DNA of 64,000 nt, taken from positions 124,001 to 188,000 of the forward strand of contig JALDZX010000031.1 in the NCBI GenBank assembly GCA_022813865.1, written 5' to 3'. Of this stretch, positions 1-64,000 are shown piece by piece. The stretch's first letter is position 1. Each line of letters opens with the position of its first letter. Under the pieces are notes generated by a model that saw nothing but the letters and a program-made list of their open reading frames with translations, was not told the origin of the DNA and searched no databases. This DNA comes from Xylographa opegraphella (Eukaryota). The position numbers and the translations under genes are program-made.

Positions 1-3000
1 CAAGGCGAGCACCGTCGCTGTGTCTCTTTTGCTATCTCACACCGCCGGCTCTAGCGTTTCCAGCAGTCCCGCACCACGCGGCAACATGTCGGTGCCACCA
101 AGGCATGGTCAAGGTTCCATGCCGTCGTCGCAATGATGGGGTGAAACAATTCGAACAAATGGATGTGGAACAGCAGACCATGCCGACGGACGTGTTCGAC
201 AGCTTGACGCTACGAATGAATAACGCAGACTCCACTCCGTTTCAAGCAGAAGCATAAGTACTCTGTACGGTCTACGCTCTAGTCGCTCCATGCCGTGCCC
301 TACTCCGTACCTACCGATGCCTGCGGTCACCAGAGGCAATATTGCCTACCGTGGACGGAGTTCGAGGTGGACCGGTTCTCCCAGCTCATCGTCGGCAGTG
401 TGGCAAGCGACCGCAGCTCATTCGAGCAATTCGAGTCCGCTCTACAACAAGGCAAGATGTTCCTGCCCCCGTTCGAGCACAAGGCAAAAGTGTATCGAGC
501 CCGATGCAGCGTCTGGGGGGTTTATGCGCGCTTCATCTGATGCTCGCCCTCGTTTGGGGGATTAAGGTTCGCATGACTCTGGTGCGACCCGCGGCCCAGT
601 CTTGCCTTTAATCCTAGCCGCTGCTGGCTTGGCACACGACGGCGCTGTCGATCTCTTGCCAAGGCTCGGAGCACGGAACTTTTCACAGCGAATCAGTCCC
701 GACCGTTGACAATCCCAGCTGGATAAGGTAAGGGAAGGGAGTGAAATAATAGGCGGGCTGGATGTCGAAAGAGGAAGCTGCTGCTGATGTGTCAATGGCG
801 CCGGCAAAACTCCTCTGTTCTCTCGATCCTCTTTCACGCGCATCTCTCGGGGCAACAGTGCTCCGAGCATCACGGTCGCCGGGGACGAAAAGAAAGAAAC
901 GCACCAAAAGACGGCAGGATACGAGTGCTGGGAGCGGTGCGGGCGCCACCGAGGGAAGGGAAGGGAAGGGGATCCCCCGCTCCTGCTGCGTCACCCCGTG
1001 CTCGACCCCGCAGCGGTGCGAGCAGCGAAAGGCAAAGCTTATCGTCTTTACACTTTCCGCCTTCTCTTCCTCCCAAACCTTTTTCTGTCTGGATCGGTGG
1101 ACGAGGCGCGATGCGGTGGGAGAGACATCGGGCGTGACGGCCGTGGTCGAGCGGTCTGATAGGGCCGGGAACGTCTCGCTCGCCTGCCCGGCGGCGTTTG
1201 ACTTCCCGCCCCCGGTGCCAGCGCGCAGTGGTCAAAGTGCCGATTGGTGTCGTACAACTGGCCGGTCGCCTTACGCGCACAAATCATACGTCACGATTGG
1301 AGGCTCCTGTCTTTGATCACGGAAGCTCTCTCGTCAAACAGGATCGAGCTGGCATCAGGGGAGTGATGCTGAGTCGGAAATGATGCATTGGATCATCATC
1401 GTGGGCAATCACGGCGGTGGGCATGGTGGAGGGGAGCTGGAGTCCGCAGTCTCGAGGCGTCTTCGTCGACGACGGACGACGGACAACTCGACTTCACCTG
1501 CTGGACCGACCCAATCAAGCTGGACTGCTTGTAGGCAGACTGGAACTTTGGGGCCGAGAGCAAGCCACCAGATGCGCCGTCAGCGTGATTGATCTGGCGC
1601 TTCCTGCACGAACTCTCCATCGGGACCGCAATCTGACTACTGAACAAAACTGACTAGATACTAACACATAGATGATCCGTATCGCCGGGCGTCCATCATC
1701 CTCACCAATGCCCGCAAGAGTCGAAGAGCCGCAGGCAATGGCAGGCATGGTATGTCCGTGGAATGTATCTAATATTTGGAATCCAGCGGAGGTACATCCC
1801 TTTAGGACATCCCCCAAGCATCAGCATTCCCTCCCCTCTCAGTACCATCATCCCATCCAACGTCGCCATCCATTCGCCTCCGCCAACAGTGCCAACCGGT
1901 GCGAAGAACCGAGCATCCGGGATCGCTGCACCCAAGCCGGTAGCGAACGTTGCTTGCCCTGCCGAGATCTACCCTCGATACCTTGCCTCGTCGACTCGCT
2001 TCCGGAGCGATCCTCTCATCGCCCATCTCTCACCCGGGGGGAGTTGACATGACTCGCGAGCCCAGGAACCGGCCGTGCCGTTCTTCCGCATCGGGGAAAT
2101 GATGCTTCGGACGCATTGCAAAATCTCCCTGCCTGCCTAGGTAGCCGTTTGCTTTGCTTCCGCCGAGCTGTTGTCCTCGGTTGAGCCCGCGCTTTTGCCT
2201 GCGATGCAGCGTTGCCTCGTTCGCGGCATTGCTCGCCCTCGTCTCGAACACCGGACGAGATCCCTCTCCTGAAGCGGACGAACGGTGCGCTCCTACCGAG
2301 GTAAAAAAAAAAGAAGAAAAAAAGGGTTCCTCTGCCATGTCCGCACGCAGGGCAAAACCATCCCGGCTCCCGTCCTCGGAACTCGTTTATTATAGTCGCG
2401 GCCACATCGGCGCTGCGCATCGCGTGAGAGCTCAGGCCTTTGACTCATCTTGACTTACTCAATCACCACGGACGACGCACTCGCTTCCGCTTCTCACGCC
2501 TCCTCGAGCGCGCGTGTGCATGACGTCCGAATCCACCCTGCCCCGCCCGCTGCCCCGATCCATTCGCGGCCCCGACAGACTGGATCGCCAGCCCTGAGCC
2601 TCGCACCCTGTCCGGGCCACGTCCATTTCCCATTCCGCTCCGCTTACCTATACACCGTAGTGACCAGAGCAGCCCCCGCCTCGCACGGTCCGCCCAGCGA
2701 GCTCTCACGTTCCGGGATATTTTTTTGTTTTAGCACGCAGTGTTGCCGTTCAGACCCTCCCGAAATATCAAGCGCCACGAGGAGCTAGCAGGACGGCTGC
2801 TGGTGCCCAGTTAGGGCAACGCTCATGCGCTCCGTTCGTAGCGGGGCACCAAAGGCAACGCATGTAAACAATTCTTCGATGAAGCTCACGAGCTCCAAGG
2901 ACGAGAGGGTCTTTGAGTGAATAGCAACCATCCTGCAGCTGTCGTATCGCGGAACCCCCAAACACTCCATGCTCACCGCCCGCCGAGTAGATTATCTTCC

Positions 3001-3219
3001 CTTCCAACCCCCCCCTCCGTCCTCTTCCCCCTCTCCGTCCTCTTCCCCCCCCCCACCCCCCCCCTCGCCAACCGCTCCCACCCATTTCCATATCCAAGAA
3101 GCAGAAAACAGAGGTGGATGACGCAAGGCAGGACGGAGCGGAACAATCAACAACAAAGCCAATCCCCCCAACAAGCCCTCGCCATATGCCCACCCCAACC
3201 TACTCATCACCTCTCCTCC

Positions 3220-5578
3220 CTACCCCCTTTTCCCCTCCCTTCCCCCCAACCCACCCCCCTGCAAACTCTGCCACCGCAACCCACTAACGCCGACGACGGC
3301 ATTAAACGCCTCGTCCCTCTCCTCTCGGCCCATCCTCAACACGTACACTCCCCCCTCCCCGCCCCTCAGCTCCAGCCGCTCGTGCGGCGTCACCAGAGCG
3401 GCGAGGCGAGAAGCGGAGGCGGCGCGTTTGCGCATCTCCGCGAGGGAGGCGTAGGGGATTGTGAATGCGGCGGCGGCGTGGATGGTGGGGTGGGTGGGGC
3501 GGAAGGTGAGGGCCGATGGGGAGAGGATGAGGTGCCCCGGGTGGGAGGCGTGGGAGGCGGGGAAGGAGAGGATGGGGGGGAGGGAGGGGGGGCTGGAGGT
3601 GGAGGGGGGGGTGTGGAAGGGAGGGGAGGGGGAGGTGTCGGAGTCGGAGTCGGAGTCCGCGGTTGTGGTGGTGAGATGGCCACTGTAGGCCGCGAGCGGA
3701 GGGTGCGCGTCCTCGTCGAGGAAGTCCGTTTCGACTTGGCGCGCGATTAGCTTCTCGCGCACGACTTGGGCCTGGCGCCGGAGGTAGGCGAAGGACCATT
3801 CGGCTAAGGTGATTGGTTAGCATGGTGATTGCCCATAGGAGGATTTTGGATGCAGGGGTGGAAGAGAAGGATACCGTTCGTAGGCACGTCCCAGAATACC
3901 CACTTGAAGGGCGACACGAGCAGGCGGTACTTAGGATAGTGGCTCGCGATCGGGAAGGTCACGAAGAAGGCTCCGCCGGCGAGGAACCAGAAGATCTTGA
4001 GGCAGAAGACGAGGTCGGCGCAGACGGAGATGAGGAGGCAGACGGCGAAGAGGCACAGCGTGGCCATGGTCTTGCGCGGGTACTTCCACGCGTAGAAACT
4101 GTCTCCTGGTCAGCGATGCTCCGGGTGCCGGGGATCGGGGGACCGAACTTGGCGAGGACTTCGAGCATGTTGGCGAGGTCGTTGAGCTGTAGTTGGAGGT
4201 AGGGGCCTAGCTCGTCGACGAGAGGCTCGAGCCAGTTATCGCGGCCGTGCTTCTCGATCAGTTCGCCGAAGTGGAGGGCCGTGCCTTCCAGGCCTTGGGA
4301 GCGGCGCACGGAGGCTTGGAGGTCGGCGACGGAGGAGGGGTGGTAGCGGTTCTTTAGGACGACGTAGATGATGTACAGCCACTAATACGGGACGTGAGCT
4401 CGAGGGTTTCGTCTGCTGCGGCATTACTCACGAGGAAGCCTATCTCAAACTCTATTGGCCAGTCAGTTAGGAGGTCCAACTCTACATGAAGTGATAGCAC
4501 GTACGGAAGTACCACAGAACCGTGTATATGGCGAGCCACGCGCCTGTCCGCCGTGGATTCTCCCACCGGTAGATACTCCTCACATCCATGGCCCATTTCT
4601 GCCACGGCGCACTCGCCATAACCAGGCGCTCGACATGATCTCTCAACTGATCGATGTCGAACGGCAGCTCGTCGAAGTCGTCAATATACTGCGCGCTGAA
4701 ATTCTGCGTGTAGAAGATGATGTTCTGCGGAGCCGGTCAGATCGGATGTTCCGTACAAAGCCCGTCAGAAGGTGGTGACGAAATACAGAACCTAACCAGC
4801 GCTCCCACCTGTACCTCTTCACGTTGCCCTTCTCGTCGCGTTGGATGAAAGCTTCCGCGTCTGGCCATTTGATATGCAGTTTGTGGATGGCGGCGACGCG
4901 GTCGATATGTTTCGTCGTCCACGCCACAAGTGTACTATCCCGATGCTCCTCCAGCAGTTTCGCCTTCTCTCGCTCGTTGAATCCCGCAGCAGTGCCGTCT
5001 ACGGATGTGCCAGAGTCAAGAGCTCCTTGTGCCTCCAGAAACTCTAGATCCGCTGCATCCGAGAGTTGTGGCTTCTGCATCCGGGCTACTTTCTCCGCGG
5101 TCTTCCTATGCGCCTTGCTCTGCGCCGTTTTCCGCGGGTGGATAATAGCTCGACCAACAGAATGCAGGTTGTGAAGCCCTTTACCCACTGTGCTGATAGG
5201 CTTCTCCAACTGCTTTCCGGCCTCATCTTCAACCCGATTCGGATGAAATGCCGGGTCATCATTGATGTTGGATAAGATTGTGGCGCGGGTCTGATCATCT
5301 TCTGAACGGACTGGGTCTTCATGATCATGAATATGGAGGAGTGCCTTCGTCTTTTCCTTCGCTTTAGCTCGGAGGCCTGGTTCTTTCTTCTTACTGTCAT
5401 CCTCCCCCACATGGCCGCTCGTTTCCAAGGCGTCTTTATGATAGATAGCATGGACATGCTGGTTCTCAAGCCCTCCGTCATGGTTGAGTGGTGTCTTCGC
5501 AGCCTCATTCAGGAACGGCGTAGTGGACACGGAATCGAGACCGGCTTCGAAGCGAATTCTTTCGAGATCCATGGCCAT
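3220..5578 (-). CDS. Conserved fungal membrane protein with C-terminal GRAM/PH-like region (6 exons)
   Basis: ORF fragments 4643-5599, 3959-4309, 3804-4067 and 3220-3762 join through five GT-AG introns into one frame (..ERLVMASAPWQ..YRWENP..TM segments..WDVPTN/AEWSF..GHLILSPSALTF..RDEAFNAVVG). First ATG is at 5578; the ORF-track start is TTG. Domain name is tentative. Confidence 0.7.
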
Positions 5579-6328
5579 TTTCTCCAATACACTTTCCAAT
5601 CATTCCAGAATTATGACTATTTTTATAACCTTCATACAAAGTGACACGAGGCTCAAAGATACCATATCGCATTATCCACAAACTCCTTCAAACATACACA
5701 AAATAGCAATGCAAGACAGTTCAGTTGAAGCCTAGATGACGAAAAATCACTGCCTACGGAGCCACCACGCACCATGGTGGCGACACAATTCACGGGCTCC
5801 ATTTCTTCCAGACGGGATATAGGGAGATCAATAGTCAACTAATAATGACGAAGCAAGAACCAATATTCTTGGATATTCAGCCATATGGAACAGAAGCGAT
5901 TGGCGGACCCAGCGACACCGCCGGGCACTAGCATTGCAGCGCCCTGATGCTCGGAACACGATGTCATAGGAGGGTCTCGCCCGATGTAGATGGTCCACCT
6001 CACCTGCGCCTTGCAATTGATCGAGATCAAGATCGAGATGTACTCAGCCTAGCCTAGATAGTGCTAGACTAGGTACAGGACAGTCCAATGAGTGCTTAGC
6101 ACGATAAATGATAAATGTAGAAAGTTGTAAAACTTCAGGACCGGTCCAGAGCTCGGAGACTTCAAGAATGACCATCGGATAATGATAATACAAACGATTG
6201 TGGATGAGATCGTAGTATCTTATTCAACCACCGCAGCGGTGGGAACAGTAGAGATTCGAAAATGCTATCCATGAACATTAACCGCTTTCAATCGTCCACT
6301 ATCAAGGAAACCACCCTCCCTACCTCCT

Positions 6329-7731
6329 TCACACAATCTCCACATCCCTCGACTCCCCATACCCGCTGTAACCCACGCCCCTCAGATTCCATTCCGAATG
6401 CTCTTCCTGCGTATTGCCCCCTTTGTCCGTAGCGCGACTCAGGAACCGCTTTGTTCCCTTATCGGCCTTCACATGTGCCCGCCACAAGACCCAGCACCAC
6501 CGCTCTCCCTTGCCCTCCACAATCTCTGCATCCAGCCAGCTCCTTCCCTCATCCCCACTCACCTCCACCCTCACCACGGGGCCCTGGTCTCCCTGAGGCA
6601 GTGCATATCCCTCGACCGCCACCGTCCCCTCCGCCGACCGCTCCACCTGCTCCCCGGACAGCGGGCGCGTGATCACGGAGTTGACCGGCATGTCCTGGAT
6701 CGGCGGACTGGAGTCCCAGAACTTCTCCGCCGACTTCATGTCCACGGCCTCCGGTGGAAGGATCTTGTAGTCCCGCTGCTGGTAATGGTTTCGCGACTCC
6801 TCCGGCTGAACGGTGATACTGTCGACCCACTTGACCGACTTCGCCCCCGCGAACCCAGGAACGATAATGCGGACCGGATAGCCATGCTTATCTGACAGAG
6901 CCTCACCGTTCATTTCCAGCGCGAGGAGCACGTCGGCTTCCTCGCGCATCGCCCGCTCGAGCTCGATGCTGCCGCCATACCAGTCCTCGTCCTGGCACTT
7001 TTGCAGGCTTGCAAACGCCACATGCATCTTGCCTTGCTCTCCTGTGCTTTGCCTCTTGCCCGTCTTGATTCCCGCCGTGAGAAGAACGTCCCGCAGCTTC
7101 GGCCCCTTCCATCTACAGTTCATCACCGCCCCGTCTCCCCAGTCGATGCCCTCGACCTCTTTCAAAAGCGTTCGCATCGTGTGACGACGGTTTCCGGCAC
7201 ATTGCAGCGCGCATGTTATTTCGTGCTGCTCGTAGTCTTGCTGTAGCTGGGTGACGGACAGAGCGAGAGGCGTGTGGACTAAGCCATCTACTCGAACGGT
7301 ATGGGTAGAGGCGGACAGATGTCTGATTGCTCCGTGATTCCGGTCATAGGCATCGTTCTTGGTCAGAAAGCTGTGCGCATGCTGAGCTGTTGATCACCGA
7401 AGAAAGATAACCTGACGTGGTATCTACCTAGAAACTAAAGCTTGGACGGGCGGTTCCCGATTGAGGGGCTCCTCCACCGAGTCTTCACGCCCGACCATGT
7501 CGAAGGCTAAGGTGAGAGCTCAATATGGTAGAGCAAAGAAGCACAATAGGTTGGAAACTCACGTTCCAGCAGAGGGTCGAGGCTCGAAAGGTCACCGAAG
7601 TTAGTGGAAGAGTAAACCAGAAAGTCAATAACTTCTTCATTAAGGAAAGACCGCCCGCCATCGGGCATAGTCTCCCAAACGTCTACTTCGTGCATGCTCC
7701 TGCATTGCCACGTTCGCAGCTTACGTAGCAT
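6329..7731 (-). CDS. Sulfite oxidase-family molybdopterin oxidoreductase (Moco + dimerisation domains, no cyt b5 domain)
   Basis: PLNREPP, YDRNHG, LQCAGNRR (Mo-ligating Cys), HGYPVR, GAKSVKW and WNLRGV motifs; intron near 7372-7428. Start is either ATG 7498 or, via an in-frame splice of intron 7507-7562, ATG 7731. Confidence 0.9.
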
Positions 7732-8189
7732 TGCTGTAGATAGATTGACCACCGACAAGTAATCAAGGTTGTTGTCATTTTTAATAGCAACGATTTCAAA
7801 ATTTCCTTCCAGAACATAACAGCGTTCCAGTGACAAGGTGGCAGCTTCTTAGAGCTCTTCCTAAAAAGCTAGCTATAACTATTTTATTATCAAGCACGAC
7901 TCACGTAAAGACCAAGAGCATTTCAGGATACCCTGATAAAGCTATAGCATGGTGATGAAAGTGCAAAAAAAGCTTTCAGATGCCCCTTTTCCTCTATTAT
8001 GTTGTCGCTGATGTTTGTGCTGGTCGCCAGTACCATCTTTTCGAAGATAACTCTCTAGACTTCTCATCGTACATCTTCGAACTCTCTAGTACAGAAAACC
8101 TGGTGTAGACAAGAACATCTCCAAGCAAGTGTGGAGTAGACTAGCAAAGCGAACAGCCGAAACCTTTAGATATACTTGTTTGGATAAAA

Positions 8190-9458
8190 TCAGGATCGCA
8201 AGACGAGAATGGCCAGCAGAATCTGTGTGGTTAAAATAAAGCCAAAGGAGTGCTCTGCCAGTCCACCCGGTGCATCTCCGGTCGAGAAAGCTATCGAAGG
8301 GGTTGGGCTTCCGCCAATAATTCCAGTGCCAAAGCCAGCGGGATCTGCTGAATATTAATTTGTGATTACAAACTGAAAGTGCAAGCTACAAACCTAAAGG
8401 CACCGATGGTATGCTTGTTTCGGTTGTTGTGCCGTTTGTACCCGAGGGTTTCAATCCGACAGATGTTGCAATAGAAGCAATTGCTGAAATGCTTGAAGGA
8501 ACCACAGACGAAGTCGAAATGATAGCTGACTGAATGAAGAAGCTTACAAGAACTGACGGGTTTGTGACGGTCGAGAGTTTCGTTGGGATCGTAATTGGAA
8601 CAAACATTGTTGTCTTCGCAGGGGTGCCAGAGATGAGTGGAGAGTTTGAAACCAAAGAAGTTGAGGATGTGCCCGACGGAGTTGAGCTTCCCTCTGGAGT
8701 GCTCGATATTACAGTGGAAGAAATCATGGTAGTAGACGAACCAGATATGGTTAAAAATGTAGTTACGCCATTCGAAGTTATTACCGAGCTGCTCGCCGTG
8801 GTGCTTGATCTCATTATCGTAGTATCAACGCCGATACTTGCATCAGCGCTCATCGAGAGAGTGGATATGTCCTTCGGTGGTAGCGCTGGGCTAGTGGTTG
8901 GAACGGTAGTCATCGTTGCTGAACTACTGCTGGAAGGGACAGCCAGACTAGAAGTCAAGGCAGATGTGATTGTTATAGTACTTGACGATAGTGCCGATGT
9001 GATCATGGCAGCAGTTTTTGGGGTGGCAGCGGCGGCCGAAGGTAAACTAACAGTAATGCCTGACAAACTCGCGCACTCCTGAATGAATGCATTGCCGAAA
9101 TCTTCAACGAGTCAGTTTTGAACTTCAGACTATCGACTTTGTTGCTTACCTTGGCCTGACAAAGAACATTGCTGCAGCACGCATGTTTCAATCTCTGCAA
9201 CAAACTCCGACGCCTTCGAACAGTGGCATGCAAAGTTGGTCGGATCACAGCCATCATTGGAAATGGCAGTTTCGAGACAGTTAATCTGATCGTTTCTCTT
9301 AGCTCTTGCAAACTCTGCATCAGCAGCCACATTTTAGCACAACTTACCGCACAGGATGGCAGACTAAGTCCACCTGAGGAAGTGCTGGTTTGGGCATACA
9401 CTTGAACAGTAAGAAACTCTAGGATGAAGGGAATGGATAATCTGATGAGCTGCAACAT
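8190..9458 (-). CDS. CFEM-domain, Ser/Thr-rich, probably GPI-anchored cell-surface protein (4 exons)
   Basis: Signal peptide, then 8-Cys pattern LPSCA/INCL..GCDPTNFACHC..TCVLQQC..QEC after splicing, a long S/T-rich stalk and a hydrophobic C-terminus (..FILTTQILLAILVLRS*). Confidence 0.85.
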
Positions 9459-10186
9459 GATGAGACGGTGTTGACACGAGCTGATTCTGTCTAAGCCAGT
9501 ATTAGATCACATTGGAAGTAAGTAGTATTCAATGACGTACAGAGATCTCGTAAAGTCCAAGAGTTTGGTACAGAAAATGGTGAACGAGCGTGAGAGAACG
9601 AGTTCCAGACTCGGAGAGAGATTGTTGATGTCTCTGTGGATGAAACAAATGTGCGTTATATATGTGAACCCTTAGCGTGTTTCGCCTCCGTCTTTGAGTA
9701 GCCTAGGGCAAGAACAGTCTGGATTATCCCAAATAAGAAGGAAATGCTCCTTAGGGATGATGAGCATCTGGACTCCGATCCATAAAGGTCAAGCTATCAA
9801 GGTGAGCACAGACTCTTGCGCAGGAATATGCTGGAGGTGAGCAGTAGAGCTGTGGCTCGACATGTTTGAGTTACTCAAGCCATCCGTATCACAATGAGAT
9901 AGGTCACCAGAACTGACAGAACCAAGGATTTATAACTTGAAGTTCTTACCCTATTTGATCACACCCAAAATACCGCCAGTCACACTTCCACCCAACGCCA
10001 CGTAAATACGATTCCATACACCAAGCCAATGTGATAAGTAGCGATGCTTCTCTATCCGACACCTGCAATGCTGTCTCGTCCTTCTCCTTCCCTCTATATT
10101 TCGTATTACCTCCAAGTAGAGTTATATTGCTTCATATCCCGCCTCTATCTCCCCGGCGGCTGTGGAGCCCGGCTGTTTCTCGTCTC

Positions 10187-10919
10187 TCAGTCGCTTGGCA
10201 TCCTTAAGTAGTACTCAATGGCCGTGCTGAATGCTGCAAAACCGGCACACCCTACAGCCGCTGCCTGAGGGCCCGCTTTCGCACCTAAAACGCCGCCTGT
10301 AATACATCCCGCTGCTATCCCGTTCGTCATATCGTTCTTTGCGCGGAATCCTTCAATGCAGCATTCCGTCCCTGAAAATATGGCGCCCACGATACCAAAG
10401 TTCTTTGCGGAGCTGAAACTTCGACTGCCCATATCCTTGAAGCCCCTCCGGAGCTGCTCACGAACGGGCAAATTTGTGAGTTGTTGACCAGCAGCTGTCA
10501 GAGGAGTATCGTAGCTCATCTAGTAGGGAAGAGATCAGTTAAGGCACGATGATATAGTGCTAGGTCGCATAGAACGACAGTATATGGAGCCGCAGGAAAA
10601 AACCAAGGGAAATCACTGACACTCGACATGAAGAGTCCAAAAGCACCTCCAAGCACGAAACCCATACAACCTGCCATAACGGTCTTGCCCGGACAGCTCT
10701 CCATGACGCCTTGAATCTAATTTAGGTGTCAGCATTTGTATCTTATAATTGTCGCACAATCATCCAATATATTTAAAGTGACACCCATATGCAATAATGT
10801 ATTTTTCGATTTTTCGAGCAACTTACCGTCTTTACCATCATCTGCTCCTGCGGGCTCATCCCTCCGGTATCGCCCTGCATGCCGGCCAGGCCACGGCCTG
10901 GCATCCCTGGCATACTCAT
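10187..10919 (-). CDS. TIM22: Mitochondrial import inner membrane translocase subunit Tim22 (3 exons)
   Basis: [72 protein letters not shown]. Two GT-AG introns. Confidence 0.95.
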
Positions 10920-11341
10920 CCTCGTCGTCAATACTGTACGTCTCCAGATGAAGCTCCCCTATCACATCGGGTATCAATACTTTTGCCGTAAACGTCCCAA
11001 GCAATCGTGACCCTTTTTAGAATAGTACAGAGCCATTGCCGGGTAGGCTTGGCAACGAGTTCAATAACATTGATAGGTTTAGATTTCGATACTAGACAAT
11101 TATTCACAGCATATAAGACATTTAAAGCCAGTCTTCAGAATTATTTTCGCGCAAGTTCCTCTAATTACAGGGCCCGCACAGCGTATTGCGAAGTTCGTCA
11201 TCCGCAAGCCGCTAAGGCTACGAGTTCGTGCTTCAATATCATACATAAATGTTTAAAGCACTTGACATGCCTGCCATAGATACTGATGGCACATAACAAA
11301 GGAGGCACATAACACCATCAGTCATCAAGGCATTTTACCAC

Positions 11342-12923
11342 TCAGTCAAGTTTTGTTCCAGCTTCGCCAGACAGATCTGGCCGTCCTTTGGTCTGACCCT
11401 CAACTGAAGTCATTAGACTGGCTTCCCATTCCTTCATCAGCGTGGATGCAGTCCTGGTAAGATTACTTGGCGATAGCTTCGTTAGTGCAGGCCACGGTAA
11501 CTGATCTGCATTGATCAGCGAAGAGCTGTCTTTCGAGCGACGAACGTAGTCATCGGAAAAACTGTAGATGAATTAATATAGTGCACCGCAAACAATGAAA
11601 GCGGTATTGAGTTCACCTTGTGCTGGTCCGTGGACTACTAGCACAGAGGGATGGAGAAGCTATGCGTGGAGAATCTAACGTATCAAGGCTCATAGTGGGA
11701 GAGGAATGTTTGGCATTAGGGGTGTCCCAGTTGTCCCAACCCTCGTCATCGTTATAAGCGTCAGCCAAAGGTTGCGTTGACGTATCGTCCATGTTATGAA
11801 GAGCGGATAAATCAAGCTTGCCAGATGCGTTCGTATTAGAGACAGAAGATCCTTCAATGTCAATAAGAGCATCACTGTTTTTGAGCTGAGAACCCGGTGA
11901 CTCAGAGACTTCGGGCTTGCGTCTCGATGTCAAGATGGTACGGGTAGGCGTGACATGAGTCCCGGTTTGGCTGCTACTTCTCGCTGGTGTCCTTCCAAGA
12001 GAGGAGTTACGCTTGTGTCTAGGGCGAGTGCTATTGATAGCTTCGTCTCCTACAGTTGCCTGCCTTATATCCTCAATGAAAGTCCATAATCCCTCTTTTA
12101 GATCTCCAACAAGCTGCTTGCCTGTATTGACGATATCGTCTTTCGTTCCCTTTGAGTTGAGCGTTGCTGAGCTCGCTAATCCCATGGGTATTGACGTAGC
12201 TTCTGTCATTGTCGCTGATCTTCCAGATACCTTGCGTATTGTCTGATCTTTTCTACCAGAACGACTATTATCAGGCCGAATATGGCCTTTCACATGGCCT
12301 AAGGTACTTGGCGATAACAAAGAAAGTGCTCTTGTGTGCCTTCCTCCTTCAAAAACTTTCCTGTGCGATTGAGGCCGCCGGATATTCATTGCTTTCCTCC
12401 GCTCTTCTTCTTTACTGGTCTTTCGCACATTTCCAGCGTCCACATCCTTTGTAGTAATCTTGGTAGGAGACGATACTGCAAGTGGTCTCAGTTGTTCCAT
12501 ATGCCTCATCTCGTTCCTCTTCTTTGCTGCCTCATGTGTGGCCCATTCTTGTTTCAATTTGTCTAAGTCTCCCTCCGCCTTCTGGAGTTCTTCCTTGAGC
12601 TCAAGGACACGTCGTTCCTGAGCAGCTAGTGCGGTGAGAAAGGTGTTGGAATCTGTCGAGGCAGAAGGATGCAAGTCGGGTGAGGCTGGATTGGACAACC
12701 GTTCTGGGGACGAAGCGATGATAGAGGAGCGGCGCTGACTATTTCGATCGGCAGATTGTATTGGGAAGTTGAGCGACAGTCTCTTCCTGCTTCTCGTGGC
12801 TGTGACATGCGAGTTTAACGTAGTCGGTCCATGTGAAGGGGAAGGTAATGGTGGAGGTAACATGCTCATTTGCGTTTCACAGTATGGTGCTCTCGTGATG
12901 ACGTGACTGGAAGTAGATGACAT
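11342..12923 (-). CDS. Conserved fungal coiled-coil protein (DUF4048-like)
   Basis: RLSLNFPI, FLTALAAQERRVLELKEEL, HTRALSLLSP, GLWTFIEDIRQATVG; spliced last exon LPWPALTKLSPSNLTRTASTLMKEWE. Start codon uncertain (ORF is open to 13082). Confidence 0.75.
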
Positions 12924-13718
12924 CGATATTGTATGATGTCTACTATACACATCTGAAATGACTGTGGATGGCTCGAATGGAGGACTGTTAACAAAAGAGT
13001 GCTGTTGGTAAACGAGGTATATTACCGCCAGGACAATAGTATGGTAGAGACAGTAGTAGCAAAGAATAACAAGCATATTCATGCATGCATTATGAAGGCT
13101 AGCGACCTAAGACCTATTGTCTTAATGATACACATGAACTCCAAATGAATAATCAGGCTTGTGCGAATAATGTGAATGTTTGGGACTTGCCCCAGATGAG
13201 AGTACAATAGCGGAACGGCTTCGGCCGCTGCCAACCGAAATTTGGTCAAAACAAACATTCGAGACCACAGCCGTAGCCGCGTAGCATTGCATTTACAGGT
13301 CAAAGCATTAAACGTACACTAGGGTCCTGGGCCACAGGACTGATGTTCTCGATTGAATTTAGGAATTCGTATGAGCTCTGTACAGCTATCCTAAGCCACA
13401 GAATTATAGAAGCCAATTCGAGAGCAAATATATACAATCCGCCTCAGAATACCCTTATCTTACGCATAATTTCTCTCCCACAACACCAAATCCAAATCAA
13501 TAAAAATAGATACCTGGCTTTGAGGTATCCAGAACCGAAACCGAGCACTTTTCGAGGTATTGCCCAGCGTTATTTTCATGGGTAAGAGCCTTTGATGTTG
13601 AATGTGCCAACACAATTGGAGTATGAACAAGAAAAGAGAAAATACCAGTGACTCCCAACAGTACCAAATCGCTATGCAGAGAGGAACTTATGGGAAAGAA
13701 GCCTCATAAACGCCAAGC

Positions 13719-15713
13719 TCATGATATTACCGGCCAACGGTTTTTGAGCCCACCCACCCATTTGCCGTAAAGAACATCAGCTAATTGCTTTGTATGCTCC
13801 ATTCCAGGAATCAGTTGCCCTGGAAGTTGAGAAAGCTTTTCCACTGCTGCTTCGTTTGAAGGAATAATAGAAGATTGCCGTCGTCGATGACTCTTTAGGT
13901 GTGGATTGTTCTGCGCGAGTACCAACTTAGGCTTCTGAGGTGTATCTAGTTGTGAAGATTGCATCAAGATCGAGAGCTTCGGATCACTAGAAATATGTCA
14001 GTTAAGCCATAAATGACTCTTAATCAAGACTCGTACCTTTGAACTTTCTCAAAGATAAGTTTGAGAAGATGAAATTCCCCTTCTGGGTCATCCATATCCA
14101 ACGAGTTCCAGGCTTGTGCAACCCTAGAGATTGCTTCTCTCTTGACCTGACTACCAGTCTGTGAGTGAATCTCTTGAAAGGCTTGATCAATAATCTTTGA
14201 CCATGCCCTTCTACCAAGGAGGGCTTCTTTGGTAATGGTCTCTGGCGTTGGAGAATGGTTCTCGTCCATGATTGCAAATGATTGATTGGGTGTTATGTCT
14301 GGCGAATTATCGGAAACACGCCTGAATTGTCGCACGGTTGATGCGCTGTTGCCAAAACTCATGTCTGGGCCGAGAGGTTTCTTCTGTCCACTTGATCTTC
14401 GCTTTGCTGGAGATATTATTTGAATTGGAGAGCCGCGACGCTTCGAAGTTGCTTTGCGCACCGTTGATGAAGCCGATGATTTCTCGGGAACTGTGGCTGT
14501 ATCTTCGAGTGTCAATTTTGAGAGCAAATGTTCGGGTCCTTCGTTGACGAGTGTCATGCTCGACGACGCTTTTCGCCGTTTCTGAGTTTGCCTTAGTATG
14601 GCAATCGTTGGAGCTTTGACTGTGTCGAAAACCCAATCATCCTTTTCTTCCACAGGTGACATTGTGTTCATCGTTTCCTCATAATACTTAGGATGTGATG
14701 TCCTCTCCCGCTCACCATCCCACATTTGTTTCCGCTGTATCAACTCTTGTAGACCTTCAACCTTGCCAGCATTCCTTATGAAACGATGTTGCAGGAGTTC
14801 TTTCGCTGTCGGACGATGATCCGGATCTTTCACGAGGCAGGCGGCGACGAAGTCTCGAAAGTCGCGGCTATAGTTGTTGCCTTCCAGCCTCGGTGCAGGC
14901 GCTTTGGGTATCAGGAAGAGAACTTTCATCGGGTGTGTGTCAGAATTCGGTGGCTCTCCATTTGCCATTTCCATAGCGGTTATGCCCAAAGACCAAATAT
15001 CAGCCTTGCAGTCGTATCCTGCCTGTTGTATAACTTCTGGTGCCATCCAAAACGGCGTTCCAACAAATGTGTTGCGCTGGGATTTTATATTTGTCAATTG
15101 AGCAGCAACACCGAAATCTGCTAGTTTGACTTTGCCGGACTGCGATAGTAGTATGTTCGCTGCTTTGATATCTCTATGTATCTTGCCTTCCTGATGCAGG
15201 TAGAGAAGTCCCATGAGCAACTCACGGCAGACAATTGCGATGTGACCCTCATTGAAAGGACCTGGTTTCAACTGCGTTGATTAGTATACTGTCCAAGAAT
15301 CGAATTGATAACCGTACTAAGTCTAGACATGACCCTCCACCGAGATATTCCATGACAATCCATAGCTTGTAGCCCCGTAAAAAGCTAGTCTTATACTGTG
15401 TGACGAAAGGGCTGGCGCACGTGCTGAGAACAGATATTTCTTGCTGTATCTCCTGGATATCGTCTTCGCTCGACTCGAGGTCAATCTTTTCGCAAGTCAG
15501 AAAGTGAATTATGAAGTAAGGAGCCATGTTGACCTCACGTGTTTGATCGCAACCACTTCTCCTGTCGCAATTTCAATTGCTTTGTACACAACCCCAAAAC
15601 TACCACCTGGAGAGCCAAGATCAACAGATTGTTCTGGACCAGACTGATATCTACAACTTACTTCCTAATTCCTCCAGGACCTGGTACTGATCGGCGAGTG
15701 AGGCTTCGTCCAT
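13719..15713 (-). CDS. sid1: Ste20/GCK-family Ser/Thr kinase, Sid1-like (septation initiation network) (5 exons)
   Basis: [49 protein letters not shown]-terminal LADVLYGKW. Kinase family is secure; Sid1 orthology is inferred. Confidence 0.85.
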
Positions 15714-17158
15714 GATGGTGGACCAATCAGTTGATATGGAAAGTTCTGAGGTTGCTACTTCCTACACGAAGAATTCACATGAAATTCTGGAGAAGGAAAC
15801 AGGAGGCCAGTTTGAAGGCCAGTACGGAGCTAGAGCATCTAGAAAGAATTGGGCGCATGCAGGATCTGAACTAGCTCCAAGTTACCTCAAACTTCCGATG
15901 ATTGAGCTTCCCTGAAACAAGCGAGCCACGATGTAAATAAGGCCAACGTTGCCACGAGTTACTGCCTCGGCAACGCGTTTGGCGGTCACCATCATCCACC
16001 GTTACCAATTCTAAAGGTTCTCTCCGAAGGTGACCCTCAATACCTCTTGATCATAGGCAAGCAGAGATTACTGTGAGATGTAGCCTCGTATGACCGCCAC
16101 AAGCTGAAGTTTAGCACCGCCAGAATCACGCAGGAAGATTATTCTGCCAATTCTCTAGCAAGGTTGTCATTGAAATTATGACTTCCTCACACCTAAACAT
16201 CCTTGTTACACCCCTATAATCTTTGGTACTTTCGAGTATTGGATTTCATTGCCTATTATTGGAGCAAGACTCCCAATTGTCTAGGTCTGGAAGGGCCGAG
16301 CATGAATCTACACAGTTGTGGGTGGGATGAGAGGATCGGACAGTATCTTAAGTACTTTGCAAAAAGATATTAGTGGAATGTAGTTGAGGATAAAATCGCA
16401 CTCTTTTGACTGTAACAAAGAATCCACGACATGAATCGTATCCTTAAACCTGGTTGAATTGGAGGATGACCGGCCAGCAAGTCAGTTTAACATCTTGAGA
16501 GACGCATGCTCATTTCCGGTATAAAATTCAGCGTTCAGTTCCACTACTCTTCTTGGCTGCTTCATTGTTCTACCAATCGTCACTCACGGGATGATTCTCG
16601 ATTCATGTTGTAGAGCCTACTCGACCATTTGCGATACCAGATAAGGCGTTGGAGTTATGGATGATGTAATCCGATGCTGAAGGACAGCCAGAGCAGATAT
16701 AGAAGAATATAGACCCATGTAGCGAACGGATGTTTGGCAATGTAACGAGAACAGCATACTCTGTTGAGCTCGCCTGACTGGCTACTCACTCCCTCGAGTC
16801 TAACTTCATGGATTGCTGGTTAGGCTGAATGCCCGGAAAATGCTCCACTTCCAGAACTAAAAGACTCGGAAAGTATGGCTACTGACCTCGCCTTGCTCTC
16901 TACAACGAAGTCCTCAAATTCGTCAGTGAACACTACCATTTCCCATTGATCAGTAACTCGCAGTACTCAGAGTACTGTATAGTGTATCTAGATACAGCTT
17001 CGGAGCCCGAACAATACCGACCTCTCGGGCCTTTCTGTATCCGTCTTGGCTTCCCGCTCTCGCCGTCATGTTTCATATTATTCACATGAATAAGCAGCGA
17101 TTACACAAATATTTCTTTACATCATCTCTTCACACCCAAATTTCTCCGACCGCGCAGC

Positions 17159-18689
17159 ATGGAGAAACCGTCGCAAAAGCCGCCCGTCACGAGGACAAAG
17201 ACGACAGACAGCGCCCGTGAAATAATCGCGATCGGAGAATTTGGCTATCCTGTCGGCCACTTGGGACATCTGACCGATACGCAAGCGGAAGCGCTCGTGG
17301 AGTTCAAGAAATTGTGCCAGGAGAAGAACCTCTTTAAGCCGGCAAGCGATATCAATCAGAGCAGTCATGATGACGTTACTATGCTGTATGGCTTTTGTTC
17401 TAGTTCGGCGGGTGCAGCGCTGATTGTGTGAAGTCGCTTCCTGCGGGCAAGGCGCTTTGTGCCGCAAGACGCTTTGCAACAATTCACGGAAACAGAAGCA
17501 TGGCGGGAAGCAAACAAGATCGGAGATCTGTACAACAACATAGATATCAAAGACTATGAAGAGACTAGGCGACTAGTGAGTATGGGAATCGGCATCCTTA
17601 CTCATAGAGCAGTATGCTGATCAATTTTCCTACAGTACCCCCAATGGACTGGCCGAAGAGGTAGCCCAACTTCCATATATCACCAAGCTCCAAGGAGATC
17701 TGTCTAACCGTCTTCCAGATAAGCGCGGTATCCCCGTCTACGTCTTCGAAGTCGCGCCCCTAAATTCCAAAACCATGTCCGCCTACGCCAAGTCCTCGGC
17801 GAAGACCACTGTCCACAATCAGAACTCCGAGAAGGCTATCACGCCCCCGCGGATGCTGCGTCTTTTTGCGCTCTACGAAAACCTAGTGCAGTTCATAATG
17901 CCCCTTTGCTCGAACCTGCGCGATCGAGATCACCCCACGACCCCTATCTCGCAGTCCAACAACATCGTCGACATTTCCGGCGTGGGCCTGAAACAGTTCT
18001 GGAATCTGCGCACCCACATGCAAGACGCCAGCACACTGGCCACAGCGCACTATCCCGAAACTCTCGACCGAATCTTCGTACGTCCCGTATCCCCACTCCC
18101 GACACCTTCACAGAAAACTGACCTCAGGCACCAGATCATCGGCGCCCCATCCTTCTTCCCCACCGTCTGGGGCTGGATCAAGCGCTGGTTCGACCCGATC
18201 ACCACCTCCAAGATCTTCATCCTCGGCCCGCACGAAGCGTTCAAGACCCTCTCCGCCTTCATCGAACCGGCCAACATCCCCAAAAAGTACGGCGGCAGCC
18301 TCGACTACGAGTTCGGCATGCCGCCCATCCTCGACCCCGCCGAGGAAGCCCACATCACCTGGGCGGCCGCCAACCACAAGTGGCCCGAGGGCCCCATGCG
18401 CTGGGTCCCCGGCAAGGACGGCACCCTCGAGGCCCTCGCCGTCGGCAGCATCAACGGCAAGGAGCGCCGCGAAGTCGTCGCCACCATGCATCCTGACGGG
18501 AAGCCCGAGTTCGCGGGCACGCAGGCGGCGAATCAGATCGTGAACGAGGCCTTGGGCCTCGACGCCGGGGCCGCGCCGGCGAGGCAGGGAGGGCCGGAGA
18601 GCGGGGCGGGGAACGGAGCGGGCAGCCAGCCGATCCCGAACGGCGTGGTGGAGGATTTCTTGAAGGCGAAATACAGCAGTGCTGCATGA
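17159..18689 (+). CDS. CRAL-TRIO (Sec14-like) lipid-binding protein (5 exons)
   Basis: TML/RFLRARRF, YPQWTGRR/DKRGIP (25-nt micro-exon), IVDISGVGLKQFWNL, HYPETLDRIF/IIGAPSFF, WFDPITTSKI, NIPKKYGG. Confidence 0.92.
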
Positions 18690-19356
18690 TTTGGTTTTCC
18701 TGCCACACTTGGCTGCTCGCGACTTGTTTGAGCTGGAAGCCGCTGCATGGTGGGGCGTTGCTGGGCGCGGGGGGAGGCGCGGGGCTGCTGTCTATGGCCG
18801 GTCCAGTGGATGCATGCATACATGATAGAGGCGCCGTGGCGGTAGCGGTAGCGCATGAGAATGACAGCGACCGTTTCTACCTCTTGTTCGAACCCACGCT
18901 ATTCTGAAACGGTGATACGGTAGTCCGAGCGTATGGTAACGACAGCTACCCCGAGATCTGACCAGTAGTATCCGCTCGCTCCTTTGTGAAGCACTGTGAA
19001 CGCGGCCAGGCGTTGATTTCTACAGCGGGCAAATACACGGTATGCAGCAGCTCCGCAGAAACGGACAGAGACACCGGAGAGCATGAGCATGATCATAATC
19101 ATAAGATCTCAGACCGCGCGAGACGTGCACATCAAGAATCTATCTACGCTCGCAAAGCAGAAAGGTTTTTTTGGGGGGGGGGGGACCCTCAAGAGGTAAC
19201 CTAGAACGGCCCACAGCTCCGTCCTACACCAATGTACTACCCAGGGCACATGACCCAGCTCCAAACCCACCAACGTCACATGAATAAAGGGGGGAGTCCG
19301 ATCTATCTCTAAACCGAAAATGCAACAACAGCAACAGCAAAAAATACCGAAAAAGC

Positions 19357-22300
19357 CTACAGCTTCGACTCCGACTCCTCAAACTCGCTCAGACGCATCA
19401 GTGGCCGCGGCCCGGCCGTGGCCTCCAAGCTGGCCTTGTACTCGTGCACGTTCGTGATGAGCGTGGTGTCCTTGACGGGCGGCACGGGTGGCAGATCCTC
19501 GGCGCCGTCGGTGAGCGGCTGGACGTCGATGCCCAGGCTGGGGAGGACGGCGCTCAGTAGTTGCTGGCCCTGCTCCATGACCTGCTGGAAGTGCTCTTCC
19601 GGCACTTGGCCGTCCTCGGCCAGGTAGCTCGCGACGGCGGAGAGCATGGCCGACTGGTCTCCAGCCGCGACGTCGATGGTGCTGAAATATGAGGCGAGCT
19701 TGTCCTCGTCCACTCCGATTCCCATGGAGGTCATGTACTTGGTCAGCAGGTCTAACACTTTCTCTTTCTGTTCTGAGGGAGTGATGTTGCCGGCGACTTG
19801 TTTTGGCGCGGTCTGTGCCACCATGTGCACGGAAAGTTTGGCACGATATGCTGCTGTAGGATGTATGTAATGTTCGAAAAACGCGGTAAGGTCTTGCTTA
19901 GTGAGCGACCTGATGTGGGCGACATCAGTCTCGACCTGCAGGAAATTAAAGTATTCGCTACCGATGTATCCCCAAAAGCGAGACGTCTCCTGGTCTAGGT
20001 TCTTTATTTTTTCTAATCGTTTATTGATGAGACTCTTCTTGTGTGCTTCGAATTCTTGCGGCGTTATGTCCTCGAGCGAGTTGGCAAACATGGATAAAAA
20101 TGCATTGATCCGTTCTTCCAAATACTCTGGCGATCGCTCTGATTGAATGATAACGCGGTATCCCATAGTTGTTGCAGCCATTTTGGCTCCTGTAAAAACT
20201 ATGTAGCCAAGCTGTTCCTTCGTTCTAAGTTGGTCGAATCCTGGCTCTTCAGTGAGTTGTGCTAGCAGAAGAAGCCTAGCCCTCAAATCCATGTTCGCAT
20301 AATTACCGACATAAAGGTAGTACTCTATACAGTTGTTCACATTGGCAGGATCTCCCAGAGTCCTGACGTATGTCGAATCGCTTCCCTTGGGCAAGATCAG
20401 ATTTCTCCGTATTTCCCATTGTAATTCCGGGAGAGCGCGAGGTTTTAGGGTCGATTCAATGAGGCTACTCATGCGTAACGCATCTTCTTTGTAGAGGTTA
20501 CCGTGGACAAGAGTTTCAATATGCAGTTGCTGTAACAGTTGAGGTTTGAAGGAGGCTACGTCGTCTGATGTAAGAAGTGGAAGTTCTGCCAAATACTGTT
20601 CGGTAATGAATCCTCCTTCTCTGCCCAGCCATCTCGTGTAGTCTCCCACTTGCCGATAGGGCTCCTGGAAGATATTATTCCGAAATCCTCTGAGGATCCT
20701 TTCCTTAACAATTTTGAATCGGTCTGGTTTTATTTCGAGATCTCGCATGCTCACAAGGACCTTCTCCAGCAATACCGACATCTTGTCGTTGTAGCCGCTG
20801 ATGTGAATATCCAGCCCGATCATGGTGTGGTCTAATTCGTATGCAAGTCCTGCTATCTCAGCATCGTAAGAGTATTCCACAAGAGCATCATTCACCAGAT
20901 CGCAGTATAGCTTCGTCTTGACAACGTTCATTGGGGTCACCCCCGCCAACGGGGATCTTAGAGTAATGAGAATATTTCCTTTGGGCACCCAGAATCGATC
21001 ATCTTTCTTCCACCATGTCCGCAACCCTTCTTCGTTACGAATCAGCCTGGGAACTTTGCTGGGCTCGGAAACTTCCTTTTTCTCTACCGTCAATCTGGTT
21101 GGTATAAATTCATTGACGTGTGGCAGGTGTAGCTCGGCTGGTCTGTCCTTTGGCGTACTCTGACCGGCTTTCCGGACCGCTGCCTCGAAAGCCGGAGGAA
21201 TCTTCTCTGTCCGGTACTCCGTTCCGTACCACCTCTCTTTGTGATCCCAATCGCCCGGAAATTCTTGACTGACAATCGTCAGCCTGTAATTGTCCGTTCT
21301 CAGGTAGGACATGGCTGTGATGATAGTGTCGGCATCAAAATCTCTGATCAATTTGTCACCGCTCAATAGCCACTCTCGTGGCAAGGGCTTCTGCATCACA
21401 CTGCTAAGCCTACTCGTAAAGCTACTGGCGGGCGATTTTTGCTTGAAGCGAAAGTCGACTTCAGCCATACCTTTGATTTCGTCAACAATCCACTTCTGCG
21501 GTGGAGTCTCCTTCATCAATGAAATATACTGGAAGACAGTCTTCACTACCTCCTGATAGTCCTTCAGACCATCCGCAGTTAATCGAATGGAGATCGTGAA
21601 AAAGGCCGAACCCGGACAAACATCCATTTCTCCAGCAGACAAGCCATTAGCCCAGCCCTTGGCTTTGATGTATGCCAGAATGCTTCCAGGCCCCTCATGC
21701 CCTATCAGATGACTGATATATCGGCTCGGCTGCGAGGTAAACATGAATTCCTCGTCTTGATAGGGAAAATATATGTCCAGTAACCGGCTATCCATGACCG
21801 GCTTGGCAAACACTTGGGTTAGAACTTCCTTTTCGGAATATGGCTGTATTCCGTCCCACCGGTTAGGCGGCAGATCTTTGTTGCGAACATCTGCAAACAG
21901 ATCCACGACCCAAGACTCCAGTTGATCGAGAGACTCCTTGCCCAATACAACTAGCTTCATCCGGTTGGCAGAGTAATGCTTGTCATGAAAATCCATGAAC
22001 TCTTTCCGTATTTCTATGCCACGTTTTCTCGGCGCATCTCTTAGAGTTTCGAGATTTCCGGTGGAGAAGTGATGGAAGGGATGTTTAGGGTTCGATAGGG
22101 ATTTGTTGAGCTGCGACAGCCTCCAGTTGTCGCTTTGCAGATTTTTCTTATTTTCCGAATCCACAGCCTTGAGCTCACGGTCCAGCGTCTCAGACAGGAA
22201 CAAGGGTGCGACAAAGAACTGTGCGAACCTGTCCAGTGCGCCGTAAAGAGGTGACTCGCTATCCGTTGGTGATGCAGAGTCTGAGCTCTCATTGTTGACG

Positions 22301-22847
22301 GAGAGTTCGAAGAAATAATTTGTCTCCGTCGAAGCAGTGTAGGCATTAGAGTAACCCGAATGTGATGCGAGATACTGGCTATATGCGTTCTCCTTCGGGT
22401 ACTTTGCGGTGTCAGAAATCAAGCCGCGGTACGAAGGCATTCGCCACTGACCTTCTTTGTGCCCATGAAGAGGAGATGCTCTACGGCATGTGCCATACCC
22501 GGCATATCATCTGCATCGCTAAAGCTCCCGACCTTGACGTTCACAGAAGCGCTGGCCTTGTCGGTTTCAGGATCATGGACCAGAAGAGCTTCAAGCTTAT
22601 TCGGCAGTCTAATAACTCTATAGGATCGGTCGTCTAGCGACGGAGCTTCCAACCTGTCCGCAAGGCGTTCGACGGGTTGCATGGTGCTAGAGAAGGCACC
22701 TGACTGCTTGTAAGCCCGCGCAGAGAGTGTATATGCACTGAAGGGACCAGCGGTCGTGCAACGTGAGATGTAATCGGTACAGGAGCGCCAAGAAGAAAGC
22801 AGGCGAAAGAGATGACAGTTGCTTCTGGTGGATCTGAGCAGAAGCAT
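19357..22847 (-). CDS. STE23: Insulysin / a-factor-processing metalloprotease Ste23 (peptidase M16A)
   Basis: DDRSYRVIRLPN, inverted zinc motif AHAVEHLLFMGTKK/YP (HxxEH) across one intron, NAYT, ELKAVDSE, LRTKEQLGYIV; ends in SKL. In-frame ATGs at 22847 and 22682. Confidence 0.95.
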
Positions 22848-24305
22848 GTGTTGTGAGGACAACTAAGGTATGGCACCGTCCATGCGAAGTGCGCTGATAA
22901 GGGCACGGTACCTTCGCTTTGTAGGGTACCCAGGCAATAATGTGAATCGGGATGTTTCATGTGGTATGGAGGTACAAAGTTTACATTATTTGAGTGACCG
23001 CAACTTTGGCCTTGCAGGGGTTCAGTGGGCTGAAGCTGCCCCGGCCAATAGTCCTCCCGTCAGTGGAGTTGCCAAGCTCGGCCACTACTTCGTAATAACT
23101 TTGTCGCTAGTGGACATGAATCCTGAGATCGGAATCATGTAGAACTCGGGCATCGAGGCACAGATATTATATCAGGAACCCAGCGGTCTCGACGCGACGA
23201 GGCTCACAACACGGATAACTCCAGGACGCTCGAAGGGGGTGGACGTGTCGACTCCAAACGTACTACGCACCATGCCCAAACAGCAAACTTCTGATAGCGC
23301 CAGGGACACCCCCACGATCTCCCACGTCGGGTTCCTGACAGCCACGTGCGCCGTGGACACGAGTGTACCATCTGTGGCCAGCCTGATCGCATAATCTCGG
23401 CTTCTATCAATCTCATGCAGGTCTTCCATTTTTAATAATTTTTAATTCCTGGCAACTTCCATTGGTGGCAGTACCCGAGGGCCAACACCTCTCGTTCGAG
23501 AGAGCGCCACTACGTGGAGTTGTGAAAACGCTAGTCATCAATTGGGGGAGCAACACGCCTACCTCGTTGTACGGAGCTTGATATATATTCTACCAAGGCT
23601 GCCGAGCCCGGTTTCGTTCAGGCCTACCTTACCGTACGCAGCCAAGAGTTACTCATTTGGACTTGACTACCTTGGGCCGTTTATTATACTGTATGTCTTC
23701 CTCGCCGAGTAGTTCCAGTAGTGCAAGAGCCATGTTCCTAAACTCCGCTCCTCAAATGTAATGTCGATCTGTGCCTGAAAACACTCGCAGTTCATACACG
23801 ACACGGATCGACTCCACCATTCATTTGGACCAGCCGCAGCGCCCAAGCACCCGGTCACGTGATGATGACGTCGGCTGCCGAAACTGCCGAAATCTTCTCC
23901 TGCTTCAAATGATTGTCTCGTCGATGATGACACAATCGTGCAAGGTCACAAAGAGTCTGCTGGAGCGGACGGCATGGGAGACACACAGTTCATGGTATTA
24001 ATGGACAGGTTTCGACCTGTAGATCTGCCACAGACTACCGATGGCTGCACACTTGCATTGTCGGAGACTGAAATAATCTCATCATGAAGTCGATCGCCAA
24101 GAAGCGTATGCTTGGTTCCTGGCACTAAACAATAGTGACAAATACCGAACCCACCGATGGAGTGGGTACCTTGATGCTTCCCGTCGCTGGGGAAATATTC
24201 CTTATGTGATACGGGTGCGGTGCTCTTTCCCACGCTTTTGCCATTTCTTTCTTACCTCACTCACCTCGACCTCACTTGCTCACATTTCCATATTCATTGC
24301 TAACC

Positions 24306-25116
24306 ATGTATGCATTTTCGACTCTGGTTTCTGTGCTGGCCGCAGTAGCGACTGCTACCGCGCAGACCCCGCCGGGCTTTTCTCCCAGTGCTACTTCGGA
24401 GCTTGGCTTGTCGTTCGGCAATAGCACCATCTCGCCTGGAGAGCAGATTGGGATCAATGGTCAGCCCAAAACTCTTCCCCACGGCCTTTCGACCTTGGGC
24501 GTTGAACTGCCAGCATGGCAGTCTGTACCGGTTGTCAAATGTTAACCCTTCGGCAGTTCCTGCGAATGCACCTATCATCTCTACATCGTCTCCCATGAAC
24601 GGAGTATATCTCTTCGCGCTTGTCGATCCTGACGCCGAGTCTCCGCAAAATCCAAACATCTCGCAATACCTCCACTTCCTCCAGCCCGGTCTGACGTTTC
24701 CCTCGACTTCCTCCGCTTCTGCCGCATCGTATCCCGCCACATTCAACTCCGCACCTATCGTCCCATATACGCAGCCGGCGCCCCCGACCTTCTCCACTGC
24801 TCACAGGTACATCGCATTGTTATTCTCCCAGCCAAGCAACTTCAGCGTACCAGCGAACTTCCAACCATACAATGCTACTTACAGGATGTTTTTCAACATC
24901 ACCACGTTCGCTGCGGAAGCAGGACTTGGCGCTCCTGTCCTGGCCAACTACTTCCTGGTGAGCAACCAGACGATGACTGCGAACGCGACGACCAATGCGA
25001 CGGCAACGGGCACAGGGATGCCGATCGCCACCTTCACTGGAGAGGCTTCCTCGATCAGAGTTGCCGGATTATGTATCATGGCTGGAGCGATAGCAGCATA
25101 TGCAGCTTTGGTTTGA
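24306..25116 (+). CDS. Secreted, probably GPI-anchored PEBP (phosphatidylethanolamine-binding protein) family protein
   Basis: Signal peptide MYAFSTLVSVLAAVATATA-QTPPGF, one intron, LVDPDA, YLHFLQ, PYTQPAPP, HRYIALLF, FNITTF, hydrophobic C-terminus. Confidence 0.85.
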
Positions 25117-26172
25117 TGATTTGTAGTTGATAGGGGAGCGAAAACCAACAAATTCGTTGTGGAAAGGCCCGTGCAAAAGCACAGCGGAGTGTTTTGTAAT
25201 AGATAGGCTACATCTGTAAATATAACCTCACCTGTTGACATTGAGGCTTCCTCCATGCCTCCCTAGTTCCTGTCACGATAGAAATGCGGATTGGTTTATC
25301 CAAATTCACACAATGGTTGAACAAATTCAGTGGCATACCCGGAGACCGACGTCCTAAACACTTCAACTTCAATCTGTCGCCCGTGTGAAATACTTCCCAA
25401 GACCTTGGCACAATCAATCGCACGGAAGAATTGTCTCAGGACACGCTACCACATCGTGGTACGCAGATACCGTTGCCCGGCGGTAAATGGTCCTGAACAC
25501 ACTCGAGCGCGATGGGAAGTAGGACCGTGTCACATCACCCACCGGCGGCAGCGGCTAGAATAAACGGAAGACGTCCAGCGATACAGGGAAGACTTCTGAC
25601 CACCGCAGTGCTTCGACGCATGCGCTGCAGACATAATCAATCATGCAGCTTGAACTTCCAAGGCGGTTTTGGGCTAATGGATATTCCAGAATCATGCTCG
25701 AAAAGCTTCTTCGGGAAACTAATCACGTCCAGCCTTTCTGCTTCGGTACAGCTATACCATTCGGCTTCCCTTTACTGGCCTCGAATCCTCAGACAGTTGT
25801 GATATGCAAATTACTGATCGCCTGCGCATTATAGAGCAAACCGTTTCGCATCCGACTGCCGAGAGTCTCGGCTAAAACTCCGGTCTATGCCAATATATGT
25901 GGCGCGTGTATCGTGTGGCGCACGCAGTGGCTCAGCACCTATGACGTTCTCAAGGTCTCCGCCGACAAAAACAGATACAAAACCAAATCGGCGTGGCATA
26001 AAAATTCCTTTCCAAAAACCCCCCATACACCACAAGTCCCTCTGACCCTCGAATCACATCTGACCGCCATCGTCGAAATACACCGCAAGATAGCTACCCT
26101 ATCCCTCACACACCTTACGTTTTACGCAACCCCATAAAACACACCACATCCACCCGCTCTCCTTCCGCAATA

Positions 26173-26610
26173 ATGGCCGGCTCCAACCCCGTCTCCGCCA
26201 TCCTCATCATCATCATCACCATCTTCCGTGCGTTGAACCCACCGCCCCCAAACTCCCCACTCCTCTCCCCCCAAAAACCTTCATCCCCGCTAACGAAACC
26301 CCCCCAGTGCCCCCCGTCGGCGTATTCATGATCGCCGGCTGCGGCGCCGACCTACTGATCAACATCCTACTGACCTGTCTCGGGTGCGTCTCTTCCCGCA
26401 GCCCCATCCCCATCCGCCCCCATAAACTAACCATCATACAACTGTAGCTATTTCCCCGGCCACATCCACGCCTTCTACCTCGAGTACGTCTACTTCGAGC
26501 GGCGCGACCAGGCCCGTCTCGGGCAGATCAACCAGTCCCACGCTCCAGGCATCTACTCGCAGAACGTGCAGCGGGGGAATGTGGCGGGTTACGGTACGGT
26601 GGCGACTTAG
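26173..26610 (+). CDS. Pmp3/Sna-family plasma-membrane proteolipid (3 exons, absent from ORF track)
   Basis: Spliced product MAGSNPVSAILIIIITIFLPPVGVFMIAGCGADLLINILLTCLGYFPGHIHAFYLEYVY..., with the Pmp3 signatures LPPxGV, INILLTxLGxxPG and HA. Confidence 0.9.
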
Positions 26611-27273
26611 GGGGTTCCCGTGTTCATGAGAACTTTTCAACATGTGGAAGGTATGGCGGGGAGACAACTTGGGAGCTTTTTCTGCAGTTATTGAATGTGC
26701 AAGCGAGAGGGGGGGGAGGGAAGGAGTAGAACGATAAAAGGGTGCATGTTTCTGATGGCGCGTGTTGTTCGTAAAGCCGATATCCACGGGTTGCGGGTTC
26801 TGTTTGTGGTAGATTGGTTGCTTTTGAGACGAGTGAATGGCGCTGGAGTGGATAACGCTTTTCCTTATTTACTCCACATGTCTTATAACTCGTTGAAAAA
26901 AAACCACGATTCAGTGGGAATGAATATATTGATGGGTGGTTGCCCAGAAACATGCACTTTAAATTCATAAACTGCCTCCTCGCGCCAACTTATTCTATCA
27001 GAAACACCAGACACTGCCAAGCCACAACATAATCCAATACCCATGCTGAGCAACGATACCCTCCCGCTAATGACAAACATAAGGTCTAATTGAGATAACC
27101 ATGCCGTCTATCGCTACACGCCCCTTCGTCACCAAAGCTCCAGCCGATCCAATCTACCCCAGATCCGCATACGCCAGCAAATCCAAGTAAGTTGCACTTA
27201 CACAAGGAGATGTCTCAATTATCGACGAACACTGCTCGCCTCCTTACCAACCACCAGACCCTTCAAAGCCCAC

Positions 27274-30242
27274 TCAAAGGCCATTCTCCCGCTTAAACCG
27301 ATCCCACGCCTCATTTAGCGTGCTAAACACCGCTCCACTGATCATGACCTGCTCCGTCGTCGCATTCTGCGGCAACTATGATCCCAGTCAGCGAACAACA
27401 TCTTCCCCCTTGATTGATTACCCCCCGAACGCAAGAAAACCCGTACCTTGTCCGGATGCACCTTCGCGATGCCCCGCATATACGCAACCTTGACCTTCCC
27501 CGGCACGATCAACTCGCTCATTCCCACTTTCCGCCACCCGGCGCCCTCCCACAGTACCGTATCCAGACTCCCCAGCAGCGCGCGCAGATTACCCTCCTTA
27601 CCCTTCCGCCACCGGTTCAGCCGCTCGTCGACCGAGTCCGCGAGTGCGAACTTTTCGTCGTCCACGCGCTCCGCCTGGGCATTGGCGGCGCGAAGACGGG
27701 TGACCGCTTCCGCAGAGGGGGCACTGCTGGACAAAGTAGCCCGGCCAGAAAGGTCGTCGAGGGCGGAGCGGGTTGGTGCAGGCTTTGATGGGGGTTTGCG
27801 CACTTTCGAGGGAGGCGGACGAGCTGGATCCGCATTGGATCCGCTGCCAGCGGCTTTCTCGCAGCGGTTGCGGCCTTGTATGCTGATGCTACCGCCCACG
27901 TTGGCTGCAATACAGTCTTTCCATGCTTGCAAGGCGTCGGTCCAGCGCTCGAGCTGCTCGAGCGCTTCGGCTTTGCGAGTTATGGCTTTGCCCCAATACA
28001 AGGCCATAGGTTTGTGTCCCTCGCTAGGCCCGAGGTCGATGGCTTCCGATCGGCCTTTCGAAGGGCCAATAAGGGCAAGGGCAGAGTCAGCGTCGGAGAG
28101 GGAGGCTTTAGAATCGCCAGTTTTGAGATTGGTAAGGGCACGATTGGTGAGAAGGACGATGGTGAGAGGGTGAGAAGGAGGGAGAGCCGTGAGAGACAGG
28201 GTGTAGGCAGCGGTAGCTTCAGCGTAATTGCCGAGCTTGAAAGCGGAGGTGCCGGCTTGACGATGCGCGGTGGATGACTGCAGAGCTATGGACGAGAGTG
28301 TTATGACTTTGCGGGTCGGTGCTGGTGGGTCAGACGGCAACGTAGTGGCTACTAAGGTTCGAGGCTGGGGTGCTAGAGGTAGTTTTGGTTGAGATTGGCG
28401 AGGAGGTTGTGGAGTATCACCAAAGAGGAGTGCCGGTTCCGGTTCGGTTGCTTTTGGCGGAGCCTTTCTTCGTCGCGCAGGACTTTTATAAGGTTGCGAG
28501 TTTCCGTCTGCAAATTCTTCTCGGCCTAGCCTTGATCGAGGTTGAGGCATCGGTTGTTGTTGGCCAAATCTAGGTAGAGCTGTTGGAATTTGAGCATTTG
28601 ATACCGTTGGAGATTGGTTTCTCGGGAAACCTGAAGGATGTACCGTATCTTGGTCGGGTTTTGTAGTTTGCGCCTTCTCCCATGGTCTTGGCCGCACATC
28701 GCGCGCCTCCAGCATCAGTGCTTCGTCAGTGATGGATGAAGATGACTTTGCAGGAGGAGATTGCGGTCCTATTCTTTGCCGACTGGGTTTGTCTACCTCG
28801 TTGGATTCCTGTCTTGGAGATTGACGCGCCCTTGGATTTTGCTGCTCGGGTCGAGTATCACGCATCCACTTCGGTTGGGTAGAATCACTATCAGAGTTGA
28901 AATCAGACACTGCTTGATTGATCTTCTTTGTGCTGGTTTTCCACAATGAGTTTGCAGTCTTCAATAAATTATTGCCAAGTTCTGCAGCAATTTTGGCCGG
29001 ATCCTTGTCGCCGAAAGCAGGAGAACGACTGTCTTCTCGCCTTTGAATCAAGTTTGAACGACTTTGCTGTTGCATCCAGGTCGGCAGTGCACTATTGGCC
29101 TCAGGACTGATCGTTCCGCTGGGCCTGAGACGCTGGTCACGACTTACGTCATTGCCAGAATATCTGCCTCTAGGCTCGGGAGTATTGCTTTTCATACGCG
29201 ATTCCTCGTGAGCTTGATGTAGGAGTAGGCCAACGGCGGCCTGCACATTCAACCCCGACTCTGTCGATTCCAAAGCCTGTCTTGACCGCTCTGCAGGAAA
29301 TCCCATGTCTACAAGTTCAGCAATAGCCTTATCAAGTGGTGTAGAAGACGCGGGAGGAGCTTCATCTTGATGGTCGGATTCTCGGAGTCGCGGGATTTGC
29401 AAGTCCGATACTGGTCGTCCTAACAATCCAAGGACATCGTCTTCGTCATATTGAGGTGACGACAACGAATTTGCAAGATTTGCAGGTGCAGTGACACCCA
29501 AGCCGAAAGGATCATCATCAGGACCTTGAGAATAGTTACCGCTACCTGCGCCAATGCCACTCGATTTCGGACCATGCTGATCTGTTGCGGGCAGTTGGAC
29601 ATCATCGTTGTCTGCCATATCCGAAGAGACTGGAAAGTCACTGGAGCGATCAACCGGAGTATCGGCGTCAAATGCCGCAAGAAGATCGCCGTCGACGCCA
29701 GATGGCTGTCTGCGGGGTGCCACGAATGGCTTGCTAATGCTTGCAAAAGGCTTATTGATGGCCGCCGATAGCTTCTGTCCGCCATATTCGTCGGTACCAG
29801 TATATGATGGAGGTGCGATAATTCGGTCTGGCGTAGCACTTCCACTACCTAATTGATCCCAAGCAGCTTTATTGGTAGACTCAAAATGTCCATCCAGCTG
29901 GTCCTTTCGCTCCTGCACTTCCTTTGCCTTTTGTTCTTGCAACAGTCTTCGTTGTTCCTGTAGTGGGAGGTTCTTCGTCTGGCTTGTTGCTGTGCCAGGG
30001 ATAAAGGGTAGGAGGTTCGCGAAGCTATCGTTGGCAGGAGTTGATGTCTTGCTAGGAACAGTCGAGCGGGCGGAAGCTCCAGCTTGTGAAATCGAAGCGG
30101 TCTGCAGAGCTGGAGTTGACCTTCCAGAGATGGGCGGCGTAGGCCGTAGGGCCGGGTAGTAGTTACCGTTGTTTATCGGTAGAGGCTTGCTTGCTGCTGA
30201 TGAGCTTGAAGGGGTCCATTCTAGACCCGCTAGGTCATCCAT
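27274..30242 (-). CDS. SWA2: Auxilin-like clathrin-uncoating factor (UBA-TPR-J domain)
   Basis: MDDLAGL start, DPF motif, UBA (LVDMGF), TPR (GTSAFKLGNYAEA..TNRAL), KEGNLRALL, J-domain HPDK; spliced last exon FSTLNEAWDRFK. Confidence 0.9.
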
Positions 30243-32606
30243 TGTAGCAACTGTGCTCTCTGTGTGCGTGCTAGACCATGTCCAGTTCCCCAGCTGCGTT
30301 CATAAGAATAAAATTACTGTAGTCATCAATCGTGAAGCACGCTGGCAGCCCAAGTGTAAGCCACAGTGACATTTCGTGACGTTGTTGGCAACACTATCTT
30401 ACGACTGATAGCTGTTCCAGGCAGACGACACACAACATGAACGGAGGCAACAAAAATACCCGGGTTGCATGTCGCTAGACTTAGCGGCTCCAACCTTAAA
30501 GTAACCTCGGGAAAATAGCTGGGAGCTGCCCTAACCCCTGACTTGACGCCAAAACAAAGTACAAAAGATTCGGGCAGCCAATCTACCTTATAATAGTCCT
30601 ATCCACGGTCATGCTTCACGCTGTTTGTATTCATGACATCTGTAACAAAGCATTCTTGTGTCGAATACAGTCAACCTCTTTTTGACGAGAGCGCTAGGAA
30701 GACTATGAAAGAGCATAAGTGACCCATTCGTGACCCAGATGCCGCAAGGGCTTCTTGAGGGATTTGACCATAGGCTCGTCTCGCTAGATAACTGAATCGG
30801 GAAGTCAATCTACGAGTATGTGCGCAGTATTCGATACTTTTTACCCATGAACATGAGCGCACACCGAAGACTGTCCCGACTGCCCGAATAGGAATGTGGA
30901 GTCAGGAGACTGGCCACGAACCACCACTACCTCCCAGTCTAGTTTATCTCTGACGTCTTGGCCATTCTCGCCCAAGCAATTCTTAGCAATGGAAGAAGGG
31001 GAGCCATCTTGGGAAGAAATCAATTTCACAACTGGATTGCTTTAGGTGGGGCAGGGTCACCCAGACTGCATCTTACTCGTCGTTCTACTTCGTACACAAG
31101 GCGCGGAAGAGAGAGAGTAGGATAGAGTCGAGACCCGGAGAGAAGGAAACGTGGGTTCAGGAGAGCACGTACTAAGGAAGCCGTCCCGCATCCCGAATGT
31201 TAGCTTGTCCAAGCCGCGGACCTAGGAAAGGTAGTAAGCTTAGAAGACATGGTGAGAGTAGGAGGTAGAACTTAGACGAGGGGTTGAGGCCCTTGAGGGA
31301 AGCAAGTGGGTGTAGGTCACAGATGTACTATTGGCCAACAGCAAGACCGGGTAAAAGATCACTCCTGCAGGAGCTGCAGCAGTTGACCTCATCGCTCGGG
31401 CATCGGCCCCATACATGTAGACAGTCTTCTTCGTAGGTTCAGTACCTTAGGGTAGTAACTCCCTCGACGGACACAAAACCACGTGGGCAGTACGGCCACA
31501 TGGTGTATGTACAGTGGTGCTGCAGAACATCGCTGTCTGCAGACTTTGGAAAAGGATGCTTCTTTAGGCACGGAGGAAGAAACTGGAGAGCGTCCGCCAA
31601 AGCTCGTTACTCAACCCCCGCTAAGAGTGACTGTACCACCCTCCGATCCTGGCGCTTTGATCTAGTAGAAGGAGTCCCAAATTAGCAGGGGAAGTGCAGC
31701 ATTGGGGATGACCTCCAGGGGGTTTCGATGGAAATTAGGGCGTTAAACCGTGCCACACGTTCCCCGAAGCTCTGGTAGCGGCATTAAGCGTCCGCCGGAG
31801 CGGGCGCACCCCCCTGGGGCCCAAGAGGCCTTGCATTTGCCTATCGATTCCAAATCGAACCGAATCCCTGCACACATTCTTGTGCTTCAACTCCATCCGA
31901 AGTGGTGGCTGCAAAATCAACCCTCGATCACTCATCCTGGTCTCTGTCCCCCAATACATTGTGCCTTAGTTTTATGCCGTGGGGTAGATACCAGTCAGGT
32001 TACTCTTCAGTAAGCTCGTCTCCGCGTGAAAACTCTCTCAGGAGCTTCTTGGCCCCTCCACGAAACCTCCCCTCGGACCTCCAAGACAACATATGATCCC
32101 TGTCGCCGGTGACTCTGCTATCAACGACATACTCTCTCGAAGAAGGTGACCGGTACCGTTGGCAGATCTCCCGGCCCGGTCCAGATATGGGATAAGCAAT
32201 TTCGGTCCATCACTTTATTGTCGTTGCTCCTTGCTCCTTGCTCCTTACTCCTCACTCCTACCTACCTTACCCCTTCAGGCTTCTGTACCTTGCATGATCT
32301 CGATCCCAGGAACCATTGCCGGAGCTGTCAACTTTCGGCCCGTTACGATTTGTGAGTGACGGCGTCGAACTGACTTTGGACCGGCTTGTCAATCCTGCCG
32401 CTAAGGTACTTCACTCCTTGATCACGCCCTCGCGTGTTGAGCACGGTTTGTGAAGAAAGCTCTGGCCGACTGAGCTCCGTGCTCTCTTTGTCTTCCTCAA
32501 CCAGGCGAGAAGCTGTTCATTCAGAACAACCAAGCACCTTCAAACTAGATCCGCAAACAGTCAGACCTCATTTCTACTCGATACATCACCCCCTACACCA
32601 TCGACA

Positions 32607-34277
32607 ATGGGTCTCTTCAGTCGCAAAAGCTCAAAGGTTTCGAACGAGAGCAGGTCCAATCCCCCGAACAGCCCTGGGATCTCTAACGCCCCTCTAAAAT
32701 CCCCCGCTCCCTCGAGACTCACGAATGGCGGCACGTTCAGTACGCTGTCACTCACGGACGTAACCTTGCCCAGGCCACCAGACCCGCATATAGATCCTGC
32801 GGCTTACCTCCGCAGCATCTACGCGGTACGCGAACGCTGTAGATACATATTCGAAAAGGCCAAGAGGCACCAATTGAGTCATTTCGAAGTTGATATGTCC
32901 TTGTTCTCGAAAACGGCGGAATACGTGGTAGCAATAATCAAGGCACGACCCGCCCTCACTCTCCATTGGTCTGAACTTGCTAAGATGTTCGATTAGAGAG
33001 ACTATGCGCCAGATTATCCTTCCATTCCTCAGCATGGCCGATGGCAACACTTCGATGTGGGTGGCCGTCCCCGTGTCGACCAAATGATGGCGACATGGCC
33101 GTTGACGGTCGACAACCAGGAGCGTACCCGTCGCCTCATCGACCTCTTCTTAGTCTCCGTCCTTCTGGATGCAGGGGCAGGTACAAGATGGTCCTACAAG
33201 TCAAAAGAGTCAGGCCGATTCTATCGCCGAAGCGAGGGGCTGGCGGTTGCAACTCTCGAAATGTTCCGAGCTGGGGTATTCAGTAGCAACCCGGAGCAGC
33301 CATGTCAAGTGGACGGACCAGCCTTGAAACGACTGACTGTGGATCATCTAGCAAGGGGCCTTCAGGTCAGCGAGAATAATCCAATCAGTGGTCTCGAAGG
33401 GCGCGCTGGTCTATTATCAAGACTTGCAGATGCACTCAATAATCAAAACTTTTTCGGGACTGATGCAAGACCAGGAAATATGCTGGGTACGCTACCAGTT
33501 AAGTGATAGTGCTCAATAGTGCTGATGTGTCTCAGACTACTTATTATCACACCCTACCACTCGCGCATCCTCTGTCCCAGTAATCCCTGTACCAACACTG
33601 TGGGATGTCCTTATGGACGGTCTTGCGCCCATTTGGCCTTCGTCGCGGACTACAATTGCCGGCACATCTCTTGGTGATGCATGGCCTTGCAATTCCATGC
33701 CTGCGTCGCCACCCGCTCAGCCATGGGAGACGGTCGTGCCGTTTCATAAACTAACCCAATGGCTCGCCTATTCATTGATGGTCCCTATGACAAAGGTCAT
33801 GCACATTCAATTCGCAGGCGCAGATCTCTTGACTGGCCTGCCAGAATACAGAAATGGCGGCTTGCTCATAGACACGGGTCTGCTCACCTTGAAGGATGCG
33901 GACATGAAACGGGGACTAAAAGCATACCGGGACAATGCCCGACTGAAGGGACAGCCAGGTATGGAGGTTGTCCCTCTTTTCACGACCGACGACGACGTGA
34001 TCGTGGAGTGGAGGGCAGTCACCGTAGGTTTCCTCGACGAACTTTTGGGAGAGGTCAATCGTTTGTTGGGCTTAGAGAAGGGCGATGGGTTAACATTGGC
34101 GCAAATGTTGGAGGCCGGGACGTGGAAGGTAAGGATAATCTTTTGCTACCACATACCCCAAGAACACTGGATCTGACTTGACGTTACTGACAGGGTGGAC
34201 GAGAAATCGCCGAGGTCTCCCGGCCGAACACCAAGGAGCCGCCGATTATGATACTGTCCGACGGGACCGTCTTCTAA
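32607..34277 (+). CDS. URC4: DUF1688 / Urc4-Urg3 family protein (uracil catabolism) (4 exons)
   Basis: YLRSIYAVRERC, IPQHGRWQHF, LIDLFLVSVLLDAGAG, RSEGLAVA, PFHKLTQWLAYSL, LTGLPEYRNGGL, VEWRA, SDGTVF*. The first intron appears to be GC-AG. Confidence 0.92.
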
Positions 34278-35768
34278 GATACTTCCGCTCTATGGTTCTT
34301 TCTTTTGCCGGGCAGGGCATGGTGGCACATCTAACGAAATGAGGCTGAATCTTGGTCGCTCGCTGAGCATTTGTGGGAGCACTACGACTTGATGTGCTGT
34401 GCGCCCGGGAACTATGGTGATAGGCACGATCATGGAACCCCTGGAATACACCTCTTCATGACTAGAGCACTGTGTCTACATTGGAGTAGGCTGTCGATGT
34501 CTTCTACGTTGCACAGAGGTAAATGTCAAGCGATAGGCACACATGCACTTCTCGGGCCTGTGGAGACTTTATGCAATGTGCGTATATCTAAGTCTTAGAT
34601 ATAATACGAATCCTTCATGTGCACACTTTCCTGAAGCGCGTAATACGAACGTTCGAGGCTCATTCCATGCCGTCTTCGTCTAATTGTGACCATTTGCGAT
34701 ACTGTAAGCTTTTACTAAATTCCCTACAAATGTCTCTTAAATACTCCGCAACAAATAGATTTTCCCTGTAATACTCGTCTGTCATGATGGAGGGTAGGGT
34801 TGAGAACGGAAGATCAACCGTGCGAGACTATGTACGATATTGTATGTACCTATACAAACATCGTATGACAACAGAGATGACGATGGATATATCATAGACG
34901 AATTAGAAGGCTCAGCGTTATAAGCAAGTATACAGACGTCGAAATGACTGAACGACGAGCAAGATCAGGCAAACCAAAGATCTTTGTAGCTATGATAAGA
35001 TAGTTCGCGACCCGAGTCTGGAGTAGAGCATGAGCACCGAAAGCACGTCCGTGCGATAAAGCTGAGAGTATAAGACCTGGTTGTCACGCTGACTCGGCTT
35101 CATGAGTAAGAGCGAGGAGCGAAACCTGAACTATGACGGCTCATTGTGAATTTAACAGTTGATTAAGTCGGTTCAGACCATGGAGAGACCACACAAAATG
35201 GGGCGGGCAAGTCAATGACATCAGTGCATTGGAGTTCATTGGTACCGCCTTTGGAACAGATTTATAAATCCACACAAACGTTCTCTGGTCAGGAAATGGA
35301 ACGATCCACGTACCGGATCCGGAAACACGGACGATGTCGATATATAAAACTATATAATGGTTGTGCTTGTATGCGCAAAGGAGTACTCGTTCATATTTCA
35401 GTCATCAGTAACACAGCTGCTTCTGTTACCTGACAAAACAACTCAAAGTGCTTGTCCTCATCGCTGGCATAAGAGTCAATCTGGGCCAGGCCCTCCTTCG
35501 TGGCCCCATCTCCTAGGGCCACAGCGTCCGCGGTCTGGGCAGAGCGCATGGCAAGCTTTCTTCTGACCTTCGAGCATCTCTGGAGAGCTTCATCACGCTC
35601 TCCACCTGATACGATATACTCGCCATCAAGACGCGGTGGCAGATTTGATGCCGTGATCTCGGTGAGCTCTAATGTTGCCGGCCTCACCCTTGAAGGACAG
35701 CTCATCCTCCTCCGCGCAGCGGAGCGAGCGGGCGTCTAGCGCTATGTCGCAACTTCTTGGAATTGCGA

Positions 35769-35798
35769 CTGGATAGAGTCCCTGGATAGAGTCCCTGG
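35769..35798. repeat. 13-bp tandem duplication (CTGGATAGAGTCC)x2.3
   Basis: Directly visible in the sequence, upstream of the ORF at 35941. Confidence 0.85.
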
Positions 35799-35940
35799 TA
35801 AGCAAGCACGAAAGCTACGACGAATTCATTATATACAAGCGGCATCTGGAGCTTTCAACCTCTCGTCAGACACTATCACCAAACAATTTTATATCTTCAC
35901 CAGCGTCGTCGCCGGTTTCATCTTTCGAACCCCGATTGAT

Positions 35941-36416
35941 ATGACAGAGCTGCCTGAGATATCGTACTGGAATCCGAAGGACGGAACAGCTGTGTATTAT
36001 GGTGACGGTAAGTGCAGGAAGGAGTGCAAGACCTTTGCCGATGCCGCAGGGTACACTATCGATATAGTGACATCTAAGAATGCCGAGAACGTAGGTGTAA
36101 ATTTGGGTTTATCGGACGCCGGCGACGTTCTTTACATGGTGCAAGTTTGGAAGGAAGTGACAGGGAAGATCATCAAGTTGATACCCTCTGGCGAGGTCGA
36201 AGGGTTGAGGCAGTTGGCAATGGCAGGAAGGCAGGCACATCCGCTAGATCAGTGGAAGAAGTACATTGAACCATTTTATTGTTGGTTGATCAGATTGAAA
36301 GGGGTTGGTGTCAGAATGAAGAAAGTTTGTATACTTCAGATAAGGTGGTGCCGAGCAAGCTGAAGGACTTATTCGAGAAGCACGAGGAATGGTATGCGAA
36401 ATTCCAGATACAGTAA
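35941..36416 (+). CDS. Hypothetical small protein, exon structure uncertain
   Basis: 140-aa ORF with protein-like composition, TATATA at about 35830, a pyrimidine-rich leader and a possible in-frame 42-nt intron (GTAAGT..CAG, 36008-36049). 3' end unresolved (36363 or 36416). Confidence 0.4.
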
Positions 36417-36766
36417 ATATGAGAGTAATATTTGGCGATTGCTATACGATAATGCATTGCCACGCTCAATACTGCACTGTCGTCCTCGCGTATCGCAAGG
36501 CGGCCGTTTCATGTCGACTAAATCTTGCGTAACATCTCTTAACCCGATTTGTTCCTACAGTTCATAGTCCCGCACACAATTCCATTTCCTCCTGCTCATT
36601 CGTGTGAACCTCCATACACTCTTGCATAGGTACCTAGCTCGCTAAATCCTTCTCAAGATCTTAACGGCTCAAGCTCGATAGCAGCGTGTTTTCTGTTCCA
36701 GTCAATGGATTCATAGAACAACCGCTTCCTTAACACCTAGAACCGTATTGCTCACATTTGACTACC

Positions 36767-37789
<1,023 letters not shown>

Positions 37790-38071
37790 GGCAGACTCAG
37801 AGTTGTGAGCATGACAGGTGTTTCTGAAAGCACCTGTGTAACATGTCCGACGTATTTCAATGGTCTTGAACTCAGATACCCTTATTTAGTCCTGGGGAAT
37901 TCCACGAATTTTCAATCTGAGCTTCATTTCATCGACACTCAAATTATTGATTACAGCCAATTCACCAAAAAAACCACTTCACCACTCACTACTCAATAAC
38001 TCTCATAATCTCTAATCTATGATACTCTCCAATCCTCCTCGCCCCACACCCCACTCCACCCTCCGCAGACC

Positions 38072-38935
38072 ATGCTCCTCATCGGCCTCACCGGCTCCAT
38101 CGCGACCGGCAAATCCACCGTGTCCGCCCTCCTCTCCCAACCTCCCTACTCCCTGCCCATCATCGACGCCGACCTCCTCGCCCGTCAAGTCGTCGAGCCC
38201 GGCACCCGCGCATACAAACAGATCCTCGCCCACTTCGCCCCCACGACCCCGGATCTGCTCCTGCCCGCCAACCACGATCCAAACCCCGCACCACCCGGCC
38301 CCTCGCAAGGACGCAATGGCTCCCGCGGCCGGCCCCTCAACCGCCCCGCCCTCGGCCGCCGCGTCTTCGGGCGCACGCCCTCGCGGCAGCGCGACCGCGC
38401 GGTGCTGAACGGCATCGTGCACCCGGCCGTGCGGCGCGCGATGGCGGTCGCGGTGCTGCGGGCGTACCTCGCCGGCCACTGGGCCGTCGTGCTGGACATC
38501 CCGCTGCTGTTCGAGTCCGGGCTCGACGTGTTCTGCGGCGTGGTCGTCGTGGTCGGGGTGCGCGAGCCGCGGGTGCAGATGCAGCGGCTGCGGGCGCGGG
38601 ATCCGCATCTGAGCGAGGCGGAGGCGGGGGAGAGAGTGCAGAGCCAAGGGGGGGTGGAGGGGAAGGTGGGTAGGGTGAGGGAGAGGGGGGCTGGGTGGGG
38701 GGAGGTGGTGTGGAATGATGGGGGGAGGGAGGAGTTGCGGGGGGATGTGGCGGGCGTTATGCGGAGGGTGCAGGGTGGGAGTCCGAGGTGGTGGGCGTGG
38801 CTGTTGTTGGGGGCGCCGTGGTTGGCCGTTGGGGTGGGGGCGTGGTGCGTGTTTGTGGGGTGGTGGGCGAGGAGGAAGTGGGAGAGGAAGGAGAGGGAGC
38901 GGGAGGATGAGGGGAAGCCGAAGTTGAAGCTGTGA
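38072..38935 (+). CDS. CAB5: Dephospho-CoA kinase
   Basis: IGLTGSIATGKSTV P-loop, IIDADLLARQVVEPG, LNRPALG, LNGIVHPAVR, LDIPLLFE, C-terminal TM helix. Confidence 0.95.
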   Translation: MLLIGLTGSIATGKSTVSALLSQPPYSLPIIDADLLARQVVEPGTRAYKQILAHFAPTTPDLLLPANHDPNPAPPGPSQGRNGSRGRPLNRPALGRRVFGRTPSRQRDRAVLNGIVHPAVRRAMAVAVLRAYLAGHWAVVLDIPLLFESGLDVFCGVVVVVGVREPRVQMQRLRARDPHLSEAEAGERVQSQGGVEGKVGRVRERGAGWGEVVWNDGGREELRGDVAGVMRRVQGGSPRWWAWLLLGAPWLAVGVGAWCVFVGWWARRKWERKEREREDEGKPKLKL

Positions 38936-39591
38936 AGGGGCGTTACGTATCAGGGAAGTTCAGTTGGGACGTGGACTGCTAGAGAGAGCGCTATGTTTTG
39001 AGGTGGAAGTGGACCCCAGCAGTAAATGTGGCCTACATGGACAATCGCTGCCGGCGTTCTCGATGGCAGTCGGTGCTGGTGGTACCACAAGCGCGTCGCT
39101 GCCAGTTTACACAATCCGGGAAAAAGAAAGTCCAGCACAGGCTATCATGCACATATCAAATCAAAGCTATCTACTTCGATTGACTTTTACATTTTTATGT
39201 TGGACCGCTCCTTCTATTGTTGATCCGCCAGCACGGGATTGCGGAATGTCCCTTCTTCCGGTATCACAACGCCGTCAACGGTCCAACGTAAATGATAGAG
39301 AGGTCAACTATGTGCCTGAAGACACCTAGACACGCAAATGATATGCTTGACGCTCGAAAGCGTGGTAGTGGATCACATGATCCCAGGAGCTAGTGCAGGG
39401 TTGACGTTGCCAGACTTTTCAAACCGGCGAAAGAGTGTTCCATCGTTCCTTCCTCCTACCTACCTGTCAGTGTACCGCCCATATACTTTGCCATTGTGTC
39501 GTATTATCATCAAATTTGTCTTTTGCAGTGACGGTATACAGATATGAAAGCTGATTGATTCGTTTTTGGCAATGGAAGAACGTGTGTAAAA

Positions 39592-41514
39592 ATGGGTTTC
39601 ATCAGAGACTGTTTTTCAATGTCAGTGGTCGTCCCATCTAAGACTAAGCAGAAAAGATTGCAGGCGTCGTACACGCTGTGTTCCAGAAGACACCCAAGGA
39701 TTTATGTAGAGTATTTAGATGAGAAAGGAGCGGTGATCCGCGATGTGAAGCCAGTTACGCCGCCAGTCACAGGCGTACCTCAGAAGCCGGAGGATGCCAA
39801 GTCTAAAGCCCCAGCCCCAACAGATACTAAGAAGAAGGGTCCAGCAGGGCCATACACTTCCCAGGACGCCAGCACGCAGACTGATTTTTTCTGGTGTGCT
39901 CTTCCGACAAAGCTATGCACAGAACTTCAGACGCAGTCGACAAAGAAGCAGTCAAAAGAGAAGGACTCGAGAGCGGTTGCACAAGAAACACACAATCCAG
40001 CCAGACATGGCGTAGAGTTGAAGCCAAAACAGCCCAAGAGTAGCAAATCCGAGGCAGATGTACTGGCTATTATCGAGGAGGCCGCACGGGGTAAATCTAG
40101 TACAAGCAAGGAGTCTAAAGCAGAAGAGGGTTTGGCGAAAGTGGGAAAAACAAACAAGAAGTCCGAGAAGAAGGAAACAGAGAAAAGACAGCCAGATAAG
40201 CACCAAAAGGATACGAAGCAGCCACCAAATAAGCAACAGCCAGAGAAGAAGCAGCCTTTGAAAGCACAATCGGGAAAGAAAGAGCCAGACAAGCAGCGTG
40301 CTAACCCAACCCCATTGAAGCAAGTTCGCTTCACACATTTACCTCGATTCCGTGACCCGTATCGCCACTCCGCAAGTTCTTCCTCTTCATCAGCCTCTGA
40401 CGAAAGCAACACCGATCTTCAATTTGCCGCTTCCATGGCTCAGGCTGCATCACCTGGCCATGTCCGTCAATTGCAAGAGCCTAAGTTCCATGGCACTCCT
40501 GCTCAAGAGGCGAGAAACCAGGAGCAAAGGCGTGAGAACGACATGATTCGACGTTCTGTAGATCGCGCAGATAACTTGGAAAGGGTGCGCAAGATGGATG
40601 AAGAAGCCGCAGCAGAAAGGGCAGATGAGACCGCTGCTCAGCAATGGCTTCATGAGAGAAACGCAGAATCTTCGCAAGCTGCTGCAGCTTGGCTAGGGGA
40701 TAGACAAGCGGCAAGGAGCCAGAGAAAAAGGATGAATCCTGACAGTAAACAAGATCAAATGGAGCTGAGACTGGCAGATGAACAGGAAGCCGCAAGATGG
40801 GTTGAACGGAGAGCCAAGGAAAGATATGGAAATCTAGCAGATCTCAATATCGGGCGAGCTGAAACCGAGAGCCCACATCATCAAGACCTCAATGCCGAAG
40901 GGTGTCTGAAATCCCCAAGTTCTGAAGAAGCTGCGTGGGATTCGACTCGCAATGCTAACTGGACGACACCAAGCGAATGGGCCAATCTGTCACGACCCCA
41001 GAAAGAGGCTCCTTCGGTATCTGCTCCAAGGATCTGGGAAGATATGGAGAACAGCGCCGAAAGCCAAGTAAGGCGTGTATCCTTCGCGTCTCCTCATCTA
41101 ACAGCTAATTCTGATCCCAAGGCAACTACCGAAAAGAGCTTCCTCAATGAAATGGACCTGAATACAAACCACATTCCTCAATATCGAAGGCACTCAGGAC
41201 CCGACGTAGCTCAGGCGCTTCCATTGTATAAGCCACATAGTAAGCGCAGATCGGCCTATGAGTCCCTTCCTGAACCGCTCTTCGTCATAAATCCGAGCAG
41301 GGCCGCTTCACAGTCGACCCAAAAATCTTCAAATAGGACTAGATCGGCACCCGTCGTTAAACAGCGGTATGAAATGAGCGGCGCTCTGCACGAGAGTGAG
41401 GCGCGTGCAGATACTGGAAAGAAGAATAAGAAGAAAGTTCATTATGAGGGCCCGAGCGTTAACAGTGCGGACAGCGATGAAGACTCCAATTCGGATATGC
41501 TCTGGGTGGAATAA
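39592..41514 (+). CDS. Hypothetical low-complexity (K/Q/E/S-rich) protein
   Basis: Uninterrupted 640-codon ORF with no recognisable domain. Confidence 0.7.
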   Translation: MGFIRDCFSMSVVVPSKTKQKRLQASYTLCSRRHPRIYVEYLDEKGAVIRDVKPVTPPVTGVPQKPEDAKSKAPAPTDTKKKGPAGPYTSQDASTQTDFFWCALPTKLCTELQTQSTKKQSKEKDSRAVAQETHNPARHGVELKPKQPKSSKSEADVLAIIEEAARGKSSTSKESKAEEGLAKVGKTNKKSEKKETEKRQPDKHQKDTKQPPNKQQPEKKQPLKAQSGKKEPDKQRANPTPLKQVRFTHLPRFRDPYRHSASSSSSSASDESNTDLQFAASMAQAASPGHVRQLQEPKFHGTPAQEARNQEQRRENDMIRRSVDRADNLERVRKMDEEAAAERADETAAQQWLHERNAESSQAAAAWLGDRQAARSQRKRMNPDSKQDQMELRLADEQEAARWVERRAKERYGNLADLNIGRAETESPHHQDLNAEGCLKSPSSEEAAWDSTRNANWTTPSEWANLSRPQKEAPSVSAPRIWEDMENSAESQVRRVSFASPHLTANSDPKATTEKSFLNEMDLNTNHIPQYRRHSGPDVAQALPLYKPHSKRRSAYESLPEPLFVINPSRAASQSTQKSSNRTRSAPVVKQRYEMSGALHESEARADTGKKNKKKVHYEGPSVNSADSDEDSNSDMLWVE

Positions 41515-41706
41515 CATATTCCTCCACAGCGAAATGATGCGATCCGCATTCCTTGAGGCATTTAGGGAGGGCCCTCTGGCTAACACATGTACCAGTACTG
41601 ACTCACCTCAAATATGGTGACGAGAGCTTTAGGAGTACCTCTCACCATTTCCAGCAGATATCTTTTAAATCTCCCAAGCTCAACGTTATCAGCCAGGTAA
41701 GACCCA

Positions 41707-42713
41707 CTAATCTCCGCCTGTTCTGGCCCTCTTCAATTTGCGCTCTGGACAGTCCTTCTTCCCGTGTCCCTTCTTACCACACACAAAACACTCCTTGTTG
41801 GCAAAACTGCCTCCTGCTGACCACGCACCACCACCTCCCGATATCGAGGACAGCTTGTTAAGCTTTATCTCCCTGGATTTCCTCCGATCCGCTAACATCT
41901 TTGCCTCAGCTTTCTTTTCTCTCCTTTGCGCTTTTCTCTCCGCTTTGGCACGTTCAGCTACCTCCAACTTCGACTCCCGGATCAGTTGTTTCATCCCAGC
42001 AGGTTCATTATTGCTATCATCGCTATTACCATCATCAACGTTATTGCCATTGCTATCAACATTTAAGTCACCATTGCTAGACTCATTAGAGGATGACGAC
42101 TCGGCATTGGGGTTTTGGCGCTTCTAGATATAGCACATCATTAGCTTCGCATTCCATCTGTACAAGAGCTGCTAGCATTCTGATATTCTAGTCTACTGAC
42201 CTCGAGCGCCCTGTTGAACTTCCCAAAGCTCCGCCTTCCCACCATGGCCGGTCGCCACGGCTCATCTTCATGCCTTTGTAATGCATCAATGCCTTCATAG
42301 CCCTTCTTATCTATTCTGAACGCCTCTTTCCTCTCTGCTCGTTCCTCCTTCTGAAAGCTAAGCACCCATTTCGTCTCCCCCGCTTCCGCCTGCTGTCTCG
42401 CTAGCGCCTCGGCTCTCTTCGCTTCTTCGGCGGCCAACGCCGCCTGGATGGCCAGCACATCAGAAGACGGGGTTACGGGCGAAGAGTCGTTGCGCTTCTG
42501 GCGTTTGGCGGACGTAGAGTCAGATGTGGTGGAGCTGACACTGGAGGCGGCGGCGCGTTGCATGAACTGCGTGGAGTTAGCACATAGCTTAGACAAGGGA
42601 GTGGAGGGCGTGAAAAGTGAAGGATGTACCTTCATCGCCATGAGACGGGAGGATAGCGTTTTGGGAGGCTTGCCCGTGGGCGCGGAGGTGGTGGGTGTTG
42701 AGGTGGAAGCCAT
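41707..42713 (-). CDS. MPP6-like exosome-associated protein with C-terminal CCHC zinc knuckle (3 exons)
   Basis: LSSRLMAMK/FMQR after splicing, ETKWVL and GRRSFGKFN resemble MPP6-family motifs; C-terminal CFVCGKKGHGKKDC. Confidence 0.7.
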
Positions 42714-43203
42714 TGTGCTGTGAGAGGAGTGTAAGTCGGGAGCAGCGCAACTTATGCTGGTTCTATGAGCGAGAGTTCACTACGTGAGGTGGCTGGAGGG
42801 AATTCGATTCGGGGATCCCGCGGTCATTGTTGTGGAGGGGTTTGTGTAGAGGAGCTGTTGCGAATAACTGAAAACGAATTTGCGACGTGAGGAAGTTCAA
42901 AACGAGGGGTGAGGCAAAAGTTGCCGCGCCAAGAAATGGATTAGGTGCTGACCCGTGAGAAGTCTTCCTTTGGGGCTTGAATTAGGGGTCAACTTCAACT
43001 AGCCCTTGAACTTCACTTGATGGATAAGCTAAACACTGCCTAAACATGCCCGTCGAGTGCGAGGGCTACCTCCCTAAAGCAATCTTAGCAGTTCTTACAT
43101 GTCGGAGATGTTCAGTCGATAGCTGCACTTAAGCTTGCTACATATCACTGTTCACGCTCCAGAGGCCAAACTGCTTGGATTTCCACTAGAGACAGCAATC
43201 ACA

Positions 43204-43973
43204 ATGATCATTTCGGTCCGCGGTTTCCCTACTCTTCTCTTCCGCCGTGTTCCTGTCTCCGTCCACCGCGCATACTCCACCGCTACATCATATTCCGATA
43301 GAGTCCCCACCAACGACCCCAACCCTCCGAAACCAGCTCAGAATGTGTCTGAAACCAATGCTACACCTATGGAGGAGTGGAAGCGTGATGCGGATATGGT
43401 AGAGTCTACCGAGGATGCAGAAAAACAGCGTACAATGCAAGCGCCCAATCGGGCGAAGGTCTGGAGTCGGAGTCAAGCGCCACGGGAATTGGCGATGAGT
43501 GGGCCAAGGTTCGAGCAGACAATTATGGAATACCAGGTCAGTGGAACCTCGTGCTGCAGGTTCTGTGACCAGAGCAAAAGCTATCACTGTTTCGGTTCTG
43601 ACAGATTGTGGCGACAGCCTCAACCTCTGGCAGCGATAGATCTGATCCACAAACAGCCTGTCCGCTGGACAAGCAGCCATATAGTCTCCTGCGATGGAGG
43701 TGGAGGACCATTGGGTCATCCAAAGATTTTCATCAATGTGGATAAGCCACAAATCAACTGGTGCACCTATTGCGGACTACCATTCGTGAGTATCTTGAAT
43801 CTCCGACGGGGTCCTGAAGTTCGATCTAACTGTATGGGAAGGCTCATAAACATCACCGCAAGTTCCTCGAAAGTCTACCTCGCACAGAATATCCATTGAC
43901 ACCCACAAATGATCCAGCAGAAGTCAACGAGCAACAGCGAGTACAACCGAACGACCCCTTTGGCCAAAGGTGA
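43204..43973 (+). CDS. NDUFS6: NADH:ubiquinone oxidoreductase zinc-finger subunit (NDUFS6/NUMM) (3 exons)
   Basis: Mitochondrial presequence, QAPNRAKVWSRSQ, GPRFEQT, CDGGGGPLGHPKIFINVDK..CTYCGLPF. Confidence 0.93.
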
Positions 43974-44113
43974 CGTGAAGTACCTAGAATTTGCGGTTCA
44001 TAGGTACACCTATAACTAGAACAGTATACATGATGATTGGTGTATATTGTATTTACTTTACAACTAGGAGTACTACTTCAGTTGCACTGAGACCGAATTC
44101 CTGATGTAACGTC

Positions 44114-45070
44114 CTATATTTCCGCAATCCGTAATGCTCGGATCCACGAATCGGCATATTCTGCTTCTGCTAACCATTCTGCCCGCCTTTGCTCTTTGCT
44201 TTGCTGTTTTGCTTGTAAATCTGCTCTCTCCTGGTTCCATAACCGCAAAGTCTGCTCATACTCTTCCCTCTTTCCATACCTATCAAGAACTTCCTCAAAT
44301 ACACTTTCCCGTGTCAACTCTGCTACCTCGCGTAGCTCCTCTATGCCCACCCGTTGCGGCAACCAATCGTCCACAAATTGCTGATACAGCGGCCTCTTGC
44401 CCATCCTCTTCCGATCATTCGATTTTAGCTCCTCCCTCAAATACCTGTCCTTTCTGAAGAATCGCGTACTAGTCGCATACTCGTACAGCTCGTTCATGGT
44501 CGCGAACTGTCTCCAGTATTTCTGTACGTCTAAGCCCATCAGTTCAAGCACGGATGTTGGGTTGGACGTCAAGAAGAGCATGCTCTTCTTCCGGTCCAAG
44601 TGCTCGATCTCAGCTATGCGGAGGTTCAGACCGACGTTGTTGGCCGTGAGGCCGAATCCGCGCAGTGATGTCCCCAGCAGATTCCACAGGTCGCCATGGG
44701 AGGCCATGAAGAGCTCCCAATGGAAGGTGGATGTAGGGCAGACATGGATATCGAGCTGTATATATTCGTCCGCACGATCAGGGAATGGGATAGCAAAGCT
44801 GCTGGACGGGCTTCCTGATGTTGACACCGAAGTCTTGGCGTTTAGGGCTTGAGAAATTGATTGGGTTGTTGTCGTTGAATGAGGTTCGGAAACCAGGATG
44901 TCTATGTCCCCGTGGGAGGTCTTCTCTGGGACTTCGATCGGTGATGCTACAGTCTGGTAGAATGTTGAGAGTAGGCAGGTGTACTTGTCACGGAGAAGAA
45001 CGTAGACTTCGTGGGGAATGCGTGGGGTGCACAACGAGTGCGGTGGATGTGCAAACGCATTACCTCCCAT
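44114..45070 (-). CDS. Uncharacterised Pol-beta/PolX-superfamily nucleotidyltransferase-like protein (MGGNAF-start), intronless
   Basis: Single exon from ATG 45070: MGGNAF, PEKTSHGDIDILV (DxD), YIQLDIHV (third Asp), SHGDLWNLLG, GLTANNVGL, VLELMGL. Confidence 0.75.
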   Translation of the reverse strand: MGGNAFAHPPHSLCTPRIPHEVYVLLRDKYTCLLSTFYQTVASPIEVPEKTSHGDIDILVSEPHSTTTTQSISQALNAKTSVSTSGSPSSSFAIPFPDRADEYIQLDIHVCPTSTFHWELFMASHGDLWNLLGTSLRGFGLTANNVGLNLRIAEIEHLDRKKSMLFLTSNPTSVLELMGLDVQKYWRQFATMNELYEYATSTRFFRKDRYLREELKSNDRKRMGKRPLYQQFVDDWLPQRVGIEELREVAELTRESVFEEVLDRYGKREEYEQTLRLWNQERADLQAKQQSKEQRRAEWLAEAEYADSWIRALRIAEI

Positions 45071-45579
45071 GAGGTCCGGATTTGTGTGTACAGACAAGTA
45101 GAGAATACACAGTCTCTGTGGGTGATTTGATCAATACATGGTTCTGGTTCTTGGTCCACGTCGTTCATGTTAGCAGACTTACAGTGTTACTGTGACTAAA
45201 GTACGGTTGTTCTCGCTTAAGCTCGGAGATAAGATACAAAATACTTATCTCGACTTTGTGCTAGATGCGCCTCACCTGATTCCTCAGGCGCGAGTGGCCA
45301 AGCGAGGTCGACGCTACTTTGATAAAGGTGCACAGGGAGGAAGATTCATCTGGGCCTCTCTGTCATTCGAACCGTGTCCTCACATTCTATCTGCTTTGTA
45401 GTATTCGGTGCCAACAATACCGATCTGTTCTTGGCAGACTTGCATGCTGAGCCGTAACGCGTAATAATTATTTTTCATCTGTCTCGCTGCGGACTTTTTG
45501 GAACCGGAGGGTCAGTCCATTCCCCCAACTTAGCATTCTCCATTTCTAGGTAAACGATCGAACATATGAGTGGCTTCTC

Positions 45580-45850
45580 GAGCAAGGATCCAGTCCCGGA
45601 GGATCGAGATCTGGGATAAAAGGTGCCGCATCCTGGAGATCGCAGATTTTGTATGGCTGAAATTTCACATTGATTCTCTGCAAAGACTAGCTTTCACATT
45701 CGCAGAAAGACAGAACGACGCAGCCAACAGACAAGCTCGCAGCAGGGCTTAGTGTGAGTTCACAGCAGACGTGGCTCAGCACAATCTGCTCCAATGAGTC
45801 AGGAGATCTGCAGAGATAGAATAACAAAACTGGGTGCTTTCTGCCGACGT
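45580..45850 (+). pseudogene. Possible degenerate NACHT/NLR fragment
   Basis: Across frameshifts reads FVWLKFHIDSL..KLAAGL..QTW..I..WVLSA, resembling the post-NACHT region of fungal NLRs. The resemblance is weak and judged by eye. Confidence 0.2.
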
Positions 45851-48800
45851 CGTTCGGAAGAATAAATAGTCAGCACCTAAAAAACCAGGGCGAGCTCGAA
45901 TTTGTGTATGCTTGTCATTTGACGAATTCAAGACACCGTGGGGTCCGACTGACTAGACGAACCATGACTGAGAGGTCAGATGGACAGCCAGCACAGAATC
46001 GATTATACAGTGTAATTCGCACATCCCTCCACCCTCCTGTTGTGCATAATTCACCAGTTGTTTCCCTCATTCTTTGATTTGCTGCATGAGTATCATGCAC
46101 ATGCGCGAACAGGTGTCAGCCGCGGGCGACTCGAGCTGCGTTGAGAATCTGCAGTAGAAGGGCAGCTGCAGCCGCCTTGTGCTGGAGGTGGGAACGGAAA
46201 GTCAAGGCGAATCAGGAGAAGGGATGCTGGGACGGGGCATTGTGTGATGGTCACCAGCCCTCATGAATAGGGTCCGCCGTCGTGCATTGGGCGCGTTCTA
46301 GATGTTTGAAAGACTTGAGCTTGAAGTGTACTATTCATTGCTGATGGTGCGAAGTACGCTGGCGAATAGGTGCTTCTAGGAAAGTTGAATGAGCATTTGG
46401 CAATTCTGGGGAACCTTCCATTACTTCTTGCTCCCGTCTGGGTGTCGTGTCGAATCTTAACAGGTCGATGATCTCAGGTGATGGAAGTTACCGGATGAGA
46501 ATCCTGCAGTGCGGGCGCAGCGTTGATGGAGCTTGTTCAGATCTCCTGGGAAATCACCCTTTCCTGCCATCGGGATTAACTGATGGGCTGCTACAAACGC
46601 CACCAGGCTCTCTCATTTGTCTGAATTCCCCGATACATGCGAGCCGCAGCATCGCTTGCGCACTAAGTGCTTCTCCGAAGCACTACTGCTGTGTGCATAC
46701 ATCGGACGGAGTGGCCCGGGGAACTGGCGGTGATCAAGTCGGTGTGCACTCTCGCACCGCTCCTGCCACTAGGATATTACTAGGCGGTCCTGATTTACCG
46801 AGTCTCAACCACACCCACATGCTCCCACTGGCACAGTGACTGCAATGTTTTGTCGAGACCAGTTCATCAGTTGTGAGTCGAGGCTGAGACAACAGTCAGC
46901 CATCCACACTTCTTGACTTCAATAGTTAGGATAACTTGGTAGCGAAAGTTTGTAGCTCGTTCCTTAGCGAAAGGGTTATCAACCGAGAAGAATCTGGTTT
47001 TGATTGCAAACGACTACGAAGTATATTTTCATGCGTCCCCTCATGGGCCCGGACGTGCGTACATTTGTGTTCTAGAGCTCTCGGAATTCCTGCATTGCTT
47101 GCTGACGAAAAGAGGAAAGGAATGGCTCTGCTGCGAGACGGTACCATTCTTGCGTGGGAGTCCTCATGCTTGCACAGATTATTCCCATTCGATGAGTGCA
47201 GTATTACTTAATCTTGATCATCCATGTCTTGTCCGAAACTCTAGAAATTTGTTTGTCTACTCCCATACATTGCAGTATTTGGAGTCAGGGCACTTGCGGT
47301 ATTGAAGAAATTTCTACATCATGAGAGTATCTACTGTTGAAGGGAAGTACATTGCTATGCTTAATTATGTGATTCAAGATGCTGTCAATGTTTGTCAAGA
47401 GATCTCTATACTCCTCGAATGCGGTACATCAGATTTGCCCCAGTTTTAGGAAGACAAGTGGAAGGACCTCACGCTCGCTGATTCATTTGAGCACAGAGTC
47501 TGAAACATATGTTGTACTTGCGTGCTTCGATTTCTTGCTCGGAACCACACGCTTGCAAATACTCTAGTAGAGCAAAGTATAGGCCGCAGAGCTGAGATGA
47601 TCTGTCACGTTGGATGTGCAAGTAGCTAGGCGGAGTAGTTACTCATGAGAAATCAAGTGTGAAAATGATCATTTGATGTATTTTGCCACTGTATCTATAT
47701 GTCTTCCAAACCACAAACCACACCCCATAAGACAACTACACTATTAAAAACTATGTGACTACATACTGGTGTATGGTTTACGGAATACTACCTAGCGGTA
47801 TGGCTCGTCCGAGGTGTTTTCACTGGTTGCTTGTGCCCGCCTCATAATCCGTTTAATTTATCTACGAACAGACAGGTGTAAAGATGAAAACTGTGCTTGC
47901 ATTGAGTAATAACTCCTCTCCGGATAGATAATGCTCCGCTTTGGACCCGAGACGCAAGACTGGCGAGAACTGATCGAACCATGCCTCCTCTCCTCCGAGA
48001 CAATTCCAGGCACACAGCCGAGGCTTCCAGTTCCTCCGTACCCGACGACGGACCGGGTTCTGCCTTTGAGTCATACAACGGAGTGCCCGGGGGGCGGAGT
48101 GGATTTCCTGAGAGCGGCGGTCTATCTATAAACATCGAAACAGCTGGAATTGTGGAGATGATGGCGATTCTGACGTACGTACTTTGATATAGTCTATACA
48201 GAGCAAGGGGACCCAGTCCGATTGGTTGTCGTTGCAGATCCAATCAGAGGATAAAGCATCTGGGTGGTGTGTCGTGACCCTTGTGTAGGCATGCAGAGTT
48301 TGGTTCTGCAATCCACGCTTATGCAGGCCAAATCATTGGCTACGACAAGCGCAAGGCGAATTTATGGTGATTGCGCAGTCGGACGTACGAGCTGCAAGCC
48401 TGCGTCGTGGGCTCGATGACGAGCCTTATGGCGGACTTTTTTATAAAGACCCCGTTCCAGCCGCTCCACCACACGCACGATCCGGGATGAGGCTCTTTGC
48501 GGCTGAAAGATCTATGGACCATTTCCAGAATACACTTCCGAGATGACACTGTCGACGAGGTGAGCCATGCGGCTCGCCATTCATTCCCTAATTGTCCAGC
48601 TTCCTTTGTTGCGGTTTCAACACGACGCGAACTACGGGAGCATTAGGCAGCTGGCTAACGTGGACTGATACGTAACCTATCAACGCTTGTGAAAGTGGCG
48701 GCAGCTTACCTTACCTTATAAAGATGGGCTTTGGACTGCTCAAGCTGCGAGCGTAGCCGCGTTCGATCACTCTTTGAGCTTTGGTGTACCACTTAGGCCA

Positions 48801-48973
48801 CCAGCTTGTCACACACGCCGGGGGAGGCTTTTTCAGTGAATGCATCCTGCTTTCGCAGAAATCCTTCGAGCTCACTTGCCACTGGCCGCCTAAGGTCCTT
48901 TTAAGTACCCGGAAGTCCCCAGAACGATCTCGAGCAGGCTCAAGCATCTGCTCAGAGGTACAAGCCCACCGAG

Positions 48974-50770
48974 ATGTCTTTCGGCAAGTCTTTCAATTCG
49001 TTGCCAACCCTCACGCCGGCAAGCAACAACGGAACGACTAGCATTACTCAGCTCCCTGCAAACATTCTGGAAGCTTTCATTCCAGGCTACTCGATAATCT
49101 CCCGCTTTCTGCTTGAGGTGCTCGGTTTTGATATTACTGTGGCGGTCTCAATTTGTTTTCTTATCTTCGGACTGGTGACCTCGATCAAATACCTCTGGAA
49201 CCATGCCTACGATTATTTCAAGGTTTATTTCATGAGTTTCATCAGTATTGAGTCAGACGATGACATCTATGAGCACGTGATGGACTGGTTGGGAGAGCAG
49301 CAGGTGTCCCAGAAATCACAGTCCCTGATGGCTAGGACTGGGCATTACTCGTGGGATGCGGACAATGTGGATGACATTCAGGATGCGGACAGGGGCGATG
49401 GCACGCTACTTAATTTCAGTAACTGGGATGCGAAGATCCCTCCAAAATTCCAGCCATATTTTGGGAAACATCGATTCTGGCATGAGGGGAGGTATTTCGA
49501 ATTGAAGCGAGAGACCAAGCAGATGATGGTGACTTCGGGCTGGGGCGGGAACATGTTGAAGGACGAGGAGACCATCAGGCTGACGTGCGTTGGACGATCT
49601 ACGCAACCCATCAAAAATCTTATCAAAGAATGTCAAGATCGATATTTCGACAAGAAATCATCAAGAACTATTGTTAGGAGGCCAGCTACAAAAGAGCTAC
49701 GCTCGAGAGGCCGAAATCCTTGGACCAAGGTGGCAACAAGACCCTCAAGACCTATGGATACTGTGGTTCTGGAGCATGATCAAAAAGAACAGGTCTTGGC
49801 CGACATTAACGAGTACCTCCACCCAGCATCCCCCCGATGGTATGCGAATCGTGGTATTCCATACCGCAGAGGCTATCTATTTTATGGACCACCGGGCACT
49901 GGAAAAACGTCTCTTTCCTTTGCCATTGCCGGAGTATTTGGGCTCGACATCTATTGTATTTCGCTTCTGGAACCAACCTTGACGGAAGAAGATCTTGGCC
50001 TCCTTTTTAATAACCTTCCGCGCAGATGTGTCGTTCTCCTGGAGGACATCGATAGTGCCGGTCTGGTACGACGCGATGAGATTTCGGAAGTTGTTGAGAA
50101 CAACGCGAAAGATGTGGAAGATCACAGCGCAAATATTGGACATGAAATCGCAAAAGCGGTTCAGAAGTCAATTCAGAAAGAAAGCGACAAGAACAAGAAC
50201 AACCAACAAGGCATCTCTCTTTCTGGTCTTCTTAATGCAATCGACGGTGTAGCTTCTCATGAGGGCCGAGTGCTTGTCATGACGACCAACTATCCCGACA
50301 AACTCGATGACGCGCTAATTCGCCCTGGTAGAGTGGATATGAAAGTGGCGTTTCGGATGGCGAGCCGATCGCAGATCCGCAAGCTGTTTGTCCGCATGTA
50401 TTCCGCCGACACAATCAAACCGGGCTCCAAACTTACCAATGGGTATGCTCATACCGCACATAACAATTTGACGTCAATTCAACCAAATGTTATGGCAAGG
50501 ATGAGAAACAGCAGTATCAAGGCTCCTAATGACATCGTCACTCCACCCTTGACACCACGCGAGAAGGTCGACTCCGGGTCAGACCTCAAAGACATTGCTG
50601 CCAAGTTTGCAGACCTGCTGGAAGAGGAGACTTTTACGCCGGCCGAGATCCAAGGGTTTTTGCTCACGAGGAAGAAGGAGCCCAAGCGGGCGTTAGAGGA
50701 GGTGGCAGAATGGCGAGACAAGACTTTGGAAGCAAAAGCCGCAAAAGCGAAATCGGGAACTATCGGATGA
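48974..50770 (+). CDS. BCS1-like AAA+ ATPase
   Basis: N-terminal TM + BCS1_N region, WYANRGIPYRRGYLFYGPPGTGKTS (Walker A), LLEDID (Walker B), ISLSGLLNAIDGV, MTTN, LDDALIRPGRVD, FTPAEIQGFLL. Confidence 0.93.
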   Translation: MSFGKSFNSLPTLTPASNNGTTSITQLPANILEAFIPGYSIISRFLLEVLGFDITVAVSICFLIFGLVTSIKYLWNHAYDYFKVYFMSFISIESDDDIYEHVMDWLGEQQVSQKSQSLMARTGHYSWDADNVDDIQDADRGDGTLLNFSNWDAKIPPKFQPYFGKHRFWHEGRYFELKRETKQMMVTSGWGGNMLKDEETIRLTCVGRSTQPIKNLIKECQDRYFDKKSSRTIVRRPATKELRSRGRNPWTKVATRPSRPMDTVVLEHDQKEQVLADINEYLHPASPRWYANRGIPYRRGYLFYGPPGTGKTSLSFAIAGVFGLDIYCISLLEPTLTEEDLGLLFNNLPRRCVVLLEDIDSAGLVRRDEISEVVENNAKDVEDHSANIGHEIAKAVQKSIQKESDKNKNNQQGISLSGLLNAIDGVASHEGRVLVMTTNYPDKLDDALIRPGRVDMKVAFRMASRSQIRKLFVRMYSADTIKPGSKLTNGYAHTAHNNLTSIQPNVMARMRNSSIKAPNDIVTPPLTPREKVDSGSDLKDIAAKFADLLEEETFTPAEIQGFLLTRKKEPKRALEEVAEWRDKTLEAKAAKAKSGTIG

Positions 50771-51223
50771 GGCGCAAGCCAACGGCGTTGGATTAATTGA
50801 TCCTATAAGATATGAGATAATGCCGTTCATGATGCTACGAAGGTTGTTCTTGAGGTGGACCCAAAAGACCAACTGCTGGCGGTACTACTCTCAGAGCAAG
50901 GGTCCTATTGGACTGTGCATGTAATCGGCGTGGGTTTTGCTAATCCGGCATCATTGGTATATTTATAAAATTAGGGCGGGATTATCTTGTACCGTGGTAC
51001 GGAGCGTAGCTAATTAGGATCTCACAAAAGTCTGCAATTATGTTCAGTTTAAATGATATCTTTCTTGCCCGTTTCCCGATCTAAATACAGAATGTTTGTA
51101 GCCGGACAAGATGAAGTGCCGAAGGAGGTAGTCTCAACGACTTTTATTATCCTGCGTGTGGGAAGCTGGCACGACGGAAGCGCTCATTGAAGATTTGGCT
51201 CAGACCCGACAGTCCGGAGACGA

Positions 51224-51233
51224 TCTTCACGTG
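51224..51233 (+). promoter_or_regulatory. E-box matching the ICRE/UAS-INO consensus upstream of the Opi1 gene
   Basis: TCTTCACGTG fits WYTTCAYRTG; a second E-box (TCACATG) lies at about 51271. Confidence 0.3.
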
Positions 51234-51521
51234 TCTGCCAAGACCCGATCGGCTTACCGACAACGCATTGTCACATGCTTTGTTGCTGGGGGGCTTCCTT
51301 AAGCTTCACTCACAGTACATCCACTCTTCCATCATCGCGGCTTGATTATTGTTGTCGCATCCTTACTGGGAAATTACATTTACAGCTTCCGAGTTTCCTT
51401 CCGTTCTCGCTGCGTCCTCTAGCGCCTTGAGACAGTCTTCCAGCTCGTGCGCTCTAATTTACCCCTATGAACGTTGGCGACCGGTGGACATCTCTGGCGT
51501 AATCTCCCTATCGCGCACAGA

Positions 51522-53114
51522 ATGGAAGATCAATTCGAGCGACCACTTTCCAGAACACCTGTGCCGCCGTACGAAGCATGGCCTTCTGCTCCGAATGGAA
51601 TTCTTGAAACGCATCTGATCACTGAGAAATCAAAGGCGATGGATCTGGATAATGTTATAAGTCCAATAGATCGGCACAGTCGAGCCACAAGCGCGTTGTC
51701 GTTGGACGATATAGAGGCTGCTCAAGCATTAGAGGGTCTTCGTGCAGGTGAGAAATGTACGAGCTATACTCGACACACATATCTGACACGGCACCTAGAT
51801 TTTATGCAATCGCCCCTTCGCTCAGTGACGATCCAATCCAGCAGTGCCGAGTCCGTACAAGCCGCCTCGAGCAACTCCTCGCATCCTGAACCTCTGCTCT
51901 CTTTGATTACTTCACAGCATCCACTACTTTCTACGGCCATCAATGGTTCTCTGTCGGCATACTCTTCATCCAAGTCATACTCGCCGCGCTTTCGGTTAGG
52001 CGCCGAATTCGTAGAACGGAATATTGCGTCTCCTGTTGCAAGCACGGTTGGGACCGCTGGACGGATAAGTGGCGTCGAAACTGGGGTCCGATGGTGGTTG
52101 CAAAGAAGCGACTCCAACGAGGCGCAAGATCGGAGCAATAAACGGCGGAGAATTAATGGTGATCATGAACGGGAAATGGACGTCGAAAAGGGCCTGAAAG
52201 AGGTCACATTGCAGCCCACTCGACAGCGTGCGGCTTCGAGTATATCATTTCCAGAGAGTCTACCGGCGTATGATGATCAGAGGTCGCCAAACTACGAGGA
52301 ACTCAGTCCGATCGTTCAGTCGCACAGACCGCAGCATGACGTCAACTCGCCCAGTAGTCGAACATGGCAGACACGACTGATGATGTCCACTTCTGGTCTA
52401 GGAGTTGCGATGAGTGAAGAGTCCTTGAGAAGTCTCAAGTATTGCCTTTCTTGGTTGCGATGGGCGAATAGTCACCTGAGCCGCGTCCTCGTCTCCCTCC
52501 AGAGTGTGCTCGAGGAGTGGGACCACTCTCATCGTCAAATATCTTCGAAAAGCGATGGTGTGATTCATGAGAACAACCTACAATCGGGCTCCGCAAACGG
52601 GCCTCCAAGAGATGATGCCACAATCGCAAAGCATATCCAAGCATTGAAAGGCGAATGCCTCCAGACACTCAAAAACGTTGTCGACGTTGTCTCCAAGTAC
52701 GCTGGTGGAGCACTTCCCGAAAACGCTCGTGTCTTGGTCCGAAGACACCTTACCTCGCTTCCCCAACGATTCATCATTGCATCTTCGGCAGGCACATCTG
52801 CTAACGGCTCCGGCTATGGAAGCGAAAAGCAGACGCCCTCTCCCGACGTCATATCTGGTGCCCACCGAGTCGTTGTCCTTGCTAAGGAAGGCTTGGATAT
52901 GATGGCGCAAGTGAGTGGAGTCGTTAATGGAACAATTGTGAGCGCCGAGGAATGGTGCGACAGACTTGGGAAAAAGAGGGAGAAAGATGACGAACATGCT
53001 GGTCGTTTGCAGAATGGGAATGGAGAGAAACCGGCTCTATCACAGCAAGATGTGGAGATGCCCATGCCTGGGCGCGATGAGAAGTTAGGCCGTGAGTCTG
53101 ATGCGCCGAGATGA
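51522..53114 (+). CDS. OPI1: Opi1-family transcriptional regulator
   Basis: DIEAAQALEGL, MSEESLRSLKYCLSWLRWAN, VVDVVSKYAGGALPENAR..LTSLPQRF, LAKEGLDMM; in-frame 51-nt intron 51748-51798. Confidence 0.88.
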   Translation: MEDQFERPLSRTPVPPYEAWPSAPNGILETHLITEKSKAMDLDNVISPIDRHSRATSALSLDDIEAAQALEGLRAGEKCTSYTRHTYLTRHLDFMQSPLRSVTIQSSSAESVQAASSNSSHPEPLLSLITSQHPLLSTAINGSLSAYSSSKSYSPRFRLGAEFVERNIASPVASTVGTAGRISGVETGVRWWLQRSDSNEAQDRSNKRRRINGDHEREMDVEKGLKEVTLQPTRQRAASSISFPESLPAYDDQRSPNYEELSPIVQSHRPQHDVNSPSSRTWQTRLMMSTSGLGVAMSEESLRSLKYCLSWLRWANSHLSRVLVSLQSVLEEWDHSHRQISSKSDGVIHENNLQSGSANGPPRDDATIAKHIQALKGECLQTLKNVVDVVSKYAGGALPENARVLVRRHLTSLPQRFIIASSAGTSANGSGYGSEKQTPSPDVISGAHRVVVLAKEGLDMMAQVSGVVNGTIVSAEEWCDRLGKKREKDDEHAGRLQNGNGEKPALSQQDVEMPMPGRDEKLGRESDAPR

Positions 53115-54115
53115 GAACAGTCCCAGGCTACTGTTATTGTTCTCCGGCTGCATTCGACGGCGATTCTGAAAGGTTGACAATATCGGGATGGTCGTTGAAG
53201 AAGGTCTCCCCTTTTGAGGGGGATATATCGGAACGGATTCACTTCACTGCAGTGGGATTAACGCGCCTCGAAGGAAAAGGTTCTGTGATTATTCATGTCT
53301 ATTTATCAAATTAGCAAGGTTCGTTGCATTGTGCCTGTTCTGGGGTTTATGGAAAGCGGCATGGATATCCTGGGTTGGTTCACAAAACGAACACACGTTG
53401 AGTGAGATATACTTCAAGCGAATACGTTGCTTAGCATCAGAGAGCTTTTTCTGACTACCTAATGGTGTATAAGGAGAAGCATGAGATGAACGTATCAACC
53501 ACATGTAACGGTGTTTCATGGTTGAAAGTCAATTGAGCTGTCGCACCCGAACGGCTCTTTTGGCGCAACGGCCCGTTCGCGCTACCAAGCTGCCATGCGG
53601 CGTCGACTCCGGGAGATTGTCTGCACATCAAAGACAGCTGCAGGGGCGCCTTGCGTGTGCGCAGCAACGCCTCGCATGCTTCCTCACCTGCGCTGTCACA
53701 TGGCGTGAGCGGCCATCGGCGCCATGCAGTATACTTTTGCTCTTGTTTCGATTTCCTTGAGCCCATTGAGCCTCAGTCGCCGATGGTAAACGACAGCCAG
53801 CCTTGCTGCGACTGTGCTCGGCGTCAGCCATTGAAGCTTGCATACTGCACGGACCGGGCAGGAGATGGTGCGGATCTTTACTTCATTGTTAATTGGTGTG
53901 TTAAACTGTCTTCGAGAGGTCTGGGAGGTTGAAGCGCTGACTTGGGAGTGATAGCTCGATTTCTCCACTGCGCCCTTTCAGTTGCCCGGCGCACTGCACG
54001 GCGCACTCGACACTCCGCCCCTCCATACTCCGTATTACTTACACCCTCTGTTGCAGGACTCAGTGGACCATAGGATGTACAGATGCTCTACTCTGTCTGA
54101 TACATATTGCTACAA

Positions 54116-57100
54116 ATGAGCAGTAATCCGGTAACTCCGTCGAGGAAGGGCGAGGAGATCAACAAATATGTTTTTGCACTGAACACCAAATGGAACTTGA
54201 ACCTTCCTATAAAATCTGCTCCACAGAGTCCTTCCAAGGTTTTGAGTCCAGATAGCCCAGAAGAGCAGATATTCCTTGTGATAAAGCTTCTCTACTTCCA
54301 GGACATCGAAGCTCTACACCATGCCTGTAAACGATTCGAAGATTATGCCACGCAACATCTCTCTGATTGGGTATACAAACCGAATGGTGAGAGAGATACT
54401 CTACCGTCTCGAACCACTGGGAACTCGTGGCTTAAGACCAGAAGCACAGCGAACGAGTCTACTGTTCATATCCTGCAGGAGACGCTGTTACGGTTCCTGA
54501 ACGAGGCTAAGATGTGTTGGATTCGCAAAAAGAGTGTCGCAAGAGCAGCAGTTGTTGGTAAGTTGTATGCCGTTCGTCCCTCATTACCTATCTGATATAC
54601 ATATACACAGACGAGCTGCCACTTCGCAGCAAATTCGATGCGTTACCTTTCAGTGGATTGCCGCTGCCTACTCCCGGCCCTGGACTAGACATTCTGAAGG
54701 AATCTACAAATAATTTTGAACGTACTGTATCATCATCAGCATTCAACCATGACTCGGATACTGTGGACGCAATGGAAGATCTCGCAACGGATTTACGCTA
54801 TCCTACAATCATGAGTTCGCGCCTCACCGAACCTTTTGAGGGTGTCAGCCACATGGAAAATGAACCGCTTGATGAGGGAGACGTTTTTACGACACCTCCA
54901 ACAACGCCGACAAAAGAACCGATCACAAGCTCAAATCCTCAGATACAAAGTACACTAGTCAATAGCGATGATGAAATGGACGACGTCTACTTCGTGCAAC
55001 AACCTGATGCCGTGGTCCTGGCTCTATCTCCAAGCCTGCCAGGCCAGAAACGTTCAGCAGCAGAGCCATTGGGAGTACCAGCTTCGCGAAGGATGAGTTA
55101 TGACCTCCGTAGCCGTCAATATCCACAGTCATATGGTGTACATCATCTGGAGCCGAGCAATCATTCGACGCGCTCATGGGATAGTATGTCTGCAGGAATT
55201 TCTACAAGGACTGCATCCATGACTCGGAGCACGCCAAGCACATCAGTCTATACTGAATCAGCCGCTACATCCTTCGGACAATCGACTTCCGATTTAGCGT
55301 CTGAGCAATTGCTAAGAGAACAAGAGGAGCGAAACAGGGGAACGCTGTCGAACATCCATCTCCATGCCGCCGATCCGGGATTTCAAGTTGAGACTTCACG
55401 TGATTCCAATAAGTATACTATGTTACCTGCGAAAGAGATACTAGCAGAGCCGGTATCTGCAGATTGTAAATTGAATTCTGTGAGACGCCACACACAGTCT
55501 TTGGTGGAAAAGAATCCCTTCGGTCAGTAACTTCTTTGCGAATGTACTTCTAAACGGTGTGCTGATACCTGACAGTGAGTTTGAGTAACTATATACACCC
55601 ACAATTGCCTTATCGGTATCTCTACGAGGCTTCACGTGTTGCTCTCCATTATGATGTACCCATATCTAATTTCCAGAGAACACTGAGCAAAACAGCCGGT
55701 GATTATGATGATTTCTGGTCTGCAATTACCTCAGTAAGCACTGGTAATGCAGTCATGCTAGAGAAGTCCAACCGGGAAGCCTGGTTAAGGGCTGAAAATG
55801 ACACTGAAAACATCGTCTTCGCTGGCGACCTAAAGTTCTCGGACGATCTCCGCCGTCCGATCTTTCAGTTACAGCTGAAGCCTCTCAAAATCGATAGATC
55901 ATATCGACTTGCTCGCAAGTTTGGCGGTGACCGGTTCTTCATACTTGGTATACCTGGACTCACCGAACGAGAACTTCCAAGCTATTTGAGGGCCGATGCA
56001 GACAGTATCCGCGACTCTATAATTTCTTGGCTCTTGGAGACCGAGCATCACTTTCTGGACCGCACCTGGCGTGCATTTTTTGTGAAGCCACAACAGACTT
56101 CAACAAAGGTTCGCAAGGCCAAATTAAGCATCTTCAACAGTATTCGGCATAGAATTTATATGTTTGCCATCGACGGACGCGACTTCAAGCGGCGGTCCAG
56201 GTCGACAAGATCAAGCATTGCAAATGAATGTGGCCATGTTGCGATGACTAAAGAAGAATTGCTAAAGTGGATAATACCTTTTGAGCAGAATCTACATCAA
56301 TCTTCCTTGAAGCTTTTCGCGCGGATTTCTTTAGGTAAGAAGTGGTCCTAAGATAAGAGTGAAGAATCAGCTAAATTGTGTCTCTAGCCCTCACGAATAC
56401 TATCGCAGCTGTCGAATTCAAGCCATCGGAAATCCTCCGAACAGCTGATGCCTACTCCGGGTATGCAGACGTACGTCGCCTTACTCAGGATCGCCACGAT
56501 GTAGGCAGGACATTCATTGGTAGCATGATATCACGGAATGTGATGAATGATGTAGACCTTTCCTAGAATTGCCCCTTTTTATCTAGACTGATGGTCGATT
56601 AGGGATGCGCACGAATATCGCGGGCTGCTGCGCTCGCCATTGCTGGTAAGCTTGGTCTACATGATCAGAGTCCGTGCGTATATCAGGGCCGTATAGGAGG
56701 GGCGAAAGGAATCTGGATGATCGATACCTTCGATGAAACAATTCCAACCTCTCGCCGAGATTTCTGGATCGAGATAACAGATTCGCAGTTGAAATTCGAA
56801 GGACACAGTTGCGATACGTCTGAGCATGCATTGGATGTAGCAAGATTAACGTTTGAGGTACATGCATACTCGACATCTCTCACATCGGCCGCGTTGAATT
56901 ACCAGCTTATGCCTATCCTCCTCGAGCGGGGCGTGAAGGGGAAAGTGTTCGAGAGGTTACTCGAGAACGACTTAACCGAGAAGGTCAGTGTCCTCGAGAC
57001 TGCTATGGATAGCGGATTGCTTTTACGTAAGTGGAACCAAGAGAACAGCTCGACGAGCGTGGAAAGGATTAGGTCGTCCACGCTAGATTTTCAAGGTGGC

Positions 57101-58799
57101 GTGCCAGCCTTGTCCTCAGACACAATCAACTGGCTTGTAGAGGTATACGTCTTTCTTCATACAATAAGTATTTACGCTTCGCTGACATATGATAGCATGG
57201 CTTTGAGCCGAAATCATGCCGTTTGTTGAAAGACCATTGCCATCGAGCCATCAAAACATATTGCGAGCGCTTAAAGGATCGGATGAATATCAGTATTGGC
57301 CGTTCAACATATGCTTTTATGATAGCGGATCCTTTAGCTATACTTGAGGAGGGTGAGGTACATCTTGGGTTTTCAGGGGCTTTCAGGGATGAAAAGTCTG
57401 GATTCAACGAAACCTTCCTCCATAACATGGATGTCCTAGTTGCCAGGCTTCCTGCTCATTTACCATCTGATATCCAGAAGGTAATTTTTCTCCGCGAAAA
57501 CATGAACGTATTGTGGCTGATGTTTGTAAAATAGGTCCGAGCAGTCTTTAAGCCTGAACTGAGCATTTATAAAGATGTCATAATTTTCTCCTCGAGGGGC
57601 GAGTGTTCGTTGGCCTCTAAGCTGTCAGGGCAAGTGACTCTCTCATTTACGATGTTGCAATCAGAGGAAGCTAACAGACCATTAGCGGTGACTATGATGG
57701 TGATCAGGCGTGGGTCTGTTGGGAGCCTGAACTTGTCCAGCCATTCACCAACGCGGATGTCCACGTTGCCCCAGACCTGAATCACTATGGGATAGTCAAG
57801 GACGAAACGAAGCTTGCCGATATCATCAATGCCCCAGATTATATCTCCGCTTTCCTAAGGCGAGGATTCGATTTTAACATCCAGTCACCCATGCTGGGCA
57901 TGTGCACGGCCTATCACGAATCCCTTTGCTACTATTACATGCCCATCAACAACCCTCAAGCCAAGAATATAGCTGTACTACTTGGCTACCTCGTCGACAG
58001 CGCCAAAGGCGGCTTCATCTTCACCGACGAGATCTGGAAAGAGTTCCGCGCCCGCAACGGCCTGCCCATGATTCCTAAAACCCCCGCCTACAGATCCGGC
58101 ACCCCCCCGCGCCGCATCGAGCACATCATCGACCGACTCGTCTTCGTCATTGCCAAAAAAGTCATTGACACAGCCCTCAGCCAGTTTTCGGAGCGCTTCA
58201 AAGATGCCACCGACTGGGACGACGACCTCAACGCCGTGTGGAAAGCGGAAGAGGAGGCCGCAACCCGCGACCCGCAGCTCAAGCGAATCCTCGTCGACCT
58301 CCGTGCCCGTCTCGAGGACCTGCAGGCGTTCTGGGCCCGCAACGCCCACATCAAAGACCCGGACGAGTGCCGGTCCCGCGGCAACGAGACCTCCTTCCGC
58401 GCACGCCTCGACCAGGTGCGCGAGCGCTTCCTCGCGATCCAGCCACTGCAAGACAGCCCGTACGTCCTGGCGGCGCGGTGGGCGCTCGACGAGGGGAGCA
58501 CCAAGGGCGCCTGGACGCGGCTGAAGGCCAGCGCGCTGTTCAAGCTGTTCTATACGCGCGGCAAGTTCGTGTGGTACGTCGCGGGCAAGGAGCTCGTGCA
58601 GCTGAAGATCCTCGCCTGCGGCCGCGCCTCCAGCGTCGTCGAGGAGCTGTGGCGCGTGTACCGGCTCGATGCCCGGCTGCTGAAGCGCATTGAGGCCAAC
58701 CACGCGGCCAGGAGTGTCCTCCCCGCCGAACTGGGCGGCGGCGACGACGACGACGAGTGGGGGGACGGCTTCGCTGAGTATCCGGTCCAGGTCGAGTGA
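54116..58799 (+). CDS. qde-1: RNA-dependent RNA polymerase, QDE-1-like (RNAi/quelling), 8 exons
   Basis: RKFGGDRF, KLFARISL, MND/GCARIS, YQGRIGGAKGIW, ADPLAILEEGEVH, VLVARLPAHLPSDIQK/V, DVIIFS, KLSG/GDYDGD; seven introns reconstructed, the last one GC-AG. RdRP is secure; the QDE-1 clade is inferred. Confidence 0.92.
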
Positions 58800-59510
58800 G
58801 CTGGCGGGTCCTGCGGACTGTCGACTTCCCTTATCTATACGGTGTGCTGGGGCGCAGGTTGGGGAGGGGGGGCTTTGGAGAGGAGGCGGGGGCTTTGGAG
58901 CTGCGCTTTTTGGGCTGTCGAGGCGGAGTGGCGGGGGGTTCGATTGGATGTCGCGGAGTGGTTGGTCTCCTGGAGATTCCGGAGGGTTAAGGTTGCGCGT
59001 AATGTGGGCTCCCTAACGAGGGCTTTTCGGTTCATGTGCATGGGGCATACATACGGCACGCACGAGTCGTTTGACGGAGGAGTATTTACCCCCGAGTGGA
59101 GACATGTTTTCTTTTGGGCTTTGGGGATCTTTACGTGCGAGATACGCTACGATTGGATTTTCTGTTATGTTCTTTTCGAGCGGCCCGATGGGGCATTTCT
59201 GCCTTCTCTTGGACATATGGAGTTCCGGCCGGACGAGCAGCAGCTTCTGCATAACTATTGTCCTATTATGTCTACCGTGATGCAGTAGTGCCATCGCAAT
59301 GCAAGTGAGCGGCCAACTCAACTCCGAGGAAACTACCTACCCGACAAACTGCCCCTCCCCGGTAGAGGACATCTCGTGACAGCTCCCAAGTCCGCCAACC
59401 GAGAACAAGCAAAGCTGGCCATCAAGCAACAAAACACCCCCGCTAAAACATACCTCGTCGTCCTGCGCACCCACCCATCCCTCCCTTCCATCACCCCCTC
59501 CCACCCCTGT

Positions 59511-60866
59511 TCAATCTCCCCATTTCTTCGCCACCATCCCCTCCGGCGGGCTGGTCTCCACCTTCCCCTTGCTGACCTCGGCCCAGTTCGTGCTCAGCGC
59601 GGTGCCGTTGCTCTCCTGGTAGCTCTTCATCATCGCGCGCTTCGTGTCCGGGTCGGCGTCCTTGAAGATCTTCTTGAAGAAGGACTCGGCTGGATCGCCG
59701 CCCTCGTCGGTGTAGACGTCCTCTTCGTCACCCTCGGCGTTTTCCGTCGCGTCCCGGTCGCCCACTGGTGCGGGTTTCTTCGACAGTTCCGCAGCGAGCC
59801 GGTCCCAGTTCTTGGGCCCGGAGCGAGAGGAGGTGGGGTATGCGGGCTGGGTGTCTTGCGCCGGTTTGGGGTTGAGGATGGCGGCAGGGATGGGAGTGGC
59901 GGAGGTGGAGTCCGTGGTTGAGGGGACGGCGTGCGGGTTTTCGAGGGAGTGCCATTTCTGACCGGGGGTGGCTTTTTTGAGGACGAATTCTACCTTTGTG
60001 GACATGATCTTGTGGGTGGAGGCCGAGGGGTCGATAGGTGCGAAAAGGGGCTCGAGCGAGAAGTCGTAGTCGGCGCCGGTGGGGAGCGGGAAGGAGATGC
60101 TGAGCGAGGAGGGCTGGATGTCGACGGTGGCGCTCTCCTTCGAAACACCCTTGGCGAGCAGTTCGATGGTTACGGAGTCGGAGGATTGGTACCAGTCGTG
60201 GCGGATCTTGCCAGGCTGTAGCGCGGACGTTGTGGTTTTGGCTGCAGGAGTGGATGTCTTTGGAGCAGCGGCCTTTTCGCTGCTGGCGCGGGCTGTCTCT
60301 GCCTTCTTAGCATCGACGCCGGCCTTCTCGGTGTCGGCGTCCGGGATTTCTTTCACGGTGGCCTCGGCCCTGCTGTCCCCGCTCTCCAGGCCGGAGAGCT
60401 TGCTCTGCACCTTCGCTTCCCAGATCAGGAGACTCTTCTCCTTCGGCGACATATGCTTCACCCACTCGAAGCACTTGCCCGCGTCCGCATATCTCTGCAG
60501 GCCAAACAGCGCTATGCCCCTCCTCAGTTGTGCCTGCGCGATCGACTCCCGCTTGCCACGTTTGTGAGCCAGGACAACCGCGACTTCGGCATCTGCGAGA
60601 GCGGAGGCCTGGTCGGACGGCGAGGTACGAGTGTAGGCGGTGGAACGCTTGATGTAGTAGTCCACGGCCTGCGGGTGCGTCGCTATGGCTTTGGTGTATT
60701 GTGAGATCGCAAGGGGGAAATTGCTGGCTGCGAGAGCTTCTGCGCCGAGGGAGGCGGCGTCTTTGGCGGAGTGTTGGATGGGTGTGTCTCGGTTGAGAGA
60801 GATGGTCTCTGAAGAGCCTGAGCCTTGGGCGGAGCTTGCCATGTGCTTGGACATTATTTCCTCCAT
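59511..60866 (-). CDS. SGT1: SGT1 Hsp90 co-chaperone (TPR-CS-SGS)
   Basis: TPR region, CS domain (KIRHDWYQS..TKVEFVLKK), SGS domain (YPTSS..KNWD..FFKKIF..AMMKSYQESNGTALSTNW..PPEGM). Start could be a slightly later ATG. Confidence 0.95.
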   Translation of the reverse strand: MEEIMSKHMASSAQGSGSSETISLNRDTPIQHSAKDAASLGAEALAASNFPLAISQYTKAIATHPQAVDYYIKRSTAYTRTSPSDQASALADAEVAVVLAHKRGKRESIAQAQLRRGIALFGLQRYADAGKCFEWVKHMSPKEKSLLIWEAKVQSKLSGLESGDSRAEATVKEIPDADTEKAGVDAKKAETARASSEKAAAPKTSTPAAKTTTSALQPGKIRHDWYQSSDSVTIELLAKGVSKESATVDIQPSSLSISFPLPTGADYDFSLEPLFAPIDPSASTHKIMSTKVEFVLKKATPGQKWHSLENPHAVPSTTDSTSATPIPAAILNPKPAQDTQPAYPTSSRSGPKNWDRLAAELSKKPAPVGDRDATENAEGDEEDVYTDEGGDPAESFFKKIFKDADPDTKRAMMKSYQESNGTALSTNWAEVSKGKVETSPPEGMVAKKWGD

Positions 60867-61034
60867 GGTGGGTGTCTGGTGCTTTGAACTAGAAGGGAAA
60901 TCTGCTGGCTAGTAAGACTTAGGATTTAACGGAGTACCTGCTATGTCTTGGTGTCTATATTTTACAGGTTCCTGAAAGATTTAAAAGAAAGTTATCATGA
61001 AGGAGGTCTCTGGAAGGCGAAGCGTAAATTCTAG

Positions 61035-61049
61035 GGAAGCTTCACGAAA
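61035..61049 (-). promoter_or_regulatory. Heat-shock element upstream of SGT1
   Basis: gGAAgcTTCacGAAa is a perfect three-unit nGAAn inverted array about 170 bp upstream of the start codon of an Hsp90 co-chaperone. Confidence 0.55.
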
Positions 61050-61490
61050 GTGGTCGGCCCAAACACTGAATCGCTTAGTCTAGATTGGATACCACACACC
61101 TTAGAGCTTATGGATAGCTCCGATGCATCACATATGCAGTCAATGGTCACAACTGGAATTCAGCATGCATGGGAGTATGAGCTACGGTATCATTTATGTC
61201 TAGATCGACCTTCGTGGTCTCAGCATATAGTCCTTTCCGGTCTCTATGTACAAGGAAGCGTGTCGGAAGCACAACGGCTTTCGGATTGACCTCCTTCTTC
61301 CCCTTAAGCATCACTCTCAGTACCATGTAACGTCGCTGAGAATGCTTGTTATAGCACAGCTAAGGCGAATTGTCAACAAAGAGCAGCAAGCAACCACTGT
61401 AGGCGCCCAATATCACTACTGTTTGTGCCAAGGCCCGCAAGGTTATGATGTTTAGAAGTCGTCATGGCGTGATTCAAGTGTAGTGTGTAA

Positions 61491-62145
61491 TCAGACGTAT
61501 TGCGAACTTGTTGTACGTCCTCCTGATGATTTGCCAGTATGATCCTCGACAAAGACTAACACGGTAGAAACCATAAAAGTTACGCTGAAGAATTGATTAG
61601 CAATGTCGAATATTCATCTGCACTGGGCACATACATCTCAACAAAGGTAAATGCAATGCAGATGTCCCACTGCACGTTTGGAGGAATATTGAGGAGCTCG
61701 GAATGGTCCTATGTAAGAGATCAGTAGCTGTTCATGAATCTCAACTAACACTGCGGAGTCACATACCACTCCCTTGGGCCGGAGCATAAGAGTGGCGGTG
61801 CCAATCCACATCAATATCATTAAGAGCTCAAGACCAAGGCGGGCCCAGGTGTAGACCTTGCCATGCCCCGCAAATGGGTTGTGGCGACTATATATCCAAA
61901 TCCCATGGGCGGTTATAACGAAGGTAAAGAGGGTCGAGATTACTGCAAACAAATGTTAGCTGTCAGAATGCGTCTCGTGACATGATGCGATCCATACCTC
62001 CCAGCGCTATCGGTCCTGTAACATTGGAATTCCAGAATCCGCGATGAGTGCCACACCACGAGACAAGAATCAGGTAGGCGATAGAAAAGACAAGCTGGCC
62101 GATGCGGATAGCGAAGAGAATCTTTGGATTGCGCAGAGTGTCCAT
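61491..62145 (-). CDS. MARVEL-like four-TM membrane protein (4 exons)
   Basis: Three GT-AG introns give an open frame with four hydrophobic helices (IRIGQLVFSIAYLILV; VISTLFTFVI; LELLMILMWIGTATLML; WDICIAFTFVEI/VTFMVSTVLVF). Confidence 0.7.
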
Positions 62146-63127
62146 GATATGTGGATGTCGTGTGCCAAAACTCTTACGTGTTTCTCGATGTTAAGGCGAG
62201 CGTTGGTGTTAGATCGAGAGTGTATCGAGAATGTATCGAAACCTCAGACAGCTAGGAGAATGCGAGCTTGAAAGTGAGGTAGGCGTACGGAAAAGGCTTG
62301 AATATAAGCACGCAGAGTGAGTGGAGGATTATTGGGTTTGAGGGCAGTGAACACAAGATCCTGGCTGTGAAGGATTCAAGAATCCTTGTTTATGTCCATG
62401 GTTACCTGGCTGTGACCGTTACAGAGTTTTTGTCTGCATATCGGCGGTCATAATCACACCACCTGGCTGTCGTATGGATAGCCGACTAAGGACCAATGAT
62501 CCTTCGTACACTGCCCGGCGGTTGCCAACATGGCATCTCTTCCATGCTGCTTCTGAACATCTTCCTGAGCATGTGCCTGCCGCACTTCACAGCCTTAAGA
62601 CGTGACTAAATCGTCCCATTGATTCACAACGTCCGCGTAGGATATAAAGGCTGGCTGTAGTTGGACATGTCGGTTGTGGGGCCTTGCTAGTGGCGGGCTG
62701 AGGCGTTTCACATCGAACATGTGGCGTAAGTAGGCCCTAGAGCGAGGCTGAGCATTCCAATTTAGGGATCATTGAGGTTTATTTCTTTTCATGCTCGCTG
62801 TCTTCTATGCGCAAACGGTCATCCATGATACTCTTTTGACTGAAAACTTGGCAGCTGGTTAGTGAGTGGAACTGTCTGCTCAATCGCCAGCATCTACCGT
62901 GGACTGATAAGATTGTCCATTGGTATGTGTTCGCTTGAGTTCGTACATAGCTCCCAGCGCACAGAGGCATTGTTTAGTACATACCAAATTTTGTGATATT
63001 CATCATACACGTGTAGAAAGCTATCACTTCAACTCAAACCCAGAGATATTTTGCTTTACAACCATGGCAGGTCGCTCGTCAGCTTTCTACACGGAGAACC
63101 TCTTCGTCTCCCTTTAGCATTCAACTC

Positions 63128-63968
63128 CTACTCGCTTTCAGTCGACCACTCGCCGTATGTACTCTTGTTCGGATTTAGAGGTACTCCGCCGTTTTCTAGT
63201 CGCCGAGGGACTGCTTGCGGTATCCTCGACGGCTTTGCATGCACAGCTCGATCTGTTGTTTGTTGAAGCCCTGTCGTTCCCGACTCGAGGTCTCTCGTTG
63301 CTCCACCTTTTTGGTCCATTGGGGTTGTCGCTCCCTCCGAAGGGTTTTGCTGCGTGCTTTGAGAATGGGGATTTTGAGCAGGGTTATCAGGGTTTTGCAC
63401 TTCATAGCCACGGGGTTGATATGGTCTTTCTGACGGAGGCTGACGAATGTTCGCGTCCTCGTGGCTCTGATTTTCCGAGTGGTTTCTTGGATAGCACTGC
63501 TGCAACGATTGGCTGCGCATGGGGGATAATGGGTATACCGAGTCCCCCTGGTGAAGGTGCAGACTCAGACCTGGTTTGGGGACTTGTCCTGGCGAGAGAA
63601 TTTCTTCCTGGGAGAAGGCGCTCGCCAATGGTAACCTGTTCAGGGGGCTGATGTCCACCCTGCGTCCCGTCGGGCGGCGTCATAGTGAATCTTCCGACCC
63701 TTCTTACCACCGCCGGAGTCCAGGGTTGTGGTACCGCATCGCCCGACCGTACCTTGATAGTGATGTAAAGCAACAGCCATGCAACAAAACCAAATACAAA
63801 GACGACAACTATTGCAACTGTGGCACGCTCTGGAACCGGCTGACGGAACCCAAGTGAATAGATTGTAAGAATAGCGCCCGCAATGATTAACGAAGTGAAA
63901 AAGAAGAACTGCATGGCAGGGTTGAAACTCCAATGCAAGAAATCGTCAAGCCACAGTGGAGGACTCAT
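63128..63968 (-). CDS. Hypothetical two-TM membrane protein with disordered tail, structure unresolved
   Basis: Overlapping ORFs 63402-63968 (two hydrophobic helices) and 63128-63658 (Q/P/S/N-rich) in different frames, probably joined by an intron or a frameshift. Confidence 0.45.
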
Positions 63969-64000
63969 ACCTGATTTGATCGCGTTCGATCTGTCCTGTA

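Follow-up and report, generated by a model that had tools for sequence, protein, structure and literature searches.

Which reaction, and on which substrate, is carried out by a stand-alone fungal protein that bears the motifs of a family X DNA polymerase (PolX)? The question is raised by a gene in a 64,000-nucleotide stretch of Xylographa opegraphella DNA (contig JALDZX010000031.1; the whole stretch analysed is hereafter referred to as the window), which encodes a protein, P0001, with the N-terminus MGGNA. From the letters, a preliminary description had proposed a single-exon protein of about 318 residues, and one minus-strand reading frame of that length is indeed present (Table 1). The five motifs that it had listed (GDIDILV, QLDIHV, FMASHGD, GLTANNVGL and VLELMGL) all occur in P0001 as given. 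The label 'intronless' fits the Xylographa gene but not three fungal relatives that were read (L282, L286 and L291), in which a spliceosomal intron interrupts the gene close to its 5′ end.

Two lines of evidence set this frame apart from a chance one: P0001 has 191 homologues at E ≤ 0.001 (out of 1615 candidates), and dN/dS ranges from 0.16 to 0.41 among eight fungal orthologues (15 of 28 pairs, with unsaturated dS; the remaining 13, in which dS was saturated, were left out of this range). These values show purifying selection on the fungal gene. The best-matching named homologues are Xylographa proteins (75–81% identity), P0001 is the sole match in a search of the 24.7-Mb genome, and the GC content near the gene (0.49) is that of its surroundings. 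The convergent neighbour, a 210-residue zf-CHCC protein encoded with two introns and matching PF10276 (E 7.5e-19), is one that we take to be NDUFS6, and the stop-to-stop gap between the two genes is exactly the 140 bp first noted. Synteny with this gene is seen in 11 of 50 fungal loci, many of the other 39 being short, and is missing in other fungi where the locus is longer; NDUFS6 was therefore rejected as a functional partner, and the proximity looks like ordinary local synteny. The gene neighbourhood in fungi is uninformative on function.

Table 1. Positions in the window of the P0001 gene, its motifs and structural elements, and its convergent neighbour
Feature	Position	Strand	Basis
Whole coding sequence of P0001 (318 aa, one exon, single copy)	44114..45070	-	ORF; AlphaFold model, mean pLDDT 96.2, pTM 0.89
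Met-Gly-Gly start, family signature	45062..45070	-	G2/G3 in 94/94 fungal and 54-55/56 viral rows
PolX-type palm + thumb, residues ~4-200	44471..45061	-	VIA-align Z 10.8; Foldseek E 6.5e-7 to Pol lambda
Arg17 of RIP, equal to the RIP/RMP motif of Pol beta/lambda	45020..45022	-	Alignment to Pol lambda
K50-T-S-H-G54-D55-I-D57, invariant Lys and catalytic Asp 1 and 2	44900..44923	-	Alignments
Q105-L-D107, third catalytic Asp, Gln replacing PolX Arg	44750..44758	-	Profile alignment
M122-T134, remodelled nucleotide-pocket helix pair	44669..44707	-	hhalign 95.7, with YFTGxDIFN...R of the Pol lambda-like protein encoded in this genome
VLELMGL, thumb end, aligned with IFQILGV of the genome's own PolX	44531..44551	-	hhalign
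Basic helix L215-R226 (R220, R222, R226), family-specific	44393..44428	-	Helix in model
50-residue C-terminal helix 268-317, net acidic	44120..44269	-	Model
Convergent neighbour, zf-CHCC protein (introns 43537-43617 and 43786-43841)	43204..43973	+	Outside the system

P0001 belongs to a large family that has no Pfam or NCBIfam model and extends across Pezizomycotina, jumbo phages, giant viruses and scattered bacteria. A Pfam search of P0001 assigned no family (neither PF14792 nor PF14791 was matched), an NCBIfam search gave nothing near a cut-off, and neither P0001 nor the fungal profile found a useful match in Pfam, NCBIfam, PADLOC or PDB sequences. The Pfam palm model is reached by only 3 of 114 family members (E 0.0036–0.1), and the viral profile alone reached Pol lambda in the PDB sequence search (E 0.004). 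With the fungal profile, 3274 representatives (50% clustering) were retrieved at E ≤ 0.001 and 649 at E ≤ 1e-30. Naming covered 20 of the 137 new identifiers from this search; named fungal members include Xylona, Geoglossum and Choiromyces, and none of the identifiers looked up lies outside Pezizomycotina. We take the fungal members to represent Lecanoromycetes, Eurotiomycetes, Dothideomycetes, Sordariomycetes and Leotiomycetes, and Choiromyces to be a pezizomycete. Further relatives are carried by the jumbo phages ME3, X1 and DT01, by many IMG/VR contigs, among them five giant-virus MAG contigs, and by bacterial assemblies (88 stretches, of which the best 80 were used); the gene is scarce in bacteria, being present in 2 of 301 Flavobacteriaceae genomes. 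No RNA holders of the family were listed. A search for longer, fused forms (775–2210 aa, among a maximum of 8000 candidates) gave one match, joined to NRPS domains, which is probably a gene-model read-through.

Some members already have names. P0001 matches PHROG 24943 ('DNA polymerase') at E 7.9e-20 over residues 1–235, the ME3 phage member is annotated as a DNA polymerase, and three fungal members are called 'Nucleotidyltransferase' in UniRef by automatic naming; the superfamily assignment is therefore not new. The PHROG and UniRef entries are the same family as P0001 and provide labels only, which agrees with the earlier remark on relatives without assigned activity in both fungi and phages. 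No paper describing the family or its RNA-repair context was found in the literature searched; RNA-repair surveys outside it, and supplements, may mention the family. The term 'PolX' is absent from the searched text of PMC7824862 and PMC9503650, whose figures and supplements could still list the family.

The AlphaFold model of P0001 was built on an alignment of 150 rows; the conservation counts below refer to 94 fungal and 56 viral rows. Among 48,161 solved chains, its ten best matches are family X polymerases only. Pol beta (3k75) aligns at Z 10.8 with an rmsd of 3.7 over 179 residues, residues 4–200 of P0001 superposing on residues 135–338 of Pol beta; Thermus PolX reaches Z 10.5, a TdT chimera Z 10.2 and ASFV PolX Z 9.9. 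Foldseek pairs the model with Pol lambda (Table 1), hhalign aligns the P0001 profile, at a probability of 95.7, with the Pol lambda-like protein encoded in the same genome, and the model of a phage member has the same fold (Z 11.7). Nucleotidyltransferases outside PolX stay at Z ≤ 6.7 over about 90 residues: MenT1 and TUTases come next (Z 6.0–6.7), and cGAS, CD-NTases, alarmone synthetases and antibiotic nucleotidyltransferases match the 90-residue core only (Z ≤ 6.3; cGAS and CD-NTase signal synthases, Z ≤ 5.3). No RlaP structure occurs among the fold-match rows listed for the P0001 and phage models.

The Pol beta palm and thumb that the preliminary description expected from a predicted structure were thus recovered by both Foldseek and VIA-align, and the proposed absence of lyase and HhH domains is confirmed, P0001 beginning at about Pol beta residue 135. 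The word 'minimal' does not fit: the thumb is followed by about 120 conserved helical residues with near-invariant arginines, which are absent from ASFV PolX, and the alignment with the latter stops at residue 195. The fold is that of a nucleotidyltransferase, the catalytic Asp residues are conserved, and the protein falls into no well-characterised family such as CCA-adding enzymes or Trf4. P0001 is built on a PolX chassis but falls outside family X by several defining features.

The catalytic centre itself has been retained. D57 and D107 are present in all 150 rows and D55 in 149, so that the three-Asp site is intact, as first described; G54, R17 and N130 are also kept from PolX. R17 (Arg in 93/94 fungal and 56/56 viral rows) presumably contacts the triphosphate. 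N130, the equivalent of N279, is N or Q in 87 of 94 fungal rows and is retained together with D127 in the pocket helices, where the G274 and R283 positions are altered. The accessible part of PMC9226535 gives the triphosphate motif 179-GSFRR-183 and the sequence 271-YFTGS-275, with a cis peptide at G274-S275, as PolX features, and describes R183 and G274-S275 as nearly invariant among active canonical prokaryotic PolX. In P0001, GSxRR is lost: the stretch reads PIEVP, with Pro48 at the R183 position, a column that holds Pro in 93 of 94 fungal rows and Arg in 17 of 56 viral rows. YFTGS is not kept but remodelled to MASHG, and the G274 column is aromatic or His in 90 of 94 fungal rows. Gln105 takes the position of R254, the Arg before the third Asp, and T134 falls in the R283 column, in an alignment with a one-residue gap nearby; most fungi have T, S or V in this column and 46 of the 56 viral rows R or K. 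The Y271 and R283 positions are mostly retained in phage members. In PolX, R283 contacts the template.

Other features are the family's own. An invariant Lys, an invariant Gln and the N-terminal Gly-Gly are features that PolX lacks; Gly-Gly stands at positions 2–3 in 118 of 120 further matches and in 216 of 257 fungal matches. R226 is present in all 150 rows, and R220 and R222 each in at least 90%; we propose that the helix carrying them (L215–R226) may act as a nucleic-acid grip. The tail was called basic in the preliminary description but is net acidic over residues 241–318 (13 K+R versus 19 D+E), the basic patch lying at residues 201–240 (12 K+R versus 6 D+E). Viral and bacterial members have a KFNG...GKELG tail, unlike the C-terminal helix of P0001. 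A likeness of that tail to CCA enzymes, suspected by eye, was dropped (profile E 0.8 to the Aquifex enzyme and at least 4 to neighbouring CCA tails).

The RNA-repair context of the bacterial relatives is new here. ORFs were called in the 76 loci whose family gene is complete; of 335 same-strand neighbour clusters, the nearest 150 were scanned with Pfam, and seeds of an RNA-repair set (RlaP, RNA ligase, CCA enzyme, RtcB, Hen1-Pnkp, Thg1 and T4-type Pnk) were mapped to all loci. A core RNA-repair gene lies within 7 kb in 23 of the 76 loci, which represent 6 of 35 genus-level groups (groups being counted from record titles). All 12 loci of the Undibacterium group are positive, ten of them with an RNA ligase 11–13 bp upstream; in Flavobacteriales, RlaP lies within 34 bp in 6/6 loci, and RtcB, Hen1-Pnkp or T4-type Pnk is found nearby. 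A CCA-type enzyme fused to RlaP is located 35 bp upstream of the family gene in L132, and an Rnl2 ligase 16 bp upstream in L157. L149 and L158/L159 are also flanked by RNA-repair genes and may be phage contigs in bins. In the fetched flanks of the other 53 loci (29 of the 35 lineages), several of them on short contigs, no core RNA-repair gene of the seed set was found; these loci include Massilia, the Thiothrix group, Pseudomonas, most Sericytochromatia, Deinococcus and myxobacteria.

By chance, RlaP adjacency would be expected in about 0.2 of 76 loci, and three independent RlaP lineages among 35 correspond to P ~1e-4. RlaP occupies one locus per 4–6.4 Mb genome and lies beside the family gene in four of five such genomes, which were picked because the adjacency had already been seen. 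Among 301 evenly drawn Flavobacteriaceae genomes, RlaP is present in 16, mostly as a tandem pair, and in both genomes that carry the family gene the two RlaP genes flank it on either side. One of the two is the seed genome, the other (G261) is the source of locus L187, and this sample therefore adds background and not new cases. Of 59 loci scanned, eight have a same-strand array of 12–24 tRNA genes no more than 7 kb away; these loci belong to two lineages, Undibacterium and Flavobacteriaceae. CCA is encoded in 1/18 and 2/20 tRNAs of Flavobacteriaceae arrays and in 15/15 of Undibacterium; a simple CCA-substitute role suits the former but not the latter, and was rejected. Long tRNA arrays are induced with rtcB under translational stress, according to the accessible text of PMC8421152.

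Phage records provide a weak link to RNA repair. In 21 of 73 non-redundant viral loci an RNA-repair gene occurs in the fetched 4–6 kb flank (the viral Pfam scan took in 300 of 541 neighbour clusters); CCA genes lie 24 bp (L003) and 17 bp (L077), and an RNA ligase 13 bp (L063), from the family gene, and tRNA genes are near it in only 12 of 77 viral loci. Because large phages are rich in RNA-repair genes, whole records were tested, using 30 long records that were selected by length and whose flanks had already been seen. At a cut-off of 8 kb, the family gene has an RNA ligase, RlaP or CCA gene as its neighbour in 7/24 records versus 3.0 expected (Fisher P 0.027), and a gene for DNA ligase, ribonucleotide reductase or DnaB in 4/26 versus 3.5 expected (P 0.28). 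Single families were unconvincing: DNA ligase (P 0.06) performed as well as CCA (P 0.07), and RNA ligase gave P 0.19. RlaP is found in 2 of the 30 phage records and RNA ligase in 21, counts in which divergent RlaP may be missed; on this uncontrolled pattern, the family is a possible stand-in for RlaP in phages.

In one phage subclade the protein carries a short leader directly before Gly-Gly, which ends in L/I-K-E (3/4) or, in L011, M-K-E; L023, without Gly-Gly, is the exception. Similar leaders are found on adjoining genes, including those for a CCA enzyme and a 2H phosphoesterase. The T4 prohead protease cleaves after L/I-X-E, as stated in the accessible part of PMC9026906. The leader suggests head packaging and a requirement for a free N-terminal Gly-Gly.

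The bacterial gene context is the reason that RNA-end repair is favoured here over the other roles considered. We give an even chance to the view that P0001 is an active Pol beta-superfamily nucleotidyltransferase, derived from a family X palm and thumb, that works on RNA ends. Its specific form, a 3′-end nucleotidyltransferase that restores lost nucleotides on damaged tRNA or other RNA ahead of ligation, could as readily prove right as wrong. In such a reaction D55, D57 and D107 would bind two metal ions and activate the RNA 3′-OH to attack an NTP, K50 and R17 would hold the triphosphate, substituting for the lost R183, and the R220/R222/R226 helix together with the free N-terminal Gly-Gly would hold the RNA. 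One or a few nucleotides would be put back on a cleaved or trimmed tRNA, at an anticodon break or at the acceptor end, and a ligase would then seal the restored tRNA, an order of events that has been shown for RlaP. The fungal copy would keep this RNA-end role and pass its product to the genome's own Trl1-type ligase; the genome encodes such a ligase as well as a Swiss-Army-knife RNA-repair HAD domain, and a search of it for RlaP (PF10127) gave no match. Of the roles first suggested (terminal transferase, repair enzyme or signal-nucleotide synthase), context thus favours repair, at RNA ends, whereas the signal synthase finds no support.

Several observations qualify this proposal. The bacterial and viral relatives that supply the context are only ~20–25% identical to P0001, and, given these distant relatives, the long branch and the changed R283 position, the function may have shifted in fungi. 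In the RlaP-flanked cases the exact reaction must differ, as two enzymes for one step would seem superfluous. The nearest solved folds are without exception DNA polymerases, which counts against an RNA substrate.

An unlikely but substantial alternative is that P0001 is a stand-alone DNA repair polymerase or terminal transferase of the ASFV PolX kind, which would fill gaps of one nucleotide or add tails to DNA ends; its basic C-terminal helix, in what we also hold to be an unlikely elaboration, would replace the lyase domain and grip the downstream 5′ phosphate. The best folds (Pol beta, lambda, TdT, bacterial PolX and ASFV PolX) all point this way, as do the retained N279, the Y271 and R283 positions of phage members, the names attached to PHROG 24943 and ME3, and the DNA ligase of phages, which is about as close to the family gene as the CCA gene. 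However, the R183, R254 and G274-S275 positions have changed, pooled DNA-side markers in phages are at chance, and no recurrent DNA-repair gene was seen among the 150 bacterial neighbour clusters scanned of 335. The genome moreover already has two canonical PolX genes (L105/L106), its sole Pfam palm and thumb matches.

The RNA-centred context would equally fit an RNA-directed effector, MenT- or TUTase-like, that extends the ends of tRNA or other RNA with extra nucleotides and so blocks, marks or turns over these molecules. We consider this rather improbable, along with its corollary that a phage weapon against the host was domesticated in fungi for RNA quality control. Phages and mobile DNA widely carry the family, the folds that rank after PolX are those of MenT1 and TUTases, and HipA-like kinases lie near L142 and L151; yet no antitoxin-like partner recurs among the neighbour clusters scanned, PADLOC gave no match below E 0.006 for eight members, the P0001 genome has a single copy, and a position among repair genes suits repair better.

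We find it hardly probable that the acceptor is something other than nucleic acid, P0001 being a protein or small-molecule nucleotidyltransferase or a synthase of (cyclic) oligonucleotide signals. The missing DNA-gripping domains, the lost R254 position, the invariant Gln, Lys and Gly-Gly foreign to PolX, the NADAR and NAD-salvage genes near some members and the head-packaging-like leader of a phage subclade could be read in this way. Set against these are the PolX thumb, a nucleic-acid-binding element that has been retained, the core-only matches to cGAS, CD-NTases, alarmone synthetases and antibiotic nucleotidyltransferases, and the finding that no effector or receptor partner recurs among the neighbours scanned. 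Least probable by far is a catalytically weak or dead nucleic-acid-binding relic in fungi: GSxRR and the GS cis-peptide motif have changed, and polymerase activity is missing from non-canonical prokaryotic PolX whose dNTP pockets are degraded, but inactive PolX have altered triads (both in the accessible part of PMC9226535), whereas the triad here is intact and the gene is under purifying selection.

A mixture-model IQ-TREE tree (50 rows, 14 of them fungal proteins, unrooted) unites the fungal proteins in one group (100/100) and sets this group, together with six giant-virus-type proteins, apart from the phage and bacterial members (95/85), and FastTree on 166 rows agrees; L008 was assigned to the giant-virus group from the tree and its neighbour genes. 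A P-x-K triphosphate loop is present in fungi, five of the six giant-virus-type proteins and the leader-bearing phage subclade. With 2.08 changes per site the fungal stem is long, and the trees are unrooted because a scan for viral PolX outgroups found none. The viral origin that had been raised as a possibility thus gains from a phylogeny that places fungi beside giant viruses, on a long branch. A virus-to-fungus gene transfer is likely from these sequence comparisons, but unproven in view of the long stem, uneven composition and unrooted tree. Intron gain in some fungi and the synteny in 11 of 50 loci indicate a long-domesticated gene and no recent insertion; the fungal copy would stem from a single acquisition from a virus-borne lineage near the base of Pezizomycotina.

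Filamentous fungi may therefore have borrowed an RNA-end-patching enzyme from viruses. In a fuller scenario, which we put forward as doubtful, a PolX core was recruited into the RNA-repair kits of phages and bacteria and there became an enzyme that fills gaps or restores ends in RNA by means of a free Gly-Gly and a new basic helix. Some phages would pack this enzyme into their heads and inject it along with further repair enzymes, and by way of giant viruses it would have entered the ancestor of filamentous ascomycetes, where it would restore nucleotides so that the Trl1-type ligase can mend tRNAs cut twice by ribotoxins. If P0001 acts on RNA, a palm–thumb known as a DNA repair module has turned into an RNA-repair enzyme, and the family is a candidate defence against tRNA-cutting toxins in filamentous fungi, including crop pathogens and lichen fungi. 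The family is also a candidate for an ancient virus-to-fungus gene transfer; were the joint viral-origin reading true, it would represent a eukaryotic tRNA-repair enzyme of viral origin, of which no description was found in the literature searched.

Compared with known systems, P0001 is closest to family X polymerases (Pol beta, lambda, mu, TdT and Thermus PolX), with which it shares a palm and thumb of ~170–180 residues (Z 8.7–10.8), the Asp triad, the RIP motif, the N279 position and a thumb end of the type hydrophobic-x-x-L-G-L. It differs from them in having no 8-kDa lyase, HhH, BRCT or PHP domain and no PF14792 or PF14791 match, in the replacement of GSxRR, R254 and G274-S275, in ~120 extra helical residues, and in bacterial relatives that occur in an RNA-repair context. 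ASFV PolX (5hr9) is likewise viral and a stand-alone palm and thumb without lyase or fingers (Z 9.9, rmsd 3.4, 157 residues). Its 176-residue chain, however, ends at the thumb, is 14% identical to P0001 and has neither the MGG start nor the C-terminal helical extension of the family; nor is it the best match, Pol beta being within 1 Z and thus tied with it. CCA-adding enzymes and Trf4/TUTase-type transferases act on RNA 3′ ends and share the Pol beta nucleotidyltransferase core, and CCA genes adjoin the family in L003, L077 and L132; these enzymes match only an 87–93-residue core (Z 5.7–6.6). For the CCA-adding enzyme, there is no PF01743 match in P0001, Z is 5.7 over 92 residues, and the likeness in the tail failed its tests; for Trf4/TUTase, P0001 has no PAP-associated Pfam match, and Z 6.4–6.6 is confined to residues 19–120. 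RlaP, which extends the 3′-OH of cleaved tRNA by one or two NMP (accessible part of PMC12776372), belongs to the same superfamily as P0001 and shares operons with RNA ligases, as do a subset of the bacterial relatives (23 of 76 loci). By contrast, the P0001 family has no PF10127 match, possesses a PolX thumb and is found in Pezizomycotina, and its gene adjoins RlaP without being RlaP itself.

Capsid-targeting-like leaders that end in Glu open the family protein in one phage subclade, and the neighbours of the family gene there (for example, a CCA enzyme and a 2H phosphoesterase) likewise begin with Glu-ended leaders. Together these proteins are a candidate RNA-repair kit packaged in the phage head.

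Each chromosomal array at the family-bearing bacterial loci comprises 12–24 tRNA genes and is accompanied by RNA ligase, RlaP (the RNA-ligase-associated nucleotidyltransferase family), RtcB or Pnk. CCA ends are encoded in all 15 of the 15 tRNAs of the Undibacterium array, and in just 1 of 18 and 2 of 20 tRNAs of the Flavobacteriaceae arrays. Some degenerate tRNA-like copies lie ahead of the arrays at three loci (L176, L179 and L181). At a further locus (L132), the family gene is immediately preceded by a single ORF in which RlaP is joined to an enzyme of the CCA/poly(A)-polymerase type.

Coordinates of the features described
Locus	Position	Feature
Window	44120-44269	P0001 tail region
Window	38001-39000	GC peak
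Window	38072-38935	ORF within the first GC peak
Window	58001-59000	GC peak
L010	2301-3320	Leader-bearing phage subclade, capsid-targeting-like N-terminal leader
L011	4959-5966	As above
L012	4971-5966	As above
L022	4971-5963	As above
L023	65-1492	Same phage subclade
L115, L127, L136, L143, L144	about 400-5900	tRNA arrays
L173	32-1764	tRNA array
L179, L181	11126-14970	tRNA arrays
L132	4951-6966	CCA/poly(A)-polymerase–RlaP fusion
L158, L159	7953-8333	Small ORF (both loci)
L007	3242-5233	PP-loop–DUF924 fusion

The fungal members fall into two C-terminal tail forms, short (110 of the 240 scored) and long (119 of 240). P0001, the window protein, has the short form, which is closed by one long helix. 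Immediately past the family gene in L158 and L159, a small ORF matches the family's C-terminal tail profile (E 0.002); it may be the tail domain encoded on its own.

Among the BFVD rows, several phage proteins 250–1100 aa long and so far uncharacterised (for example A0A6J5LVS0, A0A6J5KQK8 and A0A2L0UZB9) show a more distant likeness to the fold; together they may be a broader set of PolX-like transferases. In the 1,039-aa database protein P0378, family sequence is joined to NRPS condensation and carrier domains, probably through gene-model read-through.

Within the window, GC content has local peaks of 0.69 and 0.66, against about 0.50; an ORF in the first peak resembles dephospho-CoA kinase by its motifs. 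On a giant-virus contig (L007), the gene next to the family member encodes a PP-loop protein (ATP_bind_3, TilS/TtcA-like) fused to DUF924.
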